DNA of 64,000 nt from the human T2T-CHM13v2.0 reference genome, Homo sapiens. The position numbers were made by a program, and so were the translations under genes. This document shows, in pieces, positions 1 through 64,000 of this stretch (positions within the stretch are counted from its first letter, which is position 1; every line of letters starts with the position of its first letter). The DNA lies in NCBI RefSeq assembly GCF_009914755.1, contig NC_060930.1, one strand, 5' to 3'. Below the pieces are notes generated by a model. That model worked only from the letters and a program-made list of their open reading frames with translations, searched no databases and had not been told where the DNA came from.

Positions 1-130
1 CTTATATTTTTAGTCGAGACAGGGTTTTACCATGTTGGGTAGGCTGGTCTCGAACTCCTGACCTCAGGTGATCCGCCCGCCTTGGCCTACCAAAGTGCTG
101 GGATTACAGGCATGAGCCACCGCACCCAGC
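1..130 (-). mobile_element. Alu (AluS-type), left arm, cut by the window edge
   Basis: Reverse-complement Alu text (ctcgaactcctgacctcaggtgatccgcccgcc...ggcatgagccaccgcacccagc). Confidence 0.9.
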
Positions 131-600
131 AGAATTACTTTAGACTTCTCAATGGCCAGTGGAAGATAGAAGGCCATGGAATAATGACTTTAAAATTCTA
201 AAGAAAAATTGTTACAATCTAGAATTCCATATATAGTTATACAATTAGGGATTAGATAGAATAAAGATAATTAGATATTTTTAGGCAAAATAGCCTCAAA
301 ATATACTTCCTGGTACAATTTCTCAAAAAATTACTAGAAAATATGTTTTAACGATTGAACAAACAAACCTGGAAAAACAAAGATATAGTACATGGAAAAT
401 GGAAAATGGAAAATACAACCCATGAGAAGGACAAAGGGAATCCTCAGATGAAGGGCGATCCCCGGATAAACACTGTAAGCCAAGTCTAGCAGATATTCAA
501 CCTAGATTACAACAGCTCAGAAATCTCAGAGAGATTGCTTCCAAAAGTTGAAATTAGTAGGGCACCTGGTGGACCTGAAATCCAGAGACATCTCAGGATG
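131..600 (+). mobile_element. Old L1/HAL1 ORF1-like fragment
   Basis: A-rich sequence with an L1 ORF1 C-terminal-like passage (gacttctcaa...atggaataatgactttaaaattctaaagaaaa...tctagaattccatat). Confidence 0.5.
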
Positions 601-810
601 TGTTATTCCTGGTCCTGCTTGCTCTCAGATCCATTTCCTGCCAATCCTCTGCTCTGCTCTGTGTTTCAGGGAGGGATGGTCCCTGCAGGTTGGCTTTCTC
701 GGGCTTCTACGTTAGTACATTTCTCACTGAGACCACTGGTAACAGTTTGGAGAAGAGGAAAGGAAGGAAAACCAGGTTATTTTCTATGTCTCTTTCTTGG
801 GCAACTCCCT
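600..810. mobile_element. ERVL LTR33-like fragment
   Basis: Resembles the recalled LTR33 consensus (ctctgctctgtgtttcagggagg...cactggtaacagtttggagaagaggaaaggaaggaaaaccaggttattttct). Confidence 0.45.
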
Positions 811-826
811 TAGTATTATAAGTTTC

Positions 827-1125
827 CTTTTTTTTTTTTTTTTTCTTGAGGCAAACTGTCACTCTGCTGCCCAGGCTGGAGTGCAGTGGCTTGATCATGG
901 CTCACTGCAGCCTCAACCTCCCAGCCTCAGGTAATCCCTCCACCCCAGCCTCCCGAGTAGCTGGGACAACAGGTGCACACTACCACACCCAGCTAACTTT
1001 TTGATTATCTGTAGAGATGGGGTTTCCCTGTGTTGCCCAGGCTGGTCTCAAACTTCTGGGCTCAAGCAATCCTCCTGCCTCATCCAAAGTGCTGGGATTA
1101 TAGGTATGAGCCACCAGACCCAGCC
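827..1125 (-). mobile_element. AluJ
   Basis: Poly-T followed by reverse-complement Alu with J-type text (gatcatggctcactgcagcctcaacctcc, ctcaagcaatcctcctgcc). Confidence 0.9.
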
Positions 1126-2366
1126 TAAGTTACCATTTTGATTCCATCTATCGCTGGATATTAATGCTATGGCTTCAGACACCACTTTTCTCCTTTTTCT
1201 CTCAAACCTAGAGAGAAAAGCTACTGATAGCATTCTGGTGTTACCAAAGTGTTTAGTTACTTCACTGCCCCCTTTAACTTCTCGCCTCCTCCCTGCATTC
1301 CAGTTCCTTAAATTCAATTCCTTTGTTGTAAATTCTTTTTTTTTCCAGTTTGAGAAATTAATGTGTATCAGTGATATAAGTTTCAAATACATTTCCAATA
1401 TTTCATGTGGCTTTTTCTTAGATGTCCTTGATTTACAATATGCAGGGATGTATTTATTTCTACAGTTGCATTTATCAATCTCTTCTATGGATTCTGATTT
1501 CCCCCACTGAGTTTATTAAAACAAATCCCCCTGCTTTTCCTTCTGGGTCCCTTCTCTGGACTTAACCTCCATGCTGAATACCCCCTCTCCTTCCATCCCT
1601 GCAGGTCTACTCTCCCTTTTCCCTGGATGTGCACAGGCCTTGGTCATCTTTGTACTCTCTGTTACTCCTTCCTGGAAAACCCTTCTACCCCTTATCTTCT
1701 AGCCTCCCAGGATCATCCTTCACATCTTACTTCAGAAGTGAAGTAGCTGTGCCTCCAGGAAGCCCTCCTGGACCACAACATGTACTGCCTTATTTACATT
1801 TACTGATTTACATCGTCATCCCCAGGGCTTGTGCAGCTGAGTCACCTCCATCATGTGTCATGTGGCCTTGTGAGCACCTGTTCCTAAATCCCCACTCCTT
1901 ACCAGACTCTGAATTTCCTGGAGTGAGCCCCTGTCAGAGGCATGGTGATAGGTCAGTAAACTAGTGTCAGGTGAGTATATGGATAGAGAACAAGAACGTT
2001 CAGGGTCAACCTGGATGCTAAAGTGTCAGTAACAGCATTGAAGAGGGTGTGGAATATGGGTCTAATCTGACATCCTATCTGGGTGTCCTGTGAAGCCTGA
2101 GACCTCTGTACTTTCTGGGGCCTCAAGCAAGCTGAACAGGGCCCATCAGTGCAGAGACCAAACTATATCACCCTTCACAGAGAAACTGGGGCCTGAGCCA
2201 GGCTCTGGGCTGCTGCTCACTCCTCTCTTTGGATCCATCCCATAGTCTCTGTTTCTCTCAGTCCATGTCTGTGTGTCTGAATCTGTCCCTCTATTTGCTC
2301 TTCTTCAGAGCTCTCCTTCTTTCTCAATGTCTTTGTCACTCTGACCCTCTGTCTCCTTCTCTCCAG

Positions 2367-2621
2367 AATCCATAACCCTGAAAGATGGTTTACCACTTCA
2401 CTTCAGGTCCTGGAAGGACAGTCTCTGCACCTGGTCTGTGCCGTCAATAGCAACCCTCCAGCCAGACTGAGCTGGGTCCAGAAGAGCCTGACCCTGAGCC
2501 CCTCCCAATCCAACACTGGGGTGCTAGAGCTGCAAGCGCACCTCAGAGATGAAGGATAATTTACCTGCCAAGCTCAGAGCCGTCTCGGAACAGCAGAGCT
2601 CCTTGACACTCTCTCTGCAGA
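2367..2621 (+). pseudogene. CD33-related Siglec C2-set Ig exon, disabled
   Basis: Acceptor ctctccag|2367 and donor a|gtgagt at 2622. From 2407 it reads VLEGQSLHLVCAVNSNPPARLSWVQKSLTLSPSQSNTGVLELQAHLRDEG*FTCQAQSRLG-fs-QQSSLTLSLQ. Both Ig cysteines are present (2437, 2566). Lesions: TAA at 2557, a 5-nt cactt duplication near 2394-2403, and a frameshift at ~2590. Confidence 0.9.
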
Positions 2622-2958
2622 GTGAGTGTCAAGGGGCTACTTGCCAGACTGCAGCCTCCCACAAACTGCAGCTCCCAGGTGGCTAAGCAAGTGGCCCCCT
2701 GGGGTCACCCAGGGAAATAGCAGTGTGCTCAGCCCAGATTCAAAGACAGCTTTGAGGCCTGGACTGACACTGAGGCCAGAGCCCTCTGTTTACTGCTGGT
2801 CAGTCTTGAGAGGGGTTGAGGTGAGGCCTGGACTGACATGTTCTTACATCCAGAGATTCAGGAATGATCTGGAGAATAAATGTCCAAGTCTTATAGGAAC
2901 AGGAAAAACAAGGAATTGTGGTTTAGCAGATGAATCTGCCTTGTCCCATTTTTCCCAG

Positions 2959-3052
2959 TAAAACCAGGGCCCATGGTGGAGGTGTTTATTTTGGCCATCG
3001 GGGAGGCAACTGTGAAGATCTCGTTTCTCTGTCTCTGCCTCATCTTCCTCAG
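2959..3052 (+). pseudogene. Siglec transmembrane exon with intramembrane lysine (activating, DAP12-type)
   Basis: Acceptor tttcccag|2959 and donor ag|gtgagt at 3053; phase-compatible with the preceding exon. Reads KPGPMVEVFILAIGEATVKISFLCLCLIFL, with the Lys codon at 3015-3017. Confidence 0.85.
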
Positions 3053-3388
3053 GTGAGTGCTGCCCCAGGACCAAAGCAGGAGGTGTGGGGCAGGCAGGGA
3101 CATGATGCTGAATTTGAGTCCTAGTGCTGGAGGGACCTGAACCAGTCAAGAGGGCCCAAGGCCAGCAGAAGTTGAGTTGTGGTGAGAATTCTGCATGGGC
3201 CAGTTGTTGTCTGTCCCCAACTCTGGGTGAGAGTCCAGCTCTCATCATGGAGATCTTGGAGGTTAGGCCTGCTTTCTCCACCTCAGTCCCTTCCAGCCCC
3301 TTAGCAGGGCACAGGGAGGTGAGTTTGCTGCTCTCTACACCCTGATCTGGCCACACTGACAGGCCCTGGGCCCTTTGCTTATTGTCAG

Positions 3389-3455
3389 GTCCTGCAGTAG
3401 GAAGGCAGCAAGGGCAGCAGCAGGTGTGGAGGCTGCAAACACCGTCACGGGCTAA
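3389..3455 (+). pseudogene. Siglec short cytoplasmic-tail exon (no ITIM)
   Basis: Acceptor tgtcag|3389. Reads (R)SCSRKAARAAAGVEAANTVTG-stop (TAA 3453-3455). Followed by a degenerate donor, tctctcag|atgagt. Confidence 0.8.
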
Positions 3456-3974
3456 TCTCTCAGATGAGTGTCATGGAGGTCTCACCCTCCAACATCCCAC
3501 TAGACACCTCTCCCTAGATGGCTCCTAGGATTGCTCCGCTCAACGTGGCCAAAGTTGAACCAACCATCTACCCACCCCCAACCAACTTTCTCTGCTGGGA
3601 CTCACATCTCACTGATGACACAGTGATCCCCTCTTTAAAGTCATAACAAGGGTGTGGTTCTCCACCTTGAGCTTCCTCCCTCCCTTCTCCACATCCCGTA
3701 CATCACTAATTCTTGTCCCTCCTTCTCCTAAGCAGGGCTCACCTTGGAGCCCTTTTCTCCATCCTAATCCTGGTCATTCCTGGAGCCTCACCTCTTCTCT
3801 GGTCACTGAACCCTCCTGACTTCCTGCCTCTATCTCTCCCCAACACAGGCCTGCACACAGAGCTTCCAGATGCCTCTGTGTCCAGTTCCTCCACAGTCTG
3901 AATGGCCATGTTTCCTTTCCATGGCTGTAGAATGAGGTGCAAACACTACAGCACAGTCTGTTTCCTGCTAGACT

Positions 3975-4092
3975 CTGCTCCCAAATGGTACACAAATGGC
4001 CAAAGAGCACACGAGAAGATGCTCAACATCATTAGTCATTTGACAAATGCAGATCAAAACTGTAAAGGAGATGCTACTTCACACTAATTAAA
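3975..4092 (+). mobile_element. L1M ORF2 fragment inside the retrocopy
   Basis: acaaatggccaaagagcacacgagaagatgctcaacatcattagtcatt...atgcagatcaaaac is typical L1 ORF2 3' text. Confidence 0.8.
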
Positions 4093-4097
4093 ACAGC

Positions 4098-4245
4098 TGT
4101 ACTATTTTCCCATTGCTTCTGTAACAAATTACCCCAACATTAGTGGTTTGAAACACCACCACTTACTTCCTTACAGTTCTGCAGGTCAGAAGGATGAAAC
4201 AGGACTCACTGGACTATAAAATCAAGGATGGTTCCTTCTGGATGC
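4098..4245 (-). mobile_element. MLT1 (MaLR) LTR 3' fragment inside the retrocopy
   Basis: tgtactattttcccattgcttctgtaacaaattacc...ttacagttctgcaggtcagaag matches the reverse-complement MLT1 end. Confidence 0.75.
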
Positions 4246-4254
4246 TTTTTGAAG

Positions 4255-4405
4255 CAAGGGTTTTATTGTTGGGTCTGCAGGCTATACAAGAAGCATAGTG
4301 GCTTCTGATTTTGCTTGACTTCTGGGAAGGCCTCAGGAAACTTAAAATCATGGCAAAAGGTGAAGGGGGAGCCAGCACTTCACACGGCTAGAGAAGGAGG
4401 AAAAG
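4255..4405 (-). mobile_element. MST (MaLR) LTR fragment forming the 5' end of the retrocopy
   Basis: ctgcaggctatacaagaagcat...ggcctcaggaaacttaaaatcatggcaaaaggtgaagggggagccagcacttcacacggc matches MSTA/MSTB. The match stops exactly at the TSD. Confidence 0.8.
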
Positions 4406-4553
4406 CTTTGTTGTAAATTCTTAAAATGGTTTCATTTTTCCTGGTGAGATGTATGGTTAAATTACAAAGTAATACCTAGAAATCTAAGAAAAACAATAAA
4501 ATAAAATAATTAATAGCAAGGAACAAAATTTGCGTAAGAAAGAGAAGGTTCTC

Positions 4554-4886
<333 letters not shown>

Positions 4887-7886
4887 TTACTTTTATTTAA
4901 ATGATCAAAGTAATATAAATAATTAATATTTGCTCTAACAAAGATTAGACTCACTTTTCATAACCCAAACCCTACAAAATGATAGACCAGATCATAGAAA
5001 TTCTCCTATAGAGCAAAAAGATACTCCTATTTATAATAGGTAAGTCTTGCAGCTCTGTTGAGAAAAGGACAATATGATGTACAGGAAATTAAAGAAAAGC
5101 TCTTCCTTTCTAGTGGGAGGGGTAGAGGAAGGATGGTAGAGAGAAGAAAGAAAAGGGAGAAAGGAAGTATGGGACATATAACATGTGGATCCTGATATAG
5201 TTTTCTCCAGTCTTCTTTCCGAAAAACACAGGTATATTGGGTAAACTCCAAATGAGGAGATCTGGCCCCTTCTCTATCTTTGGGACTTTAGAAAGAGACT
5301 ACCTCTCAAAACTGGAGAGAGAAGCATACCAAGTAAATTTGATAGCAACTCCGAGTTCTATCTGAGAGCTTGTCAGAAGTAGCTGCTGTAATTAGGATGA
5401 GAGTTCTTGGAGCTGGGGTTTGAAGGGCAGAACACTCTAACTGGAGTTAAGGAGTTCAGACAGTACTAAAGGGGTGCCAAGGTGGAACCAAATCAATGGA
5501 AAGAGAACACAAAGTCCTCACTGAGTTGAGGACAAAGAGAACACAAGCTCATGGCCATAATTGTCAGCAATAAATACCATCAATGGAGACAGCTCATAAA
5601 TGAATTAAACCAGCCAGTGCACCCCCCCACCCACAAGGACCAGCCTAGGGTCAAGGAGACTCGTTTCCCTTAATTCTCTCAATAACCCCAACTAATAACT
5701 TCAACACACTGCAAAAGATGCTACTAGTGGTCCAGTAACCCCACTATTCTTCCAAAAGATGCTACTTGGGGAGGAACCCAGAAGGGAAGCAGAATCCTAA
5801 AAGAACCTGAGTAATATAAGATAAACAAAGTTACCTAAAGAGAAAAATTATGTTTGGATACTACTGCTTCATGCTAACTTGGGCTATAATTGGTTTATGT
5901 ATATTTTCTGACTACCTAGAGATATCAAGAAGCACATTTGAGTTGTTGTAGTCCATTGGCAACCTCACAATACAGAAGTTTAGCTACAATGTGACAATTT
6001 TATTCATGAAAATACGGAAGCACAGAGGGCTTAAATGTCTTTGCCAAGGTTAAAGCTGAAAATAGAATGATGATTTCAACTACAGTTGACCTTAGTAAAA
6101 AGCGGATCCTCTTTACCAAATACGAGTACCTTGATCCCTCAGCAAAGGCTCTTTTTCCTGCACCTTCACTCTCCAGCCACTAGCTTTCTTTTCCTACCCC
6201 AACTTCTAGTTAATGATACAGCTCTTCATTCTGCTCATGACCATGTGTCTGATGTTTACTACAGATACAATTAGCTTAAAGTTTGCTTAAAGTTACAGAT
6301 AAAAAAAGCTAACAAGTTACTTTACATCAGGCCATCTATAAAAACAAATGAAAGAGGAACTCACAGTCACTTGTAGACTCTGAACAGATGTCTTTGGCAA
6401 GAATAGAATGTAGAAAGGAGAAAATTCCATACCACGATGCCACTTGGACAGTTCTGAGAACACTGATACAGCTTCCCCATTTTTAAATTTATAATTACAG
6501 TAAAACTCTGGTGAAAATACAAGTCAAGAATATATCAGCTGACAAGAGAATATTTTCAACAAGAATGACCACTCAGACTTAGAATCTATGATGGTTAAAA
6601 TAGAAAGGTAGCTAATTTGAGATGTGCAAGGATGCTGAACAGGAGGCATTCTACAGCACCCGTCACTTGACCTCCTTTCACAATTTGTGGTGCTCCTGGG
6701 TATCAAAGATCTAATTATTTTAATCATTATTCTTTCTGTGGGTTTTAAAATAATTAATTTGTTTCCTATTCCGTCTAAGCTCTCAAGAAAACTGTGGAGT
6801 CTTGTCATAATACTTTGTAATTTATAACTTTCCTTTAGTTATATTGTTTCCTGGTATTCTCACAATACTTCATGTGATAGATGATAGGGATGAGAAACTG
6901 TGGTTCCAAGAATTCAAGCAATTTCTGCAAGGCCCCATTACTGGAACATGAGGAGCTGGGATTCCAAACCCAGTCTTCCAACTGCAAATCCCTTTCCACT
7001 CTAATTCCTTCCTGAATTTATCTGATTTACAGCAGGGCAATGACTCCCAAACCTTAATTCTGCCCTAGGAAATTACTCATACTTTCTCTTTATCATCAAA
7101 AGGGAGTCTGTCAAGAATCAGTATCAAAAATTCTTAATCTGGTGAACTGTATTGCTCTTCCAAATTTAACTCTACACCAAATTATGCATAGAAAGAGATT
7201 CTTTGGCCTGCAGACCTGAGATTCTGAAATTTTTTATAGTGCCTAACAGACCTTTTTGATCCATCACATTTAGTCACATCAATCATATCAACTCAAAGAA
7301 CACACTGTAGAGAAAATAATGTAACTTGATTGATGTGAACAGATGTGACATGGGACAATTAAGTTTCAGTTTAAGGACCCAAGGAGAAGAAACACCTGAT
7401 GCTCTATAAGGTTCACTAAACAAAGACCCCATTGCTAACAGTATAAATAGGATTTATAGGCTTTGTTTTCCCAAGTGGAAGAGAGAAGAAATACAATATA
7501 TGTTAATAGTATAATATGTGTTTATCTACCGTGCATGGGCAGAAAATTCCCTGCCTGTCTGAAATCTAATATTTCCTATGGCATTCTAGAGCCAAGTCTA
7601 ACCTAGCAATGCTAATCAACAGGGAAAATAATACTGTATTTTAGGAAATAAATTGTCATTATTTTACATATGGATGAAAACATTTCAAAATAATTCAATA
7701 TATTACTTTAAGAAAAATAAGGAATTTTAATAGACTTGAAATGTAAATAATCCTTTATTGGGAATATTTTTGAAGCATTTTAGATGGTGAATATTTAAAG
7801 GCATTTATATTGATACAAAGATTATAACCATTCCTTTCAAAGTCTTCTTTTTCTTGAGTTCCACTTCATAATTTAAGCCTAAGTAA

Positions 7887-8335
<449 letters not shown>

Positions 8336-8384
8336 ATAAGTGTGTATTTTTTAATGGAAGAAACAGGAAAACATTTGGTAGTTT

Positions 8385-8600
8385 TATATATATATATATA
8401 CATATACATACACACATATACATACCCACACATACACACATACTTATATACCTAATATATCTAATATAGGTATATATATCTACATATGAAAACAACAAAA
8501 AGAAGACATATAGGTATATGTATATATATATGTGTGTATATATACACTTGTGTGTATATATCTACTTGAACGTATATATATATATATATGCATATACATA
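8385..8600. repeat. Compound (TA)n/(CA)n/(TG)n microsatellite
   Basis: Directly visible dinucleotide runs. Confidence 0.9.
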
Positions 8601-9310
8601 CTTAAAACTACCAAAGTTTTCCTGTTTTATTCCCCATTAAATACTGAGAAAAGTAACACTTGTATCTTATATATCTTATTAGAGAGAATAATAATTTATA
8701 ATCAATCTAATGTTTTTAAAGCATATCTTTATTTTCTCTTTTTAACGTTTCTCTCTTTCTTATCTCTAATACTCTTTCCCTTTTTTTCAGTCATCTTTCT
8801 CAGGTTAAATAATCCTCTTTTTATTTGGCTTTCCTCCCTCTTTTATTTCCTCAATGATTTACGAAAGGAGCACCCAGGATTTCAGTGCCCAATTCTTAGA
8901 TGCTGTGTTTCTGGCTCCTGGCGTGCACAGTTAGTGCTTCCTAGGAAGCTGGTGTACAGAAGCAAAGTGTGGAGACAGAGCGTGCCACCTCACAGCAGCT
9001 GTGTGGCCTTGGCCATAGACTGGATTCCTGTGCTTAAGGTTTCTTATCTTTATACTTGAGATAATCACAGTTACACTCCCCATTGAGTAATTAGTGAGAA
9101 TTAAATGAGTTGATTCTAAAGAGCTTTATATATTTAGTAGTGGTAGTAGACGCTCAGTATGTTAGTTTATTTTCTTCTTAGTTGAGGGATTGAGTTTCAT
9201 CTTTTTATAGAAGCTACAGTTTTTCTACCAATTTTGTTTCTTCCTCTCTCCATTAATGCCCAAGAAAGGAGATGAAGATGAAAATTGCAGGTTTCTTCTC
9301 TTTCCCCTCT

Positions 9311-9394
9311 CTAATTTTGTTCATATTACAAAGCATTTCAGCATGGTAGGGTATAGCATCATGCTGAATGCTTTGTAACATGAACAGAAATTAG
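9311..9394. repeat. Near-perfect inverted repeat, ~35-bp arms, 14-nt loop
   Basis: ctaattttgttcatattacaaagcatttcagcatg (9311-9345) is the reverse complement of catgctgaatgctttgtaacatgaacagaaattag (9360-9394), apart from one mismatch and two 1-nt bulges. Confidence 0.95.
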
Positions 9395-9495
9395 TTTACG
9401 AGAATGAAAGAAGAATAAAGCAATTTATAGGGAAGTGAAAATCAGGGGGAGATGTAGAGAGGCATTATAATTACGAGACAAAAAATTTGTGTATG

Positions 9496-9839
<344 letters not shown>

Positions 9840-10128
9840 CTATCCAAATGCTCACGCTTCTGGCCTCTATTCCTGAGAAGCACTTGCTTTAGCCACATGA
9901 GAAGGCTTTTTATGCTCCAACTTTTCCTTTCCCCCTTTTCTACCTGTCAGAATTCTATTCACCCTTCAAGAACCATCTGAAATGTTACCACCCCTGGGAA
10001 CCTCACCCCATTCCGGCAGATGAGATTAATAACGGCTTCTCTCTGGCTCCACAGCTTGGTTACCACACTAGCGCAGCCCCATTGTTTACTTGCCCATCTC
10101 CCCTGCTAACCTCTTTGAAGAAGGGATC

Positions 10129-10444
10129 TTTTTTTTTCTTTTTTCTTTTCTTTTTTTTTTTTTTAGACAGAGCCTCACAGTGTCACCCAGCCTGGAGTGC
10201 AGTGGCACGATCCTGGCTCACTGCAACCTCCGCCTTCTGGGGTTCAAGCAATTCTCCTGCCTCAGCCTCCTGAGTAGCTGAGATTACAGGCATGTGCCAC
10301 CATGCCCGGCTAATTTTTGTATTTTTAGTAAAGATGGGTTTTCACCATGTTCACCAGGCTGGTCTCAAAACTGACCTTAAGTGATCCGCTCGCCTTGGCC
10401 TCCCAAAGTGCTGGAATTACAGGCATGAGTCACCACGCCCAGCC
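10129..10444 (-). mobile_element. AluS
   Basis: Reverse-complement Alu; TSD aagaag(g/a)gatct. Confidence 0.9.
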
Positions 10445-10495
10445 AAGAAGAGATCTTGTCTTATTAACTTAACCCCAGCGAGAAAACCCAGTACA

Positions 10496-10632
10496 TTTTT
10501 TTCAACTTTTATTTTAGACTTAGAGGGTACACGTTCAGATTTGTTACCTGGGTATATTGTGTGATGCTGAGGTTTGGGGTATGAATGATCCTGTCACCCA
10601 GGTACTGAGCATAGTACTTGGTAGTTAGTTTA
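10496..10632 (-). mobile_element. 5'-truncated L1P 3' end
   Basis: caacttttattttag...gggtatattgtgtgatgctgaggtttggggtatgaatgatcctgtcacccagg; flanked by agtacattt direct repeats. Confidence 0.8.
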
Positions 10633-11523
10633 GTACATTTATATAGAGTTGATTTTGTAAAATATAGAGATCTCGATAATAATTCTCTGTAACAATCACA
10701 TTGTTCTTAAAATGTATGTAAAATGATATTTCATGGATGTTGAGAGCTTAAGGCATTTTTTTTTAACTTGTCTGCATAGCACTCAATTTGTAAGATTCCC
10801 TCATGTAACCACAGCCTTGTTCAAATGTTTCATTGGAGGGGTGTTTTCAGGAGAAGAGGAGTGAAGGAAAAGGAATAAAGGAGGAGAAAATAAAGTTTAG
10901 AAACAATGTGGTGTCAGCTAAACAGCAGCTTTAGTTTGTTTCACTGGAGAAGATCTGGGACATGAATTACAACACAGATTTGAGTTACCTTGAGACAAGG
11001 AGGAGGACTTTTGGATTCCCACATCAGTCAGCCATTGGTCAAGGTTAAGACAGTGTAGCTTTCAAGGTAGAGGAGGCAGTTTCTGGGTGCCATTTGACCT
11101 AGGGAAATTCTCTGTAAAGAGAAACGGAAAACTTTGAGTTGTTACTAGCTAACACTCAAGAATCTTTGCAGAATGGGTGCTTCAGTTAATAAAAAGAATT
11201 TCCACAGAAGACCATGCCATCCTCTAATTAAAATTTCCTTGAATCCTAGAGCAAATGCTCAGAAAAATTAGAAGTGTTTCCATGTTTGAGGACAAATGTT
11301 AATATTAGACTATTCTAAGCTCTGAGTGTAGCCATGCATTTACTCATTTAATTATCCATGCACTCAGTTAATTAACATTTATTGAGCCCTGCTTACTATG
11401 ACTCACTCCAGTAAACAATGCAACGATGTTTAAGCCAGATGCCCTTGAATGTGACAGTCTAATGGTTTTTAGTGATTTAGTATTAGAATCCATACTTTAA
11501 CAAAAGAGCTGATCATCGGGTGG

Positions 11524-11935
11524 TGTATTAGGATTCTCTAGAGGGAAAGAACTAATAGAATAGATGTATATATAAAGGGGAGTTGATTAAGGAGTATTGA
11601 TTCACACGATCACAAAGTGAGGTCCCACAATGGCTATCTGCAAGCCAGGGAGCAAGGAAGCTAGGCCAAGCCCCAAAGCTGAAGAACTTGGGGTCTGATG
11701 TTGGAGGGCAGGAAGCATTCAACACGGGAGAAAGATGTAGGCCAGAAGACTAAACCAGACTAGTCTTTCCATGTTCTTCTGCCTGCTTTTATTCTGGCTG
11801 TGCTGGCAGCTGATTAGACTGTGCCCACCCAGATTGAAGGTGGGTCTGCCTTTCTCAATCCACTGGGAAACACCTTCACAGACCATGCCTAGGAACAATA
11901 CTTTTCATCCTTTAATCCAAACAAGTTGAAACTCA
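11524..11935 (-). mobile_element. MLT2A (HERV-L) solo LTR
   Basis: tgtattagg..ctctagaggga..gaactaatag...gctgaagaacttgg..tctgatgttggagggcaggaagc...caagttga matches the recalled MLT2A consensus. Confidence 0.85.
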
Positions 11936-12429
11936 GGTAAGATGGATCCGTATACTATCCTTTCTGCAAACTGCCTCTGGAGATGTGAATGGATAACTTA
12001 GACTGAGTCCCAGCTGTACTAAAGGGTGGATCTGAGCCTATTAGGAGCACTAACCAGTGACCTACCTGTTGGTGTTAAGACCCTGGACCCATGACTATTA
12101 CCTTTGCCAAATACAGAGTTCCTGGCAGTATAAGAGACTCTGCATAACATTACAGAATATGTGGGTCTTTGAATTCACGTGCTTTACAAGTTGTATATTA
12201 TTAGTTTGGTTTTTTCCCTGTTATCTAGTATTAGTTTGAGTCTTCCTTCTTGATTAAACTTATTTTAGGTTGTGGTAGTCAGCATGCTTGCAAGGAAAGA
12301 AGTTGTTGCCAGCCTGCTAGAACATGCAATGAAAAGTGTTCCTTACAACCCTCAAAGTAAACTAGGTTCCATTATGAGCATGGATGTTTCTATTAGACAA
12401 GAAAATTCACATTTAAATCCCTTCCTTTA

Positions 12430-12725
12430 GGCTGGGCGTGGTGGCTCACGCCTCTAATCCCAGCACTTTGGGAGGCTGAGGCAAGCGGATCACCTGAGGT
12501 CAGGAGTTTGAGACTAGCCTGGACAACATGATGAAACCTGGTCTCTACTAAAAATACAAAAATTAGCCCGGCATGGTGGCGCTTGCCTGTAATCTCAGCT
12601 ACTCAGGAGGCTGAGGCAGGAGAATCGCTTGAACCCAGGAGGCGGAGATTGCGGTGAGCTGAGATCGTGCCATTGCACTCCAGAGCCTGGGCCACAAGAG
12701 CGAAATTCCGTCAAAAAAAAAAAAA
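12430..12725 (+). mobile_element. AluS
   Basis: Full-length Alu dimer with A tail. Confidence 0.92.
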
Positions 12726-13252
12726 GCCTTCCTTCCTGAAGAGAGTCACTGCAAAAAAAATGACTCCAAGGTTTCTAAAATGAGGGCTGAGGGACAACAA
12801 AACTAGTAAGTGAGACAGAAAATACTGGAAGATGAAAGTTGAGAGAGAAGTGTTTGAATAGGCTAAAATAATTTCACAGCTTCTTCCTATCCATACAGAT
12901 ATAAGAGTTCTTCCCTTGTGGGGGGCTTTGCTTCTTGAGCCTGATCACCCCATCTTGTCAGAGATCATCTCTACTTCCTCCCTTTTGATCCGGTTTCCAT
13001 TCTTTTCTCCCCACTCGTAAAGTTTCAAGCTGCTTCTTACTTCTTTCATCACTCTGCCTGGTGTTAAGATACTGGTTGCCCTTTGTCCATACTTCGTTTA
13101 TGGACTGTGCCTAACTCCATTCATTGCATGCATACCTTTGAACTGTGGAATCCCAGAACAAGAAGAGCCCTAGATTTCCTAGTCACCAGGAAGAGAATAT
13201 CTTTACTTATCTTCTAAGGCCTCAGGTCTTCAGGAGATCTCAGATCTCTAGG

Positions 13253-13475
13253 ATAGTGTTTTTCAATCAGTGTTAATTTTGCTCCCCTGGGGACATTTAG
13301 CAATGCCTGGAGATGTTTTTGATTGTCACAGCTGGGGCAGTAAGGAGGGTGCTACTGATGTCTGGTTGGGAAAGGCCAGGGATATTACTAAACACCTTAC
13401 AATGCACAGAACAGCCCCCAACAACAAGGGATTATTTGGTCTAAAAAGCCAATAGTGCTGAAGTTGAGAAACCCA
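13253..13475. mobile_element. MER20 DNA transposon (hAT-Charlie)
   Basis: tttgctcccctggggacatttagcaatgcctggaga...acaatgcacagaacagccccca...gttgagaaaccc. Confidence 0.85.
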
Positions 13476-13479
13476 GCTC

Positions 13480-13780
13480 AGCCAGGCACTGCAGTTCACA
13501 CCTGTAATCGCAGAACTTTGGGAGGCCAAGGTGGAAGTATTGCTTAAGCCCAGGAGTTCAAGACCAGCATGGGCAACATAGGGAAACCCTGTCTAAAAAA
13601 AAATTTTAAAGTAGCTGGGTGAGGTGGCACAGGCCTGTGGTGCTAGCTACTCAGGAGGCTGAGGTGGGAGGATCATCTGATCCCAGGATGTTGAGGCTGC
13701 AGTAAGCTGTCATCATGCCACTACACTTCAGCTGGGGCAACACAGTGAGATCCTGTCTCAAAAAACAAAAACAGAAAAAG
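13480..13780 (+). mobile_element. AluJ
   Basis: Diverged Alu dimer. Confidence 0.88.
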
Positions 13781-14186
13781 AGAAACTTGGCTGTAGAATA
13801 CTAAGCAAGTTAGGTTTTTTCACTTCAAGTCCCTACAAACTGGCACTTCCCCTCACTGGGATTGCAAACTCCTCTCTTCCAGATAACAAGAAGACATCTG
13901 CTTTCATTAACAAAGGGTTCATGAGGTTCATGCTCAATCTACTTCCAGCTGCCAAAGATCATGAAGTAACCAAGGAGTTCCTTAGCCTGGTCTTGCTGCT
14001 CCTCTCCACAGTCTGATCCCTCCCTCTATTGGTAAGCATTGCAAATGCAGCTTAAAGGACAGAATTCCCCAATCCCTACTATAAATATGTGGAGGGTGGC
14101 ATGGGAATTGGGGTACTGTATTCAACAGGCTATCTTCTATCTCCTCAGCTTCCAAGAACAAAAATCTGTTGGAGACACAATAGAAC

Positions 14187-14551
<365 letters not shown>

Positions 14552-14739
14552 TCAGGTACAGTATAAAATCATGCATTTTTCATAAAGACAGAATGAAAAC
14601 CTACTATTATCAAGTATAACTTGTCTGCGTAACTTCAGAATTTTAGAAGCCATATTGGGAGCTCAAAGCATAAATTCAAGTACATTTATTAGCTGTGGAA
14701 TCTTGGGCAAGTAATTCTGGAAGCATTAGTTCCTTCATT

Positions 14740-14744
<5 letters not shown>

Positions 14745-14798
<54 letters not shown>
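14745..14798. repeat. (TA)n microsatellite
   Basis: Pure TA run of about 27 units. Confidence 0.97.
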
Positions 14799-14802
<4 letters not shown>

Positions 14803-15434
14803 GCTGTATAACAGTAACTACCCTATATGGTTTAGTGAGACGCTAAGTAAACTATTGTGCATGAATCATTAAGAACAGTGTTTGGAATTCAATAAATGGC
14901 AGATATAATGAGTATGAAGTTATCAGGACACACTAAGCTCTGGTCCTATAGATAGGTAGCATCTGTCACCCTCTTGCTTTGCATTAGGTGGGGAAAAGAA
15001 GCAGCCGCATTGCCTCTCCTCTGATCTGCTCAAAAACTACCCTAAGCCACTGAAGCACAAAACTGGCTGTGTCTCTACTAAAAAAAAAAAAAAGTCTTTA
15101 GTGGTTACTATTGACAACCCCATCAGAGGTCAGATTAGTGGCCTACACCACTTTATAGTTCTGACTGCTAACCGGGAGATTGAATGGATTGACTAGCTCC
15201 TAGTTTCAAGTCTGGGAAGAACCCATTACATACATCAATGACCTGGTAGGAATCATTGATGGTAGGAGTCATTCCTGGTAGGAATCCCCCACCAACTCTG
15301 GATGGGCTTGACTTCATGACTGTATTCAACACAATCTACCTGTCATGGGATGAGGCCCAGGCACTTGTCTAATTCAGAACCCACTGTAACACAGAAAGAG
15401 AAAGGTGGGGAACAGAGACAAATCTTTGTTTTTA

Positions 15435-15926
<492 letters not shown>

Positions 15927-16194
15927 TTACATATTCTTTTTTGTATGTGTATTTCACAATTGAGTTGAAAATATACCACATCACTAATACTCTTCATTAC
16001 ACAAAGGATTATATTTTTCTAAGGAAAAGCTGGGGTATCAATAACTCAGTCTCTCAAAAGAATTAGACTTCAAATATGAGAAAGTTTCAAGTAATATTTT
16101 AACCTATGTATTCTGCTTATATTTTTCTTTTTGTACATGCCCAGGACTGATATATAATAAAAATTAGTATTTAAATCCATAAAAATTATTTCAT

Positions 16195-16452
16195 TTATTT
16201 ACTTATTTTTTTCTTTTTAGTGACAGAGACTTGTTCCATTGCCCAGATTGGAGTGCATTGGCATGATCATAGGTCACTGCAGCCTCAAATTCCTAGGCTC
16301 AAGTGATCCTCCAGCCTCAGCATCCTGAGTAGCTGAGATTACAGGAGTGTGCCACCATGTCCAGTTAATTTTTTTTTTTTTGATCATGCTATTTTGCCCT
16401 CGGCCTCCCAAGTGGTGGGGTTACAGAGAGGCATGAGCTACTGTGTTTGGCC
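16195..16452 (-). mobile_element. AluJ with internal deletion
   Basis: Diverged reverse-complement Alu with part of the left arm missing. Confidence 0.8.
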
Positions 16453-17806
16453 AAATTTCAGTAAATATATATTAAAAATTCTAGGTCATAATAAAAAGGA
16501 AAGAAAGTTTCTTATGCGTGTTGGTGTTGGCTCCCTTAACCATCACCCTAATACTGATCCAGTTAGTCTTATATAGCCAAGATCACTGCCTCCAGTTGGC
16601 CTTAAGGGTCATTCTACATTCTCTCCTAATAGAATCTTGACTAGAAAACCTCTGCTATCCTTCTTTTTTTGTGGGAGTTGGCCACAGTAGTCTCTGAGGC
16701 TTGGAGGCACTACTTCCTCTCATGAAGCTGAAGTTTCAGGGAGTAGCAGGTACAAATACCCTTTGACCAGAAATTCCACCTCAACCAGCAGATGCAATAA
16801 AAATCATTCATAAGTGAATGTGTAGAAAATTAATTAACTCTGAATATATTTAGTATATAAGTGTTATATTTGACATTCATAATATATTTAAAAATTAATT
16901 GTAGGATACATTTCTGAAATCTTGCAGAAAAACCACTCTTGTAAATGATTTTTATGATTGTAATAGAATGCTATCATGAGCGTAACCTCTTCACACACAG
17001 TGACGTTGACAGAATTGCTGACATTCATTTAGCTCTTCATTTACTTAAAAAGAATAATTAACATATTCTAATCACTGCAAAAACCTGTTCACTGACCCAA
17101 GATAATTTAAAAGCTTTCTTACCTTCCTAATTTTAGCAAATTCCTTTAGGGGTTATTTTTTAATCCCTCCAACAATTCATAGGTAGTTGGATGAATGAAC
17201 AAATGAATCACTCTGTCAATCAACAGATTTTATTTATGGCTCCTATAGAAGAACAATAGCCTCATGGAGCAAATCAAACTGACAACTGACTACTTAAGAG
17301 ACATTAAATGAGACAGCGTACCCGAAAGCACCTTAAAATGATGTTTGCAATGTCATAATAATTTAAGTAAAGTTATTAGAATTTCTATTTAAATGCAGGG
17401 CACCTCTCAGTTTCTTATTGTAACATATGTAAAGTATGGAAATTATAAAGAAATAATATTCAGAAGAAAAATTCTTGCCATTAAATAACACTCAAAAAAA
17501 AACCTGTTTTATGAATAAGTAAAGTCCAACAGTTCTTGGAACTAATTATTATTTTAACAGATTTTCCTAGGTTTGTTTTCTGCACATTTTTTTACATAGG
17601 TGAGCTCTTACTGTATGTATGACATTCTGCCTTTATGACTTTATATCATAAAGTATACTTTCCTCATAAGCACTAAAAGGTATTTAAAATATAATTTTAT
17701 GGCTCCCTAATACATTTTGTACTTTTTAATTTACAATTTGCCTATTGTCAAATAATAGTATTATTCAAGGTTTTGGGGTTTTGTTTTTTTTTTTAAGTAT
17801 TGTAAC

Positions 17807-18269
17807 TGTACCAGGACAAGCTGCAGACAAAACCCCTCAGACACCGAGTTAAAGAAGGAAGAGCTTTATTTGGCCGGGAGCTTCGGCAAGACCCACGTCT
17901 CCAACAACCGAGCTCCCCGAGTGAGCAATTCCTGTCCCTTTCAAGGGCTCACAACTCTAAGGGGGTCCGCGTGAGAGGATCGTGATTGATTGAGCAAGCA
18001 GGAGCTACGTGACTGAGGGCTGAATGCACCGGTAATTAGAACGGAACAGAACAGGACAGGCATTTTCACAGTGCTTTTCTATACAGTGTCTGTAATCTAT
18101 AGATAACACAACTGATTAGATCAGGGGTCGATCTTTAACTACCAGGCCCAGGGTGTGGCACCGGGCTATCTGCTTGTGGATTTCATTTCTGCCTTTTAGT
18201 TTTTACTTCTACTTTCTTTGGAGGCAGAAATTGGACATAAGACAATATGAGGCGTGGTCTCCTCCCTTA
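17807..18269 (-). mobile_element. LTR2-family (HERV-E) solo LTR
   Basis: The minus strand begins TAAGGGAGGAGACCAC and ends GTCCTGGTACA. 4-bp TSD TAAC at 17803-17806 and 18270-18273. Confidence 0.9.
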
Positions 18270-18339
18270 TAACCAAAGCTATATTAAACATTTGGATGTT
18301 AATCTTTGCATTTATTATTTCTTAACATTGATTTACAGG

Positions 18340-19400
18340 AGTGTTATTAAAGGATGAAATTGTGCAGTGAATATCGGTTGATTTTTCCTGACTCGCTTCC
18401 ATTTCCCCTTCTTTTGGTGGTAACATCTTACTTTGGAGAATCACACTGTATCCCAAGGAGCTTGGATAAAGCTGACTCCGTCCCTGGCTTCAAGGCTTGT
18501 GCAGGACCCCAGCGTGGGCAGTCAGGGCATTCTACCCCCCTGGCTGCAGTGGCTGGTTCGGGACTGAATATGAGACCTAACTCAGGCAACGAGGCTCACT
18601 CTTGGGCTTTTCCAGGAAAAGCCATTCCCTTTCGTTAGGGTTGGCTATCTGATATCAGCCTGTGAAAGGAAAATAAACCTTGGGGCCCCGAAATCACTAA
18701 GCCAAGGGAAAAGTCAAGCTGGGAACTACAATCACGCAAACCTTCTTCCCATATTAATTCCTAAATAAGATAACTACAAAGGTAAAAGAGCTACATACCT
18801 CCCTCACAATTTGCCCAGAAGGAAATTTCTTGTGGCCTCAAAATCTTTACCCTGAATCAGCTGCGTTGAATTTCACTCCCCACCCCAACCCCCCGCATCC
18901 CCCACCGCATACCTTCACAGGTGCAGGACAGAAAGTCCTCCCTCTGCTCACCTGAGACAAATGCATATCTGATTGCCTCCTCTGCTCTATTGTTTATGTA
19001 AAAATACAGACTCACTGAGCCAGAATAAATTGTGTAGTCAGTAAAAGGCTCATCAAGGACTCAGAAGAATGCAACCTTTTGTCTCTTATCTACCTATGAC
19101 CTGGAAGTCTCCCCCACCACCACCTTGGGAACATGATCCTCAGAACCTCCTTAACCTTGGCAAAATAAACTTTCTACATTGATTGAAACCTGTTATTTTG
19201 GGTTGACCAGCCCAGCTTTCCAGCAATCACTGAGAGAGCTTGCCTTGGTATGAAGCTAACACAGAGGAGAGATGGAAGCTAGAGATGAAAAGGGGCAGAT
19301 TCCTAACAATATAATTTCAGTAACAGAATCTATCCTGATGTAATCCACAAGAAATAATTCCCTGTTTAGCCTAAGCTAGTATGGAGTGGAGGTTTCTATC
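18340..19400. mobile_element. Old ERVL LTR (LTR16-like) interrupted by a MER4 LTR
   Basis: ccatttccccttcttttggt...gctgactcc on the left and gagagcttgcct...gaagctaacacagagg...attccctgtttagcctaagctagt on the right of the MER4 insertion. Confidence 0.5.
18661..19208 (+). mobile_element. MER4-family solo LTR (ERV1)
   Basis: Starts tgtgaaaggaaaataaaccttggggccccgaaatcactaagc..gggaaaagtcaagctgggaact; AATAAA near the 3' end; TSD AGCC. Confidence 0.85.
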
Positions 19401-19462
19401 ATGTGCATCCTTCAGAGACTAGATTGATAAAAAGAGTGTATGCGGGTTTAAGACTAATGCTT

Positions 19463-19600
19463 GGCTGGGCACAGTGGCTCACGCCTGTAATCCCAGAACT
19501 TTGGGAGACCGAGGCAGGAAGATTGTTGGAGCCTAGGAGTTCAAGAACAGCCTGAGCAACACAGCAAGACCCTGTCTCAAAAACATACATACATACAGAA
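19463..19600 (+). mobile_element. FLAM/Alu monomer
   Basis: Single Alu arm with an (ACAT)n tail. Confidence 0.85.
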
Positions 19601-20665
19601 GACTGAGGCTTTATTACTAACACTTTCAAAAAATTGTCATTTATAAACATGGCTGCATTGAATAAGGGTATCATCACACCCTTATCAGTGTTATATATTG
19701 CTATTTTGAAATCTCTACTTATTTCTATGAACCTATGGATTATAAAAAAGAAAAAAATTATACTAATTTTATAGAAAAATGTGATTTCACTTTAATCTGT
19801 ATTTCTTAAATAACTAGTGGTAATAATGTTTTTAATGGGCTAGCCATTTTGATTTTGTTAATATATTTTGTTCATTATCTATTGTTGTTATTAATGTTGT
19901 TTCATGAAACCTGAATTAGTTTTCTACTAGGTATTTTTTAGATTTTATTTTCCATTTGTGTTACAAATATTTTTTAAATTTATTATTTGACTTCTCTGTA
20001 AGTAAGATCTATTTTTTCTCCCCTAGGGAAATTTCTTCAATTCACACTTGAGGAGGAGAGATCTGATAAGAAAAGGAAGTATGTTCAATCTATATTCTTA
20101 TTCAACTTAGTAGAAAACATAAGTTTTAGTTTACAGAACAATAAGCATGACATCTTTGAATATTCTTAGTGGTATTTTTAACAAAAGAAACATTGATATT
20201 GTACATGTTCATGATAATCTAACCATTTCCCATGCCTCATATGCTTTCTAGAAGGAATTTATCAGAAGCAATAACGGAATTCTCAAAGGAAGACTGTTTA
20301 AATGATGAAAAGTCTATTAACACTATTTTTATTAAGTCTTTAAAATTATAGCAACAAGGATCATAAACCTTTATAAAAGTCAAAGACAGTGAGTGCCATC
20401 AGAATGAGAACTTAATTGAACCCTCTTAGCTCATTTTATCTAAGCTACTCATACGCAATGAGTTCTCCAAAAATACAATATTATCTAATATGTGTATGCC
20501 ACACTACTCAAGAAGAGAGATGAACTATTTAATAGAAGTTATTATCATCTTTGTGGAAGTGGGTGAAATGGCTTTTCAGCAAACACTTTTGACTTTCTTT
20601 AGAAAAAGTAGCAGCTTCAATATTTGGCTATACATATTATATCTTTTGACAGGAGGATATAATCT

Positions 20666-20968
<303 letters not shown>

Positions 20969-21469
20969 ACTGGGCTATCAGTCTTTTAAGGTCAGAGACC
21001 CCATAGTATCCAATCCTGTGTCCTGAGTTTAGTGCAGTACCTGGACCCTGGTGGGTAGCAACAATTACTTATCTAAATGAATGAATGAGGCCAGCTCTTT
21101 ATTGGTTGTGTAGGGAAATATAGTATGTCTATTATACTGAATTATAGTTCTGTATCATTTTGGCATCAATATTAATAATGATTATAAAAATAATAAAATC
21201 TAACAAGTTAACTTTTGAGTTGTTATTATGTGACGAGCAATTTCCTTACAGCAAACCCAAGGTAAATAATGTTATGTCCTCCTTTTTACAGTTGAGAAAA
21301 CTAAAAAAATTGAACAACTATGAAAAAAAACAAGGACCTTCCACAGGAGACCCCTTCCTCCTTTTTGGCTACTTATCCAAGCGACTTGTTCAAGGCCACA
21401 TTGCAATTTTACAAGACAGCCAGGATTAGAACCCAGTTTTCCAGATTGTCATGTGAAAAGTTTCACTTT

Positions 21470-23015
<1,546 letters not shown>

Positions 23016-23236
23016 TTTTCCTCAATACCAGAGAAACTTTGGTGTGCTTCAGAATCACCTGCAGAGCTTTTAAAAAATACAGATCCCTGACTACTCCCAT
23101 CCCACAACTCACATTCAGTGTATCTCTGGTGGATTCCAGTCATCTGCATTTAAAATAAATTCACCAATTAAATATCATATTCTGCCAACTTTTGGACCAC
23201 TATTCCATAGTAAATGGCCTATTAAAAAGTGAGAGG

Positions 23237-23516
23237 GGCCGGGCACGGTGGCTCACACCTGTAATCTCAGCACTTTGGGAGGCCTAGGCGGGTGGATCAC
23301 GAGGTCAGGAGATCGAGACCATCTTGGCTAACATGGTGAAACCCCGTCTCAACTAAAAATACAAAAAATTAGCCAGGCTTGGTGGCGGATGCCTGTAGTC
23401 CCAGTTACTCAGGAGGCTGAGGCAGGAGAATGGTGTGAACCCAGGAGGCGGAGCTTGCAGTGAGCCGAGGTTGCACCACCGCACTCCAGCCTGGGTGATA
23501 GAGCGAGACTCCGTCT

Positions 23517-23547
<31 letters not shown>
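23237..23547 (+). mobile_element. AluY
   Basis: Y-type text, long pure A tail, TSD aaaagtgagaggg. Confidence 0.93.
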
Positions 23548-23550
<3 letters not shown>

Positions 23551-23818
23551 GAGAGGGATTCCAATGACCCATTGCAAGTAAAAGGCTTTGTAAAAAAAAT
23601 GTTTAGACCAAGATTTTAATAGTAACAATGTTTTTCATTGTGCAGCAGGGGCTGCCGTCCCATCATCACAGTTTGTGCCAACCCATGGGAGGCTTGGCAC
23701 GTATACACACGTAAAATTGTAAGCCTGAAGTCTTTAGTTTTTATCCCATTTGGTTTTTAAGGGAAATCAAGGTTGAGAATAAGACCTCACACCTTGGAAA
23801 CATAGAAAGTAAATTTAT

Positions 23819-24125
23819 GGCCGGGCGCAGTGGCTCATGCCTGTAATCCCAGCACTTTGGTAGGCCGAGGCGGGCAGATGACAAGGTCGGGAGTCCGAGA
23901 TCAGCCTGGCCAACAGGGTGAAATCCTGTCTCTACTAAAAATACAAAAATTAGCCAGGCATGGTGGCGCACACCTGTAGTCCCAGCTACTCAGGAGTCTG
24001 AGGCAGAAGAATCACTTGAACCCAGGGGGTAGAAGTTGCAGTGAGCCGAGATTGCTCCACTGTACTCCAGCCTGGGTGACAGAGCAAGACTCCGTCTCAA
24101 AAAAAAAAAAAAAAAAAAAAAAAAA
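23819..24125 (+). mobile_element. AluS
   Basis: Full Alu; TSD agtaaatttat. Confidence 0.92.
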
Positions 24126-24596
24126 GAGTAAATTTATGTACATGTTACATTAGAATGACACTGTGGACATATTTTTCTTCTTAAATATATGACTGCTAAC
24201 TTTCTGAAATGTTTATTATCAATCTTAAAGCTTTGGAAATTAGCACAGTAAAACCAGCAACCACCTTTAAAAAGGTCAATTACACTCTTGAAAATTTCAG
24301 TAAATAGGAAGGTTAGATAACCTGAGAAAAGCAGGCATAGAGTGAAAAAACTGTTTTCTCTCCACTGGCATTGGTTTTCAAAATGATAGTCTATCAAATT
24401 GTGCGTTATCTGGGTAAAAATGTAACCTTTTAAAACAGGTTGCATTGTAATATGATTTTGTGTTTGTGAACCTGAAAGAAAAACTTTTCTAGATGATGAA
24501 CCTAATTTACCATGTGGGAAATGATTTTAAAATAGGAAAAGAAATCCACTAAGAGGCCCTCTCTTTCTGTGAACATGAGCCTTAAGTTTCCTATAA

Positions 24597-25199
<603 letters not shown>

Positions 25200-26099
25200 T
25201 CAGGCCTAAAACTATGACACTATGAAATACACTATTTGGGCTTCTAGAGGTAATAACTATAGGACATAATTATTTTAAATATTGTAAAGAAAATTAAATA
25301 ACTTTGGTGTAAATGTTTATATTTCTCATACAAAACACATTCATTTCTTGATAAATTTAATACCAGTGTATACAACTTTTATAGAGTTAAGATCAGGCAG
25401 TAACTTTTTCTTTAATAATGCTTTTTTTCCTGTGTTGGGAGTATCACTTACTAAAAATATCCTAAAAGCATATTTACACACACATACACAGACCCATATC
25501 CACATATATACTTATAAGTGTCAACTAACTCGTAGTAATTAATCATGTAGTACATGTAATTAAGAGCCCGGCTTAGGAATCAATCAGGCCAGGGGTTATC
25601 TTTTAGTATGTGTCTCCCTCCCTATAATGTCTGTTTGCTCATCTACTAAATGGATAGGTAATACTTATCTCATTGGATTATTATGAGAATTAAAGAAGAC
25701 AGTACATTAACATTGTGAAAAAGAAACAAAGATTAAATATTCATGTAGCATGTATAGCAATCTTTCTTTCTAGTTGTCATTGGCAACTGCTTGTCATCAT
25801 CTAATAATGTCAGGACTGTAGTGTGTCAAGTACTTCATAATACCACTTAGGTACAATTAGCAGACAACTGATCAATGCTTTTTTTGGTAAAAATAATTTT
25901 TATGACCAATTCTTGTCTTGAAAAAAATAACATGATCATTTTTAGGATGAAACAGGGTTCTCCTTTAAATGCTGTGTTTCTAAGACACTCTGTTAGCTCA
26001 TGGTTGGCAATAGATTTTCTCTGCTGAAAACTAAACTAAAATTTAGCTTTTTTTTTTTCATTTTAAGACAACTTTCATGGAAAAGGGCAATATTTTAAA

Positions 26100-37450
<11,351 letters not shown>

Positions 37451-37834
37451 AGAAAAGAGGGAGAGGGAATTTTTCAAAGCAAAAGTGAGTAGCAAGTCAG
37501 TGGCCAAAGAAGAACTCCAGCTTCTTGCTTGGAGTCTGGCTTTTTCCCTCCCAGAGACCAGGGGACAGGGTGAGGCAGGAGGGAAAGGCCATTATCAGAA
37601 AGGCCATTTGGACTGGGCCACCTGTTCAAGAAATGTCTCAAATGTTAAATTTTGATATCATTTCCAAATAAAATTATACATATAGTTAGGAGATAAACTG
37701 ACAATTTGAAAAGAAGAATACATTCCTCCAAAAACTTTAAAATAAGGCACTTGACAGTGAACTATTAGGTAATTTTTAATTTTTACAATACCTCCTATTT
37801 TCATATAAGTAGTAAAATAATATAGCTGCATGGG

Positions 37835-38214
37835 TGTATTAGTCTGTTTTCACACTGCTATAACGAACTGCCCAAGACTGGGTAATTTACAAAGGAAATA
37901 GGTTTAATTGATTCACAGTTCAACAAGGCTGGGGAAGCCTCAGGAAACTTACAATCATGGCAGAAGGCGAAGGGGAAGCAAGGCACCTTCATCATAAGGC
38001 AGCATGAAGGAGAAGCACCAAGCGAAGGAGGAAGAGCCCCATGCAAAACCATCAGATCTTGTGAGAACTCACTCACTATTACGAGAATAGCATGGGGGAA
38101 ACCACCCCCATCATTCAATTACCTCCACCTGGTCTCTCCTTGATACGTGGGGATTACAGGGATTATGGGGATCGCAATTCAAGATGGGTGGGGACACAAA
38201 GCCTAACCATATCA
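37835..38214 (-). mobile_element. THE1 (MaLR) solo LTR
   Basis: tgtattagtctgttttcacactgctata...gggacacaaagcctaaccatatca; TSD (a/g)tggg. Confidence 0.9.
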
Positions 38215-39072
38215 GTGGGTTTTTAAAATTAAAATTGTTTACTAGTTAAGTATTAAAGTACTCCATAAATTTTTAAATCTGGTTTTGGCATATCTTTATT
38301 TTTAAGTATATTGGAATACCTCCTGCCCACAGGCCCCACTCCCCTGGCTCAATAGAACTGACTCTGACTTCACCTCTGAGAGGCCAAGTTTATCAGGATT
38401 GCCTGTGCACAAAATCACCGAAATACTAAAATAAATAATAGGCTTTCCATAACCATTTCTTACATCTGAATCCAAAATTGCAGTTTTCATTGCCTAATTA
38501 AGGTCTAAAATGAAGATTGATTTTATGTCCTATCTGGTTTAGTGGTCAATTAACTAAAACGTCTGTTAAAACTGGCTACATTTTAGAATTAGTCTAAAAC
38601 ACAATATGCTGCCTTTCTATGGATGGGTGTAATCAAAAGGTCTGCTTCGCAACTCTACAGTCTTTTCCCCAGTGGGTAAACTGTTTCATAAAAGGCTAAG
38701 CTACTGAAAGCCAAGAATCACATCTCAGAGCTGCTCTTATGACCTCTATTAGAAATTTCTAAAATATTCTATCATCTATGGTAATCATAACTTGCTTTCT
38801 TTCACTTTCTTTAATATTTTAAATTTCAATATTTAAAATCCACTGTACTTCAAGAATGAACATAAAAGAACTACTAAAATTACTGCAGGGAAATCAGTTA
38901 CTGGAATGAATCCCACTCAATATCACACAAATCCGTAAGAGATTAAAAAGTCACCTGAACTTTCCAAACATATCAAGTCTACTATTTTGATTGGGAATTT
39001 TATAAAATGGGAAATATTGAATACCAACTGTCTCTGCTGTTTGCAACGTGTGTTAGAAGTTTAGTGAGAACA

Positions 39073-39409
<337 letters not shown>

Positions 39410-39585
39410 TCACCATTCAGGGCCAGGAAAATGGCAGGGTTTGGGGAGAGGAGGGGTCAAGTGTGAAACATAAAGGAAAACATTTTGAATATGAATAAAT
39501 CTGAACACTATACTATGTTGGAGTCAAGTTATTTCTGAAGTATTAAGATTGAATACATATTAACTTTAAAAGCATTTAAACATCC

Positions 39586-39725
39586 TTTTTTTTTTTTAAT
39601 ATTTAATAGTAGAAGTGGGGCCTCACTATGCTGCCCAGGCTGGTCTCTAACTTCTGGCCTCAAATGATCCTCCCACCACAGCCTCCCAAAGTGCTGGGAT
39701 TACAGGCATGAGCCACCACACCCAG
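39586..39725 (-). mobile_element. FLAM monomer
   Basis: Single reverse-complement Alu arm. Confidence 0.85.
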
Positions 39726-40254
39726 TTCAAAAAACATTCATTCTTTTTTAGGAATACATACATAACTTCTTCAGATTAGGGTCATCCAAGTGTAAAATTG
39801 TTAAGTTATTCCTACATGTTATTCAATGTTTCCAATTCTGGTATCTCATTTCAGCTCACAGCTTTTACTTTAACCACTTATCATCAAGAACCAAAGAGCT
39901 AATAATCCACTTTCTAGTGTACTGAATTGCACTTGTATAAACAGTGTCGAGTTTCTCTGTTATCTCTGTAATTTACTTTAAAATACTTCCGCAAAGATGT
40001 AGTACTATAAATGTGTGTGTTGGTTACTTTAAGCTACATGTAGGGTAGCTGAATACTTTAATCAATAATTCGTGGCCTAGGGGTGAATAGCAAATATTTA
40101 TGAGAAAGGTTGCCTCAGAGAAGGTTACAAGTGCTTCTGTATCCATGTTTCTGAAACACCTCAGACATCTTATTAACTGAATGTAAAACCTGGATTTTCA
40201 CTGGTGAACTTAGTGTTGTGTTAATAACCATAATGAAGTTTTTAAAAAGAAAGC

Positions 40255-41180
40255 GTGGCAACAGGATGGAACCTGAGGTCATTAAGTTAAGTGAAATAAG
40301 CCAGGCACAGGAAGACAAATGTTACATATTCTCACTCACATGTTGCAGCCAAAAAAAAAAAAAAATGGATTTCATGAGATACCCATGCAGAATATCTCAT
40401 TCTCCCCTTATGCAGGTTGTCTCTTTACTGTTACCAGAGGCTTGGGAGGAAAAGAGGGAGGTGGGGAGATAGTTTGCAAATATTTTCTCCTCTTATGCAG
40501 GTTGTCTCTTTACTGTTACCAGAGGCTTGGGAGGGAAAGAGGGAGATGGGGAGATAAAGAGAAGTTGGTTAGTGGGTATAAAATACAGTTAGGTTAGGCC
40601 GGGCGCGGTGGCTCACGCCTGTAATCCCAGCACTTTGGGAGGCCGAGGAGGGTGGATCACAAGGTCAGGAGTTTGAGACCATCCTGGCTAACACGGTGAA
40701 ACCCCGTCTCTACTAAAAATACAAAAAAATTAGCCGGGCGTGGTGGCAGGTGCCTGTAATCCCAACTACTTGGGAGGCTGAGGCAGGAGAATGGCGTGAA
40801 CCCGGGAGCTGACATCATGCCACTGCACTCCAGCCTGGGCGACAGAGTGAGACTCCGTCTCAAAAAAAAAAAAAAAAAATACAGTTAGATTAGACTTGGA
40901 AGTTCTGTGGAGAAAAATAAATAAATAAATAAAAATAAAAATACAGTTAGAATGAATAAGTTATTTGGTAGTACAGTAGGGAAATCACAGTTAATAGAAA
41001 TTTATGGTATATTTCAAAACAGTGAGAAGAATTGTAATGTTCCCAACACAAAAAAAAGATAAATATTTGAGGTGATGGATATCCCAGTTACCCTGATTTG
41101 ATCATTACACATTGTATACATGTAACAAAACATCAAATGTACCTCCAAAATATGTACAACTAAGGTATATGAATTTTTTT
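40255..41180 (+). mobile_element. L1MA 3' end with an internal duplication and nested insertions (AluY 40597-40879)
   Basis: gcaacaggatggaacctgaggtcattaagttaagtgaaataagccaggcacag...ggatatcccagttaccctgatttgatcattacacattg. Confidence 0.88.
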
Positions 41181-41339
41181 TTAATAATTCCTTTGGGGAA
41201 AAAAAAGAACTTTTTATGTAAGATGGTAGTCTCCTCATCTAAAATGAACACAGTCAGGATTTCATAGAGAATTCAAAATAAGTTGTATAAAATGGTTAAA
41301 TGCCTGCTTGCTAATAATTGCTTATTAAATAAGCAACTG

Positions 41340-41640
41340 GGCCGGGCGCAGTGGCTCATGCCTATAATCCCAGCACTTTGGGAGGCCAAAGCAGGGCGGA
41401 TCACAAGGTCAGGAGTTTGAGACCAGCCTGGCCAATGTGGTGAAACCCCATCTCTACTAAAAATACAAAAATTAGCCGGGCGTAGTGGCGGGCGCCTGTA
41501 GTCCCAGCTACTTGGGAAGCTGAGGCAGGAGAATTCTTGAACCCGGGAGACAGAGGTTGCAGTGAGCTGAGATCGAGCCACTGGACTCCAGCCTGGGACA
41601 CAGAGTAGAACTCCGTCTCAAAAAATAAATAAATAAATAA
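41340..41640 (+). mobile_element. AluS, followed by an MLT2-like fragment (~41646-41755)
   Basis: Full Alu with TSD aaataagcaactg, then ttcatgtgtcaacttgactg...ctggatgagattagca. Confidence 0.88.
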
Positions 41641-42571
41641 GCAACTGTGTTAATCTATTTCATGTGTCAACTTGACTGACCGCAGGGTGCCCAAATTAAA
41701 CATTATTTCTGGGTGTACCTGAGAAGGTGTTTCTGGATGAGATTAGCACTAGAATCTTCCAAACACGTCAAGCCTACTACATTTGGATTTCACTTTTAAA
41801 TCAGTAACCATCTGACACTAAAGTACTACTCATTGCCAGTTATTAATAACAAACAAACAAAAGGCTCTCTTAGAGATCTAACAGGGTTCCTAAATGTTGC
41901 CATTCTTAGAGCTATGAGGGCTGAAATGTTTCTAATACACATAGAACTTATAATTGCCATGATGCATGATTTCTTAGAGATAATTGTGTTGTTTACACTA
42001 TCTATCCTAAATGAAAACGGTATTAAATTTGTTAGTGTCTATAAAGGACATGTACTATATAAAGTTGTCCATAGGTACCTCATCCTGTGCACCAAAGCAG
42101 ACTTAGACATACAACAGAAAGGCATTTTAACGACTTTGGTAAGTGGTGCTATAACCAAGCATTGTAAATATTTCATTTGGGAATTTTTATCTCAGCTGAC
42201 TTTTGAAGCAATGCTAAGTTTTTTTCTTTTTCTTTGGCATCAGTTCAACAAGTATGTAAATAATTTGTTCGTGCATTTGTTATTTTTAACTACACATTTG
42301 TTCATATTCTGGATAAAGCCTGCATAAAAAATGTGCACATAAGGAATCACCTCCACTTGCAAAATGTTCTCTATATTTTTCAAGTTTCCACTTCGTGTAG
42401 TATAATGCTAAACATAAAATGATGGCAAGTGGTCATCTTGAGGAGGTTAGTACTTGGCTAAGTGATTTTTAGATAATAAATAATATTCATTCTATCTGCC
42501 CTAAAATAAACATATTGAAATATTTCTTTATTTGCTACATGATCTTCAAAAGATTTAAATTCTTAGCATAA

Positions 42572-43388
<817 letters not shown>

Positions 43389-44729
43389 CTACCATTGTTT
43401 GCTTGCTTTTTCAAAATTCCCTTAAAGAAAACTCAAAGGCTAAAGTTGAATGAAGTTCAACTCTGATATTGGCTTTGTTATTAACTGCATAACTAAAAAA
43501 TAATAATGTCTACCATAGTCCCTGAGGCATAATAAATATTTACTGAATGAATGAATTCACAAGTGATCATAAAAAATTAACCAAGCTTCATTGAAAAGGT
43601 AAAATTAAACAAATAAACATGAAATAGTAAATGATTTACCAGTTTCTCTTTGCAATGTTCATTTTCACTCTGCACAGAAGGTGGAGCCAAAGACATATTT
43701 ATCCACTGGCTGGAATTCTTTCCCACTCAACAAAGCAAAACAAATTCTTCCCTTTACAAATACCTTTTTGTGTAGTTTGGTTTACATAAGATTCGCTTGG
43801 AGGTAAATGTGGGCTACAAAAATGAGTTGAAATTTTACACAGCTCAAATCAATCTTTGATCCTTAAACATTTTTCAAGGATGATAGAATGCTAAGTAAAT
43901 GGGAAAGACGTTCTCAGTTAAGTTGAATACTTCAGGGTTATGAAGCGAATTGACGGACCCCAGAAACTTATCTTTTGAAAAAGGGATACCAGCACAAGTG
44001 GTAATACGATGAGAAATCTTCACTGCTCTGAAAGATGTAATTGACCAACAGTCACATAAAGAACACATTTTCTGGCAAGTTTTACCAATTTGGGTAGAGC
44101 ACTTCTAAACTTGCAAACTTATGACTTCCAAATTAACTTTTACTTCTTTCTTGCTGTCTGGTAAACGTTAGTTAAAATGGAAATTTGGTGCATAGAAAGG
44201 ATTATTCTGATGCGAAGGAAAGGAAATCTGTAAGATAATGCCATCTTATCTCATTACAAAATCAACCTACACCCGCCTAGTCTCAGATAGTCTTTCTATT
44301 CTTCTACAAATGCCTTGAATTGCCCCAGAGGGATTGCAAATTTTCTGATTCTTCTTCACTTACTTTCATCTCAGCCAGCTGATAACCTTAGCTACTTTGA
44401 GAAAATACCTTCAAACCCTAGTTTCATGCGGCCTATACTGTCTGAAAACATTTTCTTTATGTTGCACTCATTCTCTTTTTAACGGAGTAGCTGTCCTTTC
44501 AAAGTTAACTACTCCTCCAGTGCACAAGTAATATTTTCCCACAAATAAGCCCACTTGTAGCTATTTTAAATACCTTTCCCTTTCCCAGATGTTACCTTGC
44601 CTCTTTTTTCATTCTTTTTGTCTGCATTAAATGAGGAAATCCACCAAGGCTGTGTGTGTGCTTTTTGGTACACTGCCTATATCCCATCTCTTAGTAATTT
44701 CATCTGTACCTGTGGCTTCTAATTACAAA

Positions 44730-45268
44730 TCTTTTTTTTTTCTTTCTTTTTTTTTTCAGATCCTCTCACCTCAGCCTCCTGAGTAGTTGGGACTACAGAG
44801 GCCTGCCACTATGTCTAAATAACCTTTTTATTTGTTGTAGACACAGGGTCTCCCTATGTTGCCCAGGGTGGTCTTGAACTCTTGGGTTCAAGTTGTCATC
44901 CCACCTCAGCCTCCCAAGTGCTGGGATTACAGAGTTGAACCACTGTGTCTTCCCAATCACAAATCTTATAACAATTTTTTTTTTTTTTGAGACTGAGTCT
45001 CACTCTGTTGCCCAGTTGTAGTGCATTGGTGTTATCTTGGCTCACTGCAACCTCCACCTTTCAGGTTCAGGCAACTCTCGTGCCTCAGCCTCCCGGGAGG
45101 CTGGGACTACAGGTGTGTGCCACCACGCCCAGCTAATTTTTGTATTTTTAGTAGAGACGGGATTTCTCCATGTTGGTCAGGCTGGTCTCGAACACCTGAC
45201 CTCAGGTGATCTGCCCGCCTTGGCCACCCAAAGTGCTGGGATTACAAGCATGAGCCACTGTGCCCCGC
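44730..45268 (-). mobile_element. Partial AluJ (44730-44953) and AluS (44974-45268)
   Basis: Reverse-complement Alu text. Confidence 0.88.
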
Positions 45269-47179
45269 TGTAACAATTTTAAAGTGAACGCCACAGCTCC
45301 TGTTTTAAATTGTCAGTCATCGGTCTTTACCTAGATATTTCAGTTCTTCATACCAAAATATTTCAAACAAATCTTTGTATCTCTTTCAGCAGGTCAGTCC
45401 CTCCCCGAGCTTCCTTTTTTTGTGTTAGTAACATTTTCCCAATCAAAACTCCAAAAATCGGTTTCCACAGCCTCCTCTTCCTTGTCTTCCCATTCATCCA
45501 TCATCAAGTTCTGGTAATTCTACCTTCCTTTCCTTTCTTTCTGCTAGTATTGCCTTTCAAGTTCCTATAGCTTACTGCTCTCCCATTACAATACTCTTCT
45601 TACAAGTCTAATCCGGAGCCACCAATTATTTAACGTTTATGCTACTCAATGAGGTGAAAGTAATCCATCAGAGTTTATGTGGGATAGGCATTTAAAGGCC
45701 TTAAAAATCACTCCATTCATTTCTTAAAATTTCAGAAATTCCTATTTTGAAACAAAGGTAAAAATCCAAAAAAGGAGGTGGTTCTCATATTAAGAAATAT
45801 TTCTCACAATTCTGAAAAAAACTTACCCTCCATTGTGCCAACAATGTGCATTTTGCAAAATATATATAGCTACATGGAGAAAACAGAATCAAAGGCCTGG
45901 CAGGTCATTTGGCCTAAAGAAGCCCTGCAGAAGACAGAAACTGTAAATAACTGTTTCTAGTTCTCCAAAGAGCAGTGTTAATCAGGCTGCATCCATTTCT
46001 TCTACATAGACAAGGTCTGGCAATCAGAGAAGACACAGTTCTAGGAAGTCAGTGTTTATATTAAAGAAATGGCATTGACATTTCTGAGAATATGAGAAAA
46101 ACACATTTAAAAAAAAAAAACTATTCCACAATTTTTGCAAAACATTCCAATGGAGACAAGCTTCTAAGGTCAGATAAGTGAGATACTTTTGAACAATTTT
46201 GCTATTGATAAAAATATAACTCACCAACACTGCTAGAGTATGAGTTATAATAGAAGTTGCTACCTGTCATTTAGAGACCCTGTTAGTTGTCCATGAGAGA
46301 AAACTGTGGGGCCTTTTGCAAAACCTAGTTTGTCTTGCACATGATTACTCATAGCATTGCATTTCAGTGCCATTATCCCAAAAGAAGAGAAGCTTCTTCA
46401 GAATGTCTTATCAATGATATTTTCATGAAATCATGTTGAGATCTTGTATCAATGATCATGGAAAAATGATTTTAGAAAGAAAAGACATAGTACGTTCATG
46501 TATTAAGAGAAGTAACTAATTACTGGCTCATGCTATGAGTAATTCCTTTGGCTCAGAAAATAGTTCAAGTGATATCCATGAATAATTTAACTTGTTATAA
46601 GGAAGTTCTTTAGCTCTATTTCCAATTGGTCACATAGGTAATAGATTAAAAAGAAAAGAATACTTTACAAGAATATTTAAACATCAACATTCATCTATAG
46701 ACCTAACAAAACATAACAGAAATAAACACAATTTTTTTTGCTTTAAAAATCCTATTATAAAACAGTCAATGACAACTTTTCTTTCATGTAACTTATTCTG
46801 AATTAGCATCATGGTAATGTTTTTTATAATTGTAGTTGATAAATAATTTTACAAAAATAAATTGTTATGTAAATTAAATGAAGCATACTTTTTTGAAAAG
46901 AAGACATGTATTTTCTTACGATAAAAAGAATAAATCATTTTCATGAATATGTTCTAAGTCCAATGAAATAATTTTTAGTTAAGACAAAACAATAGATTTA
47001 TTTAAAGAACAATATAAATACAAGACCAAAACAACATTTATAGGTTGCTGAACCTGAAGACTCGAAAGTCAGGTTACAATTTCTACTTCCAGAAGATTGT
47101 TTTTCCCCTTTCTTAATTTAAAGAAAAATGTACTCTTGGAAATAGGATAGCCAACAAGTAAAAGCAAAATTGTTCCTTA

Positions 47180-47390
<211 letters not shown>

Positions 47391-47695
47391 ACCTGCAACA
47401 TTTCAAAAGATGTTATATTAGTCATTTCAGTGAAAGTTTAATTAGGGAACGGTGTCTACCAGAATATATTTGGCATCCTTCTTTTTTCTGGTATTTGCCT
47501 GAGTGAGAAAAGTGTTAGGAATAGGAAGGCCAGATGAGTTTGCTTTCCCTCCAGAGAATACTGGCCAAGAAATTTCCTGTCCAACCTCAGGAGCATCACT
47601 GAAGCCTGTTTATGAGGAATTGTCCTACCACAACACTGTGTTATGGCATTTGGGAAGCCCTCAGAGGAGCTGCCTGCTCTAAGATTGAGGCCACA

Positions 47696-47702
47696 TGACT
47701 CA
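47696..47702 (+). promoter_or_regulatory. Distal AP-1 site (TGACTCA), ~1 kb upstream of the GJA1 TSS
   Basis: Perfect consensus. The position agrees with the recalled distal AP-1 site of the human Cx43 promoter. Confidence 0.65.
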
Positions 47703-48549
47703 GGCCATTATAAACCCTAATGCAGAGCCCTGAAGAGGGAGAGCATTTGGAAGGGGATAGGGAAGCACATAAAGATGATATGCTCAGCTTTACTGTCGTT
47801 GGGCAGAAAACTCTCTAGTGGGCTTGAGAGGGGGAACTGATTTTAAGGAGGGCTGAATAGTTTGGGAACCTACTTAATGCAACCATAGTCTGTATTTTTA
47901 AAATCCTCACATTTCACTACAGATTTGGGTTTTAGTGTCTTGGCATAAATAGGGCCTTAATATAAATTCTTAGTTTTCTGGAGACATGGTAGAGGTCAGA
48001 TATCAAGATTTCATAGGCAAACAAAACATGCTATATATGTAAAAAATGTATATACACACACAGCCTTTTGCTAAACTGAAAGAAAGTAAAAATTCAAAGC
48101 AGTCAAGGGGTTGAAAGATGGATTGGGTATGGACTTTTCTTCATCTATGTCAATTTTTGAAATCTCTCTCCCATCTCCACCATTCCCTTTGTTAATTGTC
48201 CTTGCTTACATTTAAAGGAAGGGAATTAGATCATCAAACAGGTCACTCACACCTACCTCTAACTTCACACACCTTGGTCAATGTGAAACAAGCTTGAACT
48301 GGTTATATGCTTCCCCACCATTTTTATTTATTGTAAGCTACTTTAAAAATTTTAGACAATGTTGTAATAAAAATATACACCTTTTTCCCCCATTATCCCT
48401 GGTCTTCTGGTGAAGCAAGCAGTGTAATCAATGATTCTTATGTGTGAGGAGCAACTCCAAGTAGAGGCGTTCATGTCCCTAATGCTTTTTTATTTTTCCT
48501 CATCAGCAAATTTAAACTACAACTTTATCCTGATCCCACTGCTGCTCTT

Positions 48550-48704
48550 TGCCTCTTCTCCCCCCAGCCCTTCCACATTTACCAGCCTCCTCCCTACCTC
48601 CTCCCAGCCTTTCCCTTTGCCCTCCCCTTTCTTCTAGCCCCTCCTCCCAGTTGAGTCAGTGGCTTGAAACTTTTAAAAGCTCTGTGCTCCAAGTTACAAA
48701 AAAG
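48550..48704 (+). promoter_or_regulatory. GJA1: GJA1 proximal promoter: CT-rich Sp1/Sp3 boxes, AP-1 site, TATA-like box
   Basis: Repeated CCTCCTCCC boxes; TGAGTCA at 48652-48658; TTTTAAAA at 48671-48678, about 30 nt before the start of exon 1. Confidence 0.85.
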
Positions 48705-48886
48705 CTTTTACGAGGTATCAGCACTTTTCTTTCATTAGGGGGAAGGCGTGAGGAAAGTACCAAACAGCAGCGGAGTTTTAAACTTTAAATAGACAGGTCT
48801 GAGTGCCTGAACTTGCCTTTTCATTTTACTTCATCCTCCAAGGAGTTCAATCACTTGGCGTGACTTCACTACTTTTAAGCAAAAGA
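48705..48886 (+). other. GJA1: GJA1 exon 1 (non-coding 5'UTR; TSS approximate)
   Basis: Matches the recalled GJA1 mRNA 5'UTR. Donor aaaaga|gtaagt at 48887. No upstream ATG. Confidence 0.9.
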
Positions 48887-49789
48887 GTAAGTTTTTAAAA
48901 AATGAGAACACGTTACCTATTAGTTTCTTTTTCTACAAGTAAAACTTTTCTAAAGTTTTAAAATGTGTTAAATGTAATTTTGAATTATGATACTGTAAAT
49001 GGATTGATGGATTTGAAAGTGTTTCTATAGTTTTAAAGTTAAAATTTATTGTACCAAATATATATTTTGACTGTTAAAAAAGTTTCTATTAACATTGCAA
49101 CAGGTGAAAAGGTTCAAACCTTTCCGATTAGAATAAAGGATTAGTTTACTGGATGTTTGGTTTTTCATTTTAGAGTATCATTTTATTTTGTTTTTTTTTT
49201 GTAATCAGTAATAGTCTAGGTGCTATCATTTGTTGGGTGGGGGGGGGGCGGTTAGGCGCCTGGGTTGGGGGATTTGACTGACTACATCGGAAAAATCAAA
49301 GTGCAAATTTGCTTAGCGTGCTTCCTATAGTATTCTACACTTCATAGAATAAAGTGCTTTTTTCATATGGAAATCTTGATTGATGTTCTATAGCTTTGCA
49401 AAGCCAACTTCTTTTGTGACGAAGTGCTTTGTTAAAACATCGTGGTTACTTGACTTCCACGTGGTTCCTTCCTAGAATTTTCCCCATTAAACAAAAAGGT
49501 ATAAAATTCAAGAGTATTAATATTATGCTTTAAAAATCAACAGTAAATTGTTACTTTGTGTTAGCAACCGCTATGGAAAGATTTGAGACCCTCAGGAGAG
49601 ACAGCTTTTACTCGACCACGTTGGCAGTTTAGGAGATGAAATCTCTTGAATGGGTGGTGGCTAGTTACAGAGCATTAGAGATCAGACGTTTAAAAAAGAG
49701 TGTATGCCAGGGTACTTTTCCAAAACCGTCTCCTAAAACGGGAGCTCCTAGAAAGAGCAGGAAAAAAACTTTCTTAAACAGCGCTTTGG

Positions 49790-51060
49790 GAGCTCCCCCC
49801 GCCAACACCCGCCGCCCCGCACCTTCCCTCTGCTCGAACCTGTAACAGAATTCAGAACTCTGGGGCAGTTCTTTGGAGTTGGAGCTCCTAGGGCAAAGAT
49901 AACGCTAATGCGTTGTTTAAAAGGGTTCAATTTTTAAAATACTTTTATTGGTAACACCCATTCTGTTCATCAGAAATGCAGCCATGCATTTTTGTGCCCG
50001 GTAAAGATTTTCTGTTCTGTGTAAATCTACAAACTAAAATAATTAGTTTAGATTCTTGACGTGACCCTGCAGTGGAAGTATTTGCACCAGTGAATGCTGA
50101 AAAGCAAATAAAAATGAAAGCTTTGCGGAGGCCGTGGGCCGGACGGGCGCGGGGCGCCTCCTGCCATCTTAGCGTCTGCCGGGATCCTTCCCGCGCCTTC
50201 GCTGCCCGAACCAGCTCGGTCTTGGGACGTTTCCCCCAAATCCTCACAAGTCAAATCGAACTCAGGTCCGAGTTCGTCACTGCAAAGGAACCCGGGGTGC
50301 GGGGTGGGAGGGATAGGAGGAGAGATGGGCTGGGTGCCAAATGGTAGAACAAATGGTTGATTTAATTAAAGTTGTCAATCTAATTTCCCATCCCTCTCAC
50401 ACCAGCCCTTTTTTTTTTTCTTTTTCTTTTTTCCTCTTAAACTTGCTGAATCCCACTATCTCCGCGTTGGTAAGAAAACCTGAATACCTTGGGAATTGTG
50501 CTTAAATTGCACTTGCAACTCCCCTGGAAGTTCCTGAAACTTCCCGAGAATGAGGCGGGGCGGCTCAAGGGGAAAGGGCAGGGAGGAGAGACCCTCGGGA
50601 AGCTGATGACGCGTCCGGGGCAAGTCAGCCTGTTTCCGAGACGCGCGCCTCACGGTCGTAGCAGCGCTGCGCCCACCCTGCCCCTTTAGTGACCCAGCCA
50701 GCCTTTGCTGGGGGTTTCTGATAACGCTCATCGATAAGCTCTCCTTGCTCCCAAAAGGCGTGCTTCTCTTTCTCTCCAGGTACAAAGTAGGGGTGGGAAG
50801 GGGAGAGCTACACAATGTTGTAAAAAGAAGCGTGGCTTTATTTGGAAGACGGTTGAATTTCTTTTGCTTCCTCGACCCAGTTAGTAACGACAAGAAAGAT
50901 ACTGAATATCGCCCTCCGAAAATCGGGCGCATTTGAACTCGGTGAAAAGTGTCCCTGTGAGGAAGCCTAATGTTTACTTTTGTGCAAGGATAACTGGAAA
51001 TTAAAGCGTCTAGTAATGCAGAGATTTCATTAAGCGAGCGCTCCCCTCCCCCCCGCGCCA
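49790..51060. promoter_or_regulatory. Intronic CpG-rich region
   Basis: Visible CpG clusters (ggacgggcgcggggcgcc, gacgcgtccgg, acgcgcgcctcacggtcg) in non-repeat DNA, against a CpG-poor background. Confidence 0.7.
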
Positions 51061-52069
51061 GGAATGAAATAAGCCAGTTAGACAGAAAACACTTTTGGGA
51101 GAAGACTAATTACTTCTGGGTAGGCCGAATTGACTGGAAATTATACCAAGCAAAGGCAGTACATTCCATTCCGTCCTGGCGATGTTGATTCTATATTATT
51201 AGAACATTGTTCCCCCAGTGTGGGGGTGCTTTGTACTTCCCAAAGTCAGGGTAGACTGGTTACCTGGGAAAATGCAGTGTTAGTGCTTTGCTCCTACTTT
51301 CTTCACTGTTTAAACATGTTCCACATTTTTCTAATGCCTTCTGAGGGTTCTCAACCCAGCCACTGAGTTCCTCACCCTTGGCGACTGTGATACCAACAAT
51401 GCTGTCACCCTCCTTGGGAAACATGGTTGCAAAGATGCTCCGCAGGAGGCAGATAAAAGGCTGTGCTTTCAGATACTGAAGGTTGCTTTGTTACTTAGAT
51501 GTTTCCAATTCCTGCATAGAGAAGGAGGGAAAACACGGGGTGCATTCTTTCTTTTCTTTTCTCTACATCCAGGGGTGTAGCTTGGTTTGAGCCTTTATAT
51601 ATGATACCCGCAGGGAAGGGAATGATAGGACAGTCACCAGTGATTAATACCTTCCACTCCGCCTTTCCTGTTGTTCTGACTTATCTTCAGGATTCTCAGT
51701 TATTTGAAGAGATGTGTGGGAGCTTATCCGCACACACCAGTTCAACTCTGGAGAGAAAAAGTAATTATCTAGTGTTTATTATTAATGTAATATTCTGTAT
51801 GGATAATTCAAGTTTTAAAAAATCTCCAGAGCATCTCTTCCATGGGAGATTAATGTATATATTTTTTAAATTCTTAGCATAATTGTCTAAACCTCCATCT
51901 AAAGTCACCTTTTAACTATGTATGTACAGATTGTCTTTTACCTATTTTCAAACTGTGGTTAGCTCTTTTTTTTTAATACATCAGTGGCTTATACAATTTC
52001 ATAAATTTCACATTCCAATTTCCCTATGCTTTTAAAATAATATTTTAAGAAAAATATATGTTTATCGTC

Positions 52070-52210
52070 AGCTGGGCATGATGGCTCATGCCTGTAATCC
52101 TAGCCCTTTGAGAGGCTGAGGTGGGAGGATCGCTTGGGGCCAGGAGTTTAAAACCAGCCTGAGCAACATAGCAAGACCCCACCTCTATAAAAAAAAATTT
52201 TAAAAAGAAA
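52070..52210 (+). mobile_element. FLAM/Alu monomer
   Basis: Single Alu arm; TSD aagaaaa..t(a/g)tatgttt. Confidence 0.85.
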
Positions 52211-53423
52211 ATGTATGTTTGTCAATCATTTCTTAGTTGCTGTTTTGCTAAAGAAAAGATGAAAAATTTAAAACCAAATGAGCTATATCTAAAGGTCGTC
52301 TAAAGAGTAAGAACCAAACTTTACTGAGCTGTTACTAAGAGCATCACATGCATGAGTTATTTATTAAATTCTCATTGAAAAAAATAGACTATCTTAATCA
52401 ATACACTTGTGAGGGCCCTAAGGGTGTCTTTATATGATTATAAAATAACAAGGCTATTCACTAAAAATAGTCAATTTGGAGGTGGAAGTAAGAGTAGGGG
52501 CAGAGGAAACGCCAAGGACTGATAGAAATATATTAAGTTACATCACAATTGAAGAACATGGCTTTTAGCCTCAGCTTCTGACTTGGGATTTTCTCTCTGG
52601 TAGCCCTAAATTGATCTTGAGAAACTTGTTTTGGGGGAGAATTGAGTAGTAGCTGTTGAACTAGGGAGAGGATTGTCTTTTATGGGATGCACCATCCTCT
52701 CTTTGGATGGAGTTCCTCACACCTCAATTCCCATCTCATCTCATTAAGTGGATGCTAATGTAAGTTCAGTGATGAGGAGGGGTAAGAGCTGGGGAAGGAA
52801 GGCTTGTTGGTGTTTTTATGTTGTCCTCCCCTCTGCCCCCAAAATAAGCAGTTCACAACATCAAATACCTACACAAATGTGCAATTATTTATAAATATAT
52901 TTTTACATACAGTAAGTTTGATACACTATAGTTAGGCCATCTAGGTATAAATAAGGAAGTAAAGGTTGGGTATTATCTGATGAACTGGGAATCTTTTCCA
53001 TGGTACTTGAATCTAATCACTTTAGTGCCTGCATAGACTCAGACTGTAAAGATGTTACATTAACCAGGGTTAATATCAACTGCTGCTCTTCCCCTTCAGA
53101 GCCCTAGCCTTCCCCGATATTTATCATTCTTGAAATAAACACGATTTTAAACAGGCTATTTCTTCTTGTAATAGTGTCCTTGTCTACAATAAAATTGTGT
53201 GGTGCAATCGGAGTTAGAACATCGTAGAACTAGGGGACAACCACACAGTTGTGTTTTTTCCTTTTTTTTTTTGTTTTGTGTTTTAAATCTTAACCTGCAA
53301 CAACCTAACAGTGAACTGAATGTACAAGCATGATACCTGATGCAGTTCTACAAGAATCCTAACCCTCATTAGGATCTCATTTAACAAATTCAGGAAGCTC
53401 TTTGTTAAAAAGCCTTTTTTCTT

Positions 53424-53461
53424 TTTTCTTTTAAGCCTGTCAAATTTAGCAGTGGGGGTTG
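53424..53461 (-). pseudogene. Y4 RNA (RNY4) 3'-fragment retropseudogene
   Basis: The minus strand reads CAACCCCCACTGCTAAATTTGACAGGCTT plus an A-rich tail, versus the recalled hY4 3' end CAACCCCCCACTGCTAAATTTGACTGGCTT. 17-bp TSD aaa(a/g)agccttttttctt at 53407-53423 and 53463-53479. Confidence 0.85.

Positions 53462-64000: not shown

What the first reader, a model, noticed from the sequence alone, without database searches (positions are those of the whole stretch)
2367..3470. The captured gene is an activating-type Siglec, possibly a relative of one lost in humans
Seen: the TM segment AIGEATVKISFLCLCLIFL has a central Lys, and the tail is only ~21 residues with no tyrosine motif. The stop sits just before a decayed donor (cag|atgagt), where inhibitory Siglecs splice on to the ITIM exon. 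Established: CD33-related Siglecs with a basic TM residue signal through DAP12; SIGLEC13 is deleted and SIGLEC17 inactivated in humans. Inference: from memory, the TM and tail most resemble the Siglec-13 / mouse CD33 / Siglec-H type. The insert may therefore preserve part of a gene whose source copy is degraded or gone. No V-set (sialic-acid-binding) exon is present, and the C2 exon has a stop and two frameshifts.
Basis: partly seen in the sequence, partly recalled or inferred. Interest (0 to 1): 0.8.

Follow-up and report, generated by a model that had tools for sequence, protein, structure and literature searches.

The report
Retrocopied fragment of an activating Siglec
A 3-kb piece of an activating-type Siglec immune-receptor gene was copied backwards, through RNA, from the chromosome 19 Siglec cluster into chromosome 6; it is a dead fragment whose source copy is no longer in the human genome.

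Summary
Observation confirmed. Window 2367-3470 holds three exon relics of a CD33-related Siglec. They are a membrane-proximal C2-set exon (one stop, two frameshifts, two in-frame deletions), a TM exon with a mid-helix Lys, and a Tyr-free tail of 22-24 residues. The tail ends in TAA 8 nt before a decayed donor.

TM Lys, short tail and stop-before-donor are shared derived marks of a "K-type" module. It also occurs at four chr19 loci (SIGLEC16, SIGLEC17P, two pseudogenes) and in a chr1 processed pseudogene; ape Siglec-13 has a like TM Lys and short tail.

The relics lie inside a 3,068-bp L1-mediated retrocopy (perfect 17-bp target-site duplication, TTTT/AA site, A-tail on the minus strand). The copied RNA was unspliced and antisense to the Siglec. 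Its 5' end coincides with the predicted start site of a MaLR-type LTR.

No other human locus exceeds 77% identity over the roughly 1-kb block. The insert is about equidistant from every K-type lineage (JC 0.27-0.32), furthest from SIGLEC17P. It is no closer to gorilla Siglec-13 (36/54 aa) than to SIGLEC16 (34/54).

"Activating type" is supported and "source gone from the human genome" is supported. A specific Siglec-13/17 affinity is not. The fragment was dead on arrival and is absent from the RefSeq table supplied. Interest is modest.

The parts
1321..1337 (.). Left copy of the 17-bp target-site duplication (CTTTGTTGTAAATTCTT).
   Evidence: Perfect 17/17 direct repeat with 4406-4422. Both flanks are single-copy in the genome.
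1338..1344 (-). Remnant poly(A) tail of the retrocopied RNA. It is 7 A, or 9 if the two bases shared with the duplication are counted.
   Evidence: T-run on the + strand directly after the left duplication.
1345..4405 (-). Body of the retrocopied RNA (3,061 nt), read on the minus strand. It is antisense to the Siglec exons and keeps the Siglec introns.
   Evidence: It is bounded by the duplication and the A-tail. The minus-strand target reads TTTT|AAGAATTT, which is the L1 endonuclease site.
1357..1362 (-). ATTAAT hexamer, one base off ATTAAA, 12-17 nt upstream of the A-tail. It is the likely polyadenylation signal.
   Evidence: The nearest canonical AATAAA lies about 110 nt upstream of the tail, which is too far.
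1345..2257 (+). About 0.9 kb of source-locus sequence upstream of the C2 exon. It has no detectable relative elsewhere in the human genome.
   Evidence: The genome search with 1338-2366 returned only itself and one 97-bp chr19 match at query 921-1021. No Siglec exon was found there by tblastn and there was no Pfam hit.
2367..2621 (+). Relic of a membrane-proximal C2-set Ig exon of the SIGLEC7/8/9/12/13 type. It carries stop TAA at 2557-2559, a +5 insertion near 2393-2397, a -2 deletion after 2588 and two 3-bp deletions.
2959..3052 (+). Transmembrane exon with the Lys codon AAG at 3015-3017. Its acceptor and GT donor are intact.
3383..3463 (+). Short cytoplasmic-tail exon with no Tyr and stop TAA at 3453-3455. 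The ancestral acceptor AG is now AT, and the donor after 3463 is AT instead of GT.
3849..3975 (+). Homologue of the 3'-untranslated exon that K-type mRNAs splice to from the donor after the stop.
   Evidence: The chr1 processed copy joins the homologues of 2961-3052, 3375-3463 and 3846-3951 without introns.
3976..4093 (+). Fragment of an old L1 ORF2 (C-terminal part). It was present in the source locus but not in the chr19 paralogues.
   Evidence: It is a dispersed repeat: 830 first-look candidates, 40 scored, 39 matches elsewhere at 76-90%. The ORF overlapping the matched stretch in copy L037 matches L1 ORF2p (PDB 8SXT) residues 1019-1083 at E 6e-18. L002 and L004 diverge from the insert at about 3975-3985.
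4098..4405 (-). 3' part (R-U5) of a MaLR-type LTR in the same sense as the copied RNA. The insert begins where the LTR's transcription start is predicted.
   Evidence: Twelve genomic copies were fetched and all 12 align to 4405 down to about 4238-4274. Nine of 9 usable copies have a TTTAAA-type box 28-33 nt upstream of the base matching 4405. The copies are discrete elements of 388-426 bp, most of them with TGATATGG...AATACA termini. The family name is recalled, not tested.
4406..4422 (.). Right copy of the 17-bp target-site duplication.

Best explanation
The Siglec exons are passengers in an L1-mediated retrocopy and have never worked at this site.

**Origin of the RNA (inferred).** In an ancestor, a MaLR-type solo LTR sat about 0.65 kb downstream of an activating ('K-type') CD33-related Siglec gene or pseudogene in the chr19 cluster. 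The LTR pointed back into that gene. Transcription started at the LTR's own start site and ran past the LTR's AATAAA. It then crossed an L1 fragment and, in antisense, the 3'UTR exon, tail exon, TM exon and last C2 exon. It was polyadenylated about 1 kb further on.

**Insertion (shown).** L1 endonuclease and reverse transcriptase inserted this unspliced 3.06-kb RNA at a TTTT/AA site in 6q22, making a 17-bp target-site duplication.

**Nature of the source (shown).** It combined a SIGLEC7/8/9/12/13-type membrane-proximal C2 exon with the Lys-TM and short-tail module of SIGLEC16, SIGLEC17P and Siglec-13. It forms a separate branch of that radiation, and no copy of it remains in the human genome.

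**State of the fragment (shown).** It lacks a promoter, signal peptide and V-set exon, sits antisense to the RNA that carried it, and has decayed neutrally.

What is inferred rather than shown: that the RNA began at the LTR start site, that the source lay on chr19, and the date.
For: **Retrocopy.**
- Perfect 17-bp duplication at 1321-1337 and 4406-4422.
- A-tail on the minus strand directly inside the left duplication, and a TTTT|AA target.
- Both flanks are single-copy.

**Antisense and unspliced.** The exons read on the + strand with their introns in place.

**LTR start.**
- All 12 fetched genomic copies of the repeat align up to window base 4402-4406, except one that stops at 4388.
- In the 9 copies whose alignment begins exactly at 4405, a TTTAAA(A/G)-type box lies 28-33 nt upstream of that base. 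L025, L028 and L029 were left out of this count.
- The copies are discrete 388-426-bp elements with LTR-like termini.
- Passages of PMC12963367 say that ERVL-MaLR LTRs supply transcription start sites in human tissues. They also say that narrow-peak TE-derived start sites carry a TATA box at -25 to -30.

**K-type membership.**
- The 1-kb block 2961-3985 aligns with four chr19 loci at 73-77%.
- The Lys codon is shared by all five sequences. So is the 1-bp deletion that creates TAA before the donor, relative to the inhibitory SIGLEC8/9/12-type loci.
- In the ML tree the K-type clade has 100% support against four inhibitory loci. Inside it the branching is star-like, with internal branches of 0.013-0.022 against terminal branches of 0.12-0.155.

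**Source absent.** The best other human matches are 77% and 76% over about 1 kb and 76% over 285 bp for the C2 exon. There is none for 1338-2257.

**Architecture.** L002, L004 and L005 have no such C2 exon next to the TM exon, and SIGLEC16's is only 66% identical.
Against: **Date.** The date is open and the clues pull apart.
- The perfect 17-bp duplication and the pure A-run suggest a younger event.
- One stop and four indels in a 255-bp exon suggest long neutral decay. So do the 0.155 terminal branch and a CpG observed/expected ratio of 0.08.
- Both fit only if the source was already a pseudogene or the duplication survived by luck.

**LTR start.**
- The 5' end at the LTR start site could be a coincidence of 5' truncation.
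- The LTR subfamily was not classified because no repeat library was available.
- The insert's U5 half (4098-4246) matches another LTR type better (L008, 84%).

**RNA 3' end.** The polyadenylation hexamer is ATTAAT, not a canonical signal, and four AATAAA hexamers were read through.

**Separate lineage.**
- The tree puts the insert next to L002, with only 59% support. Descent from the ancestor of an extant locus is therefore not excluded.
- The exon versus non-coding substitution rate on the chr6 branch (10/100 against 53/448) does not tell a once-functional source from a dead one.
Confidence: 0.7

Rival explanations
1. The source was SIGLEC13 itself, the gene deleted from humans by Alu-Alu recombination. 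On this reading the insert is a fossil of that gene.
For: - Siglec-13 has the matching architecture: a SIGLEC7/8/9/12-type second C2 domain followed by a Lys-TM and a short tail (P0062, P0031).
- The 9-residue TM core AIGEATVKI is identical in gorilla Siglec-13.
- SIGLEC13 is absent from the human genome according to passages of PMC7379906. That would explain why no source is found.
Against: - TM+tail identity to gorilla Siglec-13 is 36/54. That is no better than to SIGLEC16 (34/54) or L005 (35/54), even though Siglec-13 evolves slowly (93-96% among catarrhines; strings).
- The Thr of the shared core is Ala in orangutan, gibbon and Old World monkey Siglec-13, so it is not an old shared mark.
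- C2 exon identity is 65.7-67%, the same as to Siglec-12 and a tarsier Siglec.
- Siglec-13 has its own derived residues in the TM and tail that chr6 lacks.
- Only proteins could be compared. No ape DNA was on hand.
Confidence: 0.12
2. No gene was lost. The insert is a very old retrocopy, made about when the K-type genes radiated, of the ancestor of a locus that still exists on chr19. The best candidate is the pseudogene at C19:54.631 Mb (L002). The roughly 25% divergence is simply age.
For: - L002 is the best human match (77%) and is the weak sister in the tree (59%).
- The chr6 terminal branch (0.155) is as long as those of the chr19 paralogues (0.12-0.15).
- The exons look neutral over the whole branch.
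- CpG observed/expected is 0.08.
Against: - L002 has no membrane-proximal C2 exon between its CD33-like C2 exon and its TM exon. It also lacks the L1 fragment and the LTR downstream.
- By my estimate, two perfect 17-bp copies after about 0.12-0.15 substitutions per site would be expected in only about 1-5% of cases.
- The sister grouping is unsupported statistically.
Confidence: 0.2
3. The retrocopy is an ordinary 5'-truncated copy of some long antisense or read-through transcript, for example the 3' end of a convergent neighbour. On this reading the LTR is a passenger and the match of the 5' end to its start site is chance.
For: - 5' truncation is the rule for L1-mediated copies (general knowledge).
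- The LTR's U5 half resembles a different subfamily from its R part, so the promoter assignment is not clean.
- According to passages of PMC12963367, old MST/MLT1 LTRs have dispersed, weak start sites.
Against: - The first base of the insert falls 28-33 nt downstream of the TTTAAA-type box in 9 of 9 usable copies.
- By my estimate, a random end in a 3-kb RNA lands within such a 6-nt window in roughly 0.2% of cases. The window was, however, chosen after seeing the data.
Confidence: 0.25
4. The segment moved as DNA (segmental duplication or transposition) or by an L1 3' transduction, not as a free antisense RNA.
For: It keeps its introns, which is unusual for retrocopies. It also contains an L1 fragment.
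Against: - The A-tail, the 17-bp duplication and the TTTT/AA site are the marks of target-primed reverse transcription.
- The L1 fragment is a 118-bp ORF2 piece on the strand opposite to the copied RNA. It therefore cannot be the driver of a transduction.
- Introns are kept because the RNA was antisense to them.
Confidence: 0.03

Closest known systems
SIGLEC16 (human DAP12-associated activating Siglec; locus L003, C19:52.97 Mb)
   Same: It has the same TM exon with the Lys codon and the same tail exon. It has the same TAA 8 nt before a GT donor and the same downstream block. Identity is 76% over 966 bp and 34/54 aa for TM+tail.
   Different: SIGLEC16 is a whole gene in the cluster with a Siglec-11-type V-set and C2 domains. 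Its last C2 exon is only 66% identical to the chr6 exon. That L003 is SIGLEC16 is my inference, from the Siglec-11-like V-set plus the K-type tail.
Siglec-13 of apes and Old World monkeys (deleted in humans)
   Same: The domain order matches: a SIGLEC7/8/9/12-type second C2, then a Lys-TM, then a short Tyr-free tail. The TM core of 9 residues is identical in gorilla.
   Different: Identity is only 36/54 aa in TM+tail and 65.7-67% in the C2 exon, no closer than other paralogues. Siglec-13 is an expressed, conserved gene (PMC7379906 passages). DNA was not compared.
SIGLEC17P (Siglec-P3; locus L004/L013, C19:54.26 Mb)
   Same: It has the K-type TM, tail, stop and donor.
   Different: It is the most distant human relative (JC 0.316). 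It is CD33-like with two Ig exons and no membrane-proximal C2 exon next to the TM. Its tail has diverged strongly.
Processed Siglec pseudogene on chr1 (C1:169.4716-169.4729 Mb, L032)
   Same: It is another retro-copied K-type Siglec outside chr19. It has the same TM Lys and the same last ten tail residues.
   Different: It is spliced, in the sense orientation and nearly full length, with signal peptide, a Siglec-11/16-like V-set, one C2 and a linker. It is not a special relative of the chr6 copy: 0.807 identity against 0.75-0.805 for the chr19 loci.
L1-mediated retrocopies of LTR-initiated, unspliced transcripts
   Same: It has the target-site duplication, the A-tail and the endonuclease site. 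Its 5' end lies at a promoter inside a repeat.
   Different: The cargo is antisense genomic sequence of an immune-receptor gene with its introns, not an mRNA. No function is implied.

Membership tests
CD33-related Siglec, activating (basic-TM, DAP12-coupled) subtype | Ig C2-set exon homologous to CD33rSiglec membrane-proximal domains. | tested here: met
   PDB Siglec-8 domain 3 at E 2.2e-20. 406 proteins at E<=1e-5; nearly all of the 120 listed that bear a name are Siglecs. Aligned with five chr19 C2 exons.
CD33-related Siglec, activating (basic-TM, DAP12-coupled) subtype | Basic residue (Lys or Arg) in the middle of the TM helix. | tested here: met
   AAG at 3015-3017. The same codon is present in L002-L005 and in the chr1 copy. 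Inhibitory loci have ACA there.
CD33-related Siglec, activating (basic-TM, DAP12-coupled) subtype | Short cytoplasmic tail without ITIM or ITIM-like tyrosines. | tested here: met
   22-24 residues with no Tyr. The stop is created by a 1-bp deletion shared by all K-type loci.
CD33-related Siglec, activating (basic-TM, DAP12-coupled) subtype | N-terminal V-set domain with the sialic-acid-binding Arg, and a signal peptide. | tested here: not met
   There is no V-set or other upstream exon anywhere in the insert (tblastn with six Siglecs). The piece is a 3' fragment only.
CD33-related Siglec, activating (basic-TM, DAP12-coupled) subtype | Open reading frame, and association with DAP12. | tested here: not met
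   One stop and two frameshifts in the C2 exon. One acceptor and one donor are lost. DAP12 binding cannot be tested and is moot for a fragment.
SIGLEC13 lineage | Closer to Siglec-13 than to any other K-type paralogue. | tested here: not met
   36/54 aa against 34-35/54 for SIGLEC16 and L005. C2 identity is 65.7-67%, equal to Siglec-12 and a tarsier Siglec. This is a protein-level comparison only.
SIGLEC13 lineage | Collinear DNA identity through the introns and 3' flank with primate SIGLEC13. | not testable with these tools
   No non-human primate genome or SIGLEC13 DNA could be reached.
SIGLEC17P lineage | Closest human relative is SIGLEC17P. | tested here: not met
   It has the largest distance of the four chr19 loci (JC 0.316). 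In the tree it groups with L005, not with chr6.
L1-mediated retrocopy (target-primed reverse transcription) | Target-site duplication, 3' poly(A) and a TTTT/AA cleavage site. | tested here: met
L1-mediated retrocopy (target-primed reverse transcription) | Loss of introns (a classical processed pseudogene). | tested here: not met
   The Siglec introns are kept because the RNA was antisense. It is an unspliced retrocopy, not a processed pseudogene of the Siglec mRNA. The chr1 copy is the processed kind.
Orphan L1 3' transduction | Cargo lies downstream, in the sense direction, of a source L1. | tested here: not met
   The only L1 piece is an ORF2 fragment on the opposite strand.

The most novel reading that the evidence does not exclude
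The chr6 insert is the only surviving trace in humans of a fifth primate lineage of DAP12-type CD33-related Siglecs. That lineage had a Siglec-13-like build (SIGLEC7/8/9/12-type C2 followed by a Lys-TM) and has since been erased from the chr19 cluster. The insert also records that a MaLR LTR once drove germline antisense transcription through that receptor gene. Together with the chr1 processed copy, it would let the ancestral activating module of the paired Siglec receptors be reconstructed and dated.
Probability: 0.3. Interest if true: 0.5.

Novelty: new member of a known kind. Interest (0 to 1): 0.3.

Why it matters
The CD33-related Siglec cluster gains and loses genes quickly, and humans lost or disabled several activating members. 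A neutral copy parked outside the cluster escapes the gene conversion and deletion that blur the cluster's history. It can therefore serve as a dated witness of a paralogue that is otherwise gone.

Here the witness shows three things.
- The Lys-TM, short-tail, stop-before-donor module was already fixed when the K-type genes radiated.
- At least one more K-type lineage existed than the four still on human chr19.
- An LTR may have driven antisense transcription across such a gene.

For function the result is negative. The fragment has no promoter, no ligand-binding domain and no open frame. It should not be counted as a gene or as a candidate receptor.

Tried and rejected
1. **Candidate remnants of the source on chr19.** The LTR-like match at C19:54,517,501-54,517,653 (84%) is a different, complete LTR that shares only the U5 end. 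The C2-like pieces at C19:54.515 and 54.290 Mb are 67-68% identical over their full length and are not collinear with the insert. Both were rejected.
2. **chr1 processed copy as a sister of chr6.** It is not closer than the chr19 loci, and the exon-only tree has supports of 25-53%.
3. **Exon versus non-coding substitution rates, to tell a live source from a dead one.** The result was inconclusive. chr6 gives 0.85, but SIGLEC16 also gives 0.93, and the counts are small.
4. **Dating from the flanks.** Both flanks are single-copy, so no datable repeat was hit.
5. **Dating from the LTR.** Mean pairwise identity is 75.7% among the 12 copies (65 of 66 pairs aligned over at least 250 bp). The insert is 79.0% identical to the copies. 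This is about as old as the paralogue radiation, so it gives no useful bound. Passages of PMC10735291 say MST and THE1 are primate-only, but I could not assign the subfamily.
6. **Pfam on the L1-like frame, on the 128-aa ORF 1578-1964 and on four L037 ORFs.** No real hits. A PDB search with the window's own L1-like frame also found nothing. The L1 identity came only through a genomic copy.
7. **Protein search with the TM-exon ORF.** It returned a single 100%-identical unnamed 215-aa entry and not even Siglec-13. This is no evidence about closer relatives.
8. **The bacterial promoter/terminator scan** is not meaningful for human DNA.
9. **Literature.** Three of the four full-text searches bore on this. 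None gave a paper that mentions a Siglec relic on chromosome 6 or chromosome 1. I saw listings only, apart from the passages cited. GENCODE and HGNC could not be consulted.
Full report
**What is there.** The window is human chr6:122.574-122.638 Mb. On the + strand between 2367 and 3470 lie three exon-like blocks with proper splice borders.
- Block 1 (2367-2621) translates, up to a TAA at 2557-2559, into an Ig C2-set segment. It matches domain 3 of Siglec-8 in the PDB at E 2.2e-20. It also hits 406 proteins at E<=1e-5, and nearly all of the 120 listed that bear a name are Siglecs.
- Block 2 (2959-3052) is a hydrophobic TM segment with AAG (Lys) at 3015-3017.
- Block 3 (3383/3389-3463) encodes a Tyr-free tail and stops at TAA 3453-3455, 8 nt before cag|ATgagt.

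Against five paralogous C2 exons, the chr6 exon has one stop, a +5 insertion, a -2 deletion and two in-frame 3-bp deletions. No V-set or other upstream exon is present in window 1-6000.

**The exons sit in a retrocopy.** A perfect 17-bp direct repeat (1321-1337 and 4406-4422) brackets 3,068 bp. Directly inside the left repeat is a run of T, which is an A-tail on the minus strand. The minus-strand target reads TTTT|AAGAATTT, the L1 endonuclease site. Both flanks are single-copy. The copied RNA was therefore antisense to the Siglec exons, which explains why their introns are retained. An ATTAAT hexamer lies 12-17 nt before the tail. Four AATAAA hexamers further upstream were read through.

**Where the RNA began.** The first 308 nt of the RNA (window 4405 down to 4098) are the 3' part of an LTR.
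- Twelve genomic copies were fetched. All align to the insert's first roughly 130-175 nt, and 11 of them stop within 3 nt of base 4405.
- The copies are discrete elements of 388-426 bp, most of them with TGATATGG...AATACA termini. I recognise these as MaLR (MST/THE1-like) from memory. No repeat library was available to test this.
- In the nine copies whose alignment starts exactly at 4405, a TTTAAA(A/G)-type box begins 28-33 nt upstream of that base. Three copies were left out because their alignments start at 4402, 4406 and 4388.
- Passages of PMC12963367 state that ERVL-MaLR LTRs supply transcription start sites. They also state that focused TE-derived start sites carry a TATA box at -25 to -30.

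I therefore read the retrocopy as a full-length copy of an LTR-initiated transcript. This step is inferred.

Next to the LTR, 3976-4093 is a fragment of L1 ORF2 on the opposite strand. It is a dispersed repeat, with 830 candidates and 39 scored matches elsewhere. In genomic copy L037 the ORF overlapping the matched stretch matches L1 ORF2p residues 1019-1083 at E 6e-18.

**Relatives in the human genome.** The whole genome is searchable.
- The block 2961-3985 (TM exon, intron, tail exon, about 500 bp downstream) has four chr19 relatives at 77, 76, 73 and 73% identity, plus three short adjacent pieces on chr1.
- The C2 exon with its introns has chr19 relatives at 71-76%, and up to 79% over about 95-bp pieces.
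- Window 1338-2257 has none.

All five long sequences share three features relative to the inhibitory SIGLEC8/9/12-type loci. These are the Lys codon, a 15-bp deletion, and the 1-bp deletion that turns GGCTCAGCC into GGCTAATC. The last change creates the TAA just before the GT donor. I call this the K-type module.

Naming of the loci:
- L003 has a Siglec-11-like V-set upstream and is SIGLEC16 by inference.
- L004 has a CD33-like V-set with FFW in place of FFR. This is the R>W change that PMC7379906 table 1 lists for SIGLEC17.
- L006 encodes exactly the Siglec-8 residues shown in the PDB alignment.
- Other locus names in my tree labels are inferences from position.

**Phylogeny and distances.**
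- Over 2961-3951 the insert differs from L002, L003, L004 and L005 by JC 0.266, 0.267, 0.316 and 0.285. The chr19 loci differ from each other by 0.234-0.271.
- An ML tree with four inhibitory loci as outgroup gives the K-type clade 100% support. Inside it, internal branches are 0.013-0.022 and terminal branches 0.12-0.155. The insert pairs with L002 at only 59%.

The insert is thus one more branch of a star-like radiation and not a recent copy of any human locus. Structurally its source differed from all four. L002, L004 and L005 are CD33-like and lack a membrane-proximal C2 exon beside the TM exon, and SIGLEC16's last C2 exon is only 66% identical. None of them has the L1 fragment and LTR downstream.

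**The Siglec-13 question.** The protein database holds ape and monkey Siglec-13.
- Its build matches that of the chr6 source: a SIGLEC7/8/9/12-type second C2, a Lys-TM and a short tail.
- The 9-residue TM core is identical in gorilla. However, the Thr in it is Ala in orangutan, gibbon and Old World monkey Siglec-13.
- Over the 54 TM+tail codons, my count on the strings printed gives 36 identities to gorilla Siglec-13, 35 to L005, 34 to SIGLEC16 and 33 to the chr1 copy.
- The C2 exon is 65.7-67% identical to Siglec-13, and 65-67% to Siglec-12 and a tarsier Siglec.
- Siglec-13 TM-tail is 93-96% conserved among catarrhines, so a copy made from it within catarrhine time would be far closer.

A specific Siglec-13 origin is therefore not supported. 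Only a DNA comparison with primate SIGLEC13 can close the matter, and no such DNA was within reach.

**Age.** The age is unresolved.
- A perfect 2 x 17-bp duplication and a pure A-run argue for the younger part of the possible range. With no change in about 43 sites, my rough bound is under about 0.07 substitutions per site.
- The exon lesions, a CpG observed/expected ratio of 0.08 and the long terminal branch argue for long neutral decay.
- Both fit if the source was already a dead gene piece when transcribed.
- The LTR family is about as old as the radiation: 75.7% mean pairwise identity in 65 of 66 pairs. It therefore gives no useful upper bound.

**In passing.** chr1:169.4716-169.4729 Mb holds a processed, sense-oriented K-type Siglec pseudogene. 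It runs from signal peptide through a Siglec-11/16-like V-set (60% aa identity to human Siglec-11), one C2, a linker, a Lys-TM and a tail to a 3' exon, all without introns. It proves that the GT donor after the stop is used and is spliced to the homologue of window 3849 onward.

**Verdict.** This is a real, well-defined, non-functional relic. It is absent from the RefSeq table supplied with the finding. Three full-text searches gave no paper that mentions it, and GENCODE and HGNC could not be checked. It is a new member of known kinds: an L1-mediated retrocopy and a Siglec pseudogene fragment. Its value is as an evolutionary witness, not as a gene.

Noticed in passing
L032 about 3050-4400 (G000:C1:169,471,550-169,472,900, + strand): A processed, intron-less pseudogene of a K-type Siglec. 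It has a signal peptide, a Siglec-11/16-like V-set (60% aa identity to human Siglec-11 over 204 aa, with stops), one C2, a linker, a Lys-TM, a short tail and a 3' exon. It shows the splice pattern of K-type mRNAs. I do not know whether it is annotated.
   Followed up: partly
protein database entry P0002 (117 aa, from a 1,125-bp contig): Its first part is identical to the chr6 frame (intron-derived residues and the first 47 of the C2 exon). The rest is identical to a Siglec-12-type exon (P0077/P0101). It looks like an assembly chimera between this relic and a chr19 Siglec. This is a warning that short-read assemblies can merge the two.
   Followed up: no
protein database entries P0001 (167 aa) and P0127 (215 aa): These are unnamed predicted proteins 100% identical to window frames across the C2 and TM relics. 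P0001 reads two TGA codons as W. They are gene-caller artefacts on non-coding DNA. Their origin was not pursued.
   Followed up: no
L002 (G000:C19:54,631,115-54,632,092, - strand) with L015 upstream: This is the best human match of the insert. It is a decayed CD33-like pseudogene with a K-type TM, a broken TM-exon donor (CAGCTGAGC), a 7-bp deletion in the tail exon and an Alu just upstream of the TM exon.
   Followed up: partly
window 2753-2769 and 2822-2838: A perfect 17-nt direct repeat spaced 69 bp apart in the intron between the C2 and TM exons. The SIGLEC16 locus shows both halves in diverged form, so it is probably an old tandem duplication of the intron.
   Followed up: no
window about 840-1130 and about 4555-4850: Alu elements flank the insert on both sides, but none lies inside its 3 kb.
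   Followed up: no
L035 (G000:C19:54,287,488-54,290,078) and L033 (C19:54,515,043-54,515,281): Further decayed Siglec exon relics in the chr19 cluster: a V-set with stops, and C2 exons 67-68% identical to the chr6 exon. They were not named.
   Followed up: partly
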